Translations under genes and position numbers: made by a program
Part shown: in pieces, positions 1 through 64,000 of the stretch
Layout: each line of letters opens with the position of its first letter
How positions within the stretch are numbered: the first letter of the stretch is position 1
The notes under the pieces: model-generated
Database searches by the model: none
Seen by the model: the letters and a program-made list of their open reading frames with translations, nothing else
Told to the model about the DNA's origin: nothing
Source of the DNA: an uncultured Planctomycetota bacterium
Lineage (GTDB): Bacteria; Planctomycetota; Planctomycetia; Isosphaerales; Isosphaeraceae
DNA: 64,000 nucleotides
Assembly (NCBI GenBank): GCA_963845755.1
Contig: CAWJTV010000040.1
Coordinates: forward strand, 64,001 to 128,000
Reading direction: 5' to 3'

Positions 1-69
1 CTCACTCGAGCGCCCCTTGTGGCTCCGTCTTCACGATCAAAAGTGGCTCTCATTTCCAGATCGGTCCCA

Positions 70-371
70 ACACCGGCATCATCGAACGGGCGAGCCAGGA
101 TGGGGCCCGGTGGCTCGACGACCTGGTCGCGATGGACACGCCAGAAGCCCGCCAGAAGGCTAAGGGCGACTCCGTCGAGGAGTGGGTGACCGCGAGCCTG
201 CTGGCGGCCCGGGATGCCTACCAGGACCCGGCGACGGGGCAGAGGATGAAGTCGGGGGCCAAACTGGGGGATGCGTACTACGAGCGGAGCCTGCCCGTGG
301 CGAAGCGGCGGCTTCTTGAGGCGGGGGTGAGGCTGGCGTGGGTGCTCAACGAGGGCCTCGCGTCAGATTGA
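70..371 (+). pseudogene. S1/P1 nuclease, C-terminal part
   Basis: Frame reads NTGIIERASQ...SVEEWVTAS...LGDAYYERSLPVAKRRLLEAGVRLAWVLN, a typical S1/P1 nuclease C-terminus. Similarity appears to stop upstream of ~70. Confidence 0.7.
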
Positions 372-1148
372 CGGGGATCTCATGTTGTTCGAGAACCCTC
401 TTCTTTGGATGACGACCCCACTTATCAAGCCCAGTAGAAGGAGGATGGACGACGATGGCTCCGGAACTCCGGAGGTGTAGATCGTGGCCCGGGGAAGGTT
501 CACTCTGGTGCCAGACGTTAACGTCATCAGATCGGATTTAACCGGTTGATTGGCCGAGAAGAAACCAAAGATATAACCGGTTTGTCCTTGGCCAATCGGA
601 GTCCCCTGTTTACCGTCTGCGCTGGCGTACGTGACCAAGACGCGGTTATTTGAATCGTCTAAGAAGACGGAAAACGGTTTGACCTGGCCTACTGTCGTAA
701 AGCCACCGATCGCAGAGGCCCCGCTAAAGCCACTGATGAAGATCGAGGTGTCAAGCTGCCCATTGATCTCGGCTGGTTTTGAATCGATGAACGGAACGAA
801 CGCGTTGATGACGTTCGCACCACTCGGCGCCGTAATCTGATAGAGGTATAAGTTGATGCCTGAGTTGTTGCCTTGTCCCATGAACACCTGTGAGCCGACA
901 GTGCCTTTTGATCCATCATCGAACATAAAAGTGCTCGTCATGTACGCGGTGATTGGCTCTTCCAACACGAAGGCACTTGCGAGCTGCTCCTGAGTCACTT
1001 GAGTATTCGACAGAAACCCCGCTATGGCATGAGACGGTGCTGCGAACCAAAGTGCGACGATCACGCCAAGCGCCGATCGAGACTTCGCCCCGAGCGCTTT
1101 CCGAGGATGCTGATTCACCGTCAAAGCGACGCGAATCCACGGCCTCAT
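363..1148 (-). CDS. PEP-CTERM sorting domain protein
   Basis: C-terminal VPEPSS + hydrophobic helix + RR. Signal-like N-region. GGAGGAGG RBS before the ATG at 1148. Confidence 0.85.
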   Translation of the reverse strand: MRPWIRVALTVNQHPRKALGAKSRSALGVIVALWFAAPSHAIAGFLSNTQVTQEQLASAFVLEEPITAYMTSTFMFDDGSKGTVGSQVFMGQGNNSGINLYLYQITAPSGANVINAFVPFIDSKPAEINGQLDTSIFISGFSGASAIGGFTTVGQVKPFSVFLDDSNNRVLVTYASADGKQGTPIGQGQTGYIFGFFSANQPVKSDLMTLTSGTRVNLPRATIYTSGVPEPSSSILLLLGLISGVVIQRRGFSNNMRSPSI

Positions 1149-1305
1149 GGTGCACCTCCTCCGGATTTGCTCAATTTGAAAGGACTTCCGCATTGGCTCG
1201 GTGTCATCGCGAAGTCCGGTTTCGATTCGCATCGCCGTTCATAGTAGTCCTGACTCTGGCGAATACAAGGGCGCGGTCGCCGAAACGCCTTCACGCTTCC
1301 CACGG

Positions 1306-1506
1306 CTACGCATTATCCTCGACACGCCCGTCCAGATGCCGGATCATCCGACCCCACGACCGGCTGGTATGGCCCGAGGGGAACGGTTCAGCCTGAATCT
1401 CATCGACGTCGTACCGGCCCGGCTGCCGACTCCGGACGATCTCCCGTTCACCATAAAGGGTGCCGGTGTTATCGATGCCTTCGCCACGGTGGCTGACCCG
1501 GAACAT
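1306..1506 (-). CDS. small hypothetical protein (MFRVSHRGEG...PFPSGHTSRSWG)
   Basis: 66-aa ORF with RBS-like GGAG. Its N-terminus is repeated at 3203-3268. Confidence 0.5.
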   Translation of the reverse strand: MFRVSHRGEGIDNTGTLYGEREIVRSRQPGRYDVDEIQAEPFPSGHTSRSWGRMIRHLDGRVEDNA

Positions 1507-1766
1507 GCTGGCTCCGCCTGGTGAGGGATGGCGAGGTCGGCCGATATAAGACTCGGCCGCCTCGGCTGGGCGTGTTAACCGGCCCTGTAGAGCGGTTCTT
1601 CGACATGAGCGCACTGTGCAGATCCGCAACGAGGGGGCCAGGCCGAGCGTCCTGAGTCGGTACTGGAATTCTGAAGAAGCGAGCGCGAAGGCCGAAGGGC
1701 CGTCCTGCTGGGGTGATATCCGGCGGGGCGGCCTTCATGCGTTTGTCCAGCGAGGATGGCCACCGA

Positions 1767-2606
1767 CTAGAGGAGGTCGTTGATGATCTCGATCAGAATC
1801 ACCTCGATATCCCAGTAACTCGGGAGTCCGCCGTACGGATTGGGCAGCGTGCCATCCGTGATGTAGATGTAGCCCGCATTCTGGGAAAGTGCCTTGACCA
1901 CCGACCGGAGGAGGTCGAGTTCGGTCGGATCGGCGTAGACGATGTTGGCGATCTGAGACGGACTGTAACTTAGCCACCAGGGCGTCAGACCGGTATAGGG
2001 GCCTTTCTTGGGGAAGTCCTCGTAGCTGGGGCCGGTCGGGTCGGAATTGGCATAAGGCCCCTCGAAGATGACCAGCGTATCCGCCGCGGTGATGTACGAC
2101 TCGGAGAAGGGTTCCCCGGGGTTGCCGACGACGTGCAAGTCGATGCCCGCTTCGGCAGCTATCGCTTTGATGGACTGGTAGAGCCCCACGTAGTCCAGCG
2201 AGCCATCCTCGTTGCCCATCTCGTCGAGAAAGATCCCATTGACGCCGTACCAGGCCACATAATTGGAGACGTCGTTGAGGATGTCTCCCGCATCCCGCGC
2301 ACCATAGCCGGTCGCGACGTAGCCGATGACCTTGCCGCCAGCGGCCTGGAGGTTCTGGACGGCGGTGACATAATCGCTGTTCACGGCGGGTCCGGGGCCG
2401 CTGTCCGGGTTCATGATCGCCTCGATGGGGATAGAGGCGGCGGTCGTGTTCAGGTCGTCCCAGGGGGAACCCAGATACGACGGATAGAAATAGGCCGGGA
2501 CCAGGGCGACGACTTCGTCGGCCCGCACCATCGTCTCGGGAACAGGACCGAATATCCCAAAGGTCGCCGTCAGGGCGAGTGCGCACACGAGCTTGACAAG
2601 CCTCAT
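1767..2606 (-). CDS. spherulation-specific family 4 (spherulin-4 / GH135-like) secreted glycoside hydrolase
   Basis: Motifs VPAYFYP, INPDSGPG-like, VIGYVATGYG, GIFLDE, GNPG, YIYITD...NPY..LPSYW. Signal peptide present. Confidence 0.85.
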   Translation of the reverse strand: MRLVKLVCALALTATFGIFGPVPETMVRADEVVALVPAYFYPSYLGSPWDDLNTTAASIPIEAIMNPDSGPGPAVNSDYVTAVQNLQAAGGKVIGYVATGYGARDAGDILNDVSNYVAWYGVNGIFLDEMGNEDGSLDYVGLYQSIKAIAAEAGIDLHVVGNPGEPFSESYITAADTLVIFEGPYANSDPTGPSYEDFPKKGPYTGLTPWWLSYSPSQIANIVYADPTELDLLRSVVKALSQNAGYIYITDGTLPNPYGGLPSYWDIEVILIEIINDLL

Positions 2607-2660
2607 CGTCTTCCTCCAACATCGGGGGTTCGTCCGGTTCATCAGGACACGGGATGAATT

Positions 2661-2830
2661 CTAACCAGCGTTCTCAGGGCCGCACAAGTCTAGGTAGACC
2701 CACTCGACCTCGTTGGCCTCCGGATCGTTGACGTACAGCGACCGCCAGTGGACCGAGGCGTGCTCCGCGGTGGCTAGCTGCCCGCTTCGGTGAGATCGAC
2801 CGAAGCACCTCTCCGAGAGGTGACCGTGGT
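2661..2830 (-). pseudogene. VOC/glyoxalase family C-terminal remnant
   Basis: HWRSLYVNDPEANEVEWV resembles the VOC SxYxxDPxGNxxE motif. Confidence 0.45.
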
Positions 2831-3202
2831 CGGCGATCATCGGTCTGAAGGGCGTTTCCTCGAAGCCAGTGCGTCTTTGCAAACAGAAGGCGGCACACCT
2901 GAACCAACACCCATAGCCGAGCGCTCGTGGCTGTCCGTTTGCCATCCCGAGGCCGAGTCGCGCGAAGCGTGGTGCGCAATTTGGGGCAACATCGTTGAGG
3001 GTCGACACCAACTGATATTCCGTGATCAACGAGGGTCTGAGCGAGATCAACGGTGCGTTCCCCGTTCCGCCGCCCAGAGAGAGCAGGGAACGGAACGACA
3101 ATCCGGAGTCGAGAGAAGGGGCCACCGGTACTTCGGCCGTGTGCAAACCACGGCTTCCATCGATTATCGTGATCGGACGTCAGTCAATTATCTTGAGCAC
3201 TC

Positions 3203-3268
3203 TCACCGGGCACCCTTGATGCCATCAGCGTCGTCGTCGCCTTCGCCTTGGCGGCTGACCCGGAACAT
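3203..3268 (-). pseudogene. truncated paralog of the 1306-1506 ORF
   Basis: MFRVSRQGEGDDDADGIKGAR* with GGAGG RBS. Shares GGCTGACCCGGAACATG with the ORF start at ~1491-1507. Confidence 0.55.
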
Positions 3269-3336
3269 GGTGGCCTCCTATCGTGATTCGTGCCGGCAAC
3301 GAGAAACCTCTCTCGGGTGCTAATCACGTCTTGGCC

Positions 3337-3984
3337 TCACGTGCCGCCCTCGTCAACGACTTGGGCTCGCTCCTGCGTCGAGTGTGGCAACGACCCGGCG
3401 TCACTTCCACCCCTCTCCCGCCTCGCGAGGAACCACGTGGCGACCATCCCTCCCAGCAGTCCGGACATCTGGGCGAACAGACAGTGGCCGACTCGCTGGA
3501 ATTCGTCGTAGCGGAGTCCCGCATACTTGCTTGCGGTCAGTTGGGATTGTATGGACCGAAGATTATTCGTCATGGTCGCCACGACGGGGTCGTATTTGAA
3601 CTTCGGCGTCGCCTGTCTCAGCCTGGCCAACTCAGTCTCGAGTTCCTGTTTTTCAAGCCGCAAAGCTCCGGCGTTCGATTCGAACAATAGGTCGCGGAGC
3701 TGGCCTATCCAATGCGTCGTGACGAGCTGTTGCCGGAACGGATCGCCGACCCACGGGCCGACGGACAGAGACAGATACCCACCGCCAAAGACGGCGAACC
3801 CCAGCCACCACGCCCGCTCCCGGCCTCGCATCAGGCTCGCCCCAAGGACCGCAACTCCGACGGCGGACAGGGCGGTCAGGAGCATCATCCCGGCCCAGTC
3901 CTCATTCGCGTTACGGAGAGCCGCCAGACCGACGGCGGCGAGGACGATGAATGCCATCAGGGTGCGGATGGAGAAGCGGCGCAT
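3337..3984 (-). CDS. membrane protein, planctomycete RFSIRTLM-type
   Basis: MRRFSIRTLMAFIVLAAVGLAALR start, several TM helices, GAGGAGG RBS. Confidence 0.75.
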   Translation of the reverse strand: MRRFSIRTLMAFIVLAAVGLAALRNANEDWAGMMLLTALSAVGVAVLGASLMRGRERAWWLGFAVFGGGYLSLSVGPWVGDPFRQQLVTTHWIGQLRDLLFESNAGALRLEKQELETELARLRQATPKFKYDPVVATMTNNLRSIQSQLTASKYAGLRYDEFQRVGHCLFAQMSGLLGGMVATWFLARRERGGSDAGSLPHSTQERAQVVDEGGT

Positions 3985-4111
3985 ACTGCCTCCTCGCGAT
4001 GGTCCGATTCCTTCGGGCGATTCCCCGCCGTATGATTTTGGGTGCCGAGGCCGGTCTCCTTGACAACATGGCCGCCTCGACTCACGGAGTTAAACGGCTT
4101 TCAGGCGATCA

Positions 4112-4465
4112 TCACTTGTATCCGTATCTTGCACAAGCCGCCTGGATGCGTTCCTCGTGGACCGCTTCATCGATCATGCGTCCGGTGGCCCAAACGTCAA
4201 GCCGTTCGAGGCGTGGTTTGATGGCGTTGTATTGCTCGTCATCGACGTAGGCTTCGCCGAATGCCCTATCTAGTCCCTCCGTCAGTGCAACGACAGCAGC
4301 CGCCGTTCCGCCGTGCCACGCGATCAAGGCGCGGAGGACCTGTTCGGCCGGCTGGCCGGGTTCCGGCAGCGGTGGCAGCCCCGGGTCGGCGACGGGGCCG
4401 AAGCGAACTGGCGAGACCAACAAGGCAGGTGTGGCGGTCAACAGCGTTCGGCGAGTCATGGTCAT
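4112..4465 (-). CDS. hypothetical protein with Tat-like N-terminus
   Basis: MTMTRRTLLTA start, AGGAAGG RBS. Confidence 0.55.
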   Translation of the reverse strand: MTMTRRTLLTATPALLVSPVRFGPVADPGLPPLPEPGQPAEQVLRALIAWHGGTAAAVVALTEGLDRAFGEAYVDDEQYNAIKPRLERLDVWATGRMIDEAVHEERIQAACARYGYK

Positions 4466-4602
4466 GGTGGCCTTCCTGTGGATGACTACTGTCTCCTACA
4501 CGATGGATCTGGCGTCCGGTCCAGCCGACACTCTCGGCTTCCCGTTGCTAGACCTGTGCCAGTTTGACGGGCACGCAAGATGAGGGCAACGGCGGAGCCA
4601 CC

Positions 4603-5626
4603 TCACCGTAAGCGCCGGGACGTCCAGGGGCCGATGCCGAGGAACAAGAGCAGGAGGCGGACGAACCCACAGCCGAGGGTCAGCATGAGGAGCAGGCCGA
4701 GGGCGAGCAGCGCCAGGGGCAGGACGGAAGTGAAGACGGCCAGGAGCAGGCTGGCGACCCAGACGAAGAGCCAGATCCGGACGAACCAGCCGATCAGGTC
4801 GAAAACCCTGAGCCGGGCGATAGTCGAGCGGAGGCCGTCGGCGGCGGAGGCCAGATCGTCGAAGATCGAAATGGCGGAGGGTCCCCAGGGTCGGCCGGGA
4901 ATGGGCTGGGGGGGCACGGAGGCGGCAGCAACGGCCTGGCGGGTCCGCTGGATGGTGCTCTCGGCGCCGATCGGGTCGGACGCCAGGCGGGACTCGGCCT
5001 CGGAAAAGGCGGCCTCGGCCGACTCAATCTCGGCGTGGTGGGGGTCGTCGGGCAAGAGCACGCCGGTCCCCCGGTCGACGGCGCCGCGCAGTCGCGCCAG
5101 CTCTTGGCGACCCGACTTCAAGGCGGCTCGGGCGGCGCTCGTGGGCGATGTTGAGCCGGTCGAGCTGCTCCTTGCACGAGCCGGCCAGGGCATGCAGCCG
5201 GTCGAGGTCGCCGGACTTCAACAGCGCTCCGGCGTCGCGCGCCGCCTGGGTGGTCAAGCCCGAGTCAGCCTGGAGCCTACCCTGGGCCGTCTTCCAGATG
5301 TCCATCACGCGGAGCCAGCGCTCCCAGAGGGCGTCCAGGTCGGAGCTGACCCCCTGATAGAGCGACAGCGTGGCACCCGCCATCGGCTCGGTGAAGTCGG
5401 GGTCTGTCGTGGGGAGCTCACTCTGACGCTTGCGCAGGGCGTCGAGCTGGTCCATCAGCGCGACGGCACGCTCGCGGAACCCCTTGAACTGCGCATCGAC
5501 GATCTCCTGCACACGCCGCTTGCGGACGTAGAGCCAGGCCAAGGCGGCGATGCCGGCCAGCGCCATGCCTACCATGAGGGCGACTGGCAACGTGTGCGTC
5601 TCGGCTTCGGCGGGGTGTGGGACCAA
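4603..5626 (-). pseudogene. coiled-coil membrane protein, frameshifted and probably N-truncated
   Basis: Overlapping ORFs 5024-5626 and 4603-5193 join near 5130. TM segments at both ends. Confidence 0.5.
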
Positions 5627-5912
5627 GCTTCCGGACTTCGACCTGCGCAGTTAGGAGCCATGCGGCGTCCAGCCCGATCGCCGCGTCCAGCTCGAACGGG
5701 TGTGTCATGGAAGGATCGACCAGTTAGGAGAAGAACTTACGTCCCGCCAGCATAGTCAGTTCGAGCGATCGGCTCAAGCCAACTTGATTGGAAGTCGGCG
5801 TATGACACCTGAGCCGTATCCTATGAGTTCCGGTCGGGCATGGCTGTGTCCGCGGTGCTCGGTCGGGCGTATCCCGGATGGCCGGGGCTCGGAGGCAAGC
5901 TCGATTCCCAGT

Positions 5913-7109
5913 TCAGAAACACATCTTGCCGTGCACGTCGCAGATGTCGTACGCCTGGGCGTTGTCGGCATAGATCGGCGCTAGAGGTAACGTAGCCGCG
6001 CTCCGCAGCGCGAATCGACCATGCTTCTGATTGATCGTCCGCTTCAATTCGGTCGCGGCGTCCTCGCCGTCCCGATCGAACAATCCCAGTTGCCGCGGCA
6101 CGTCCGGCGTCAGATCATCGGCGAACAAATGCATCCGAGAGGCGAGTGTGCGGGGCAACCAGGCCCTCCGAAGGCAGGGCCGGTACGTTTCCAGCAGGGC
6201 GTCAAATCGGTTGGTCGGCACCTGCAAGGTCGCTCGTCCTTCGCCCGCGCGGCCGTCTCGATATCCCACCCAGACCGCTCTGCGGCCGGTCAGCACCCGG
6301 TGGTAGACCAACTCCTCGATCAGCCGCTCGAGATTGCGCACCAGCCACGCCCAGAGCACGGAGGGGACATCGGTCGGCTCGCCGAAGCTTCCGCCGCGGG
6401 AGAGGACCTTGTGCGGCATCCGTTGCGTTCGGATCGGGAGAACCGGATCGCCGTTGAGTTCCCACCACAACGCCTCGCCGCTGGCGGTCAGGATCTGCCG
6501 GATTAACCGCCGGTCGGCCTGGGCGAGATCGAGGCATGTGCGAATACCCCACGGGATCAGCCGCTTTTCCCGCCGTCCGGAAATGCCCGTGACGTCCGTA
6601 ACCGGGTGGGCGGCCAGCAACGACTCCTCGGTGCCTCGGTCCAAAATCGCCATCGCCCCGAATGGCTTGGCGGCGTCGGAGATCAGCTTGGCCAGCGTGC
6701 GCGTGCGGGCGATCCCGACTGTCACCGGGACATGGACGCGCCCCATGATCTCGTCACGAATCGTCACCGCGAAGGACTGGAAATCATCGGCCGGGGCGAC
6801 CGAGGCGTCGAAGAAGAATTCGTCGATGCTGTAATACTCGACCCTCGGCGAGAGTTCGCGGACGGCCTCGAGCATCATCCGCGAGAGCACCTCATACCAT
6901 CGGAAATCCCGCTTGACGTAGAGGCCGTCGGGGCAGAGCCGCTGCGCGTCCCAGATGGGCATGCCCGTTTTCACGCCCAGGGCCTTCATCTCGTAGGACT
7001 TGGCGATGACGCACGCGCCCTGATTCCCCAGCACCCCGACCGGCATGTCCGCCAGGTGCGGCGTAGCGGACCCGTTCCGCAGAGACGTAGAACGCATCGG
7101 CGTCAAATG
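5913..7109 (-). pseudogene. Y-family DNA polymerase (DinB/UmuC-like), N-terminus lost
   Basis: HL(D)ADAFYVSAERVR readable with frameshifts at ~7060-7105, then VIAKSYE.K..GVKTGMP, YSIDEFF, VGIARTRTLAKL, GISGR HhH. Confidence 0.85.
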
Positions 7110-8063
7110 GTCAGCGAACGGAATCTTGCCCGGAATACCCAGCGGAGTTACCGTGACGCCTTGCAACTCTTGCTCCCGGCTATCGCCCGGCGTGCACACA
7201 AACCGATCGATCGCCTGGCGGTCACCGACATGTCGGCCGACTGCGTCCGACAGTTTCTGAACGAGTTGGAGGAGAAGCGGGGATGCGCCATCGCCACGCG
7301 CAACCAGCGCTTGGCCGCCATCCACGCGCTGGCCCGGTTCATCGGGTTGCATGCGCCGGAATGGGTCGCATGGTGCGGACAAGTCCGGTCAGTGCCGTTC
7401 AAGAAAGGCCCGCGGGCGCTGGTCACGTACTTGGAAAAGCCGGAGATGGATGCGCTGCTGGCGGCACCTGACATGACGACCGCCCAGGGCCGTCGGGATC
7501 ATGCTTTGCTCCTGTTCTTGTATAACGCTGGTGCCCGGGCCGATGAGGCGGCCCAGGTTCGGATCAGCGACCTGACGTTGCCTCAAGTCCCTGACCGCGA
7601 GCTGGCCTCGGTCTTGATCCGGGGCAAAGGCAACAAGGCCCGCCGGTGCCCGCTGTGGGCGAGGACGGTGCGCGGACTGGCTGCGCTGGTGCAAGGGCAT
7701 GATAAGAACGAACATATGCAACTTAATCTGTTCGGCCGTCCCATCACACGATTTGGGATCCATACGCTGGTGGAACGTTGTGTTGCCCGGGCGGCGAAGG
7801 ACGTGCCATCCCTAACCGCCAAGCGAGTCAGTCCGCACACGATACGCCACACGACGGCGACCCACCTGCTGCGCGCGGGCGTGGACATCAACACGATCCG
7901 GGCCTGGCTGGGGCACGTATCGCTGGCGACGACCAACGTCTATGCGGAAGTGGATTTGGAGATGAAGGCGCCGGCGTTGGCCGGCTTTGAGGTGGGAGAT
8001 CCTGGCCTGGGCAAGCCCTGGCGGGAGGATGCGGGCTTGATGGGATTCCTCCGCAATCTCTAA
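7107..8063 (+). CDS. tyrosine recombinase, RIT third-subunit (RitC-like), N-truncated
   Basis: LYNAGARADE, GKGNKAR, HTIRHTTATHLL, LGHVSLATTNVY. C-terminal DLEMK..AL...W...LMGFLRNL is typical of the last gene of recombinase-in-trio elements. Confidence 0.85.
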   Translation: MVSERNLARNTQRSYRDALQLLLPAIARRAHKPIDRLAVTDMSADCVRQFLNELEEKRGCAIATRNQRLAAIHALARFIGLHAPEWVAWCGQVRSVPFKKGPRALVTYLEKPEMDALLAAPDMTTAQGRRDHALLLFLYNAGARADEAAQVRISDLTLPQVPDRELASVLIRGKGNKARRCPLWARTVRGLAALVQGHDKNEHMQLNLFGRPITRFGIHTLVERCVARAAKDVPSLTAKRVSPHTIRHTTATHLLRAGVDINTIRAWLGHVSLATTNVYAEVDLEMKAPALAGFEVGDPGLGKPWREDAGLMGFLRNL

Positions 8064-9555
8064 CGGCCGGCTTCACGCGGCTGGCAGGTTCATGACGACC
8101 TCCCCGCCCATGCTCGAGCCGACCTCTACGTCTGCCCGGCAACTGTCGTAGCACTGCTTGGCCGCTTTGGTGGCGATCGTCCTGCCCACTGATTAGGCGC
8201 GACTTCCCGACGTCCCAGCCTTCGTGTCCTGATTTTCTGTCTTGTCGGGGGACGTGGAGGACCCCGACACAGCCGTTTCCGTGCCAGTTTCAGACTTCGT
8301 GCTCTTCTGTTGCTTCTGCCGGTTATACCGCCGAGGGAAACCCTTCGGATAGATTTCGAGGGGTGGCGTACGCCTCTTCTTCCGCTCTAGCTGGCAAAAC
8401 GTCTCGACATCGTCCTCGCGCGAGAGGAGGACCTTCAGGAAACTGACGCCTCGGTACTTGCAGGTCTGGTAGATACTCAGCAGCACGAGGTGGTCCGACA
8501 GCCCCTCTTCGATCATCTGGCCGTCGTAAAGCTCGCGAAAGAGGGCGAACGCCTTGATCGCGTGCTCCGCAGCGTTGTTGTTCCAGGGGATGTTGTCGTG
8601 GTCCAGAAAGGTGAAGAGCCCGCCCTCGTTCTCGAGGAGCCGCCTCTGGTAGCCCTCCGCCAGCTCGGAGCGGTAGACGCGGGGGGCCAGGTCGCGGTAG
8701 AAGTGGGCGACCTCGGCCTTGTGCCTTTACAGGTAGCGTTTTTTCAGCCCGTGCTTGTCGATCGTGTCCACAATGGCCCGCAACAACTTGGCGAACTCCG
8801 CTGCCAGTCCCTTGAACTCGTCATCGTAGGGGTTGCCCTTCAGGTCATTGTTGATGTCACGGATCATGTGGATGAGGCACTTCTGCTGTGCGCACGGCAG
8901 CGAGTCGTAGCCGGAGTAGAAATCGGAGACCATCACCCCCTTGAACTCCTTGAGAAGTTCGTGGACGAAGGCCGTTTCCCGGTTGGGCCTGTACATGTAA
9001 AGAACGTCCTCCAGGTTCGCCAGGACCCACGCATATCCCTTGCCTTTCTTCAGGTTGGCGTGGGTCTCGTCGATGTGGAGCAGCCCGCCCCCGACAATCC
9101 TCGCGAGGATCTGATTGAAGGTCGTCCGGTAGCGGTCCGCCATGACCGCCTTTATATCCATTAGTTCCCAGAGACTGACTTTCAGGCCGAAGCAGTCCTC
9201 GAACATTGTCCCGAGTTGCCGAAGGCTAACGCGGTCAACGATGTGCTGGTAAACGGCCCAGCTCTTTAGCCCGTGGAAGTGCTTGTCTCGCCTCTTGTAC
9301 CGCTCGGGCAGAAACCCCTTCCGACAATCCTCGCACTGGTGGCGGAGAGCGGTGCAGCGGACGACCTGCCTGCGGATGCCACCCGGTGTAAACTTGAGGT
9401 CGTAGGCGAGCTTGACACTTTTCTTCTTGCCGACCCGGATGATCCGGTTCCCGTTGCAGAATGGGCACGAATCGCTCGTGATCTCGACTTCCCTATTCAC
9501 GGGCAGATTCGACCGCTTCTTCTGCTTGCGTTGGCTCAGACAGGCCCGCCTGACC

Positions 9556-10843
9556 CAGGGCTAGCGCGTAACTGTGGCTAGATTGGGCAACCTGGGTCAT
9601 GTTTTCTTTTTGTGATCCTTTGTCTATCATTCTCGATGGCGCTCCCTTTGCGACTACCCACGGAGGATGGACCATGGCGGAAGTTCGGCGGATCGGTCTG
9701 GACGAGGTCGCACGGCACTTCGAGGAGTTGGAGGACCCGCGCTCCTCGGTCAATCGCAAGCATCCCCTGGTCAGCGTGGTCATCATCGCCGTGATGGCGG
9801 TCCTGGCCGGCGCCAACGGACCCACCGCGATCGCCAAATGGGCCGCCCTCAAGGAGGAGTTCCTCGTGGCAAACCTGGACTTGCCCGATGGGGTCCCGCG
9901 CAAGGATGTCTTCCGTCGCGTTCTGATGGCCCTGCGGCCGGGGGCCTTCCAGGCCTGTTTTGTGAGCTGGCTGGAGTCGCTGCGCACCGAGGCGGCCGCG
10001 GCGACCGGCGTGGAGCAGCCCGTCCTCGCGGTTGACGGCAAGACGGCGCGGCGGAGCCACGATCGCCAGAACGGCCTGGGCGCGTTGCATTCGGTCAGCA
10101 TCTGGGCCAGCGAGTTCGGCCTGACGCTGGGGCAGGTGGCCTGCGCCGAGAAGTCCCACGAGATCACGGCGATCCCCGAGGTCCTGCGGCTGGTGGACAT
10201 CAGGGGGGCGATCATCACCATCGACGCGATCGGGGCCCAGAAGGCGATCGCGGCGGAGATCATCGACGGCGAGGGGGACTACGTCCTGGCGCTGAAAGGG
10301 AACCAGGAGACGCTCCATCAGGCGGTCATCGATCACATCCACGAACAACTCGAGGGCGAGTTGGAGGGGGCCCAAGAGCAGGTAACGACCGAGAAGGGCC
10401 ATGGGCGCCAGGAGACGCGTACGTATCTCCAACTCCCGGCCCCCGAGGGCCTGCCGGGGTTCGGGCTCTGGAAGGCGCTGAAGACGATCGCGGTGGTGAC
10501 CTCGCTGTGCGTCCGCGACGGGAAACAGAGCGTCGAGGTCCGGTACTACATCAGCAGCCTGACCATGGACGTGAAGCGGCTGGCGAGGGCTGTCCGGGGC
10601 CACTGGGGTATCGAGAATAGCTGCCATTGGGTGCTCGACGTGACCTATCGCGAGGACGAGTCGCGGATCCGCGAGGAGGCGCTGCGGGAGAACTTCGCCT
10701 GGCTCAACCGCTTCACGTTGTCGCTCTTGAAACAGCATCCCGACCGCACCAGCCTCGCCATGAAACGTCGTAGTTGTGGCTGGAACGAAAACTACTTGCT
10801 GCAAGTCCTTACCGGATCTACATGTTAGTATGCGCTGGCCCTG
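9556..10843 (+). mobile_element. ISAs1 family insertion sequence
   Basis: IRs CAGGGCTAGCGCGTA / CAGGGCCAGCGCATA. 10-bp TSD CCGCCTGACC at 9546-9555 and 10844-10853. Confidence 0.95.
9674..10828 (+). CDS. ISAs1 family transposase
   Basis: DPR...H, AVDGKTARRS, EKSHEITAIP, ITIDA, LALKGNQ, HWGIEN..HW.LDV...ED. Confidence 0.95.
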   Translation: MAEVRRIGLDEVARHFEELEDPRSSVNRKHPLVSVVIIAVMAVLAGANGPTAIAKWAALKEEFLVANLDLPDGVPRKDVFRRVLMALRPGAFQACFVSWLESLRTEAAAATGVEQPVLAVDGKTARRSHDRQNGLGALHSVSIWASEFGLTLGQVACAEKSHEITAIPEVLRLVDIRGAIITIDAIGAQKAIAAEIIDGEGDYVLALKGNQETLHQAVIDHIHEQLEGELEGAQEQVTTEKGHGRQETRTYLQLPAPEGLPGFGLWKALKTIAVVTSLCVRDGKQSVEVRYYISSLTMDVKRLARAVRGHWGIENSCHWVLDVTYREDESRIREEALRENFAWLNRFTLSLLKQHPDRTSLAMKRRSCGWNENYLLQVLTGSTC

Positions 10844-11814
10844 CCGCCTGACCGCCCTGCTGGTGCGGACGAAGACCTTGTCGCGTTGGTAGTCGAAGTA
10901 AGCACAGCGGTTGACGTGGTCGAAGTCCTGGAGTGCGAACTTGGGACGGCACCACTGGTGGCAACGTGACGGGGCGACATCGTCCGCCCACACAACGGCC
11001 GGAGAAGACGAGGTAGATGTCGCCTCTGCACCCCGGATTCGTCCGGCGTCGGCGAGAGCCTTGACGAACTCCGTCACCTGCTTCAGGGCGGTACAGTCCT
11101 CGGCGTTGTAGATATGGAGCTTCTCCTTCCAGACTGCTTTCCGACTTTCCTGCCAGCGCGCCCGCCACACCAGGCTCTGCAAGCCTGAGGCATCTTCGTC
11201 CGACCATGTGCAGCCCAGGTATCGGCCCACGTCCTTGAGTCCGTTGGAGAAGGCGGGAAAGTACACATTGGAGTGGATGGCGGACAGGACGTTCACGGCG
11301 TTGGCGAGCAGGCGGTCCACGAGCTTCGTCCGCTTCACGACCTTCCTCATCCGTTGCAGCAATCTCCTCTCGTAGTTGCCGTAATGAAACAAGACAAAGT
11401 CCTCGCGGCCGTCCAGCAGGTCCAGGAAACCGTCGAATACCTCCACCTCCTGGTCCGGGCCATCCGCCCAGAAGGAGTGCATCTTCTGGCCGGCGCCCTC
11501 GACCACGAGGACGCCCAACAAGTAGGCGAAACGACCATCCTCGACGCCCTCGGCGTCGAAGAACACCTGCACCTGCTTGTATGGGATGTCGGGCGTGCCA
11601 TAGACGTGGACCTTCTTCTCGCGGATGGCCAGTGCCTGCAAGGCAGCGTAGTGGGGATAGCTTGTTCGCTTGACTCGCTTGCCTCTTTTCCGGGGGCGGA
11701 AGGTGCAGGATAGCTGCATCAGGGTGAAGATCTGGCCTGCTCCCCATTTCTTGGTCCAGTGATAATGGGAATCACCTGTTCGTTGATTCAGTAGACGAGG
11801 GATCGGGCGGGTCT

Positions 11815-12670
11815 TCATCGATAGGCACATACCTCACACAAGTGGCCGCGAATTCGGCCGGTGTCTGATATCCCAGGGAACTGTGCGGGCGTTCGGTATT
11901 GTACTCCTCCATCCAGAGCGCCCAACGCCCTGGCCTGCGGTTCGCTCTCGAATTCCTCGCGGTTCAGGAACTCGTCACGGACCTTGCTATGAAACGACTC
12001 CGCATAACCGTTCTGCCAGGGGCTCCCCGGCGCCACGGGCCAGGTCCCGGAGCCGGTGTCCTCCAGCCACGACCGCACCACCTCGGCAACGAACTCCGGC
12101 CCGTTGTCGCTTCGCATCCGGCACGGCGGGCCGCCGCGACCGGCCGCGACTTCGGCCAGGATGACCCGGATGTCCTCGGCCGTCATACCCCGGCGCGGCT
12201 CCAAGGCCAAGCATTCTCGAGTATATTCATCAACAATACTCAGCCATTTGAGACTTCGACCGTCACTGGTACGGTCGAAGATAAAGTCCCATGTCCATAC
12301 GTCGTTTTTCCCGCGCGGGCCGGAGGTGGCAGGCATTCTCGTCCTGCCCATGAGCCCGGCGCGGCTTGGGATTGGCCCGCGGTTGGGCCACTTTCAGCCC
12401 CAGCTCGCGATAGAGTCGACGCACGGCCTTCTTGTTGACCGTCCAGCCCTCGCGATCCAGCAAGGCCCAGATCCGCCGGTAGCCGAACCGCGGTCGGGCC
12501 CCGGCCAGTTCCTCGATGCGTCGAGCCAGCGCCACCTGCTCATCGCGAACGACCGGCGCGTAGCGAAGGCCGGACCGGGCCAGGTCCAGCGCCCGCGACG
12601 CGCGGCGTTGAGATACGTGGAATTCTTCACATAATTCTTTGACGATCATGCGGCGTCTGGGGGCAGTCAT
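11815..12670 (-). pseudogene. IS3 OrfB integrase core (frameshifted)
   Basis: RFGYRRI, VWTWDF, IVDEYTRE, RSDNGPEF, PWQNGYAESF. Frameshift near 12315. Confidence 0.9.
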
Positions 12671-12942
12671 GGCTTTTTTTTCAAGGCCTCCTGGAGCATG
12701 CGGCGGTCCAGCGCCAGCTCGGCGACCAGGAGCTTGAGGCGATCGATTTCGGCTTCGAGTTCTGAAATGTGAAATTGTTCACGCGATATAGGTTCCTCCT
12801 GGAGAGCCTTCCAGCGGTAGTAGGTCGTCGGTCCGATGCCGGCCTTGCGGCAGGCCTGGTGGAGGGTCAAGCCGGCGTCGAGGTCGGCTTGGAAGTCTCG
12901 AAGGATGGATGCAATCTGGTCCGGACTCGGTCGTTTTCGCAT
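12667..12942 (-). CDS. IS3 OrfA
   Basis: HTH (ACRKAGIGPTTYYRWK) and leucine zipper. A8G slippery run at its 3' end. Confidence 0.9.
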   Translation of the reverse strand: MRKRPSPDQIASILRDFQADLDAGLTLHQACRKAGIGPTTYYRWKALQEEPISREQFHISELEAEIDRLKLLVAELALDRRMLQEALKKKP

Positions 12943-13964
12943 GGGTCGCTCCCTGGCTCTGTGCCAGTTGTACGATCCCCATTAAGACTGGACCAGGTTT
13001 TGGGGGGCAGGCCAATCCCTTTGCGGTTGTACCTCTTCAACTCCTTCTCGCCCACGCCCGCGAGCAGGCTGATGTCGTCCGCCTTCTCCGCCTGCGTGCG
13101 GCATCGTTGCCGGAACTCGCAGAGGTGACAATGCTTGTTGAGCGTCAGTTTCGGTAGCTCGCCGCCTGCCCGGAGTTGCTTGACCTCGTCCAACACCTGC
13201 TCCGCCTGCCGGTAGAGCTTCGCGTCCAGGCAGACCTTGCCCAGGCGGCCATCGAGGCCACGGGTGACCAGCCCCACGACGGGCCGCACCCCCTGCACGC
13301 GGGCGAGGATCAGTCCAAGCACGGCAAGCAGCAGTTTCCGGGGCTGGCCGATCTTGTCCCCATGGTTGTGCAGGACAGGCAGGTAGTGGTGTTCGCCTAG
13401 CTTCGAGATCCCGTCCGCCCGTTTGAGGGCGTCGAGGCGGATCGACATGCCGTCGTCCTCAAGTGTGGCGTCCGCCAGCACCGGTGCTCCCTGCTGCAAC
13501 GTTGCGGCCGTGATGGCGTTCCCTCGGTAGGCGTTGCCCCGCCCAAAGCGGGTGACGAGCTGAGCGAGGGACACTTCCCGCGACGCTTGGCTGGCCGCCT
13601 CGGTCATTAGCTCGTAGTCCGACCTGATGCCGGTCTCACCGACGAGCTTCAGGTGCCCCCTGGTCTTGCAGTTCACATACCCTTCCATGATCTCGTTGGT
13701 GATCTTCATGGCTGCGTCCCTCCACGGATGCTCCTCTCCGGCAGGGCGTGACGACGCCCGTCGCCTTCGATCGTGCTGGAGATTGCCTGTTGGCCTGAAA
13801 GATGGCAGCTTCCGGGTGCCGCTGTTTCGTCGGCCGGGCGAATGGATAGTCATTATAGGCCGAGGGCCACCCCCTGACGATGCGGTGGTTGGCGATGGGC
13901 GGACCATGGTTCGTGGCTGGCCAACGACGGAGTCGAGGGTCGGCCTTCCGCAGGATCGCCTCGG

Positions 13965-14047
13965 GTTATGTGGCGTTCGAGGTTGATGTTGCCCGTGTGA
14001 GAGGCGGGGGAGAGGTCGGGCGCAACATAATGAACTCCACAACATAA
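13965..14047. repeat. putative RIT element terminus
   Basis: GTTATGTGGCG (13965) faces CGCAACATAA. CAACATAA is directly repeated at 14023 and 14040 (17-bp period), resembling tyrosine-recombinase binding repeats. Confidence 0.5.
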
Positions 14048-14118
14048 TTGTAATAATATGGTCAGCCACATTACTACAAGGTCATGACGGGCTCGGATCG
14101 CATGCCGGTGCTGATCGA

Positions 14119-14642
14119 TCAGCGGATTTGAGGCGACAGCCGCCGGTCAGCCTGCATCCGGGCCGACGTGCGTAATGAGGGCGCGTCGAAGAGGGCCATC
14201 TCCTCGGGCGTCGGAGCCTGGAAGATGTCGGACCATCGGGACAGCGCATCGTCTTCGATCGGCGGATTCTCCATGCCCCGGCGTTGAATCCGGTCGAAGA
14301 GGAGGTCCAGGGGCGCGGAGAGATAATGCAACTCTACGGAGGCGCCGAGCGCCCGTGCCCCGAGTCGCAAGGCATCGCGCTCAGCCCTTCCCCATGTGCC
14401 CCATTCGATGATCACAGTGAGACCGAGGGTAAGAAGCCGCTGGCCGAATCCCCATTGCAGCGCCTCGATCTTCGCGCGACGCTCTTCGTCATAGAGGTCG
14501 AGCGACAGCGCCTCCAACCAATCGTCGGGGGAGAGCCGGACCGCGGCAGGCTGCCTTCCAGCGCCTTCGCCAGCGTGGTCTTTCCCGAACCCGGCAAGCC
14601 GCAAACGATGATCAGTCTCGGCCCGGCGGCGTTACTTTCCAT
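14119..14642 (-). CDS. AAA_33-type P-loop kinase (frameshift near 14545)
   Basis: LIIVCGLPGSGKTT, then RLSPDDW...VIIEWGTW in the adjacent frame. Confidence 0.8.
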
Positions 14643-14654
14643 GCGCGTGCGGCG

Positions 14655-14945
14655 TCAATTGCCCTCTGCCGCCTCCGCGAACTCGTCGTGCCGGCGGAAC
14701 AGGAAGGCGACGCGTTCGCCGCGCCGTTCGAGCTCGTAGGGATAGAGCGTGTCGAACGGTCCGTCCTTATCGAGGCGGCCGCGCATGACGTGATTCCATT
14801 CGACGAGCGTGGGCATCATCGCGAAGAGCCGATCCTCCTCCTGTCCCGGCATCCGGACGAGGTGGCAGAACCGCTTGATCTCGTCGATCTTCAGCACCAG
14901 GCCGTCATGCGGACCGCGGTAGAATTCGGCGCGTGTGCCCGGCAT
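14655..14945 (-). CDS. hypothetical protein
   Basis: ORF with AAGGA RBS and AEFYRGPHDG motif. Directly upstream of the kinase. Confidence 0.55.
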   Translation of the reverse strand: MPGTRAEFYRGPHDGLVLKIDEIKRFCHLVRMPGQEEDRLFAMMPTLVEWNHVMRGRLDKDGPFDTLYPYELERRGERVAFLFRRHDEFAEAAEGN

Positions 14946-15061
14946 GGGCATTCCTTTCGCATGCAAGGATGGATCTGATCCGTAGCCTGGGTGCCTCCTA
15001 TGCTATTTTACCATCCCGGCACCATCTGGCCAGCCGAACAGATATGGGTTAAGATTGCTGC

Positions 15062-15687
15062 ATGCGTTGCTTCCTGGCCGTCTTCCTGGTCGCGCTCTCC
15101 ATACCCGCCTTTGGGATGACGCCGCGCGCGTCGTCGGCATCTCCGACGGCGACACGATCACGGTCCTCACCGCGGCGAAGAAGCAGGTCAAGGTCCGGCT
15201 CTGGGGGATCGACGCGCCGGAGACCGGGCAGGACTTCGGCAGCCGCGCCAAGCAGGGTGCCGCCAGCCTCGCGTTCGGCAAGCAGGTCACCATCCGCGTC
15301 CGCGATACCGACGGCTACGGTCGCACCGTGGCCGAGGTGATCCTGCCGGACGGCCGCTCGATGAACCGCGAGATGGTCGGGCAAGGGATGGCCTGCTGGT
15401 ACAAGCAATACGCCCCGCGCGACGCCGATCTTGCCCGGCTCGAGGCCGAGGCGAAGGCAGCGAGGATCGGGCTATGGAGCCAGCCGAATCCCGTCCCGCC
15501 ATGGTACTGGTGGCATGGCGAGGGCGTTCCTGAGACGGCGGACGTTAAGGGGAACCGACGAAGCCGTGTCTCTCACAAGCCGAGCTGCCGGGCCGCAGCG
15601 GTAAGGAGCGAGAAGAATAGGGTGACCTTCGCCAGCGAGGCGGACGCGGAGAAGGCCGGGTATCGGAAGGCAGGGGATTGTCGGTAG
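15062..15687 (+). CDS. thermonuclease (SNase) with C-terminal Ada metal-binding-like domain
   Basis: ISDGDT, RLWGIDAPE, DGYGRTVA, GLWS, then GN..S...H...C...AEKAGYR. Signal peptide sits in the adjacent frame (frameshift ~15115). Confidence 0.85.
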
Positions 15688-15711
15688 GACGCGCGATCCC
15701 TGAAATTGAAT

Positions 15712-15786
15712 TGGCGCAGGGGATGGGATTCGAACCCATGTCTCCGGGGTTCTAGCCCGGTGAGTTGACCGCTACTCTACCCCTGC
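15712..15786 (-). tRNA. atypical tRNA, anticodon AGA (nominally Ser) with short variable loop
   Basis: GCAGGGG/CCCCTGC acceptor, G73, CCA; GAGT/ACTC D stem; CCGGG-CTAGAAC-CCCGG anticodon arm; AGAC variable loop; ATGGG-TTCGAAT-CCCAT T arm. Confidence 0.9.
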
Positions 15787-15817
15787 GCCACCATCGTACG
15801 GCAGTTACGAACAGCGG

Positions 15818-15925
15818 TCACGGCTTCTTGGGCGAAGTGGCAGACTTCACCGGAACGGCCTTCGGAGCCGCAGCCTTCTTGGGCTTCTTCTTTTCCTTGG
15901 TCTGCGAATGGTTGCCTTTGCCCAT
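15818..15925 (-). CDS. 35-aa Lys-rich peptide MGKGNHSQTKEKKKPKKAAAPKAVPVKSATSPKKP
   Basis: ATG to TGA ORF with AAGG upstream. Ends 31 nt before the tRNA on the same strand. Absent from the ORF track. Confidence 0.6.
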   Translation of the reverse strand: MGKGNHSQTKEKKKPKKAAAPKAVPVKSATSPKKP

Positions 15926-16059
15926 CGTCGTCGCCTTGATTTGGGGACTAGGTGGATATCACAAGAGTGTCCGTCCGGTGAAGTGCATCTACAAAGCGGC
16001 GTGACTCCCCGCGATGATAGTGCTGTCGGGGCCAGTGGTCCCGTCAGGGAGATCACGCC

Positions 16060-16425
16060 GTGTCTCGAAGCCGAACCATCGATCTACGATGGAATGCCCT
16101 CCTCAACGATTTCCGCAGGAGCGGTCTGACTCAAGCCGAGTTCTGCCGCCTTCGCCAAATCTCGCTTCACTCCTTCCGAAAGCATCTCTACCAGCCCGCC
16201 CCGGCCGATCGCACTCCCAGCGACGATCGTCCTTTCGCCAGTGCCGACCGCCATTTCCTCCCGGTCACTATCCTTCCCGATCCCATCCCGCCGAGCGCCG
16301 CCTCGGGACCCCACCTCGAACTCATCCTCTCCAACGGACGTCGGATCGCCGTCGCCCCCGGATTCGACCCCCTGACCCTCCGCCATCTCATCGCGGTCGT
16401 GGAGGGACGCCCATGTTCGGACTGA
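16060..16425 (+). CDS. tnpA: IS66 accessory protein TnpA
   Basis: W.....F.RSGLTQAEFCR...FLPV...LELILSNG.RI.V..GFD. Confidence 0.85.
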   Translation: MSRSRTIDLRWNALLNDFRRSGLTQAEFCRLRQISLHSFRKHLYQPAPADRTPSDDRPFASADRHFLPVTILPDPIPPSAASGPHLELILSNGRRIAVAPGFDPLTLRHLIAVVEGRPCSD

Positions 16426-16747
16426 GCGCCGCGGTCCGCGTCTATCTCGCCAAACAGCCGGCCGACATGCGCAAGAGCTTTGACGGCCTGGCCGCCCTGG
16501 CATCAGGCAGCCTGGCGCTAGATCCCCTCTCCGGTCATCTCTTCGTCTTCGTCAACAAGCGCCGCGACCGCATCAAGATCCTGTACTGGGATCGCGATGG
16601 CCTGGCCGTCTGGGCCAAGAAGTACGAGTAAGACTGCCCCCATCCTCTCGACTTTACAGGAATCGTCGGACACCCCCATAATCGCGCTGGCCGGCCTGAT
16701 GCGGCTGGCGGAATGGATCGAAGCTCAACACCCCGTGATCCAAGGAG

Positions 16748-16945
16748 GTGCCCCATGTCGCGAGACGCCGGACTCGTTGCTCCCCCCCGCGCACGTCGGT
16801 CGTTCGGCCGTCGGTGCTGGACCAACTCTGGAGCCGACTGACGGACGAGCAGCGTCAACGAACGCTGCTCACCCTCAGCGACATCGTGACTCGACAACTC
16901 GGCGCGCCTCGCACCGCTCAGGAGGTGCGCGATGAAATCTCGTGA
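16748..16945 (+). CDS. small ORF overlapping the recombinase start
   Basis: LWSRLTDEQRQRTLLTLSDIVTRQL...EVRDEIS overlaps the ATG at 16932. Start codon uncertain. Confidence 0.5.
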   Translation: MPHVARRRTRCSPPRTSVVRPSVLDQLWSRLTDEQRQRTLLTLSDIVTRQLGAPRTAQEVRDEIS

Positions 16946-19112
16946 TGCACGGGCCGTCAATCGCACGGACAGATCAATCGACGAGACTCCATCGACCTCC
17001 ACCTTCGGCCAGAGGTCGAGCTCGAAGATTGGCGATCGGCATCTCGATCGACTCGCGATCGTGTACGTGCGGCAGTTGACGCCGCAGCAAGTCCTCGAGA
17101 ACCGCGAGTCTCGCGAACGGCAGTATGCTCTGGCGCAGTTCGCGCAACGGCTCGGTTGGCCCGCAGAGCGGGTGGTGATCATCGACGAGGATCAGGGCCA
17201 CGGCGGCAAGTTGACCGACCATCGCACGGGCTTCCAGCGGTTGATGACGGAAGTGAGCTTGAACCACGTGGGGATCGTGCTGGGGTTGGAGCTTAGCAGG
17301 GTGTCGCGGTCGAATACCGAATGGCATCGTCTTATCGACGTCTGCGGCATCTTTCGCACCCTGCTATGCGATCAAGATGGCGTCTACGATGCCTTGGACA
17401 GTAACGATCGTCTCCTCCTTGGCATGAAAATCGCAATGAGCGAATACGAATTGATTACTATGTACAATCGTTTGCTTCGAGGCAGTCGGAACAAAGCGGA
17501 GCGCGGCGAGCTGTTCCTGGCCGTTCCGCTGGGATACCTCAAGACGGCCACGGGCGAGATCATTCAAGAGCCTGACGAGCAGCGCGTGGAATGATTCAGT
17601 TGGTGTTCGAGAAGTTCGAGGAACTCGGTTCCGCCTACGCGGTCTTCCGTTACCTGGTCGTGAACAACCTGCAACTGGGATTTCGCCGTCATCGCGGTGG
17701 GCGCATTGGGGAGCTGGAGTGGAAGCCAGCCTCTCCCAGTCGAGTCCTGTCGATCTTGCGACACCCCATCTATGCGGGGGCATACGCTTATGGCCTACAT
17801 TGCGCGGGGACGAAGAATCCCACGACGGGTCGAGCCGAAGGCGGCAAGTGGTTCGTGCCGCCCGAGGAGTTGGCCGTGTTCCTGCCGGATCGGCTCCCAG
17901 CGTACATTAGCTGGGATCGCTATCTCGCGAATCAGGAACGCCTCAAACAGAATCGATCGCTCCACGACACGCGGGGCGTGCCCAAACGCGGCGAGGCCTT
18001 GCTGCCCGGCCTGGTCGTCTGTGGGAAATGCGGCCGCCACATGACGACGCGATACAAGGCCGACAAGAAGCCCGGCTATCACTGCGGCGAGTATTGGCGG
18101 CTGGCCCTGGACGAGCCGTGCGGGTGCATCTCGGCAAAGACGCTGGACGACCTGGTCGCGAAGGAAGTGCTCCGCGCGTTGGAGCCCGCTGCGCTGGACC
18201 TGAGCCTACGCGCGATCGAGAACGCCGAGCGAGAGCGCAAGCGCCTCCACGACCATTGGCGTCAGACTCTGGAACGTGCACGCCAGGAGGTCGAGAGGGC
18301 CGAGCGGCAGTATCAGGCCGTGGAGCCCGAGAACCGACTCGTGGCGCGGACACTCGAGCGCGGTGGGAGGACTGCGCTGAAGAAGCAGCGTCAAACGGAG
18401 GAGGATTACCATCGGTTCCTGACGAGACTGCCGGCGACGCTGAACGACGCCGATCGCCAACGGATTCGATCGCTCTCCGAGAGCGTCGCCGCGCTCTGGC
18501 ACGCACCAGGCACGTCGGCGATGGATCGCAAGCAGATCGGTGCGCTGCGCGGTGGAGCGGGTCATTGTCGTGGCCGACAAGGCGACTGAGCTCAACGAGG
18601 TAACGATCGTTTGGCTCGGCGGCATGACAACCCAACAGCAGGTCGCGAGGCCAGTCGGCAGGTATGAGCAATTGAAGGATTTTCGACGCCTCACGGAACG
18701 AATCAAGCAACTCCATCGAGAAGGACTTCACCTGTCGCAGATCGCCGCGCGGCTCAATGCCGAGGGCTTCGTCCCGCCGCGCCGTCGCGGCGTGTTCACG
18801 GCGGGAACGATCGGGGCGTTGGTCCGTGAACTTGGGCTGGTCGGAGAACTGTTCCGCGACGACCTCGTCGGCCAGGACGAGTGGTGGATCCCCGACTTGG
18901 CCGGGAAACTCGGCGTCATCGCCCAGAAGGTCCATTATTGGATCAAGCAGGGTTGGGTCCATTCGCGGCGTACGCCTTCGGGAAAGCATCTGATCGTGTG
19001 GGCCGACAAGGACGAGGTTCGTCGCCTGCGACAACTGGCCAGACGAAAGAACTCCTGGATCGCCGCCCGGCACCCTGAGTTGGTCGTTCCCAAGGACCGT
19101 CCCGACCGGTAG
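16932..19112 (+). pseudogene. large serine recombinase (resolvase, recombinase, Zn-ribbon, coiled coil, HTH), frameshifted
   Basis: AIVYVRQLT, IDEDQG, ELSRVSR, PLGY, HPIYAG, GLVVCGKCG, VEPENRLVARTLE. Frameshifts near 17585, 18365 and 18540. Confidence 0.9.
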
Positions 19113-19428
19113 CAAGAGAGGCCGCCGATTTGTGGCGGCAGTAGCCCAACGTCTCAGGATTTGTGTAACGCCACAAGAACGAGGGTCCTGTGATGCCAGC
19201 ATCAAGAGGCTCGAACGCGGCACCTTCCGCATCCCGGACGCGGCGGCCGATCGCGTCGAGATGACCACCGCCGAACTCGCCGCCCTCCTGGCCGGCATCG
19301 ATCTGGACAAGGCCCGACGGCGCGTCCGCTACTCGCGGCCCGCCACTCCCCTTCGAAATTCGGAGAATAATCTACCGACAGGAGCATAATGCGCCAACAA
19401 TCGAGCACCCGTCAACGTAGTATAGGGT

Positions 19429-21005
19429 ATGATCACCCTCGCGGACCCACTCCCGGACGACCTGGAGGCGGCCCATCAGCTCATCCGTGAGCTGCTCAAG
19501 TCGCTCGCCCAGCAGGTCCATCTCAACGAGAAGCTCCAGCACCAGCTCGAGCAGCTCCTCCGCCAGCGCGTACGGTCCCAAAGGGGAGCGGATCGACCCG
19601 GCCCAGCTCTTGCTCTTCGCCCGGGAGATCCTGGAGCAGGCCGAGGCGGCGCCGACACCCGCCCCGACCCCGGAGCCGGCCCCGGCCCCGACGCCCGCTC
19701 CGAGTGCGGCCCAGAAGAAGGGCCACGGACGCAAGCCGTTGCCGGCGAGCCTGCCCCGAGTGCCGGTCTTGCACGACGTCCCGCCCGAACAACGCACTTG
19801 CCCCGACTGCGGCGCCGAGCGCACCTGCATCGGCCGGGAAGTCCGCGAGCAACTCGAATTCATCCCCGCCCGCCTGGTCATCCTCGAACCCATCCGCCCC
19901 AAGTACGCTTGCCAGGACTGCCAGGCCAACGTCGTGATCGCCGACGTGCTCCCCGAGCCGATCGACAAGGGCCTGCCAGGCCCGGGGCTGCTGGCTTACG
20001 TCGCCGTCAGCAAATATGCCGATCACTTGCCGCTCTATCGCCTCGAGGGAATCCTCGATCGCTCGGGCGTCGAGTTGTCGCGGTTGACGATGTGCGACTG
20101 GATGGCCACGATCGCCGATCTGCTCAAGCCGATCGTCGATCTGATGCTGAAGAAGATCCTCAGCTCCAGGGTCGTCCAGAACGACGACACGACGGTGCCG
20201 GTGCAGGACCACGACGGCAAGGGGATCAAGACCGGCCGGCTCTGGGTCTCCGTCGGCGACCGCGGCCATCCTTACGTGGTCTATCGCTACACGCCGGACC
20301 GCAGCGCCACCGGGCCCCGGGAGATCTTCAAGGACTTCCAGGGTTATCTCCAGGCCGACGCCTATTCGGCCTACGACGGCCTGTACAAGTCGGGCGAGAT
20401 TATCGAGGTCGGCTGCATGATGCACGCGCGACGGAAGTTCTACGAGGCGCGGACCGTTCGACCCGCAACGGTCCCATCAGGCGCTGGCATGGATCAGCCT
20501 GCTCTACGACGTCGAACGCGACGCCAAGAAGCGCGAGACCGCGGACTACGAGGCCTTCGTCGCGTTCCGGCACGAACTGCGAAACGAGCGATCGCGTTCG
20601 ATCTTCGACAAGTTTCACGCCTGGCTGGAAGCCGAGCAGCCCAAGGTTCTGCCCAAGAGTCCGATCGGCGAAGCGATCCAGTATGCCTTGAACCATTGGG
20701 AGGCCCTGAAGCGTCCGTTGGAGGCCGGGTTCCTCGAACTGGACAACGGTGCGTGCGCGTGCGCGTTCAAGCCCGTGGCGCTGGGACGGAAGAACTGGTT
20801 ATTCGCGGGGAGCGACCAGGGAGGCCAGACGGCGGCCGTGTTGATGAGCTTGTGCACGACCTGCAAGAATCTGGGGATCGACCCCCAGGCTTACCTCCGC
20901 GATGGGCTCGATCGGATCAGCACGCACCCGGCGAAGCGGATCGACGAACTGCTGCCGGACCGCTGGCAGGAGTTGCACCAGGCCGGCGCCGACGGGACTG
21001 AGTGA
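19429..21005 (+). pseudogene. tnpC: IS66 transposase TnpC (frameshifted)
   Basis: KKGHGRKPLP, CPDCG, KYADHLPLYR, NDDT, LQADAY, LELDNG, GRKNWLFAGS, IDPQAYL, LLPDRW. Confidence 0.92.
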
Positions 21006-21218
21006 CCGCACCCGAGCCCCGCGCTCCTCGTCACCCCGGACGAGCGCGGGGCGATTGCGCGCGCCCCTCAAGGTTTGTCCCGCCCCAAGTTCGTCTCGGC
21101 CCGGCGCGAGCGCGGGATGATCGCGTGCGCCGAGCACAGTGAAAGAATCAAGACGGTGCCCCGAACATCATCTCACGCCCGTGAACCGCTTTGAAGATGT
21201 GGTTCACCGGACGCACTC

Positions 21219-21530
21219 CAGCAAGGGGCCCAGTTCCGCAGCCTGACCGACGGAATCGACACCACGACCCCGGCGGGTCGGTTCTTCTTCCACGTGATGG
21301 CGTCGCTGGCCCAGATGGAACGGGAGCTGATGACCGAACGCACCCGGGCCGGGCTGGACGCGGCACGCCGGCGGGGGCGGGTCGGCGGCCGCAAGCGAAG
21401 GATGACACCAGGGAAGGTCGAGTCGGCCCGCAAGCTCTTAAAGGGAGGGATGGCGCCTTGGGACGTGGCCCAGAATCTCGGTGTCTCGATCCCGACGCTT
21501 TATCGATGGGTCCCCGCCACAACTCGTTGA
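21219..21530 (+). pseudogene. serine resolvase/invertase, C-terminal half
   Basis: QFRSLTDGIDTTTPAGRFFFHVMASLAQMERELMTERT...GGR...LGVSIPTLYRW. Cut by the IS66 end. Confidence 0.85.
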
Positions 21531-21579
21531 GCGTCGTCCAGGCACTCGATTCTCGTGGTCCGTTCGTTCCCGAGCGATC

Positions 21580-24234
21580 CTAGCCCAACCCGTAGAGGAG
21601 ATATGGGGCCCAGAAAATCTCGTGGTCGAACCGACCGTCGGCGGACTGCCGCAGAGCTTTGACCGCCTCCTTCAGCGACACCGCAAATGCATTCGGCTCG
21701 CGGTTTGATGCGTCGAATACGTTCCGCCTCAGAGCCGCCGCGTAGTGCGAGGCAAACTCGGCAGCGGCCGCGTCGGCCAGCCACCACATCGCGCCAGACA
21801 TTCGCCGGCACCCGCGGACGGCGAGGGCCGCGAAGAACCCCTCTGCTTGACGGTCGGCATCCTCTGATTTCAATTGGGCGAGGAGGCAACAAGAGGCGTG
21901 AAACAGCCAGCACCCCCGGAAGTCATACTTGTCCGCCACGATCCGGGCGGCGGTCAACGGGGCGTCGCACAGGAAAAGCCCCGGGCTGTCGATCTGGCCC
22001 ACTCCCTCGAGCTCGTCCAGTGCCGTACCGCCATGGCAGGCGGCCCATACAACGGTCGCGTCAGACAGGGCCGTCCGCATGTTGTCTCGACTGGCGTAGC
22101 GGCCGAGGTCCGACGGGTCGGAGGTCAGGTCGCCGAATACCTGCCACCGATTCGCCCCGCTGGCGGCGACCACGTTTCCAACTTCCTCGGCAACGCCAGA
22201 GATGTCATCCCCGAAACGGTACTCTCCGCTTATGCCGGTCGGGTTGGCGAACAACGCTCCCCGTAGGGGCACCGGCCCCTCAAAACGGGTAGATTGACGA
22301 TCCTCGATCTGTTCAAGCGTGTGCAGCGTCCGTAGGGACAGGCCGTACCGTACCGACCCGACGGCGTCGAGGAGTGGTCGTCTGCTCAAACGGACCCAGG
22401 CCGCGTGCAACGGGAGTTGATAGAGCTGCACGTCCGGTAGGAGCACCAAGTGGAGTGTCTCCCACTTTCCGGGGTCTGGCTCGATGTGGTCGAGCAGCTG
22501 GTCGAGCTGCATGACCCGACCTAGCTCCACCATGAGACTGGCGGGGGGACGAGGGTAATCGTCGGTCGGGCCAGACCGCGGCGGCCACTCACAGACCAGG
22601 GGCTCGAGCTCCGTGACGGGGTTGTCGGTGCCGTACCCAGTCAGCCGGTCGAGTTGCTCGCGGAGGTTGTCGGCCGAAGTGCCAAGGGTAACGAGCGGCT
22701 CGGGCAAATCCTGTTCTGTCGTATCCGTACTCCCGACGGCGGGGGCGACACCGACGACGGATAATGCCTGCGACCACTGCTTGGTGAGGCGATTGATTTC
22801 GTGCCAGACGCCTTCGATCACGAAGTATCCGTTGGGGGCAAGTAACTCCGTTGGCTGGCCATCCGGCCCGCGACGGACCGGGACGACGTACAGGTCGTAA
22901 TTGACGAAGTCGAACAGGACGTAGACGGTGTTCGGGTAGCCGGCCGGGGAGGCCGACAACCATGCGGTGAGTTCGTCGGACAGGAGCGGACCGACCACCG
23001 GCCGTTCGGCAGGTTTGGGGTCGTCGGGGAGTTCGACGACGCAGACGGGCAGCCGGCCCGACTCATCCGTGCAACGCCGCCCTCGTCTGATCCCCGACAG
23101 GCTTCCGATAGGGCGGGATACTCGGATGGCCCATTCCTCTTCGTCCGCAACCCACGTTCCGACAGACGGAGGAGAGGGTTGGTGGGCGTGGCGGTGGAGG
23201 GCCTCACGGACCCAGAACGCTTTGTTGCCGTCCAGGAACTCGGTGCCGACGAGTTGGCTGTGATCTTTCCACGACAACTCCCCGTTCTCGTACCGTCTGC
23301 CTTGCGAACGAAGGCCTTCCTCAAATATGCCACTGTGATCGCGCAGCTTCGCCACAATATGATGGGGTGAGCTGCACTCGTCCGTTAACCACCACGCGAG
23401 TTCGAGCTGTGCCAGACGGTAGTACTTCACCGCCGTGCCGTACTGCTTCATGTTCGAATAAACAAAACCTATCCCTCTATATGCAAAACATTTCAATTCG
23501 CTTAGTGAGTCATCCATTCGATCGACCATTTCAGCGGCCTGACGCAAGTGCGGCTCGGCCTCCAAGGGCGAGCCGGTCGTGGCCAATAATTGAGCGTGTT
23601 GAAAATAGGCATGGAATCTGGTGCGTGCGAGCAACTCTGGGACGTCACGCGACTCGTCCGAGGTGACCGACCCAGTAGCAGTCCTCAACCCGTCTGCCAG
23701 GTCGGCTGCTCGCGTCAGGTACGGCTCGGCTTCCTTGGTGCGTTGATGCCTGAGAAGGAAGTAACCGTAGTTTTCGAAGGCGCGGCACCGGATGATTGGA
23801 CCCACTGCTTCGCTGGTGGGATCCATCTTTTCGCTGAGCTGAGCAGCCTGATACAGATACTGCCCGGCCTCCGATACGCGATCGGCTTCCTCGCACTTGT
23901 GGCCGAGCTTAACGAGAAAATCGACGCGTTTGTAGTCGTATCTGATCCTCTGAACCAACGCCGCCATGTCCTCGATGACGTCCCCTGTCGTGACCACAAC
24001 GCCCTCGACACCCACCATCATCTCGCTGTCGATTATGACAATAGATTGAGATTGGTTATCGTCTGCTTGAAGTACGCCAATAGCTGGAGTGTTGCTTGCG
24101 TGGACTTTGAGACTGGATCGAATGTCGGGTAGTTGTGGATCTTCCTTGGCCTCCTGCACCTGGTCAAGGGGGGCAATCCGCACGACTTCCGAGGGGTGCT
24201 TACGGGCCGACGGCTTCCTCCGCTTCCTGGCCAT
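21580..24234 (-). CDS. TPR + CHAT (caspase-like protease) domain protein
   Basis: TPR-like helices (EAEPYLTRA, EAEPHLRQA, AVKYYRLA). CHAT motifs LLPD..LYQLPLHA, ACHG, HASCC, AMWWLAD, FWAPYLLYG. Confidence 0.85.
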   Translation of the reverse strand: MARKRRKPSARKHPSEVVRIAPLDQVQEAKEDPQLPDIRSSLKVHASNTPAIGVLQADDNQSQSIVIIDSEMMVGVEGVVVTTGDVIEDMAALVQRIRYDYKRVDFLVKLGHKCEEADRVSEAGQYLYQAAQLSEKMDPTSEAVGPIIRCRAFENYGYFLLRHQRTKEAEPYLTRAADLADGLRTATGSVTSDESRDVPELLARTRFHAYFQHAQLLATTGSPLEAEPHLRQAAEMVDRMDDSLSELKCFAYRGIGFVYSNMKQYGTAVKYYRLAQLELAWWLTDECSSPHHIVAKLRDHSGIFEEGLRSQGRRYENGELSWKDHSQLVGTEFLDGNKAFWVREALHRHAHQPSPPSVGTWVADEEEWAIRVSRPIGSLSGIRRGRRCTDESGRLPVCVVELPDDPKPAERPVVGPLLSDELTAWLSASPAGYPNTVYVLFDFVNYDLYVVPVRRGPDGQPTELLAPNGYFVIEGVWHEINRLTKQWSQALSVVGVAPAVGSTDTTEQDLPEPLVTLGTSADNLREQLDRLTGYGTDNPVTELEPLVCEWPPRSGPTDDYPRPPASLMVELGRVMQLDQLLDHIEPDPGKWETLHLVLLPDVQLYQLPLHAAWVRLSRRPLLDAVGSVRYGLSLRTLHTLEQIEDRQSTRFEGPVPLRGALFANPTGISGEYRFGDDISGVAEEVGNVVAASGANRWQVFGDLTSDPSDLGRYASRDNMRTALSDATVVWAACHGGTALDELEGVGQIDSPGLFLCDAPLTAARIVADKYDFRGCWLFHASCCLLAQLKSEDADRQAEGFFAALAVRGCRRMSGAMWWLADAAAAEFASHYAAALRRNVFDASNREPNAFAVSLKEAVKALRQSADGRFDHEIFWAPYLLYGLG

Positions 24235-24727
24235 GAGGTCTCACCCTTTCTTGAGGACGCGCCCCTACCTTGGAGGCCATTTCGGCGGAGTATCCCAACG
24301 CCTTGACGAACTCGACGACCGCCCGTTCCCGAGCGTCTGCGGGGAACAGAGACGCCAGTTCGCGCAACATCTGAGGCAACACCTTGTCCGGAGAGAGGGT
24401 CGCTTTGTACGCCACTTTCTGGGCGGCCCGCGAGGAGCCGAGCGACGACCGGACTCCGGCTCTCACAAGCGGGGTCGGCTTCCCGCCGTCAAACTGCATT
24501 TCGCGGAATACCCCTTTGGCCACCCCGTTCCGTAGGGTTGTGGCCACGGTCGTCAGCGCGGGCTCTGGGAGTCCGAGTTCCCGCCGGCGGGCGGCGACCT
24601 TATCCCTCACCTCGGACAGGTAGGCGGCCTCGCGGCCCTCGGCGGTGAGGCTCCAAAGACCTTGCAGGACTTCCACTTCGGCGAACGTGGGGGTGACGAC
24701 CGTCGGCTTATCCACGCGAGACCTCAA
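24200..24727 (-). CDS. BlaI/MecI/CopY-like winged-helix regulator
   Basis: TFAEVEVLQGLW...SEVRD...PALTTVATTLRNGVAKG resembles the BlaI wHTH. Confidence 0.6.
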   Translation of the reverse strand: MRSRVDKPTVVTPTFAEVEVLQGLWSLTAEGREAAYLSEVRDKVAARRRELGLPEPALTTVATTLRNGVAKGVFREMQFDGGKPTPLVRAGVRSSLGSSRAAQKVAYKATLSPDKVLPQMLRELASLFPADARERAVVEFVKALGYSAEMASKVGARPQERVRPHGQEAEEAVGP

Positions 24728-25065
24728 AAAAACTGGCGGGTACTTGATAACTAATCTCTAGTTACCGTAGTATAAGTCAGTCACAGAACCCATAGTAACG
24801 ACAGGGAGCAGCGAAGTCCAGTAGAAGAAGTCCCCGAAGCTCGGCAAGGGATGCGAACTGGTTTCCGTCCGTCTTGCTTGAAAGGTTGAATCCCCGGGGA
24901 GTAGCTGCCCCGTTCCTGTTCAAGCGGAACCCGAAACCATCGGGAGGATCGCCGTGCGCGCCTCCAAGGCCCGGAGCCAACACCCGTGACTCCCGCCGCA
25001 AAGCAACGACCCTCAACCCGGATCTCCCGCACCACCACGTTCAACACCTTGAGAAGGAGCCCTCG

Positions 25066-27001
25066 ATGCCTCGACAACGAAAGCATGCGTACCAGATCGA
25101 GAAGTTGAATCAACTGGAAAACCGCGCCCTCATGACGGCCCGGATCGCCGCGTCCGTCATCCCCGAGACCTCCCCCTGGAATGTCCGGAAGCCGATCATC
25201 GCGGTCCTCGACGGACCCACCGGCTCTGAACACGCGGCCGATGTCGTCAATGTCATTCAACGACGCATTTATGCGTCCGGCCTGTCGCCGGGGAATGTCA
25301 CCATCATGCAACTGGTGGTCGAGGACCCCGCTGGCCGTGTCATTCCCGCCGAACTCATCCAGGCCGTGGCTTCCGCGAAGGCGAACGGGGCCACGGTCGC
25401 GAACCTGAGCTTTCGCTTGGATTCGCTGCGTCCCGAGGATTGGGACGCCCTGGCCGCCGCAGCCGGGGATCTCCCGCTGGTCGTTGCCTCAGGAAATGAT
25501 GGACAGTCCTCGACGTTGGCCGTGTCGCTGAAGGCGAAGGGCTTTAATGCCCTTGTCGTCGGCGCTTCTGACGGGCATGGTCGCCGCTCCTCGTTCAGCG
25601 ACTACGGACCGGGCATCATCTTCGCACCGGGGCAGCGGCTCCGCGTGAATGACCCCGTCTTCGGCCGTGGTCTGGTGAGCGGGACATCGTTCGCGGCGGC
25701 TAACAAGTCGGCGGAGATGGCTGTCATCGCCGCGAGACATCCCGAGTTGAGTCCGGACCAGGCCGCTGACCGAGTGCGCCGCTCCGATGCCACGGTCTGG
25801 GGCCCCGAGGAGGGATTTTCCAAGGACTCGCTCCATCGCCGCGCGGCTGTCGCCAATACAATCGGGGGCAGTCCTGGCACCTTGGCTGGTGCGAAGAGTG
25901 ACCAGCTTAGTTGGCTCAGCCACGCCATCGGCGGCATCACCAACACCTTCAAGGGGGTCTTCAACAAGCTTGCAGACACCCTCAAGAAGATCGACAGTGG
26001 AATCGGGGACCTTTTCCAAAACCTGATTCCGTCGAAACAAAGTATCAAGCGCGTTCTGAATGCACTCGTGCATGGAAATCTATTGGATCTCCTCCCGACC
26101 GTGGAGGCTCTCGGATTCCACATCAGCAGTGACAACTACGGCGAAGTCGTCAATGACCTTGCCCGTAAGTATGGTCGCGGCAACGTCTATGTCGCCTCCC
26201 AGGACTTCGTCCGGTGGTTAGGCCCCCCGACGATGATCAGAGACGGCTTGGCGATTGGCGCTACCGGAGGGGTCGGTCTTGCATTGACAATTGACGACGT
26301 GAAAGCTCACGTCGAGCAAGAGTGGCCACCCCTTCGCAACTGGCTGATCAAGCGGGGCATTGACAATGTTCGACTCCGTCTTGAACTCGATCGTCTCGGG
26401 CTCCTCCGAGGATAACCCCTACTTCGCGATCAAGTGGCCTCACTTCTCGGTCCGCTACAAGGCCAGTTACGTCTTCGGCGCCATCAGACCAACAGTGACC
26501 CTCACACACTACGGTTTCGCCGTGGTCTTCAAGAGTCCCGGGTCGTCCAGCCAGTCATCCAACCCCCCGAGTGCGCCTCCCACGGCAAGCGGCAACCAGC
26601 CTCCTGCAACGTCCCCCCCGGGCGGCAGCAACCCGACCCCGGTATCGCCTCCCCCGCCTAGCGACCCCGGGCCTCCCGCTAACATCACCATCGCCAAGGT
26701 TGAAGGGAAATTCCCAGATTACGTCGCCATCACAAACTCTGGTGAGAACCTCGATCTCGAGAATTTCATCCTCAAGGAGGGCAACAACTCATTCACGTTT
26801 CCGGCCATCACCATTGGGGCTGGCCACACCATCCGGGTGTACTTCGTGAGTGACAATGACTCTTACCGCCTCGGCCAGGCCGAGACCGCCAAGGGGCCAG
26901 AGGACCTCCTCTACCAAGGTTGGGGAATAAGTTCTGGGGAGGTTGTCGACTTTTTGGATCGACAGGGGAATGTCCTTAGCCAAGTTCAGGCCACGGACTG
27001 A
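25066..27001 (+). CDS. secreted S8 subtilase with Pro-rich linker and lamin-tail-like domain (frameshift ~26360)
   Basis: LENRALM N-terminal motif; IAVLDG, EHAADV, VASGNDG, SFSDYG, SGTSFAA; second frame has DYVAITNSG..LDL..F.LK....FTFP. Confidence 0.75.
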
Positions 27002-27190
27002 CGACTGGTCACACCCGGGACGAGTAGGAGGCGACTCTCTCCATGGCCCCGGGTCTGAAGCTCTGGGGCGAACCAACTATCTGATGAGGCGGCGAGGCGC
27101 CTGGGAGGAGCTGATCCTCTCAGGCGTCGCTTGTTTGCTGAGCACCCGCTCACGTCCGCTCCGCCAGCCTGCTGAACGACCGTCACGGTG

Positions 27191-27228
27191 AAGATCGTTG
27201 TTTTTTTCTCCGTTGCTATCGGAACCCC
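27191..27228 (-). repeat. possible Tn3-like terminal repeat truncating tnpA
   Basis: GGGGTTCCGATAGCAACGGAGAAAAAAAACAACG begins where the TnpA-like sequence ends. Confidence 0.4.
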
Positions 27229-27270
27229 GTATCTTTTGTCCTGGTCTTCACTGAGGAAACTAACCGGCAT
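27229..27270 (-). pseudogene. tnpA: Tn3 family transposase N-terminal stub
   Basis: MPVSFLSEDQDKRY, divergent from a resolvase. Confidence 0.6.
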
Positions 27271-27409
27271 ACGGTCCACCGCGTCGCAAAAGTTGTAAGT
27301 TGTGCGACGCCAGCATGCTGGACGGAAACGCTTCACTTTTCTCGTTGCAAATCATAGGAGCAGAATGCTATGGTTTCGCAACATCATTTGCAACAGCTTT
27401 TTACCACTT
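27271..27409. promoter_or_regulatory. Tn3-type res site / divergent promoter region
   Basis: AT-richer intergenic segment with CGCAA/TTGCAA half-sites, e.g. GTTGCAAAT...ATTTGCAAC. Confidence 0.55.
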
Positions 27410-27985
27410 ATGTATATTGGGTACGCCAGAGTATCGACTGAGGATCAAAACCTGGACATTCAGGTCAACGCCCTCAAGCAGGCCGGTTGTAGAATTATCT
27501 TCCAGGAAAAACTCTCCGGAGCGCACCGCCAACGCCCCGAACTCGCCAAGCTGCTGGAGCAACTCCGCGAAGGAGATGCGGTCGTGATCTGGAAACTTGA
27601 CCGGCTTGCCCGCTCGACCCGCGACTTGCTCGATATCGCCGATGCCACCGCCAAGGCTGGTGCTGGACTCAAATCGCTCTCCGAGCCCTGGGCGGATACC
27701 ACGTCGCCCGCCGGGCGGATGGTGCTGACTGTCTTTGCCGGCATCGCGGAATTCGAGCGCGAACTGATCCGGGAACGCACCGGAACCGGCAGGACGGCCG
27801 CTATGAAACGGGGAGTGCGTTTCGGGCGGCCCGCCAGCCTGAGTGGGGAGCAGGCCATGCTGGCAAAGCGGCTTATTGACGAAGGCAAATCTGCCAAGGA
27901 AGTCGCCAAGACATTCGGCGTTAATCGCTCAACTGTTTATAGAACAATGGCATCTGTGGGATGCCTAAACGGTGCGATTCGCTGA
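27410..27985 (+). CDS. tnpR: Tn3 family resolvase
   Basis: IGYARVST, WKLDRLARS, AEFERELIRERT, FGRP, C-terminal HTH. Confidence 0.95.
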   Translation: MYIGYARVSTEDQNLDIQVNALKQAGCRIIFQEKLSGAHRQRPELAKLLEQLREGDAVVIWKLDRLARSTRDLLDIADATAKAGAGLKSLSEPWADTTSPAGRMVLTVFAGIAEFERELIRERTGTGRTAAMKRGVRFGRPASLSGEQAMLAKRLIDEGKSAKEVAKTFGVNRSTVYRTMASVGCLNGAIR

Positions 27986-28023
27986 GTCATAATAGATAAC
28001 ATTTCTCAAGAAGGAAAAACACT

Positions 28024-28500
28024 ATGGCCTATCGTACGGTTCCTGAGTTTTCAAGACTTCCGCTGATTCCTTTGTCACAAGCAACTGTGGATGCGTATGA
28101 GGAGATCACCGAAAAATTTTACCATGTCGATGAGGCCGGTATAGCAGGCTTATTAAATATCTTACCGGCTCAAGAACATCTCGAGAGATTAATGAGTGGT
28201 GAGGCTTATACCGGAACATCAGATCCAAACGAGGCCATGAAGGGCATCCTCTATGGCGCTTCACAACATGAAGCTGAAGAAGCTGGCATCTCAGTGCAAA
28301 CAGCCAAACAGATTAAGCACTTGCTAGCATCAAGTACGCTTTTTGATCGTATCCGCAAGAGTTTCAGTTTGGCAGACCCCACACAGAAAGAAGCTTTTTT
28401 GAAAATTATGCCGACGAATTGTCACTCAGAACTTACCAGTGCTGATACCGAGTTGTTTGGTTCTCCTGATGAAAAGGGCAAGAACGCTCTGCAAAAATGA
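28024..28500 (+). CDS. low-GC transposon passenger, unknown function
   Basis: 158-aa ORF with AAGGA RBS, markedly more AT-rich than the host background. Confidence 0.65.
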   Translation: MAYRTVPEFSRLPLIPLSQATVDAYEEITEKFYHVDEAGIAGLLNILPAQEHLERLMSGEAYTGTSDPNEAMKGILYGASQHEAEEAGISVQTAKQIKHLLASSTLFDRIRKSFSLADPTQKEAFLKIMPTNCHSELTSADTELFGSPDEKGKNALQK

Positions 28501-28685
28501 ATGCTATCATGGCGCATATATCAAGCGACCCTCAAGTATCCGACAAGCTGCAACGCATATGTGAGGCGGTCTATACGATGGCTACTGCCGACACGCCTCT
28601 TACCTATACGGAAGCACTGGCAAGAGTCAGTAAAACTACCCACATTCCGCCTGCGCGTGGGGGCAAAGAGCAATTGGGAGCATAA
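28497..28685 (+). CDS. low-GC passenger ORF (possibly frameshifted continuation of the previous ORF)
   Basis: ATGA overlap with the preceding ORF at an A5 run. Confidence 0.45.
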   Translation: MNAIMAHISSDPQVSDKLQRICEAVYTMATADTPLTYTEALARVSKTTHIPPARGGKEQLGA

Positions 28686-28754
28686 TGGGGCAATCAACTA
28701 CCGTGCGATCTCAACGAAGGAACAACAGCTATTGATCGATGCGCCCCTTCACCG

Positions 28755-28792
28755 CTTATGTCGGTTTTCTGTTCCGTTACTGCCCATACCCC
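28755..28792 (-). repeat. Tn3 family 38-bp terminal inverted repeat
   Basis: GGGGTATGGGCAGTAACGGAACAGAAAACCGACATAAG: 38 bp with GGGG...TAAG ends. Confidence 0.9.
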
Positions 28793-29094
28793 TCATTGAG
28801 GAATGGAAGTCCGCCCGGACGCTCAGGCCGTGGCACCGGGCACAGATGGGCTGCTACTTCCTGCTCGTCGAGGAGGAACTGCGGATTCGTCCGTCGCATG
28901 GCTTCATCGTTCTGGGCGACGACACGCGGCACCGCATTGACAATACCGAGGAACTGCGGGCCTGGGTGCTCGGCCTGGCCGGGCAGATTCGGGCAGCGCG
29001 CGCGGCTGTCGGCGTCCCGATCCCGGTCGAGCCGAAACCGGGGCAGTGCCGGCCGTGCGGGATGCGTGGCCATTGCAGGCAGGCAATGGCATGA
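28793..29094 (+). pseudogene. solo Cas4-like PD-(D/E)XK nuclease, C-terminal part
   Basis: EEWKS, QMGCY, CRPCGMRGHC. Truncated by the Tn3 IR. Confidence 0.75.
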
Positions 29095-29112
29095 GATTAT
29101 TTATAACATCAT

Positions 29113-29829
29113 TTAGGCATCGATTCCGGCGGTTTCAACGGTAGTAGCTTCAGCCAAAGTATCCAAATGGTCTATGAGTTCCACGCCGTTGATCAGTTTG
29201 AGGCGATAAGGAATGTGTGGCTTGATGAAGGGGTCGTCCTTAATCATCGGTGCGAAGTCCGAAGTGGTCGTAACTATTCCCTGAGTCGCATTATGATCTG
29301 ATAGAAGAACTCCAATGAGAGCGCGCACATCGTTGGCCGGAACGAGATGGCCAGGACCATAGGCTTTTACTTGATCGATGATGCGAACCGACCAGTATCC
29401 CCGCTTTACTGCGATGACATCCCTGCCATAGTCGCCGCTACGTGGCGTCAGGATCACCTCGTCGAAACCTGCTCTCTCATAAGCTCCGGCGATTAGTTCC
29501 TCCCACTTGCGGGGATCAAGTTGATAGATGATCGAAGGGTCACGTTTTATCCAACGTGCTATCTCGAACCATGCAGGTGCAACACTCTCGATAAATGCCC
29601 CTTCGTGCGTTTTCTTTCCAAAGGTTACGGCTGCCTGAAGGAGTAAGCCATGATTGAAAATGGCAGATGCAGATACGGAATCCGAAACGTTTATGCTGTC
29701 AGCGACAAATACGTGAAACGTTCGTTCCATTGATCCGCAAGTTGGACATGGTGAGCGCTGCTCGATCGGCAGATCCGCCGATTCGTTCAGAATCGCTCCA
29801 CACCGCGTACAACTTACTGACCTTGCCAT
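29113..29829 (-). CDS. Mrr-like restriction endonuclease with N-terminal Zn ribbon
   Basis: CTRC/CPTC; WEELIA.AY...GF...LTPRSGDYGRDVIA...DQVKAY...GIVTTTSDF. Confidence 0.88.
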   Translation of the reverse strand: MARSVSCTRCGAILNESADLPIEQRSPCPTCGSMERTFHVFVADSINVSDSVSASAIFNHGLLLQAAVTFGKKTHEGAFIESVAPAWFEIARWIKRDPSIIYQLDPRKWEELIAGAYERAGFDEVILTPRSGDYGRDVIAVKRGYWSVRIIDQVKAYGPGHLVPANDVRALIGVLLSDHNATQGIVTTTSDFAPMIKDDPFIKPHIPYRLKLINGVELIDHLDTLAEATTVETAGIDA

Positions 29830-29959
29830 TGGATTCTCTCATGGTAACTGAGCCAGCGTAATAGCCGACCGTTCAAGCGGTTTGATTCTACGAAACCGGG
29901 TTCATAGTGGCAAGATGTTCACAAGCGGTAGGAATACCTCGTCCGACAGAGGAGGTCCC

Positions 29960-30958
29960 TCACAATTGGGAGGCAAGGCATTCGACAAGGTCGGCGAGAC
30001 GATTAACCGCGCTATCCTTGATGATGAGCTTCTGTCCGACCCGGTAGGTCGTGTCCTGGGTCTTGTCGATGTATTCCTGGTCCACGATGCCCTCGCGATG
30101 CGCCAGGAGGTGCCGCTGCTGAAAGAAAACCTTGAGGGCGGCAAGGGACGGAGAGTCCAGGAAGTCCTCATAGCCCTTGCCTGTGGCCGATCGCCAGAGC
30201 GTGCTCGACTCACCGATGTTTTGAAAGAGATTTTTTCGGACGGTGAAGGTGCCGGCGTTCGGCAGGGAATGAAATCTCGCCTCGGCGTAACGCTGAAAAG
30301 AAGCGACGAGCTTGACCAGGCCGTTCTCCAGGATGTGGCGGGCGGTGTTTGCCGCCACATCATCGTCGGCACCGGCCTTCACGGCGGCCATGATGGCAGC
30401 AAGGGAGGCGACGGAGGCGCGCACCGTCTCAACAGCGGCAGCAAAGGTGGTTTTCGCCGAGTTGTGGCCACAGGCGGGGCAGAAGAAAGCGGCGCCGAGC
30501 GAGCTGTAGCGGCAGCCGCAAGACTCGCATGTGAAATGCTGGCGGAGGCAATCCGCAGCGTTTGGAGGTATGACGATAACCGGATGGCCTGGCTGATATG
30601 ACATAGAGAGCTGGATGAAGCCGCCGCGCGGTTGCATGGCGTTGAACCGCTGGCTGTCCTCGGTCAAAGCCGTCCGGACGGTTCTCTCAAGGTAAGCGAG
30701 GCCGGTCTGGCGGATATACCGCCACTGTCCGGGAGTGTTCCACTCGGAGGCTTTGGCCTCGTGGCGGCAGAGGGGGCAATAGGCACCTTCATCCCGGACT
30801 TTATGCTCCCAGTCGTCGAAGAGGACCTTGAATTCAGCCTGGCACTCTTCTGACGGGCAAAGCCGGTCGAGTTGGCCGTCGTCGTCCAGCGGGATTTTGA
30901 TTGGCACAGGGACTCCGCCTTCGAGCCGGTTCAATTCTCGCAGCAGCTTGTCGAACAT
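29960..30958 (-). CDS. multi-Zn-ribbon protein with C-terminal HEPN-like motif
   Basis: CPSEEC, CPLC, CESC, CPAC, then RHLLAHREGIVD (RxxxxH). Confidence 0.7.
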   Translation of the reverse strand: MFDKLLRELNRLEGGVPVPIKIPLDDDGQLDRLCPSEECQAEFKVLFDDWEHKVRDEGAYCPLCRHEAKASEWNTPGQWRYIRQTGLAYLERTVRTALTEDSQRFNAMQPRGGFIQLSMSYQPGHPVIVIPPNAADCLRQHFTCESCGCRYSSLGAAFFCPACGHNSAKTTFAAAVETVRASVASLAAIMAAVKAGADDDVAANTARHILENGLVKLVASFQRYAEARFHSLPNAGTFTVRKNLFQNIGESSTLWRSATGKGYEDFLDSPSLAALKVFFQQRHLLAHREGIVDQEYIDKTQDTTYRVGQKLIIKDSAVNRLADLVECLASQL

Positions 30959-31029
30959 ACGTGTTATGCTCCGCTGACCTTAGCGTCATGCACCTTGGGT
31001 GGACGCATGTTTCCATCATACCGGGCGTC

Positions 31030-32561
31030 GTACCCGTTCATGGGGCGTGATAGCTGGAATTAGGCGGCCTCGATCTTTGGTGGAGTCACCGGGACGAGGG
31101 AGGGGATCGATTGGTTGCTCCGAGCCGCTTCAAAGCACGATGTCAGGTAGCCCAGCACGTCTCGTCCCTGCTGCCGGCACGTGGCCACCACGGTCAACAT
31201 CCGCTCGACGAACCGGCTCCCCTCGCGCTGTCGGTCCCCCCGCTGATCCGCCGCCAGATCACGGCGTGCCGCTCGGCGCCTCCGCCGCATTGTTGTCGGG
31301 AGGCACCCCCTCGACCCGCGCGAAGGTCCACAAGCTCCCCTCCACGCGCAGGATCTCGGCGCACATCCCGCGCGTCCGCGGACATCCGCACCGCGCACCG
31401 TCGTCCAGCGCCGCTTTGACCTCGCGCCTCACCCGGGTCATCGTCGCGCGGAATCGCCCCCGATCCACCCGCTCGGCCTCGAGGCGATGCCACCAGCGGT
31501 ACAACCGATCCGACAGCCTCAACAGTCGTCGGCCGATCGGTTCGGCCGCCCCGCCGCGGTCGATCATCGCCTGGAAATCGCGGCGGAGATGGCTCCAGCA
31601 GATCTGCCGGCCGGCCGCGGCGATCCAGTCGTAGGAACTGCAACGGTCGGTCACCGCGATCGAGCCGTCGTGCGTCCCCAGGACCGCTCGGGCCACCTTG
31701 GCGGTGCGGTTGCGGGCGATGGTGAAGACGGTGAACATCGCGGTCACCGCCGCCCAAAGCCAGGCCTTGCGCCGCTCCTCCCGCCAGGAGGTCTCGTCGG
31801 CATGGATCACCTCCGCCGTGTGGACGGCGACGGCCAGCTCGTTATAGGGGGCCTCCAGCACGGCGGCCGATTGTCGCTCCAGCTTGGAGATCATCCCGGT
31901 GGAGATCGACAGCCCCAACAGATCGCCGGCGAGTTGCTGGATCTGCCGCTTGCTGAGGCGGTAGGCGCCGGCCAGGGTCGCCAGCACGGCCTGAGTGTAC
32001 GGGCTGAAGTGGCTGGTGGAGACCCCCTCGGGGAGGGTCGCACACGTGGTCGTCCCACAGTCCGGACAAGCGAGCCGATGCAGCCGGTATTCGTCCACGA
32101 GTGGCTCGATCCCGGGGCAGGTCGGCGACCTGATGGATCAAGGGTGTGGGATCCTCGCCGTGCAGCGCATGGCCGCAGCGACGACAGGCCCCGGGCCGAC
32201 GATCGGTGGACGATCGGAGCTCCTCGGGAGGGACCAGGGCGCGGAACGCCTTGCGATGGCCGGGTTGTCCGCCGCGTTTGCGCCGCGAAGGCGGAGTCGG
32301 CGGCTTTCGTTTCAGGCCGATCGGGTCGGAAGAGGGGGGCTTGGAGGAATTCGTCGAGTTGAGTCCGAGCCGGGCCCGGAGATCGCGCACGGTGGTCTTC
32401 AACTCGGCGATCTCATCCCGGAGCACATTCCAGGCATCGAGGAGGGCGGCTTGCGCGTCCTCGGGCACGGTGCTCCAGAGTGGCTCAGGGATCGGAAGCT
32501 GCTGACTCATATACAGTAATACGAACTAACTGTACAAATTGTTCGGGGTGTGAACGGCTAC
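31030..32561 (-). mobile_element. IS66 family, single-ORF (ISBst12-like) element; transposase ~31060-32510 frameshifted
   Basis: IRs GTACCCGTTCA / GTAGCCGTTCA. 8-bp TSD CGGGCGTC. Motifs NSSKPPSSD, GGQPGH, HADET, ICWSHLRRDF, DNNAAE. Confidence 0.95.
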
Positions 32562-32668
32562 CGGGCGTCCGGTCGCATGAGCAATAGCAATTGCATCTAT
32601 CGGGGCAACGCCGGTGATGGGCAGCCTCCAGGCCGTCACAGACGTTATATTCACCAAATTCTGACGCG

Positions 32669-32696
32669 AGCGAACATAACTTCCATTATCGGACGT
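32669..32696 (-). other. dif-like (Xer-type) recombination site
   Basis: ACGTCCGATAA-TGGAAG-TTATGTTCGCT (11-6-11). Arms identical to 59497-59524. Confidence 0.75.
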
Positions 32697-33157
32697 AGGG
32701 GACAGCAAGAAGACCGTGGCGGCGAGATGCAATTCTCTCGACGGCGTTGAGAGTTTGGCAACGCGGTCGGTTCGCAGTCGGGCGGCGATCCCGAACACAG
32801 TTCGCTTTCTTCCAAGCAGGGTATCAGGTGGCGCAAGGCGAAACAGCGGGTCTTGCCCATATTCTCGGCCGACATAGCCAACCAGGAGTGGGAGGTGGAA
32901 ATCTCGCCGAGTTCGCGTTATGACACAGAAGGCGAACTGGTGGGAAGCGCGTTGCGCTTCCGCTCAACTCGGCGTCGGGCTGACCTCCGGGAGCCTTCGG
33001 GCCGTTCTTACTCCTTCCTTCGGCACAACCTCGGACAGGTGCAAGTTCGCTTTCCGATCCTCCGCCCCCTTCTCAGAATTCCGAAAGAAAATCTGCGCCG
33101 CGGTCCGGGTCGGACTCACATTCATTATAGAGCACGGGCACGAGGGGATTCCGACAC

Positions 33158-36067
33158 ATGGCCATCGAGACGCTGGGCGCCGCCCTGCGACAGATCAACC
33201 GCTTGTTCGCCGGCGGCGTGATCACGGGGCTCTCCGACGCGCAGCTCCTCGAGCGTTTCCTCTCCCACGGGGACGCCGGGTCCTTCGAAGCGCTCGTGGG
33301 GCGGCACGGACCGATGGTCCTGAGCGTCTGCCGGGGGATCCTCCGCGATCCGCACGATGCCGAGGACGCCTTCCAGGCGACCTTCCTGGTCCTGGTCAAG
33401 ACGGGCGGTACAATCCGGGGAGGAGATGCCTTGGCGGGCTGGCTGCACCGGGTCGCGCGTCGCGTCGCGAACCAGGCCAATGTCGCCTCGGCCCGGCGGC
33501 GCAGGCTCGAAAGTCAGGTGGGACAGATGGCTGTCGCGACTTCAACGAATGGCCCGGCCGCCTCGGATGAATTGATCCCGGTGCTGCATGAGGAGATCGA
33601 CCGGCTGCCCGAGAAGTACCGTCTCGCGCTCGTCTACTGTGACCTGGAGGGTATGACCCAGGCGCAGGCCGCCGGGCAATTGCACTGGAGCAGACGGACG
33701 CTTCAACACCGGCTGGCCGAAGGGCGTGCTCGGCTCCGGCGCCGACTGGCCCGACGCGGGCTAGCACCCGACGGCGCGGCTCTGGGCGCGGTGTTGCTGC
33801 GCAAGGCGCGGGCCGCCGTGCCGGCCGCCTGGAGCGAAGCGACCGTCCGTGCCGCGGTCGCCTTCGCGAACCCCACAATGACCGTTTGGGCCGTCTCGCC
33901 GGCGGCCCGGGAATTGACCCGGGAGGTATTCAAGGTCATGTTGCTCCAGAAGCTCACACTGGCGTCACTCGCGTTTCTGGCGGCCGGCCTGACCGTCTGG
34001 GGCGCGTCGGCCGCCTTGGTCTCGCTCCAGGACGGGCCCTCGCCGAAGTCGGCCGCGGGACCGAGTCCTTCCATACAACGGCAGGCTGAGGCCGCGTTCC
34101 CACAGCCCGGACCGACTCCGTCCGAGACACCCGGTAAGGTCAAGGTTGGCGGGCGGGTACTCGGGCCGGATGGTCGGCCCATCGCGGGTGCGAAGATCTA
34201 CCGCGCCCGGCCCTCGGCGATTCCCTCTGGCACTCGGACCCGTCGCGCGAGTCCGCGACGACCGGACGGGACGGCGGCTTCCAGTTCCGCGCCAGCCGGT
34301 GGGCTGATTTCACGATCGACAACGTGAAACTCCGATATGAGAGGACCGTCGTCGCAGCGGCGGCGGTCGGCTACGGGGTCACCTGGGCGGAAGTTCCCCC
34401 GGGGGGCCGGAGTGACGGCCTGTCGCTTCAACTCGTCGAGGACCGGCCGATCACCGGCCAGGTCGTCGATCTCGAAGGCAAGCCGGTCCCCGGCGCGACG
34501 CTCCGGGTGCTGGAGATCCGCGCCGCGGCCGGGGAAGACCTCGGTCCCTGGCTCGAAGCCGTCAGGGCCAGGAGGGGGACACGCTACCAGCTCGAGCAGA
34601 AGTACCTTCCGCGGAGCACCATCACGCCGGCCCCGAAGCTCACCGCCGATGCCGAAGGGCGTTTCCGGCTCACCGGCATCGGACGCGACCGCCTCGTCGT
34701 GGCGCAGACTCGACGGCCCGACCATCGCCAGCCAGGAGCTCAGGATCCTGACGCGCCCGGGAGAGGCCCTCACCGTGGCCCCGTTCCGGTTCCCGGCCGA
34801 AGGGACCACGACCTACTACGCGGCCGATTTCCGGCATGCGGCGGCCCCGACCAGGCCAATCGCCGGCGTGGTCCGCGACAAGGACACGAAGGAGCCGCTG
34901 GCCGGGATCATCATCATGAGCATCCAAATGGCTGATCACCGGTGGTCTGGCCATCAGATGGTCCAGACCACGACCGACGCCGAGGGACACTATCTGCTGC
35001 TGGGCATGCCCAAAGGGGAAGGGAACCGGATCAAGGTCCTCCCGGACAAAGACCGGCCGTACATCGTCTCCTACAAGGACGTCCCCGATCGTCCCGGGCT
35101 GGACCCGGTCACGGCCGATGTTGAGCTGAGGCGCGGCATCTGGATCGAGGGCAGGCTGACCGACAAGGTGACCGGCAAGCCCTTGGTCGGGCCCGTGCGA
35201 TATTACCCTCAAGCCGGCAACCCGAACATCGAGGCTTACGGCTATATCCCCGGTGCGAGTTCCTATGCCGCGGCCGGCGAGGACGGATCCTACCGCCTGG
35301 CTGGCATGCCGGGACCCGGCCTGGTCGCCGTGCCTTACCCACTCGGCCCGGTCGGCGTCCGTTTCGTGGACGGCTACCTCAGGGCCAACGAACGGGACGA
35401 CGAGTTCGGGGCCGAGGAGATCTACCTGCCGACGATCTCGGCACCCACCATGAATTACTGCGCCATCGCCCGGATCGACGCGGCCACGGGTGCGAGATCG
35501 GTCAAGCGTGACCTGACGGTCGACCCGGGCTTGACCTTCAAGGGGACGGTGCTCGGACCGGACGGCCGGCCCCTGGCCGGGGCGTGGGGCGTCGGCCTGA
35601 CCGCCCGGGGGAACTTCTCGGACAAAGACTGGGAGATGATGAAGACCGCCGAGTTCACGGTCAGCGGTTACGACCCACATCGGCCGCGGCCCCTCCTCTT
35701 CCAGCATCCGGAGAAGGGGCTGGTCGGAGTGGCCCAGCCCCCAAAGAACGAGGGCGATTCGATCACCGTGCAACTCCGGCCCGGCGTGACGGTCGAGGGC
35801 CGGCTGGTCAACCCGGACGGGCGGGCGCGGCCCAGCGTGGAACTGGTCATCCGGCGCCACTACAAGGAGCCCGTTCAGCCAGACGCCGTCATGTATTTCC
35901 CCACGCGAAGTAAGACGGATCAGCAGGGTCGGTTCCTCATCAAGGGTCTGTTGCCCCAGCAGGAGTTCATCCTGTTCGATGGGAAAGAAGGCGAACGGCC
36001 CCTGGGCGAGGGACTCCGTTCGGGGGAGACGAAGGACCTGGGCGACGTGACGCTCGGGAGTGAGTGA
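33158..36067 (+). CDS. planctomycete ECF sigma factor with TM and carboxypeptidase-regulatory-like repeats (frameshifted)
   Basis: SDAQLLERF, RHGPMV, DAEDAFQATFLVL, LPEKYR; repeated G.V.GPDGRP / TTDAEG.Y units. Confidence 0.88.
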
Positions 36068-36199
36068 CGAGCGGAGGCCGGACGAGCCGGGGGTGTCGGA
36101 CCGAAGTTGAGATCCCCGCTCGCCGAGGGGGCCGGAAGTTGAAAACGAGCGATCTATGAGACCACCATCGGATCCCAAGACCCCACGATCGTCGGACCC

Positions 36200-36720
36200 G
36201 TCGGGCGCCTTACAGGATGATGCTCGCTATCCGCGGGCGCCTTGGCCTCGCGCCTGTAACTGATCCCCCCGGCTCCTCAAGGGCGGCCAGGACACGACCA
36301 TCTTCTACACACTCCAGCCGGGCTACGATACTCACTCCGCCCAGCTCCTCGCGCACAGCAACCTCCTCCGCGAGCTCTCCGATGCCCTGAAGGCGTTCCT
36401 CGACGACCTGGCCGCGGCCGGGCTGGCGGACCGGGTGGCGGTGTTGCTCTTCAGCGAGTTCGGCCGGACCGTCGCCGAGAACGGCTCGGCCGGCACCGAC
36501 CACGGCACGTCGGGCCCCGTCTTCCTCGCCGGACCGAATGTCCGGGGTGGTCTCGTGGGGGCGACACCGAGCTTGCTCGATCTGGACCCGAAGTTCGGCG
36601 ACCTCAGGACGACCATCGACTTCCGCCGGATCTACGCCCCCATCCTCGACGATTGGCTCGGCCTGCGATCGAAGCAAGCCCTGGGCGGCGCGTTCTCGCG
36701 AGCGCCTCGCTGTGAAGAAT
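36200..36720 (+). pseudogene. DUF1501 protein C-terminal fragment
   Basis: FSEFGRTVAENGSAGTDHG...DFRRIYA.ILDDWLG. Confidence 0.8.
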
Positions 36721-36729
36721 TCGTGAAGA

Positions 36730-36766
36730 CAATGGCCCATTTTGTCGCGAATCGTTGCCATACCCC
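36730..36766 (-). repeat. solo transposon-end-like repeat, copy 1
   Basis: GGGGTATGGCAACGATTCGCGACAAAATGGGCCATTG. 34/36 identical to 59447-59482. Confidence 0.7.
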
Positions 36767-36955
36767 ATCCACGGTAGGCCCGGCTCCGGTGACGGTGAAG
36801 TCCTGGTGGATCAGGGCGTTGGCCACCAGTTCGCGGACGGCCAGCTCAGGGTACATGCGGACGGTCGTCCGGAGCGCCTGGCCGATCTGCTCAGTCTGCG
36901 GGACCTGGTCATTGATGTAGCCGATCATTTCCTCGAAGCCGACCGCGTACCAGAG
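36767..36955 (-). pseudogene. internal fragment of an AlbA/RecG-C-like ATP-binding regulator
   Basis: MYPELAVRELVANALIHQDF motif. Confidence 0.7.
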
Positions 36956-37282
36956 GTCCTCACAGCCGCTCCCGGATCTCCCGGGCAAGGCAGACCCGAC
37001 ACGCCGGCCGATGAGCCAGCCGGCCGATGAGCCAGAGGAGCGGCCAGAACAGCACGAGCCCCGATGGGAGGCGTGGGAGGTCCCCCATGTAATGGAGCGT
37101 CCGTCGGCCGCATCGCCGACAGTAGCGGATTGTTCTCACGAATCGAGCCCCCTCCACCCCACATGCCGAGCAACTCCGGCCGCGCTCAGCGGGCCAGGAG
37201 GGCAAAACTTTATTCAGAAGTTGGTTGCCCAAAGGCTCGCCGCGCCTGATCCTTCCCGTGGACGATCGCGGTGCGCGCAAAG

Positions 37283-37313
37283 AAGAACCCGGGTTGCCCC
37301 CCGGGTTCTTTGT
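37283..37313. terminator. 11-bp stem hairpin, possible intrinsic terminator
   Basis: AAGAACCCGGG-TTGCCC-CCCGGGTTCTT. Confidence 0.5.
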
Positions 37314-37673
37314 GTGGTCAAACCCCCAAGAGTGTCATTTCGAGGAGACTGACCCCAATGCAATCCAAAGGAATTCTAGAACGTGGGACGGAATCTGCAA
37401 TAGGGGCCCCCGAACCCCGTCGGCGAAGGCTGCCATGGAGGGTGGTACCCGCCTTCTTCCAGCGGGTTCGGGGCACTCCCGACAAGACCAGACAAACCTT
37501 GGCCACGGCGCACCCATTCGTCGGATCGACCGAAGTGTCAAAGGGCCGCCGCCGCGGATCTACGACAGGCGAGGGGGAAGTGACCAGCAACTTCGTCGAA
37601 CTGAATCTCCGCCTCGATGAACGAGGTTGTCGGGTGCCGCTCGATGAAACCACGTATCCGGAATTGTAGGTGG

Positions 37674-38138
37674 TCAGGGATGGCTGTTCGGGTCTTCGAC
37701 GGTCAGCCCTTCGGCGGTGGCGGCGGTGTTGAGGTCGCGGTCGGCGGAGACGAAGACGAACGCGCCCAGGCGGTTGGCGGACCAATCCCGGTAAACGTCG
37801 AGGGCGGCGGCGAGCTGGACGGCGTCATAGGCGCGGAGACGGTGCTTGTTCGCCAGCGTCATGGCGTCGTTTATCAGGGCTGGCGTGATCTGCGAGGGGA
37901 AGTAGCGCCCGGCCAGATGCGTACGGAACCGCGAGAGGAGTAAGGAGGCTTTCGCCGCCGAAAGCTTCCCGCCCCGGTGCCGGGCGATGGCGGACGTCAC
38001 TTCGACGGCAGTGATGAGCGAAATATAAATATCCGTGGATGACAGGCGGCGCGTGATGCCGCGCACCCACGCCGTGCCGGTTTCCCGGACGTCACGCTTG
38101 ACCAGGGCGCTGGAATCAACGAAGTAGGCAGTCGCCAT
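37674..38138 (-). CDS. vapC: type II TA PIN-domain toxin
   Basis: YFVDSSALVK, ITAVEV, LRAYDAVQLA, FVSADRDL. Confidence 0.92.
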   Translation of the reverse strand: MATAYFVDSSALVKRDVRETGTAWVRGITRRLSSTDIYISLITAVEVTSAIARHRGGKLSAAKASLLLSRFRTHLAGRYFPSQITPALINDAMTLANKHRLRAYDAVQLAAALDVYRDWSANRLGAFVFVSADRDLNTAATAEGLTVEDPNSHP

Positions 38139-38140
38139 AG

Positions 38141-38473
38141 TCAGCGCCGCTCGCGGATGATGGTTTCCGACAGCGGCTCGCCCTCGATGGTGATCGGCTG
38201 ATCGTCGGGATCGTCGTCATCAAGGTCAAGGGCGGGATTGGGCAGCGAAGCAAGGCGTCCCTCCGCCAGTAGCCGCTGATTGAACTCGTCGCGCGTCATA
38301 GGCTTCTTTCTGGCCGGTGGCGCAGCGGGCTTGGCTCGTTTGGCAGACGCCGGGGACACGAGCTTCTTCGGCTGGGCGAGTTGGCGGTCGAGCTGCTGGC
38401 GGAGCTGGCGGAGCTGCTCCGGTGACAGGCCCTCGATGCTGCTCAGGAGGTGGTTGAAGTCGCTATGCGTCAT
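38141..38473 (-). CDS. putative cognate antitoxin
   Basis: Ends 2 nt before the toxin. C-terminal GEPLSETIIRERR motif. Confidence 0.8.
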   Translation of the reverse strand: MTHSDFNHLLSSIEGLSPEQLRQLRQQLDRQLAQPKKLVSPASAKRAKPAAPPARKKPMTRDEFNQRLLAEGRLASLPNPALDLDDDDPDDQPITIEGEPLSETIIRERR

Positions 38474-38592
38474 GGGGTGGTACTCATCATCAGTTCGTTA
38501 TCATTAACGTACAGGTTACCATGGCTGGGGACGTTTGCCAAGCCGGGGCTGGGGAATCGTGGCAGGTCAAGCATCGCTGCTTGTCTCGCCGG

Positions 38593-38626
38593 GTTGTCCT
38601 TGATAAAGGACGTTATCAAGGATAAC
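38593..38626 (+). other. tyrosine recombinase core site (left)
   Basis: GTTGTCCTTGATAA-AGGACG-TTATCAAGGATAAC: 14-bp inverted arms (13/14 match) around a 6-bp spacer. Confidence 0.8.
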
Positions 38627-38643
38627 CAGCGAGGGACGGACAG

Positions 38644-39630
38644 ATGGACGGCGAGGTGTTGCCGGCGGTGATACGGTCAGGCGGTGCAGAAGTGATTCCG
38701 GCGGTAGTGGTCGAGGCGGGCAGTGCCGCCCGCTTCGTCTGGGAGGAGTTCTTCGTTGGGGAAATCCGCAACCGGCATACGCGGCGGGCCTACGCTCACG
38801 CCGTGCGGCGGTTCCTTGCGTGGTGCGAGGCCGAGGGAGCGACGCTGCAACAGGTCACGCCGGGACTGGTGGGGCGATACCTCGACCGGCACCCGGGCGG
38901 CATCCCGACCAGGAAGCAGCATCTGGCGGCCCTTCGCGGCTTCTTCGACATGCTCGTACTGCGGCATGTCGTCGTGCTGAACCCGGCCGCCTCGGTGCGC
39001 GCCGAGCGCTATCAGGTCGAGGAAGGCAAGACGCCGGAAATCACGGCAGCGCAGGCCCGAACGCTTTTTCATTCGATCGGCCCCGGCGATGTGGCCGGCC
39101 TGCGCGACCGGGCGATCATCGCCGTACTCATCTTCACCGCCGCCCGCGTTGGGGCAGTCGCCAGGCTGAGGCTCGATAGCCTGTCGCCGGGCGAGGGGCA
39201 GGCCAGCCTGCGGTTCGACGAGAAGGGCGGCAAGTGTCGCGACATCCCTCTGCGGGCCGATCTGGGGCAGTATCTGTTCGCCTATCTGGAGGCGGCGGGG
39301 CTGCACGGCCCCGCCGAGGGTCCGATGTTCCGCACGGCGAAAGGCCGGTCAGGCAACCTGTCGGCACGGGCGATGTCGGCGGGCGATGTCGGATGCATGC
39401 TCAAGCGTCGGCTGAAGGCCGCCGGGCTGCCAGAGCACCTGTCGCCACACTCGTTCAGGGTGGCGACGGCGACGAATCTGCTTGGAAAAGGCGTTCCGCT
39501 CGAAGAAGTGCAACACCTGCTTGGCCATGCCGACCCGCGGACGACGCGGCTCTACGACCGGCGGGCGAAGAAGGTGTCGCGCAGATGGTTGACCGGATTT
39601 CGATCCTGGATGCGGACTAGGCCGCGTTAG
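38644..39630 (+). CDS. tyrosine recombinase/integrase
   Basis: RNRHTRRAY, RDRAII...TAARVGA, EKGGK, HSFRV, LGHADPRTTRLY. Likely frameshift in the last codons. Confidence 0.93.
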   Translation: MDGEVLPAVIRSGGAEVIPAVVVEAGSAARFVWEEFFVGEIRNRHTRRAYAHAVRRFLAWCEAEGATLQQVTPGLVGRYLDRHPGGIPTRKQHLAALRGFFDMLVLRHVVVLNPAASVRAERYQVEEGKTPEITAAQARTLFHSIGPGDVAGLRDRAIIAVLIFTAARVGAVARLRLDSLSPGEGQASLRFDEKGGKCRDIPLRADLGQYLFAYLEAAGLHGPAEGPMFRTAKGRSGNLSARAMSAGDVGCMLKRRLKAAGLPEHLSPHSFRVATATNLLGKGVPLEEVQHLLGHADPRTTRLYDRRAKKVSRRWLTGFRSWMRTRPR

Positions 39631-39670
39631 CCATTCATTAAGGATTCTGGCATACCATGGGATAAACGTA

Positions 39671-39687
39671 ATAACGTCCTTTATCAA
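39671..39687 (-). other. tyrosine recombinase core site (right, inverted)
   Basis: ATAACGTCCTTTATCAA is the exact reverse complement of 38600-38616. Confidence 0.8.
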
Positions 39688-39689
39688 TT

Positions 39690-40169
39690 ATGACACAGCC
39701 AGGCAAGGCGATGAAATCAGGACGCAGCTTAAGCTATTGGCAACTGACACCGGAGCAGAAGCAATGGCTTCGCGGCGCCGGAAGCGTCGTCCTGGCCCGG
39801 ACGATGGGCCTTTTCGCGGCGGCGATCGTCGGCACCGCGATAGCGGTCCTCGCCATGGATTCCTTGTTGCGTGACCATGACGCAGCGGCGTACTGGCGCC
39901 TGGCGGAGGGCATGGCGGTCGTTCTTCTGGGCCTGTTCGTTCACCTGGGACAGCGGTGGGCGTCCCTCGGCCTGATGGCGTTGTATACGATCGACCGGAT
40001 CACCGGCAACCTAGCCGCATACAGGCACGGCGATGCGTACTACGTCGGCCATCTCGGATTCTGGCTGTTCATCGGGGCGCTGGCCTGGGCGGCCTGGATG
40101 CGGGTCTTCTCGGTTGCTTACCGGGCCGAGCTGCGGCAGTTGGCCGGGGGCGAGCCGGTTTCATGCTGA
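39690..40169 (+). CDS. membrane protein (about 4 TM)
   Basis: Hydrophobic ORF that overlaps the next gene. Confidence 0.7.
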   Translation: MTQPGKAMKSGRSLSYWQLTPEQKQWLRGAGSVVLARTMGLFAAAIVGTAIAVLAMDSLLRDHDAAAYWRLAEGMAVVLLGLFVHLGQRWASLGLMALYTIDRITGNLAAYRHGDAYYVGHLGFWLFIGALAWAAWMRVFSVAYRAELRQLAGGEPVSC

Positions 40170-41904
40170 TCTGGATCAGCGTCCTCCTGCTCATCGCGGG
40201 TTATGCCCTGGAAGCGGTGCTGCCCGGCGGCGGGACGGGCGACGTCAACACCAAGTCCATGAACACCGTGACGAAGCTGGAGAAGGTCGAGCAGGCCATG
40301 ACCGGCTTCATGGAGAAGAACGGGCGCAGGCCCTGCCCCGCCGACGGGCAGTATGACGTCAACACCAAATATTTCGGGATCGAGGCGGCGAATTCGGGCA
40401 CCTGCACCGGCGGTACGCCGGTCGCCGATTTCGTAGGGACCAGTTCGAGCCCACCGGCAATACCACCAGCGGCTCCACCCTCGTCACCAGCATCGGTTCG
40501 ACCAGCGGGCTGTCGCCGGGCCTGGGCGTTTCGGGAGCCGGCATCCCGACGAACGACTATATTGCCAGCATCACCAGCTCGACGTCGGTGACGCTCAATG
40601 CCGCGGCCACCTCCACGGCCAGCGGCGTTTCGCTAGACCTTCACCAATTATGCGGTCGGCGGCGTCATCCCGACCAAATCGCTCGGGCTCGACGATTCGT
40701 ATGCCGTCAACGATTTCGGCCACCGCATCACCTATGTCGTTGACTCGCGGGCGACCTCGCAGACCGGGTGCCTGACTTTGGAGAACGCGCCGACCTTTAA
40801 CGGCACGGGCGGCCTCGCCATCGAAACCTCCACCGGCGGTACGCTGCTGAGCAATGCCATGGCCGCCTATGTCAGCCACGGGCCGGACGGCCACGGGCCT
40901 TCCCGGCGCAGGGCAGCACGGTGGCGGGGCGCATCAACAGCGGCTCGACCGACGCCGACGAACTGACCAACGCCGGGGTGAATTCCAGCTTCACCTACAG
41001 CCCGGCGATTTTCAGCAACGTGAAAGTGCAGAAGCCGAGGACCTCCACCTTCGACGACATCACCTATTACGCCAATTACCAGCAAAACACCTGCTGCGTC
41101 GGCGTCAAATGCGCCCTCCCGCCTTCCTACGGCTTCCGCGTCAACGGCACGGGCAATCAGGACCAGTTGGGCGGCGGCACTGTCGCCGTCGCCGACGTCA
41201 ACGGCGACGGCTATGCCGACCTGGTTACGATAGATGATAATAATATAATCTACGTCATTTTCGGCGGGCCGACGGGCATCACCAATCCGTTCACTCCCGG
41301 TGCGACCGGGGGCAACCTCAACGGCAGCAATGGCTTTACCCTCATAAACACCACCTGCCAGGGCAATTTTACCGTCGGCGACATCAACGGCGACGGCGCT
41401 GCCGATATCGTCGCAATAACGAACAACGGTGACAGCACCGCCGTGTTCTACGGGCAGAAATGCGGCGGGCAATGGCCGACGCCCTGCTCGGCGTCTTACG
41501 ACTGGGGGTCGATCACGGCCTGCCAGGGATTTTCCGTCAATGTCACCGGCGGTTCGCCCGATGAGGTCGCCGTCGGCGATGTCAACGGCGACGGCATCGG
41601 CGACCTCGTCATCAGTAATCCGCAGACCGGCCCGGGAGCGTCCGGCACCGTGACTTTCACCACCAATCCCACCAACAACGAAACGATTTCGCTGAACGGG
41701 CAGAGTTGGAAATTTACCACCGGCACGGCGGGATCTGGCAAAACGGTCATCCAGGGGACCCTCGCCGCGACGCTTACCCAACTGGCCTCCGACCTGAACG
41801 CATCCACCAATTCCAGTATTAATATCGCCTCCTATTCCGCCAGCGCCACGATGCTGACCGTCTCGTATTATTGGGGAGGAACGGCGGGCAATTCCTATGC
41901 CTTA

Positions 41905-42814
41905 GAGCGCTCGGAAAAAATGAATCCACTGGCACGCTGTCTGCTCTTGAGTCCTTCGGAGAGTGATCTCCCGAACCGAAGGAGGACCACCATGAAACCC
42001 CTTGTCTCCGATGCGCTGTGGAAGCGCCTGGAGCCCTTGCTGCCACCCCCGCCTCCGCGCCGCTTCCGCTTCCCGGGACGCAAACCCCTGGACTACCGCA
42101 AGATCCTCACCGGCATCTTGTTCGTGCTCAAGACCGGCATCGCCTGGGACGACTTGCCCGCCGACCTCGGCTGCGGCTGCGGCAAGACCTGCCGGTCCTA
42201 CCTGCAGGCGTGGCAGCAGGCCGGTGTCTGGCGCCAGTTGCACGCCGTCTTGCTGGCCGAGCTCAACGGCGCTGACGCGATCGACTGGGAGCGGGCGCTG
42301 ATCGACGCCTCCTTCGCCAAGGCCCCGGAAGGGGGCGAGGATACCGGCCCGAATCCGACGGACCGGAGCAAATCCGGCAGCAAGCACCACGTGATGACCG
42401 ACGCCCAAGGCGTGCCGCTGGCGGCGACGGTGACCGCCGCCAACGTCCCCGAGATCACCCAGGTCTTCACGACGCTCGACGACATGCCGCCGGTGGGCGG
42501 CAAGCCGGGGCCGAAGCGGCAGAAGCCCGACCGCTTGCAGGGGGATCGGGGCTACGACTCGGAACCGGTGCGGCAGGGTTTGCGCGGCCGGGGGACCACG
42601 CCGGTGCTGGCGGCCCGCAATACGGAGCACGGCAGCGGTTTGGGCAAGTCCCGCTGGTACGTAGAGCGGACCATCGCGTGGCTGCACTCCTTCGGCCGGC
42701 TGCGCCGCCGTTTGGATCGGCTCACCGAGATTCAAGACGCGTTCCTCAAGTTAGCATGTTCCTTGATCTGTTTGAGGCTCCTGGGCCAGTGAACTCATTT
42801 TTTCCGAGTCGCTC
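41905..42814 (+). mobile_element. IS5 family (IS1031-like) insertion sequence
   Basis: IRs GAGCG(A)CTCGGAAAAAATGA. TSD TTA at 41902-41904 and 42815-42817. Confidence 0.93.
41992..42792 (+). CDS. IS5 family transposase
   Basis: GIAWDDLP, LIDAS, GSKHHVMTDAQGVP, GDRGYD, RWYVERTIAWL. Confidence 0.95.
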   Translation: MKPLVSDALWKRLEPLLPPPPPRRFRFPGRKPLDYRKILTGILFVLKTGIAWDDLPADLGCGCGKTCRSYLQAWQQAGVWRQLHAVLLAELNGADAIDWERALIDASFAKAPEGGEDTGPNPTDRSKSGSKHHVMTDAQGVPLAATVTAANVPEITQVFTTLDDMPPVGGKPGPKRQKPDRLQGDRGYDSEPVRQGLRGRGTTPVLAARNTEHGSGLGKSRWYVERTIAWLHSFGRLRRRLDRLTEIQDAFLKLACSLICLRLLGQ

Positions 42815-44000
42815 TTAAGCAAAGGCACCGCCGCCAGCGCCGTCAGCGCCGCCCATCTGGCAGGCGGCGTGGCCAATTACGGCCAGGTGGACGTGATCTT
42901 CGGCCAGAACGCCGCAAATAACTGTGTCGCCGGCACCGGATCGATCAACGGCACACAAACCGGGTTCTATGCCGAGAGCCGCACCAGCAGCAGCCCCAAG
43001 GGCCTGCTCATCAACGGCCCAGCGCCACGGGGTATTTCGGCCAGCCAATAGGCATCGGCGATGTTGACGGCAGCGGCGTCAAGGATATCCTCATCGGCGA
43101 TGGCGGTTACACGACAGGCGGGCTCTATGGCCGGCTTTACGCCGTGTTCGGCCAGTCCTCCTCCGGCGCATGGTCCGGCGTCAACACGATCACCGCCGGC
43201 GGCCTGCTTACGACGAACACGAACACCCCCATAGTCAGCGGCAATATCGCGGCGCCCGCCGGTTTCATCGTCAACGAATCCGCTAACGAAGGTTTTTTGG
43301 GCTATGTCATGCCCACCGGCGATGTCATGGGGCATGGCAACGGCATCGCCGACATATTGGTGGGCAGCAACGACGGCACCAATCGCGGCGACGGCCATGT
43401 ATGGGTCATCAAGGGCATGAGCAACACGGCCTGGCAGAACTACAACGACGGCACCGACCCGGTAACCGGCCCGTTCACCCTGTCGCACATGATTTCAAAC
43501 GGCGAGGCCTTTAAAATCACCGAAAGCTGCCAGTTTGGAAGCGGGGTTGCCATCGGCGACATCAACGGCGACGGCGTCGGCGACCTGATCATCGGCGATA
43601 TTGACTGGGGCGGCGGCTGCACGAGTTCCGGCGCTTATGGATCGGCCTTCGTTATTTTCGGCGGGCCGAGCCTGGGAACCATGAACCTTCACACCACGGC
43701 GCTGACCGGCAGCAACGGCTTCCGCATCGACTGCCCTTCCTCCGCCGAATCCAACGACTATGGCTGCGGGTTCATCCAGGGCGTGGGCGACATCAACGAC
43801 GACGGCGTCACCGACCTCGTCATTGGAGATTATGAAGGCAACGTCACCCCCGGCAACGACGAGGGCTATGCCTACGGGCTCTACGGCAGCAAAACGGCCG
43901 GTTACTTCGGCAGCGTTTTCCAGCTATCGACCACCTATTGAGGGCGGCGGACAGGCAAGGCTGTAAGCGGTCCCGTTGAAGTTCAGTGCTGTTCCACGGC

Positions 44001-44028
44001 ACATAACATAAGCTCGATTATCAGACAT
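44001..44028 (-). other. dif-like (Xer-type) recombination site
   Basis: ATGTCTGATAA-TCGAGC-TTATGTTATGT. Confidence 0.65.
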
Positions 44029-44567
44029 CGCATTATTTTAGTATCGTGTAGTCACTTTTTACTTATGAGCTGCCTCATCTCCTCTTCGCCGCGGCCGGCG
44101 CCGGCGCGAGGACCCGCTCCGCCCGTTGCCGGGTCGTTTCGTCGAACAACGGATCGACGCCGGGTTCCAGAATCACCGGCAATTCGAAATCACTTCAGAA
44201 GTTGCACACTATTATACACCGCGGAGCAGATCGTCGAGGTGTCACGAACGGACGAGGCCGGGCTCATAGACATCGCGATCGGATGGGCCACGCGATCGGC
44301 CTCCGTCGATACACGCACGAGTTCATAGGCCCGATCCCGCACATCCGGGAGTCTTAGTAGTACACGCAAGGAACTATCCCGTATCCCGCAACCTTTGTTT
44401 CTTAGCGCCTGGCGTGGCACGCGCTGGCGATGCGGTTTCGCCGCTGGCGCCATTCGGAGATCCGGATCGCCTGCCGCTCCGGATGCCTGGACGGTCCTGG
44501 GGCGAAGATGACTTGCAGCAGTCTCCGGGCATCAGGCAGCGTCAGGCCGTTCTCGGTTTTTTTCTAG

Positions 44568-47500
44568 GCTGGCAAAGTTAGCTGGAGGCAGCGGTGCTCC
44601 AACTCCTTGAGGTAGGCATCGGGATTGTGGCGGAACCGGCGTTGCTTCCGCCGCGATTCCCGCCGCGCCTCCAACTCCGCGCGCACTTTCTTCCAGCCCT
44701 CAAGATAGCCCGGGCTCAGCACCAAGCCTTCGTCCGGCCGCCGCCGCGTCGCCAGCCCCGAGATCACCCGCGCCGAGCCCATCACCACCAAGCCCGGCGA
44801 CCCCCGACGCCGACCGCTGGCCCGTGCTCGTGGTAGCGATGACTGCCGAAGGTGTGTTCCAGGTCGTTATTCGTCCGCGGCAGGTCCGCCGAGTCGTAGC
44901 AGGCAAACAAGCCCGGCCAGTAGCTCCGAGTCACCTTCACGAACTGCTTCAAACCCGCTCGCACCGCGGGCTCGGTCGTCGTGGCCGCCGCCCGGCGCAT
45001 CCGTACCAGCAGTTGCACCATCCGTCGTCGCACTTTCTTCGCCGGCAGCCCCTCCTCGTTCTTGAGGATCCGGGCGGGGCGCTTGACCCACTGGTAAGAC
45101 TCCCGCACCGCCGGGAACAACGCGGCCGTCTCCTCCAGCCCGCGCCGCAGCACCTGCTGCAGCCGTTTCAAGCCCCCGGGCCAGGCCCCCGCCGTGGCGA
45201 CCAAATGGTCCAGGCTGGCGGCAATCCGGCTCAATCGATCCTGCCGCTTTAGCCCCAATACCGTTTAAGGAAGCATAACCACTGTCTCTGCAAAGGTTTT
45301 CTTCAAGGGCGGAATGTGTCGATGTTTGGATCGTTTCTTTTTCCACTTGGACATTTTACGCTTGATCACTCGCGGATTGATCCGGTTCCTCCGCATTTCG
45401 TCATCGGTGCGCTCCCCCTGCATCTCCCACAATAATCCCTGGTACCACTCCTCGAACGCCTCGGGGGTCGAGCTGTTGCATTCTGGCAACCGGCACTTGA
45501 GGATCTGGAAGCACCCCAGAAACGACAGCCGATCCGGGTCCAGCCCCACGGTCCCGGCGGCCGCAACCATCAAGGCTCGGATCACGAAATGACCCAGCGA
45601 CAGGCGCATAGATCTCCTGGATCACCCCCGCCGGGGTCTCGCTTCGCATCTGTGCCGGCTTGGTCGCCCGCCGCGGATCATGATGGGTCTTTTGCTCATC
45701 ATAGACCAACTCCTGTTCCCATCTCTCGTGATAAAGAATAATCAATTCTTCAGCAGGATAAAGCTCCGCGTCAAGGAGATTCGTGATCAGCACATGAGTT
45801 TCACCGTGTCCGACTCGTTGCGGGTCGTCCAGTGTATAGCGGATCACCCGGACGACGATCCCATCCCGATCGATCTGACGGTCGTAGCAACCCCGATAAA
45901 TCTTGGCCAGGTACGAGCCATCCGCCAGGTTTTGGATCGACTTGAGGATCAAGCCGCTTTTCACGCGTGCCAACAGCCGGACGCCCCGCAACATCGCCGT
46001 TTTCCAGTGGTCATAGCTGAAAAACCCGCGATCCTCCAACAGGAGCATCTCCGGAGTCAGATGGCGGAGCAAGCCGCCGACCATCGACGGTTCGCCGTGG
46101 GCGATCGACCGGACCACGAAGGCCAGTTCGATGTGGGTCCCCAATTCGACCAGGCTCAGCTTGCGGACTTGGGGGAACGCGCCGTCGCCGCGCGGCCCGG
46201 CCGAGGGGTGCGCGAAGGCCACGGCGTTGGCCTCCGAGTCGGGGACATCGTAGACGGTCCCATCGATGCCGACCAGGCGGAACCCGCGGTAGAAGGCTCC
46301 GGGCGTATCGGGCCGGGCCAGAGGATGAACGACGTGCTCGAACAGGTGGCGGACCGGCGCGATGCCCAGGCGTTGCCGGGCCACACACAGGCTGGATCGA
46401 TGGGGACTCTCCTCGCCGACTCGGAGCCGGCGTGCATGCTTGAAGACTTGGCGGATCGGCAAGTCGGTCAACAGCCCCATGGCCAGGACCACCCAGCAAA
46501 CAATCTCGTGGGTCAGTGTGCAACGTCGTTGATTGGTTTTACCGGTGGCCGCGAGGACTTGGCGAACGGCCTCGGGCGAGATAATCTGTTCCAGTCCCGC
46601 CAAGCGATCCAAGATCCGGCCCGACGCATCGGGCGGCAGCGTGCAATGTCCGTGCGGCATGCGAGTCATGGCCTCCGTGTTGCTTGGGTCGTGAGTAAAC
46701 CCAAAGTAACAGGAGGCTGTGGCTTGCGCCTATTTCAACGGTATTGGCTTTAGCCCGGAGGCCACCAGCGGCGGCAGGGCGTCGTCGGTCAAGGCCCCGC
46801 GCACCGCGGCGCAGTAATCCCGCACCACCTTCGCCTCCGCGTCCTCCGCGTCGTCCTCCAGCGTCTTCTCCGCCGCACGCTCGATCTTCCGGATCCCCCG
46901 CACCCGCTTCTTCAACTCTTTCTTGGCGTGGCGATCCGCCTCGTAAATCGGCTTGGCCGCCTCGCGGAGGTAGTGGAAATGGCAGAGTTGATGGGGGACA
47001 CCTTTGAGGGCCATACCCACGGCGTTGCGGATGCTCTCCTGACCGTCGGAGACCACGCCGGTAATCGGCACTGGCAAGGCCTTGCGCACCTGGTTGATCA
47101 GGCCGGCCAGGTCCTTGGCGGTGGACGACAACAGGCTCTTGGCCAGGAGGATCTCGCCGGAGAGGCAGTCGCGCAGCACCCAGAGGACCTCGTGGCCGAC
47201 ATCCGGCTGCAGGCCGTCGATGGCCAGGATGACGCGGCCCTGCGGGCGCAACAGCGGACCCAGTCGCTGGGGATCGGCCGTGGCCAGGGACCGCAGCTCG
47301 TCGTAGCGGTCCAACAGGTTGGTGACGGTGCGCTCGGCCAGGATGAGCCCGCGGTGCGTGAGCTCGCGGTGGATCTCGGGGATGCTGCGGTGCTCGGCAT
47401 AGCGGAGCCGGCCCACCAGGGCCATGACGTCGAGGCCGAACTCGTGATAGGGCAAGGCGAAATGGGGCTCAGCCTCGGGGCGGTAGGGACGGAGGAAGCG

Positions 47501-47767
47501 GGAGCAGGCGGGATTGGGGCAGCGTCGGATCGTCAGGGTCAGCCGGAAGACGCCGTCGAGGGTGCTGATGGTGCGAAAGTTGTTGTAGTCGGCACCGGTC
47601 CGGTGCCGGCACTCGGGGCAGTTCAAAAGGACCGGGGTGAGGGTCAGGTCGCGATCCGGTTGTGGTCGTGGTCGTCGTCGTTTGCGATTACGCATGGAAA
47701 GCCTCCTCTGCTCTATTCTTACGTCCATTATACCGAGCCGAGGGGCTGACCAGCTACTTTTGCCACC
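44568..47767 (-). mobile_element. ISNCY/MULE-like element (middle layer); transposase 47695-46747 + 45245-44564
   Basis: IRs GCTGGCAAAGTTAGCTGG / GGTGGCAAAAGTAGCTGG. CTAG duplicated. Motifs LAIDG, VVSDG, HQLCHFH, TNNDLE. Confidence 0.85.
45256..46746 (-). mobile_element. IS4 family element (inner layer); transposase 46669-45265 with frameshift ~45600
   Basis: IRs CAATACCGTT. 10-bp TSD GCTTTAGCCC. Motifs GIDGT, EDRGF, YHERWEQE..Y..K. Confidence 0.95.
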
Positions 47768-48991
47768 CTAGTTTTTTTCTCCCATCGGCCGCGTCTGCAG
47801 GACCAAGAACCACATCGCCAACATGACCAAGGTCATGTGGTGGTGAAAGCCGCGCCAGCCCCGGACCTCATAGTCGTCCAGCCCCAGTTCCTGTTTGCCA
47901 CGCAAAAAACTGTCCTCGATGGGCCAGCGGGTATGCCCGGCTTGCGCCAACTCCAACAGCGGGCAACTCGGGCTGGCGTTGCTCAGGTAGTACTTGATGT
48001 ACGGGGCTTGATCGCAACCGCGCTCGATCACCAACCACAGCTCCGGCCCCGGCAGATCGTTCCGTTCGACCACCCAACGGACCGCGGCGAAGTGCGCCAC
48101 TTGAATCCCTTTGGTCCCTTCCCGAAAACTCAGCCGCTTCCAGACGCCAGACGGCAACGCCGCCGCGATCTCCTCGGCCGTTTGCGGCTTGGGTTGATCC
48201 GGTGCGACGCGCGGTTTGGTCCGGCGTCGGCCGCCCTGCCGCCCCCCGGGCGGCTCTTCCACCTCGGGGCGGCGCAACCAGCCGCGGCATGTCTTGGGGA
48301 CTTCGCCGATATAACGTTCGCCCAGTTCCTCCAGACCACTGAGGAATTCGGGATCCTTGCCGTAGCCTTCGTCGAAGGTCACCCAGCCATGGCGGATCTT
48401 CGGTCCTACGTTGCGAATCAACTCGAAGGCCAACTCCGGCTTGGTGCGAAAGACGACGTCTTCGGGCACGCCGGCTTCTTTGCGGCGGGGAGCATCCGTG
48501 GCCCATTCCTCTTCCGGAAGATACAACCGTTCGTCCAGCAGGGTATGACCCGCCGCACTGGCGTAGGCCAGGAAAACTGCCACCTGGCAGTTATCGATTT
48601 TGCCGGTAGCTCCGCAGTACTGCCGGGCCACTCCCACGCTCTTGTCGCCGCACTTGGGGATCGCCGACTCATCCACGATCAGCGTGCCGCCGCCGCTGCC
48701 GAGTTCCTGGTCCACCCAGCGAACCAGTTCCTCACGGAGCGGTTCGTCCGCCCAGGCCGACTGTCCCAGGAACACCTGGGTCATCCGCACTTGCGACGGA
48801 TCGCGATGCACGTTCAGGGCGATGGCTTCCGCCGTTTTGGTGCTTTCGGCATCCAAGAGCAAACCGCGGAGATACGCCTTGGCCCGCTCTTTGCGACTCG
48901 CCGTTCGCTCGTCTTCCACCAGCAACGGCGTGAACCGCTCCGTGAATTCCTCGAACAGAGGCAACGCCTGCCGCAGGTCTTTCGGGGTCAT
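47768..48991 (-). pseudogene. IS701 transposase (C-terminus continues below 44563)
   Basis: IVDES..PK.G..SVGVARQYCG..GK..NCQ, FDEGYG, RWPIEDSF...KQELGLDDYEVR. GLTLPDARRLL lies beyond the nested element. Confidence 0.92.
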
Positions 48992-49408
48992 CGACAGCCT
49001 CCATGCCGGCCAGTCACCAATTCCATCGGGCTCCGAGGACCGCCCAGCCTATCCAAGACACCCCTGCGGGAAAAGGTCAAGTTTCTTGCGCTGTACTATT
49101 AGAGCCAGTCCGCGAACGAATCCGTAGGCATTCCCAGGAGCATCCCAGGGGCCGACGGCGATCAGACACGTTCAGGTTACCCCGGGCGTTTGAGGGCTGC
49201 CATCGCCGAACAGTGGTTCCGCCTCGCGGCGAGAGGTATACTCCGGCTGACCGCGGAGTCCGACCGACGGAAGTCGTCCGTCGGTCGATCGGTCTCCTGG
49301 GGTCCATCCCGCCGCATCCTGGCTGCGACCTGAGCGCCCCACGGACGTCCGGTGTTCTTATTCCGTCTGATCCGAGGGCCAGTGAGACAACGCGTGGAGG
49401 AAACCGCA

Positions 49409-49966
49409 ATGAGTAGCCGCACGATCCTCGCCCTGCTCGCCGCCTTCGGCCTCGGCGTCCTCGCGGGGCGGGGCACAGGCCCATCGGCCAGAGCCCAGGA
49501 CAAGGCCGTAGCCGATCCCTACGCCGAGATGCTGCACGTCGGCGTCGTGGTCAAGGACCTGGACCAGGCCGTCGCCCGCTGGAAGGCCATGGGATTCAGC
49601 GACATCCGCGTCTCGCCGCCGAACAAGGGCGTGGACCGCACCTACCACGGCAAGCCGATCGACGTGGCCCTCAAGCAGGCGTTCGTCCACGGGACTCGCC
49701 CGATGATCGAGCTGATGGAGCCACTCGGGGACGGTCCGAGCCCCTGGGGCGACTACCTCAAGGAGCACGGCGAGGCGCTGCACCACGTCGCCTTCCGCAT
49801 CCCGGACACCGGGCCGGAGTTGGAGAAGTACCGAGGGCTGGGCCTGGAGGCCATCGCATCGGGCAAGTGGCCGGAGGGCCAGACGCGCTGGGGGACGTTC
49901 CACTACGTGCAGGACCCGAAGGGGGGCGTCATCGTCGAGTTCATCTCGCGAATCCCCCGGAAGTGA
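49409..49966 (+). CDS. exported VOC family protein (methylmalonyl-CoA epimerase-like)
   Basis: HVGVVVKDL, IELMEP, LHHVAF, IVEF. Signal peptide present. Confidence 0.85.
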   Translation: MSSRTILALLAAFGLGVLAGRGTGPSARAQDKAVADPYAEMLHVGVVVKDLDQAVARWKAMGFSDIRVSPPNKGVDRTYHGKPIDVALKQAFVHGTRPMIELMEPLGDGPSPWGDYLKEHGEALHHVAFRIPDTGPELEKYRGLGLEAIASGKWPEGQTRWGTFHYVQDPKGGVIVEFISRIPRK

Positions 49967-50183
49967 GCGACCGGACCCCGGATGACTGGACGGGTCCTCG
50001 CTCCTGGCTTGTGTTCCCCATGCCGGCCGACGCGCATCGCGGGGAGCATTTTGGGACGAGCCTGTCCCGCTGAGGTCTTGAAAGCCGCCCGTCCGGTATG
50101 CGACGGCAGATAACCATGACCCGCTGGTCCGCTTCGAGCGATGAGACGGCCCAGGATCCGATCGGAAAGGCGGCCCGCCGAGC

Positions 50184-51517
50184 ATGACCAGAACACCGCC
50201 TCCTGCACCTGTCACTTCTCTCGGCGACTTAGCGGCGAGTCCATCATCGACGCGTTCGCGCGGCTGGGTGTGGTGGATCTGCGGCTGCTGATGCTCGCGA
50301 CCGTCGTGAACTACATGGATCGTCAGGCGCTGTCCGTCACCGCCCGGCGGATCAAGTCCGAGATGAGGCTGACGAACGAGGATTACGGCTGGCTCGAGAC
50401 CGGCTTCGGGATCGCCTTCGCCCTGGGGCAAACTCTGCTGGGCATCCTTGCGGATCGGGTCAATGTGCGATGGTACTACCCCCTTCTGTTGGCCTTGTGG
50501 TCCCTGATGGGATTCGCCACAGGGCTGATGTACACGTTCACCGGCCTGTTGACCTGTCGGGTGTTACTTGGGCTATTCGAAGGCGGGAATTGGCCTTGTG
50601 GACTCAAGACGATTCAACACTTATTGCCCCCGGCAGAGCGAGCACTGGGGAGCGGCATCCTGCAGAGCGGTGGCGCCATCGGCGCGATGCTCATGCCGCT
50701 GGTCGTGGGCCTGCTCCTGAGCGACGAGCTGGGAAGTTGGCGGCTGCCGTTTCAGGTGATCGGCGCCACCGGATTGTGCTGGGTGGTCCTATGGCTCGCT
50801 TCGGTGCGCAATGCAGACCTTCACGTACCGGCTGACGACGGGAATCCCACAAAGGAGGTTTCTCACGGGCTCCAGGAAGACGAGAGGTCCTTCTGGCGGA
50901 TTCTCTTCTCCGCGCGTTTTGCAGTCGTCCTGTGTGTCAGCGTCAGCGTCAATCTGTGCTGGCACATGCTGCGCGTCTGGTTGCCGCTGTTCTTGCAGGA
51001 AGGACGCGGCTATCGCGAGACGACGATGCTGGGCTTCAATGCCGCTTTCTTCGTCGCCGCCGACATCGGGTGCCTGGCGACGGGCGCCATCGCGCTCGGC
51101 CTACAGCGCCGCGGGCTCTCGTTGCCGCGAGCCCGGTCGCTCGTTTATCTGGCCTGCTGCCTGCTCACCGCGTGTGCCACGCTCGCGGCCTTCCTGCCGG
51201 CCGGTCTCGGGCTGATGGCGGTGCTCCTCCTGGTGGGTTTCGGCAGCCTGGGATTGTTCCCGTTCTTCTATGCCCTGAGCCAGGAGCTCAGCGTGCGGCA
51301 CCAGGGCAAGATCATCGGCGTCCTGGGAACCTCGGCCTGGGCTGCGCTGTCGGTGTTCCATCCCTTGTTCGGGCGTTATATCGATGCGACCGGTTCCTTC
51401 GATGTCGGGCTCGCGATCATCGGCTGGCTGCCCCTCGCGTCGTGGGTCGTCCTGTGGCGCTTCTGGCCCGGCTCGCGAGACTCGTCTCAACATCCCGTCG
51501 GAGAGGCCACCTCATGA
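50184..51517 (+). CDS. MFS transporter (ExuT/ACS-like)
   Basis: NYMDRQ, G.LADR, R.LLGLFEG. Frameshift near the N-terminus. Confidence 0.9.
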
Positions 51518-52285
51518 TTCAAGTCCGGACTCAGGGTCCTCGTGACCGGCGGCGCCTCGGGCATCGGCTGGGCGATTGCCCTCGTGCTGCAAGAACAGGG
51601 CGCCCGGGTGCATCTCTGCGACGCCTCGTCGGAGCTGCTGGCCCAGGCCCTCCGGCAACAGCCGGAGATGAGCGGCAGCGTGGCTGACGTTTCCGACGCG
51701 CAGCACGTGGACCGCGTCTTTGATGACGTGCGGCAGTCACTCGGCGGCCTCGATGTGCTCGTGAACAACGCCGGGATCGCCGGTCCCACGGCCGCGGTCG
51801 AGGAGATCTTTCCGGACGACTGGTCGCGCACGATCGCCGTGAACATCACGGGCCAATTCCTGTGCGCCCGCCGCGCGGTCCCCTTCCTCAAAGCGGCCGG
51901 CGGCGGCTCGATCATCAACATGTCCTCCGCCGCCGGCCGACTGGGCTATCCGCTGCGGACGCCGTATGCGGCCTCGAAATGGGCCGTCATCGGCTTCACC
52001 AAGAGCCTGGCCATGGAGCTGGGACCGCACGACATCCGAGTGAATGCCCTGCTGCCGGGCATCGTGGATGGCGAGCGGATGCGCCGCGTGATCGCCGCGC
52101 GCGCCGACGCTCAGGGCATTCCCTACGACGAGATGGAGCGCCGGTACCTCAGGCAGGTCTCGCTTCGCCGCATGGTCACGCCCGCCGACGTGGCGGCGAT
52201 GGTCCTGTTCCTCTGCTCGCCGGCCGGTCGCAACATCAGCGGACAGTCGCTGGGTGTCTGCGGCAACGTCGAGTCCTTGCGATAA
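51514..52285 (+). CDS. SDR family oxidoreductase
   Basis: TGGASGIG, NNAG, YAASK, VNALLPG. Confidence 0.92.
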
Positions 52286-52335
52286 CTGGGATCTGTCAAA
52301 CGATCCCTGACCGCGCCCCCATCTGGGAGTCATCA

Positions 52336-54016
52336 ATGCCGCATCTGACCGGTGCCCAGTTCCTCGCCGATAGCCTCCATGCTCAGGGCGTCACGCACGT
52401 CTTCTTCGTGCCGGCGATCCTCAGTCACACGCTGGCGGAACTGGACAGGCGGACGCCGATCCAGCGGATCCTGACCCATGGGGAGAAATCCGCGGTGTAC
52501 ATGGCCGATGGCTACGCCCGGGCCTCCGGGCGCGTCGGCGTGAGCTTCGCCCAGTGCATCGGCGCGGCGAACCTGGCGGCGGGATTGCGCGATCCCTATC
52601 TCGCCTGCTCGCCGCTGGTGGTCCTGACCGGCGGTCCGTATGCGGAATCACGCAGTCGCCACGTCTATCAGGAGATCGAGGACTATCCGCTCTTCAAACC
52701 CCTGACCAAGTACAGCGCCCGCGTCGACACGGTGACGCGGCTGCCCGACACGCTGCGTCAGGCATTCCGCGCCGCCACGACGGGCACGCCGGGGCCGGCG
52801 CATCTGGAACTCGCCGGCCACATGGGCGAGCTGGAACGGGAGGCGGCCGATCTGGAGGTCATCGCCGAGCCGCAATTCGGCCGGGTCCCGCCGCTACGAA
52901 TCGCACCCGATCCGCAGGCGGTGCGAGAGGCGGCACAACGGCTCGGCGCGGCGGAACGGCCCATCATCGTCGCCGGAGGCGGCGCGGACCTCGGACGCGG
53001 GCGCGGAGCTGCGCGAACTGGCCGAGCGGCTGGCGATCCCCGTCGCCACCTCGCTCAATGCCAAGGATCTCCTCCCCGGCGACCATCCGCTCAACGTGGG
53101 AGTCGTCGGCACCTACGCGCGACAAAGCGCCAATCGCGCCGTGCTGGCCGCGGACCTGGTGTTCTTCGTCGGCAGTCATACCGGAAGCCAGGTCACCGCC
53201 AAATGGCGGGTGCCGCGGCCGGGCACGACGGTCATTCAGTTGGATATCAATCCGGCGGAACTCGGGCGGCATTATCCCAATCGCGTCTCGCTCTGGGGCG
53301 ATGCCAGGCTCGGACTCCATGATCTGATCGAGTCGAGCGACGCGGGCACGGCCGGTCATCGCCGCGGGTGGGTCGAGCAGGTCCAGACCCTGGCGCACGA
53401 GTGGCGGGCCGAGGTGGCGCCGCAGATGGAGTCGGACGCCGTCCCGATTCGCCCCGAGCGAATCTGCCGTGAACTGAGCCGATACCTACCCGACGATGCG
53501 CTGGTGGTGTCCGAGACCGGACATGCCGGAATGTGGACCGGGGCGATGCTCGACCTGAGTCGCCCCGGCCAGAGCTACATCCGGGCGGCGGGTTCGCTGG
53601 GCTGGGGCCTGCCGGCGGCGCTGGGAGCGAAGCTGGCCGTACCCCAGCGGCCCGTGCTGCTGTTCTCCGGCGATGGCGGCTTCTGGTATCACCTCAGCGA
53701 GCTGGAGACCGCCGTGCGCTGGAACATCAACGCCGTGCTCCTGGTCAACAACAACCGCTCGCTCAACATGGAGATCGATATCTACAAGGACGCTTACGGC
53801 GGGCAACTGGAGCGGAATCACGGAGATCTCTGGAAGTTCCGGGACGTCAGCTTCGCCGCCGTGGCCGAGACGATGGGAGCCAAGGGCATCCGCGTCCGGA
53901 AGCCTTGCGAGATCGCTGGTGCACTGGAGCAGGCATTCGCCGCCCAGGGGCCCTGTGTCGTTGATGTGGCAAGCGACATCGATGCGATCGCTCCCTGGGG
54001 TGACGTGGGTGCGTGA
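52336..54016 (+). CDS. thiamine pyrophosphate enzyme (acetolactate synthase-like), frameshift ~52985
   Basis: HGEKSAVYMADGYAR; GDGG...NN TPP motif. Confidence 0.9.
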
Positions 54017-54051
54017 TCGTGATCCCGTGAAGCTGGAGGGCGAACCCGACC

Positions 54052-55030
54052 ATGAAACCGATCCACGGCATCCGCCGAGTCGCCGTCCTCGGGCTGGGGA
54101 CGATGGGCCATGGCATCGCCCAGACGTTCGCCCTGGCCGGCTACGACGTCGCTTGTTTCGACGAGTCGGCGAGCGTCCGGGACTCCTTGGTCGAGCGTGT
54201 CCGCGAGAATCTGGCGGCCTTCGTGGCCGCGGAATTGGTCGGACCCGAGCAGGTCGAACCCACGCTGGCTCGCCTCAGCCTGACCGACACGGAAGACGAG
54301 GCGGTCGCCGACGCGCAATTCGTGACCGAAGCGATCCCCGAGGACCTGGCGGTCAAGCAGGCACTGCTGGCGCGGCTGGAACGGATCACGGCACCGGAGA
54401 CGATCCTGGCGAGCAACTCGTCGAGTTTTCCCATCTCGCAATCGGGCCAGTCTGCTCGAACATCCGGAACGGGCGCTGGTGACCCACTGGTTCAATCCGC
54501 CCCATCTGACGCCGGTCGTCGAGGTCGTTCCCAGTCCGCGCACGAGCGAAGCGGTCGTGCAGGCCACGATGCGGCTCCTCGCTCGCATCGGCAAGGTGCC
54601 GATCCACGTGCGGCGGGAATTGCCCGGCTTCCTCGTCAACCGGGTGCAGGTCGCGATCCAGCGCGAGGTATGGGATCTGGTCGAACAAGGGGTGGCCACG
54701 CCGGAAGAGATCGACGCCGCCATCCGCGGCACGGTCGGCTTTCGCTTCGCCGTCATGGGACCCCTGGAGATTCACGACTTCGCGGGGCTCGACATCCAGC
54801 TCGCGACCTATCGCAACCTCGTGGGCGAGATTCGCAGCGATACCATCAGCGCCGGCCGTCCTGGACGGGCTCGTGGCCGAGGGTCATCTGGGAATCAAGA
54901 GCGGCCAGGGTTTTTACGACTATCCCCACGAGCGACTCGTCGCCCGACGTACGCGTCGGGACTCGCTGTTGCTGAAGCTCTGGAAACTGCTCTATCGCTC
55001 CGGCCCCGAGGACGGGACGTCCTGACACTG
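54052..55030 (+). CDS. 3-hydroxyacyl-CoA dehydrogenase family (frameshifted)
   Basis: GLGTMGHGIA, EAIPEDL, ASNSS, HWFNPP, PGFLVNR. Confidence 0.88.
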
Positions 55031-55101
55031 ACTCGAAGAATCGTTGATGTGGATTGGTTAAGATCGGCATCGCTCCGGACCCTCCTACCTGAGGCAGCCC
55101 C

Positions 55102-56171
55102 ATGCAACAACCCCGGCAGGCGAAGGCGTTGATCCGCGTCGAGGGCGAGCGAGGCGAGGCGTTGACGCTCCCCTCCGGCAGCGCCTACCCCGCCGGTAGC
55201 CGGATCAAGATCGAAACCGGCCGCTACCGCGCCGCGATCGCCACCGCCGGGTACGTCACGGGCGTCGCCGCCGGCTCGTTCGTCAACACGAAGACCGGCG
55301 CCCGCGACCTTGGATTCGGCCTGAGCATCGTCAACTTCTTGCTCGAACCGACCGACCCGAACCGAGCGATCCTTGCTGGCCAGTACACCTTCGGCCCCGG
55401 GGACAAGATCCACGGCAACATCCCCAAACGCTACGTCGAAGGACCCCAGATCTGCACCCAGGCCAGGCGGCTGACCCCCCGCGTCTATCGCGGCGATGGC
55501 TTCGCAGCGATCCAGACTCGCTATCACTGGAACGTCGCCTACGCCCCCCATCCCCGGGCCGGTTCCGTCTGGGAGCAGACGCTCATCTTCCTCGAGGCGG
55601 AGCGCTTCTTCCTCGCGCCGACCGGGTCACCACCGTGGCCGAGTCGCCCTCACTGTTTCTCCGCGTGGACATGCCCGGCCACATCAAGCACCGGGACGGG
55701 ATGGGCTTCGACCACGTTTACTTGAGTTATCACGACCCCTCGATCATCCCCTCGACCGAGTTCGTCGCCGACTTCGCCCCCGACGGGCGCTTCCTCTACC
55801 GCCGCGGCGAGTGGCCCTTGCCCAAGTGGTTCATCCGCGCCTATCAAGTGACCCTCCCCGGCGGCGATGACGGCCCCTGGCTCGCCGGCATGACCCTGAA
55901 TTCCGAGGACGTCTATCAGGCCTGGTGCCATCAGCGAGGCTACGTCTGCTTGATCGAGGAACTCGGCGGCCGGCCCACCCGCCCCGGCGACACCTTCGGC
56001 GCCTGCTATCTGATCGGCTGGTTCGACGACCTCGACTCCATGCACCGGACGCACGACCGCTTCCGCGGCTGGAGTGGGCTGGTCCTGGAAGGGACGGCGG
56101 AGAAGCCGACCGGCTACAAGGGATTGAAGAAGGGGGACCTGACGGCGGTCCCGATGAATGATGGCGAATGA
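55102..56171 (+). CDS. hypothetical protein (frameshift ~55620)
   Basis: Two overlapping ORFs with host-like codon usage. Confidence 0.6.
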
Positions 56172-56290
56172 TTGATTATAATGGCCGAGGATGGGTCGTA
56201 GACCGCCGAGCGGGTCCCGGAAGACGGCGCGGCCGCTCGTGATGGCATGTCGGCGATCCGAAGAAAGAAGCTGAGTATGAAAATACAAAA

Positions 56291-57003
56291 TTGAGTTTGA
56301 ATGTGGATTCAGAAACCGCCCTGACGGCCGAAGCCAAGTACCGGGAACTGCTGGAGCGATACCCGGAGAACGTCTTCGTGAAAGACCAGCTGGCCGACAT
56401 CCTTCGATCGCAAGGACGCGACGACGAGGCGGGCAGAATCCTCCCGTTCGAATCGGGGGGCTTGTTGAAGTATCACTTGGGCCTCCTGACGCACGACGAA
56501 CGCCTTCGTGAGCATCCCGATGATTGGGTCGAATACCTGAATCGAGGGATCTGGCATCATTGGCATCAGTCTTACCAGGAGGCCCTTTCCGATTATGATC
56601 GGGCCATCAGGATTGCCCCGACCATCGCCTTCGCATGCTGTTCGGCGCGAGCTTGCGGGCAACGTGCCCTGAAGCGACATTCCGGGATGGTCCGAAGGCG
56701 CTCGAAGACGCCCGGGCAGCCATGAGCCTGGCGGAACGAGCGGGGGAGCTCATCGGGGACTGGCGGCAACGTATTTATCTCCAGGTCTTGGCGGCCGCCC
56801 ACGCGGAGAACGGCGATCTCCAGGAAGCGATCGCAGTCCAGTCCCTGGCCGTTGACCTGGCCCTGACCTGGAGGGCGAGGTCGGAGATCAGTCAAAGACT
56901 GGAGCAATATCGATCGGGGAATCCGATCAGGGACGAGATGGGACTGCTGAGAATCGGCTTCAGCCCTTCGGCCCTTGGGCCAGGCTCCAGGGCACTCGGG
57001 TAG
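56291..57003 (+). CDS. TPR protein (frameshifted)
   Basis: YLNRG...ALSDYDRAI, ATCP....RDG..A...A, LAAAHAENGD..EAI. Confidence 0.7.
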
Positions 57004-57370
57004 ACTCGCCGGGAGGCGAGCGCCGACCTGATGGTCTTCGATACCGGCTCTCTTTCGCGGCAACCGAATCTTCTACCGACGCCCATGCCGGACCCGCTCC
57101 GATCAACCGTGCGTCGGTGCCGACGATCGCCTCGGCGCGGCGGCCAGTTGGGCCTCCGGCGTGCCGCTCGATTCGAGTTCCGTCACTGACTCCTCGACAA
57201 TGATGATGCAGCCCGTGTCGAATGAGCGTTCAGGAAGGCCAGCCGGGGTCCCCGTCATCGCATTCAACCGTGATCGGGGAAAGACCAAACCACCCTGACT
57301 CCACGACATCCCCGTCGGCAATCCTTCGATCATCGTCCTCCTCGATCTCGCCAAGCTGGGGTAAAGTCTC

Positions 57371-57676
57371 ATGCTGATCGTCCACGTCCATATCCAGGTG
57401 AAACCCGACCAGGTGGATGTCTTCAAGGCCGCTTGCATCGAGAACTCGCGGAACAGCTTGCAAGAGCCGGGCATCGCGCGGTTCGACGTGCTACAGCAGC
57501 AGGACGATCCGACGCGGTTCCTGCTGGTGGAGGTCTACCGTTCCGCCGAGGCCCCGGCGGCCCACAAGCAGACCGCGCATTACCGGGAGTGGACTGAGAC
57601 CGTGGCGGACATGATGGCCGTACCGCGATCCAGCGTGAAGTTCGACAGGGTCTACCCGGTAGAGGGACTCCCATGA
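57371..57676 (+). CDS. ABM/LsrG-like monooxygenase/isomerase
   Basis: EPG..RFDVLQ...DPTRF.L.EVY.....AHK.T.HY..W. Confidence 0.88.
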
Positions 57677-58822
57677 CGTTCGAATTCGCTACCGCCGGAC
57701 GTATCCTCTTCGGACGCGGCAAGTCGCAGCAGATCCCCACCTTGGCCCGGGATCTCGGCCGCCGCGCCTTGGTGGTCCTGGGAGGCTCCAGCCGGGGATG
57801 CCAGGCGCTGACGGAAGGGCTGAGCGACGCTGGCGTCCGCCCGGTGGTCTTCAACGTGAGCGGGGAGCCCACCACCCACCTGGTGGACCAGGCGACCGGG
57901 ATCGCTCGCTCTGAAGGATGCGACGTGGTGATCTCCGTGGGCGGCGGCAGCGTGATCGACGCCGGCAAGGCCGTGGCGGCCCTGCTCGCGAATCCGGGAG
58001 AGGTCCGGGATTACCTGGAGCTGGCGGGAGGTGGAAAACCGTTGCTCGAGCGCGGAATGCCGTTCGTCGCCGTCCCCACCACGGCCGGCACGGGCTCCGA
58101 GGTGACCCGCAACGCCGTGCTCGACGTCCCCGAGCACAAGGTGAAGGCGAGCCTGCGGAGCCCTCACCTGCTGGCCCGACTGGCCGTCGTCGATCCCGAT
58201 CTCACCCTGTCGCTCCCGCCGACGATCACCGCCTACACCGGCATGGATGCGCTGACCCAGTTGATCGAACCGTTCGCCAGCAACGCCGCCAACCCGTTGA
58301 CCGACGGCGTCTGCCGCGAGGGGCTCACGCGGGCGGCACGATCGCTGGCGAGGGCCTATCGCGACGGGTCCGACGTCGCGGCTCGCGAGGATATGGCCCT
58401 CGCCTCCCTCTTCGGCGGGATCGCCCTGGCGAACGCCAGACTCGGTGCCGTGCACGGGTTCGCCAGCGTCCTGGGCGGGACCACTGGCCATGCCCATGGT
58501 GCCATCTGCGCGGCTCCTCCCCTTCGTCATGGAGGCCAACATCCGCGCAGTCAGCGAACGGGGCGATCCGACCATCATCCAACGGTATATCGAAATCGCC
58601 CGGGTCTTGACCGGCGACCCCGAGGCAGACGCCTGGGGCGGAGTCTCCTGGGTGCGCGGGCTCTGCGCCGAGATGAACATCCCGCCCCTGGGGGTGGCTG
58701 GTCTGTCCCTCACCGATTGCGGACGGCTCATCCCGCTCGTCCAGCGCGCCAGCAGCATGCAGGGTAACCCCGTGAAGCTCTCCGATCAGGAACTGAGCGG
58801 CATCCTCGAAGCATCGCGCTAA
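57673..58822 (+). CDS. iron-containing alcohol dehydrogenase (frameshift ~58515)
   Basis: [29 protein letters not shown]. Confidence 0.92.
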
Positions 58823-59081
58823 GGTCAGAATCGGTTCCACGTTGACGTTCATGCGACGTCAAGGGAGGAGTGATCGTGGCTTCTCGCATGCCTGACATCC
58901 GGATCACGTTCTTGCTGGTGGCCTCGACGCTCCTCATCTTTGTACTTCCGTTCTGGGCATGGGGGAAGGTCCGTGGTCTGCTTGCACACCCGGCGCGGGC
59001 CGGGACTTTTCTCCGTTGTTATCGGAACCCCGGGATCGCCGACCGACTACGAACCGACCGCGTTGCCAAGCAGGTGAGGAG

Positions 59082-59446
59082 ATGGCCCACCAATTCGTCC
59101 GCGAGCCCCTCCGGACTGAAGAGGCCGATCGGCTCGCCAACGCTTGCCGGAGCCCCGAGAAGAAGCTGATCGTCTGGACCCTGCTGGATACCGGACTCCG
59201 AGTCTCGGAACTCTACGCCTTGACCCTGGACAACGTCCAGTGGCAGCAACGCTCCCTCCGCGTCACGGGCAAGGTCGGCCCCCACGGCTCGCGGCGCAAA
59301 CAACGGATCGTCCCGCTCTCCACGCGGGTCCGCGCGATCCTGGAGCCTTATTTCGCCCTGAACGACGCCCGGTTCGTCGGCACACGTCAGGCCCAGAAGA
59401 TCGTGAAACGGGTCGCGAACTGCGCCCAGCTCGGGGCTCACGGTGC
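59082..59446 (+). pseudogene. tyrosine recombinase N-terminal fragment
   Basis: LLDTGLRVSEL, VTGK, R.VP. Lacks HxxR and the catalytic Y. Confidence 0.8.
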
Positions 59447-59482
59447 CAATGGCCCATTTTTTCTCGAATCGTTGCCATACCC
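59447..59482 (-). repeat. solo transposon-end-like repeat, copy 2
   Basis: 34/36 identical to 36730-36765. Confidence 0.7.
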
Positions 59483-59496
59483 GGGCTACGGCGCCA

Positions 59497-59524
59497 ACGT
59501 CCGATAATCGCGATTATGTTCGCT
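59497..59524 (+). other. dif-like (Xer-type) recombination site
   Basis: ACGTCCGATAA-TCGCGA-TTATGTTCGCT. Confidence 0.75.
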
Positions 59525-59862
59525 TGTGATCAGTCACTTAGGATGTGCCGATTCTGCGGACGTCCTGACGACCGCTCTCGCTGGGCCCCGGGTACGGGGC
59601 TCATGCTGGGTTCCATCCGATCGCAACGGATTTGCCGCCTGTGGCGGCCGGCTCCCAAGTCAGGCTGACAACAAGCCTCGTGCCGGCGATATGTTTGTTT
59701 CACCCAGGCCGCATGACTGATCTGCATGCGAGCCGCTTTATCACGACAACTCGCCGTGCTACACTCCCCACATCGCAAGGCGACCGACACCTGCCGAACG
59801 GCTCCGATCTTGTTCTACCGGGGTGGATGCACAGGACGAGGTAACGATCAAGGAGGAATCCG

Positions 59863-60994
59863 ATGGCCAAGAAGCGCGGCACGAGGCCCAAGGCGAAACA
59901 CCAAATCGTCAAGGCTGGCGGCCTGCTCCCGGAAGGATATGAGGAATTCCTCAGTGAGCTCAAGGAACGCATCCGCACCGCCCGCCTTCGCGCCTCCCTC
60001 GCCGCCAACCGTGAACTCATCGCACTCTACTGGCACATCGGCCGGTCCGTCGTCGAGAAACAAAAGACCAGCGGCTGGGGCCATGCCGTGATCGCTCACC
60101 TGGGCGACGACCTTCAGAAGGCATTTCCCGGCGAGAGCGGGTTCTCGCGGACCAACGTCTACCGCATGCGGGCCCTGTTCCTGGCCTACCAGGGGGTTGA
60201 GAAAATCGTCCCACAACTTGTGGGACAAATCTCTGAAACCGGGCTCCCGCTGGCCGTTGCGGAACTCCCCTGGGGCCAAAACGTCATCCTGATCGAGCAG
60301 ATCAAGGATCTCCGCGAGCGGCTCTGGTATGCCCGGGCGACCTTCGAGAACGGCTGGAGCCGGGCCGTCCTCGTTCACTGGATCGAGAGCGACCTCTACA
60401 AGCGCCAGGGCAAGGCCCAGACGAACTTCGCGAAGACGCTCCCAGCCCTCCAGTCCGACCTCGCCAGGGAGACGCTGAAGGATCCTTACAAGTTCAGCTT
60501 CTTGACGATCGCGGAGGACGCCGAGGAGCGGGAACTTGAGCAGGGGCTCGTGGCTCACATCCGTCAGTTCCTCATCGAGTTGGGGGCTGGGTTCGCCTTC
60601 CTCGGCCAGCAGTATCGGCTCGAGATCGGCGGCGAAGACTATTATCTCGATCTCCTGTTTTATCATGTGAAATTACGATGTTATATCGTAATCGACCTCA
60701 AAGGGACGCCCTTCAAGCCGGAATACGCCGGGAAGATGAACTTCTATTTATCCGCCGTAGACGACCTGCTCCGGCATCCCGACGACCAACCCTCGATCGG
60801 AATTATCCTCTGCAAGACGAAGAACGAGGTGGTCGCCGAGTATGCGCCTGCGCGATCTGGCCAAGCCCGTCGGCATCTCCAGCTACGTCACCAAGCTCGT
60901 CGAGTCGCTGCCGCCCGCCTTGCGCGGGAAGCTGCCGAGCCCGAAGGCGTTGGAGGCGGAACTGAAGAGGGACGACATCCCGGAGGGGGAGTAA
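59863..60994 (+). CDS. yhcG: YhcG/DUF1016 PD-(D/E)XK nuclease (frameshift ~60848)
   Basis: N.ELIALYW.IG, GFS.TN, LKDPY, ELG.GFAF, DLLFYH..L.CY..IDLK, GKMNFY. Confidence 0.92.
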
Positions 60995-61623
60995 TAAACA
61001 AAGACCTCGCGCAAAGTTTGGCCAAGGCGCTGGCCGTGGCCTGCGTGCGCAACACATTCCTCGAGGATCTGTACGCCGGTATCAGCCCCTCATCACGGGC
61101 GGGCGACCATTCCGACGTGACGGTGGTGACTCCGTATCCCGAAGCTCACCGGCGGGATGTGCGACTGCGCGATTACCACGCGGCCATGAAGGCCAAGTAC
61201 GAACGCCTGGCCCGCTATCCGTGGCTCTCTGCGGAGCCCGACCCGCCGGAGCCTGAGTAGCCCTGGTCTAGCCGGGAGTCGCCAGCTCCCGGCTCCGCTT
61301 CTCCGCTCCGAGCAGCTCCCACACCCAGAACGTCACGGGCGTCTTGTTCCGCCCTGGGTTGTTTGGACACCTTGTCGAGGTTAATAACCGGACCGCCGGA
61401 ACGCTATGCACCGCTGGGTCGTCTGAGCACTCGCTGGTCATGAGGCCGTTCACCGCACCGATACCGCAGAGGAGCGGCATCGTGAAACTCGTTTAGGAGC
61501 GCGAGGCGAAGGCGGCGGAGAATTCAAACTGACCCACTACCGAAGGTTGACGCGATGCGCCCGTCCAGCCTAGAGTGGTAGGATGTAACAATGCCGGGAT
61601 CGTCCAGCTGCAGGGGTAGCGCC

Positions 61624-62658
61624 ATGACCGCGCCGTACGAGATGAACCGCCGGGCATTCATGAAGACCACCGCCGCCGCCTCCGCCACGGCGGCCGTCGC
61701 GCCGACGGCGCGGGCCCAGGACTGCGCCGGCCGACGGCCTGATCCACCGCAACGAGCGGAGCGGCATGCCCTACCGCAAGCTCGGCCGGACGAATTTCAT
61801 GTGCAGCCGCCTCGTCTTCGGCGGCGGCGCGGCGTTGATGGGCGGGAAGGCCGTCCGGTTGCTCAACGCGGCGTTCGACGCGGGCGTGAACTTCTACGAT
61901 CTCGGCTCCAACGCCTATTACAAGGGGAGCGAGGCGCCTTCGCCCCCTTCCTCGCGGCGCACCGCGGCAAGATCTGGGTCACGTCCAAAGCGCCGTTGCG
62001 TCCCATTGACGGCTACGAGCCGGGCAAGCCTCTGACCGTCGAGCAAGGCAGGTTTCTGGCCGATTACTGGACGGGGCTGCTCAATGCGAGCCTCGCCGAT
62101 CTGGGTACCGACTATGTGGACGCCTACTACCTCATGGGCGTCGGAGAGCCGGAGGTCGTCCGTTGCGAGCAACTGCATGAGGCCTTCCTCAAGGCGAAAC
62201 AGGCCGGGAAGGTGGGCCATTGGGGCGTGAGTACCCACAAGCGGGCGCAGCAAGTGCTCGAGGCCATGATTGGAACCGGCTGGTACGACCTCGCCATGAT
62301 CGCCATCACCCCCGCCGGGTGGTACGACTGGGATTCGAAGAGTCTCCTTCCCGGCACGCCGGCGATGGACGAGCTTCAGCCCACGCTGCAGCGCGCCCGA
62401 GACGCCGGCATCGGTCTCGTCGGTATGAAGGCGGCCCGCTACTTGTCGTCCCGCGGCGGTAAGGCGTTGGAGAACGCCTTCGACGGGCACTACAGCGACA
62501 AGCTGATGCAATCGGGGCTTTCGCCCTGGCAACGGTCCTACGCGTTTGTCCTCGCCCACGGCGTCAACGTGGTCAATTCAGACATGCAGAACTTCGCCCA
62601 TTTCAAAGAGAACCTCGCAGCGGTTCAGCGCTCGGCGGAGCTCTTCGTCAGGGCTTGA
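61624..62658 (+). CDS. Tat-exported aldo/keto reductase (frameshifted)
   Basis: NRRAFMK, MPYRKLGRT, SL..LGTDYVD, GKVGHWGVSTH, GMK. Confidence 0.82.
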   Translation: MTAPYEMNRRAFMKTTAAASATAAVAPTARAQDCAGRRPDPPQRAERHALPQARPDEFHVQPPRLRRRRGVDGREGRPVAQRGVRRGRELLRSRLQRLLQGERGAFAPFLAAHRGKIWVTSKAPLRPIDGYEPGKPLTVEQGRFLADYWTGLLNASLADLGTDYVDAYYLMGVGEPEVVRCEQLHEAFLKAKQAGKVGHWGVSTHKRAQQVLEAMIGTGWYDLAMIAITPAGWYDWDSKSLLPGTPAMDELQPTLQRARDAGIGLVGMKAARYLSSRGGKALENAFDGHYSDKLMQSGLSPWQRSYAFVLAHGVNVVNSDMQNFAHFKENLAAVQRSAELFVRA

Positions 62659-63074
62659 TCGACGCCGCCCGATGGTATCCTTCGGCGGCGGCGCTAGGCG
62701 CACCATTCGCCGGGCCGATATGCCCTCGATGCGGGCGAACGGTCTGTCGATGATGCTGGAGGAGCTGGAGGTTGGCCCCGATCCGAACGGAATGGCCAAC
62801 CTCTTGGCCTATCAGCAGACGCCGCGCCAGGTCATTTCGGCATCCTCAGTCCTTTGAGCAGGAAGGTCATGGCCTTGACGGCCGCGTCGCGGCCCTTGAC
62901 CGCCGTGACGCCGGCGATGACGTCGCCGACTTGGCAGGCGCCGTCGAAGTCGCCGCCGCCCACCTCGGCGAACATGACCGACGCCCCTTCGATTTTGGCC
63001 GGTTCGGCCATGTCGCCGAATTCTTCGAGGGGGGCCTTGTACTTGGCCAGGACTTCTGCGGCGTTAGGCGAACG

Positions 63075-64000
63075 GCAGAAATTAATTTACCTGCAAGACA
63101 GGCGTTTTCGGCTTGATCGTGATGTCATACTTCGGTAACGCCGCCAAACGCTCCAGGGCGCTTCGTACTCCTTCATCTCCTTGGCCGGAACTCGTACGCC
63201 ATCGGGATACTCGCCATGGAGCCGCTTCACCGTCGGGTGCCGACCCTTCCAGACCATCCGGAGGCGCATTGCAGCACGACCTTCAGACAGGTCAATAAGA
63301 CGCCGTTCCATTTCTTCTCCAACGCCGACCAGCAGCGTTCGATCGGATTGTATTTGCTGTGATAAGGGGGATAGTACACCAAGCGAATCTCCAATCCCGA
63401 CCCGTCGGCGAATTCCACCATCCGTTTCAAGAACTGGGTCCGCCGGCCTGAGTTCTTCGGGCCGTTGTTGACGTAGATCACCAAGCGTTTGATATGTCCC
63501 AAACCCGACCGGACCTCCAGCCACCACATCCTCAAGGCATCGACCCAGGCATCGCTGGTCTGCGCTCGCCAAACAGAAGCATCAACGCGCCCGTTGCCAT
63601 CATCAGGACGCCGAAGGGAACCAGTTTCTCCTTGGCGGGCGGATCATGGTCCCATCCCTTGGTCACTTCACCGTCGGCGTCAGTCCGGGTTTTTTCCCCC
63701 CCGAGCGTAATCGCCCAATCCCACCTTGGCTTTGGTATCCATGGAGATCTCCAGAGTTTCCGGATCGGCCCGCGCCTGTTCCCGTACGGTCTTGATGTTG
63801 GCGAAGATCGCGTCGGTTTCTTTGGTCTTCTTCAGCGGTTTGCCCTTCTGAATCCGCTTGAGCCGATAGTTCATCCGATTGAGGATGTCCCGCATCGTGC
63901 GCTCGCTGGGCAACTCCTCGAGGGCATAGCCTTTGGCGATCAGGGCGTCGCGCACCTCAGCCGCCGACAAGTTGGTGTACCGCCGCGGCGACTTGAGTTC
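63075..64000 (-). mobile_element. ISAzo13 family transposase (partial, frameshifted)
   Basis: ISMDTKAKV..G.Y.RGG, NGP.NSGRRTQF, YYPPYHSKYNPIERCW. Confidence 0.92.

Follow-up and report, generated by a model that had tools for sequence, protein, structure and literature searches.

The window, the whole stretch of 64,000 nucleotides that was analyzed, covers positions 64001-128000 of contig C40 in a 14.3-Mb assembly (genome G000, 88% complete). On its minus strand, a small open reading frame (ORF) stops 31 nt upstream of a tRNA-like gene with the anticodon AGA. The features of the locus are as follows.

15712..15786, minus strand: tRNA-like gene, very probably initiator-derived, anticodon AGA, class I cloverleaf with encoded CCA (ARAGORN, Rfam, fold)
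15746..15758, minus strand: three consecutive G-C pairs closing the anticodon loop (G29-C41/G30-C40/G31-C39)
15751..15753, minus strand: anticodon AGA (A34 invariant in the family, 35 and 36 variable)
15793..15798, minus strand: predicted -10 hexamer, 6 nt before G1 (from the TAnnnT spacing)
15816..15821, minus strand: possible, weak -35 hexamer, 17 nt upstream of the -10 and sharing sequence with the small ORF's stop codon
15818..15925, minus strand: unannotated 35-residue Lys/Pro/Ala-rich ORF, partner of the RNA (homologs in 15 of 120 relatives)
15934..15937, minus strand: Shine-Dalgarno-like site of the small ORF (GAGG in homologs)
15055..15687, plus strand: convergent staphylococcal-nuclease-family gene (PF00565), a context that is not conserved
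15967..21219, plus strand: 5.25-kb IS66/recombinase element, a repeat that adjoins the upstream side of the small ORF, context (Pfam; six further copies besides the duplicate on contig C19)

ARAGORN called the gene tRNA-Ser(AGA), and Rfam RF00005 matched positions 15712-15786 over their full length (69.5 bits, E 4e-13). The cloverleaf is the minimum-energy fold (-31 kcal/mol, z -2.24), and equal stability was reached in 4 of 200 shuffles. Read directly from the sequence, the stems contain 7/4/5/5 Watson-Crick pairs, the anticodon loop has 7 nt (CU-AGA-AC) and the variable loop has 4 nt. Besides the three G-C pairs, the gene possesses A11-U24, G1-C72 and G73, a canonical elbow (G18-G19 and a UUC T-loop), U33 and A37. 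An earlier note on this DNA had described a perfect cloverleaf with AGA, a short variable loop and three G-C pairs, and ARAGORN, Rfam and the fold all agree with this description.

The host assembly contains indel errors: some genes are frameshifted, and the window copy and its duplicate on contig C19 differ by 3 gaps and 3 mismatches in 2954 nt. The C19 duplicate also has AGA; it sits in a 10.7-kb segment that is duplicated there with other flanking sequence, has lost 1 nt from the 3′ acceptor strand and does not count as independent of the window copy. AGA was also found in G484 and G461, which belong to two other genera, making three genera in all. A 151-nt contig of run X4 (depth 2) spans 15684-15833 with no anticodon difference listed, one base inserted behind 15737 and two unlisted mismatches, and supports AGA weakly. 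Since AGA recurs in the C19 copy and in two other genera, a sequencing slip in the anticodon was set aside. The duplication joins window positions 9240-21219 to C19:2503-13199 at 99.7-99.8% identity with differing flanks, and an IS3 element at 11733-13014 is present only in the window copy.

Distribution and descent of the family

A covariance model built on 10 copies, in which the choice of A34 genes as the training set introduces a small bias, detected 37 copies in 29 genomes from two families of the host's class. The window gene, itself a training member, scored 97.4 bits under this model (R1). In the host family, where members scored at least 85 bits and ordinary tRNAs at most 65, there were 14 copies in 11 of 121 genomes; 10 of these copies are the training rows. 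The second family yielded 13 copies in 10 of 30 genomes and 17 copies in 13 of 151 genomes (lowest 69 bits), together 23 copies in 18 genomes. Searches of 85 genomes from other families of the class and of 150 genomes from the phylum, with 31-39 candidates scored per genome, yielded no member.

The earlier note had asked whether reads or homologs show a conventional anticodon. All 37 copies possess A34 anticodons and none is conventional; the anticodon parser required A34, and the three copies that it left unparsed were read by eye and also have A34. The anticodons are AAU (27 copies), AAA (5), AGA (4) and AUU (1), corresponding to Ile, Phe, Ser and Asn codons, respectively. A34 and C38 are constant in the family.

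The stems were analyzed in 32 aligned copies, 31 of them distinct, with the C19 duplicate, G555 and the three unparsed copies set apart. Pairing was observed in 99.8% of 651 stem cells, and both sides had changed in 6 of 21 pairs. None of 500 shuffles matched the stem pairing and the two-sided changes, and 88 of 500 matched the count of pair types; as kin are not independent, these figures are support and not a probability. G30-C40 and G31-C39 are present in all 31 distinct rows and G29-C41 in 29. A purine 11-pyrimidine 24 pair is a feature of initiator tRNAs, and it is kept in every row (A-U in 30, G-U in 1); the G628 copy, which stands outside the 31-row alignment, has U11-A24. Positions 18 and 55 co-vary, with G18 and U55 in the AGA and G530 copies and A18 and G55 in the rest. 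C37 occurs in 33 of 37 copies, and G55, paired with A18 in the aligned rows, in 31 of 37. The AGA branch retains G18, U55 and A37, which most relatives do not.

Several searches pointed to the initiator tRNA as the source of this body. A pattern free of the anticodon, consisting of the D arm and a short variable loop, was found at 67 loci in one genome per species and in viral contigs, and 60 of these are CAU tRNAs of the initiator type. Among the ordinary tRNAs of the host genome, the initiator scores highest under the family model (59 bits, the next scoring 51). The best-scoring ordinary tRNAs were CAU tRNAs at 15 of 19 loci in host-family relatives, the others being array Thr(CGU) genes (3 of 19) and one odd initiator-like gene, and CAU initiators at 19 of 19 loci in the phylum sample. 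The initiator-like, non-serine body proposed in the earlier note is thus supported by the model rankings and by the anticodon-free pattern. The acceptor end, the 4-nt loop and the T stem also resemble the array Thr(CGU) genes, and a mosaic origin from initiator and Thr(CGU)-like parts is possible.

In a tree based on 74 columns without the anticodon, the 32 family rows were split from 21 initiators with an ultrafast bootstrap value of 100. The AAU, AAA and AUU copies formed one clade (97), and the AGA copies fell outside it, nearer to the initiator outgroup, in what is a short alignment with a long outgroup branch. Judged by the nucleotides that it retains, the AGA branch is the most canonical form of the family. 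Based on these results, we regard it as nearly certain that the window gene belongs to a family of tRNA-shaped RNAs descended from initiator tRNA and kept under selection, with a paired G1-C72, A34 anticodons and, usually, a linked small basic protein.

Other tRNAs with initiator-like bodies were seen in the course of these searches. The host family's own initiators (G000:C34:359353, L336-L355) mostly have A29-U41 in place of the first G-C pair, and often U1-A72. At L341:1502-1578 (G472), an initiator-derived tRNA with G1-C72, a 4-nt variable loop and an 8-nt anticodon loop precedes a small ORF that has a strong ribosome-binding site. An identical initiator-body tRNA with a CCU anticodon is present in 12 viral or metagenome contigs (L158, L163, L165, L168, L191, L207, L211, L225, L227, L240, L257, L265). 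Further initiator bodies carry CCU or CGU, and some singletons may be sequencing errors; among L206, L215 and L264 are initiator-like bodies whose anticodon is GGA (with a short variable loop and U73) or ACA. The host genome also possesses a 36-gene tRNA array (G000:C41:590256-593662) and a smaller array (C20:431840-451106) that includes a UAU-anticodon tRNA.

Viral contigs contained one distinct copy, identical to that of G536. BLASTN of 40 relatives gave no homolog, although the model later found members in relatives. A pattern for variable loops of 5-7 nt, which leaves the 4-nt loop of the window gene outside, gave 0 hits in 401 genomes and 41 viral stretches containing no tRNA; refitted to the gene, the viral pattern gave 37 stretches, of which 9 were new and without a tRNA. 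The whole-collection patterns required a UUC T-loop and are hence blind to the AAU branch; one of them would have detected AGA copies sharing this D stem, yet its 104 loci included none. A 13-base pattern was dropped because its matches were at chance level. Plasmids contained no homolog of the RNA or of the small protein, and viral contigs no relative of the small protein. The family is apparently undescribed: no account was found in the literature searched, which lay mostly outside subscription papers and supplements. No passage bearing on it was met in PMC9897764, PMC13092985, PMC1933168 or PMC8421152. Entries for these genes may exist under Ile(AAT) or Ser(AGA) in tRNA databases and in the supplements of A34 surveys.

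The small reading frame, the neighbourhood and the promoter

Differences among the homologs of the small ORF fall 93/29/170 by codon position. These differences and the conserved ribosome-binding site indicate that the ORF behaves as coding. The small protein had no match in NCBIfam, Pfam or PDB; it matched 18 cluster representatives, hypothetical where named, and its matches in the protein atlas were confined to unnamed clusters of 31-36 aa (score 0.90-0.93). In the host family, homologs were found at 19 loci in 16 of 121 genomes, with the RNA intact at 11 loci, decayed at 4 and absent at 4. The ORF lies within 200 nt of 21 of the 37 RNA copies, upstream in 18 and downstream in 3. Of 5 genomes tested in which it is unlinked, 4 carry the ORF at another place.

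The protein was present in 10 of 11 RNA-positive versus 6 of 110 RNA-negative genomes of the host family and, counting strong matches, in 12 of 13 versus 13 of 138 genomes of the second family; these are counts among kin, so that the support is overstated. The small protein (L459-L487, L488, L489) is spread wider than the RNA, reaching 38 of 151 second-family genomes at E 0.001. Two distant homologs of the protein were found in 250 phylum genomes, with no such RNA nearby. An attenuator arrangement was considered and rejected, as the small ORF shows no conservation of the cognate codon.

Among the neighbours listed, no other gene was conserved and no synthetase gene stood beside any copy examined. 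ThrRS, SerRS and the class Ia synthetases each occur once per genome in all five genomes counted, of which three carry AGA copies. In G557 and G576, both of one genus, the RNA follows an IF-1 gene by 7-9 nt, and an RF3 gene lies downstream of one RNA copy. In genus g28 there are two IF-1 types (L445, L447 and L449 versus L446 and L448); both occur in G557, and it is the second type that precedes the RNA. The earlier note had suggested mobile DNA. This holds for the window copy, which lies in an IS-rich, duplicated segment, but not for the family, whose neighbours are varied and include housekeeping genes.

SNase genes are also found near the G530a and G536 copies. Genes resembling nucleases or RNA-repair enzymes occur near three copies: at 14119-15687 of the window (SNase and an AAA_33 kinase-like gene), at L358 and at L434. 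G530a has SNase, HNH and kinase genes nearby, and G536 has SNase and RlaP genes in a predicted viral region. Elsewhere in the window, a CHAT/TPR protease gene and a subtilase gene point away from each other, separated by a small repressor-like ORF (21580-26415), and a stand-alone ORF (12867-14069) gave a weak Cas4-like match below the Pfam cut-off.

In 18 of 37 copies (16 genomes), TAnnnT precedes G1 by exactly 6 nt, and every other spacing occurs at most twice. The genome background is 0.24% per position, and 0 of 40 other first-in-unit tRNAs of the host genome have TAnnnT at 6 nt. A generic promoter scan did not report the hexamer at 15793..15798. In the standard sigma-70 geometry, a -10 hexamer at 6 nt places the transcription start at G1. 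We therefore predict from this spacing that transcription starts at G1 and that the RNA is leaderless with a 5′ triphosphate. An overlap of the -35 hexamer with the stop codon of the ORF would account for the 31-nt gap between stop codon and G1, which recurs in 8 of 11 intact linked host-family copies. Some copies follow a stop codon by 4-9 nt, and these would need processing. RNase P RNA is present. A -10-like hexamer also stands 5-6 nt before position 1 in 17 of 21 host-family initiators versus 0 of 19 initiators elsewhere in the phylum, and the host family's own initiators may be leaderless too. An 11-bp extended acceptor helix, which would form if a leader were included, was rejected, as its pairing is not conserved in relatives.

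Identity elements and possible functions

Identity elements were compared with the table in PMC9976931, which gives bacterial Ser, Met, Asp and Thr sets with a long arm for Ser. It lists C2-G71 as a SerRS antideterminant, and states that formylation requires an unpaired C1-A72 and that MetRS requires CAU. For tRNA-Ser, G73, C72 and G30-C40 are present in the window gene. The long variable arm is absent (4-nt loop), and so are G2-C71 and C11-G24, in place of which C2-G71 and A11-U24 are found. Position 73 is G in 24 and A in 9 of 34 parsed copies. For the initiator, the three G-C pairs of the anticodon stem are present, as noted; CAU is replaced by AGA here and occurs in 0 of 37 family copies, and the formylation identity, an unpaired or weak 1-72 with A73, is absent, with G73 here and G1-C72 in 31 of 31 distinct rows.

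The acceptor set of tRNA-Thr (G1-C72, C2-G71, G4-C69, G5-C68) is complete in the window gene, and its pairs are kept in 31, 27, 30 and 25 of 31 rows, respectively, the remainder being G-U. Of the Thr anticodon elements, G35 is present and A36 takes the place of U36. G73 and C38 of the Asp set are present, and its anticodon is not. Thus, none of the published identity sets is complete in the window gene: Ser lacks the long arm, Met lacks CAU and Thr lacks U36. These incomplete sets and the paired 1-72 indicate that the RNA is neither a serine tRNA nor an initiator, and under the published identity rules its serylation is unlikely. Of about 100 tRNA calls in the host genome, two sets of four are long-arm serine tRNAs; the window gene is therefore not needed for reading serine codons. 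Nor is a bacterial Y RNA of the YrlA type indicated, as RF00005 is the only Rfam family in the window and no TROVE match was found among the scanned neighbours.

The explanation that we tentatively prefer is that the RNA is an uncharged mimic of initiator tRNA that acts on ribosomes, probably with the small basic protein. The RNA would be made from its own promoter starting at G1, with no need for an RNase P cut. No host synthetase would charge it well, and formylation would be impossible. The uncharged RNA would bind the ribosome, in the P site or on the 30S subunit, through the three G-C pairs, which are read by G1338/A1339 of 16S rRNA in the P site (PMC5389676). Under some condition the RNA, probably with the protein, would damp or hold translation initiation.

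This explanation is favoured by codon meaning that is not conserved on one body (Ile, Phe, Ser and Asn), by C37 and A18/G55 in most copies, which are presumably poor for A-site decoding, and by G-C pairs kept although the host family's initiators mostly have A29-U41. The absence of both CAU and an unpaired 1-72, the lack of an adjoining synthetase together with the single-copy ThrRS, SerRS and class Ia enzymes, the IF-1 gene upstream in G557 and G576, and the co-occurrence of protein and RNA with the ORF on either side are in the same direction. However, none of the canonical decoding features has been lost from the window copy, and pure mimicry leaves the constant A34 unexplained; with variable 35 and 36, this is the pattern of the tRNA-ProX mistranslators. 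Furthermore, the IF-1 link is confined to one genus and counts as one event, the protein persists where the RNA is decayed (4 of 19 host-family loci) or absent (4 of 19), and the promoter is found in only half of the copies.

Deliberate mistranslation is the main rival, although we consider it rather doubtful. The RNA would then be an elongator weakly charged by a host synthetase, most plausibly ThrRS, and would insert that residue at a rare U-ending codon, here UCU, in the way that tRNA-ProX inserts proline. The complete and conserved Thr acceptor set is in line with this, as is the rank of the array Thr(CGU) genes, the one further kind of tRNA to score near the top under the model (3 of 19 loci); G35 in AGA and U36 in AAU each leave the anticodon one step from that of Thr. 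The window copy looks fully able to decode. UCU is the rarest serine codon of the host (4.9% of Ser, 2.9 per 1000), which would limit harm. Two precedents in E. coli are at hand: tRNA-ProX, with A34 and varying anticodons, mistranslates (PMC10404621), and an orthogonal AGA tRNA was able to reassign UCU (19.7%, with 1.4% for UCC; Table 1 of PMC11066159). Against this, U36 is absent here and the AAA copies lack both G35 and U36; no dedicated or duplicated synthetase was found among the neighbours listed or, for ThrRS, SerRS and class Ia, in the five genomes; C37 and G55 in most relatives argue against shared decoding; and the role of the partner protein is left unexplained.

A two-gene module for translation control in planctomycetes, in which a leaderless, 5′-triphosphorylated, initiator-derived RNA and the 35-residue basic protein hold or occupy ribosomes, is conceivable but uncertain. 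In it, the AGA form may still read UCU, either charged with a non-serine residue or uncharged, and rare U-ending codons would set the site of action. The U-ending codons read by the four anticodons occur at 2.9 (UCU), 4.1 (UUU), 5.0 (AUU) and 6.9 (AAU) per 1000 in the host genome. Such rarity would fit a restrained mistranslator or a codon-gated uncharged RNA. The start codon AUC of infC was rejected as a target, as the AAU RNA might touch it and the AGA RNA cannot; in 5 of 5 genomes (L454-L458), AUC preceded by a GGAG site is apparently the start of infC.

Some VapC toxins cut initiator tRNA, and the RNA could be a decoy or sponge for enzymes that attack initiators (VapC-type nucleases, acetyltransferase toxins), preserving the initiator anticodon stem with the anticodon left free. 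The presence of PIN, ParE, HNH, SNase and RlaP genes near several copies would suit a decoy, but no toxin family is a conserved neighbour among those listed and viral contigs hold a single distinct copy; we consider this improbable.

We give just as little credence to a neutral passenger, that is, an initiator gene duplicated beside the small-protein gene and drifting in its anticodon. Decay of the RNA at 4 of 19 ORF loci, the patchy distribution (11 of 121 and 13 of 151 genomes) and the IS-rich setting of the window copy would be expected of a passenger. The paired stems with their six two-sided changes, the joint change of positions 18 and 55, and the presence of the RNA in two families and on either side of the ORF argue against a passenger.

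An aminoacyl donor for a non-ribosomal pathway, analogous to the staphylococcal non-proteinogenic tRNA-Gly, is very unlikely. That tRNA lacks the G18/G19 and U55/C56 set (PMC4574755) and most family members alter 18 and 55, but the window copy has a canonical elbow, no identity set is complete and no transferase was found among the scanned neighbours. Finally, an ordinary tRNA-Ser or an anticodon artefact, suggested by the Ser elements G73 and G30-C40 and by the indel errors of the assembly, is largely refuted and keeps hardly any probability, given the missing long arm, the antideterminant C2-G71, the two sets of four long-arm serine tRNAs in the host and the presence of AGA in three genera.

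Comparison with known systems

According to PMC8007984 and PMC11066159, A34 tRNAs other than Arg(ACG) are almost entirely absent from bacteria. The present family is a conserved bacterial one with four A34 anticodons, whose members are annotated by anticodon as Ile, Phe, Ser or Asn tRNAs. Because its AGA branch has a fully canonical fold, this branch lends itself best to experiments in E. coli, and it might serve as an orthogonal tRNA scaffold. From the promoter spacing, leaderless tRNAs, among them the initiators of the host family, are predicted in bacteria that possess RNase P.

Compared with bacterial initiator tRNA-fMet, the family is alike in the D arm with A11-U24, in the three G-C pairs of the anticodon stem and in overall sequence. 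The best ordinary match agrees at 49 of 64 positions in a set enriched for initiators, and initiators stand at the top of the unbiased model rankings. In contrast to tRNA-fMet, the family has a paired G1-C72, G73, C38, a 4-nt variable loop and no CAU. Engineered initiator anticodon mutants (bioRxiv 10.64898/2026.04.16.719103) likewise combine an initiator body with non-CAU anticodons, some with A34. They are variants of the metY gene in which the anticodon alone was changed, whereas the natural family has a paired 1-72.

The staphylococcal non-proteinogenic tRNA-Gly, as described in PMC4574755, shares an altered D-loop/T-loop elbow with most family members; the window copy differs in its canonical elbow and in having no Gly identity (no U73, no CC anticodon). 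The allo-tRNAs and irregular tRNA polycistrons (PMC5389517, PMC7609411) are also non-canonical tRNAs of soil bacteria, some inactive in translation and near toxin-antitoxin genes. Their acceptor branch is 8/4 or 9/3 in these reports, whereas the window gene has 7/5 and a 4-nt variable loop.

tRNA-ProX (tRNA-ProA/ProT/ProN of Streptomyces and Kitasatospora; PMC10404621) resembles the present family in its patchy distribution and in one body with several A34 anticodons that disagree with that body. As reported there, tRNA-ProX has a proline body, C1:G72, an adjacent ProRSx gene and demonstrated mistranslation. The family described here, known from sequence alone, has instead an initiator body, G1-C72, a small basic protein and no synthetase among the scanned neighbours. 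A decoding function would make it a second natural family that mistranslates sense codons, one without a dedicated synthetase. As a mimic, it would represent a natural RNA regulator derived from initiator tRNA and partnered by a small protein, and such a ribosome-mimic module, if shown, would be categorically new among non-canonical tRNAs.
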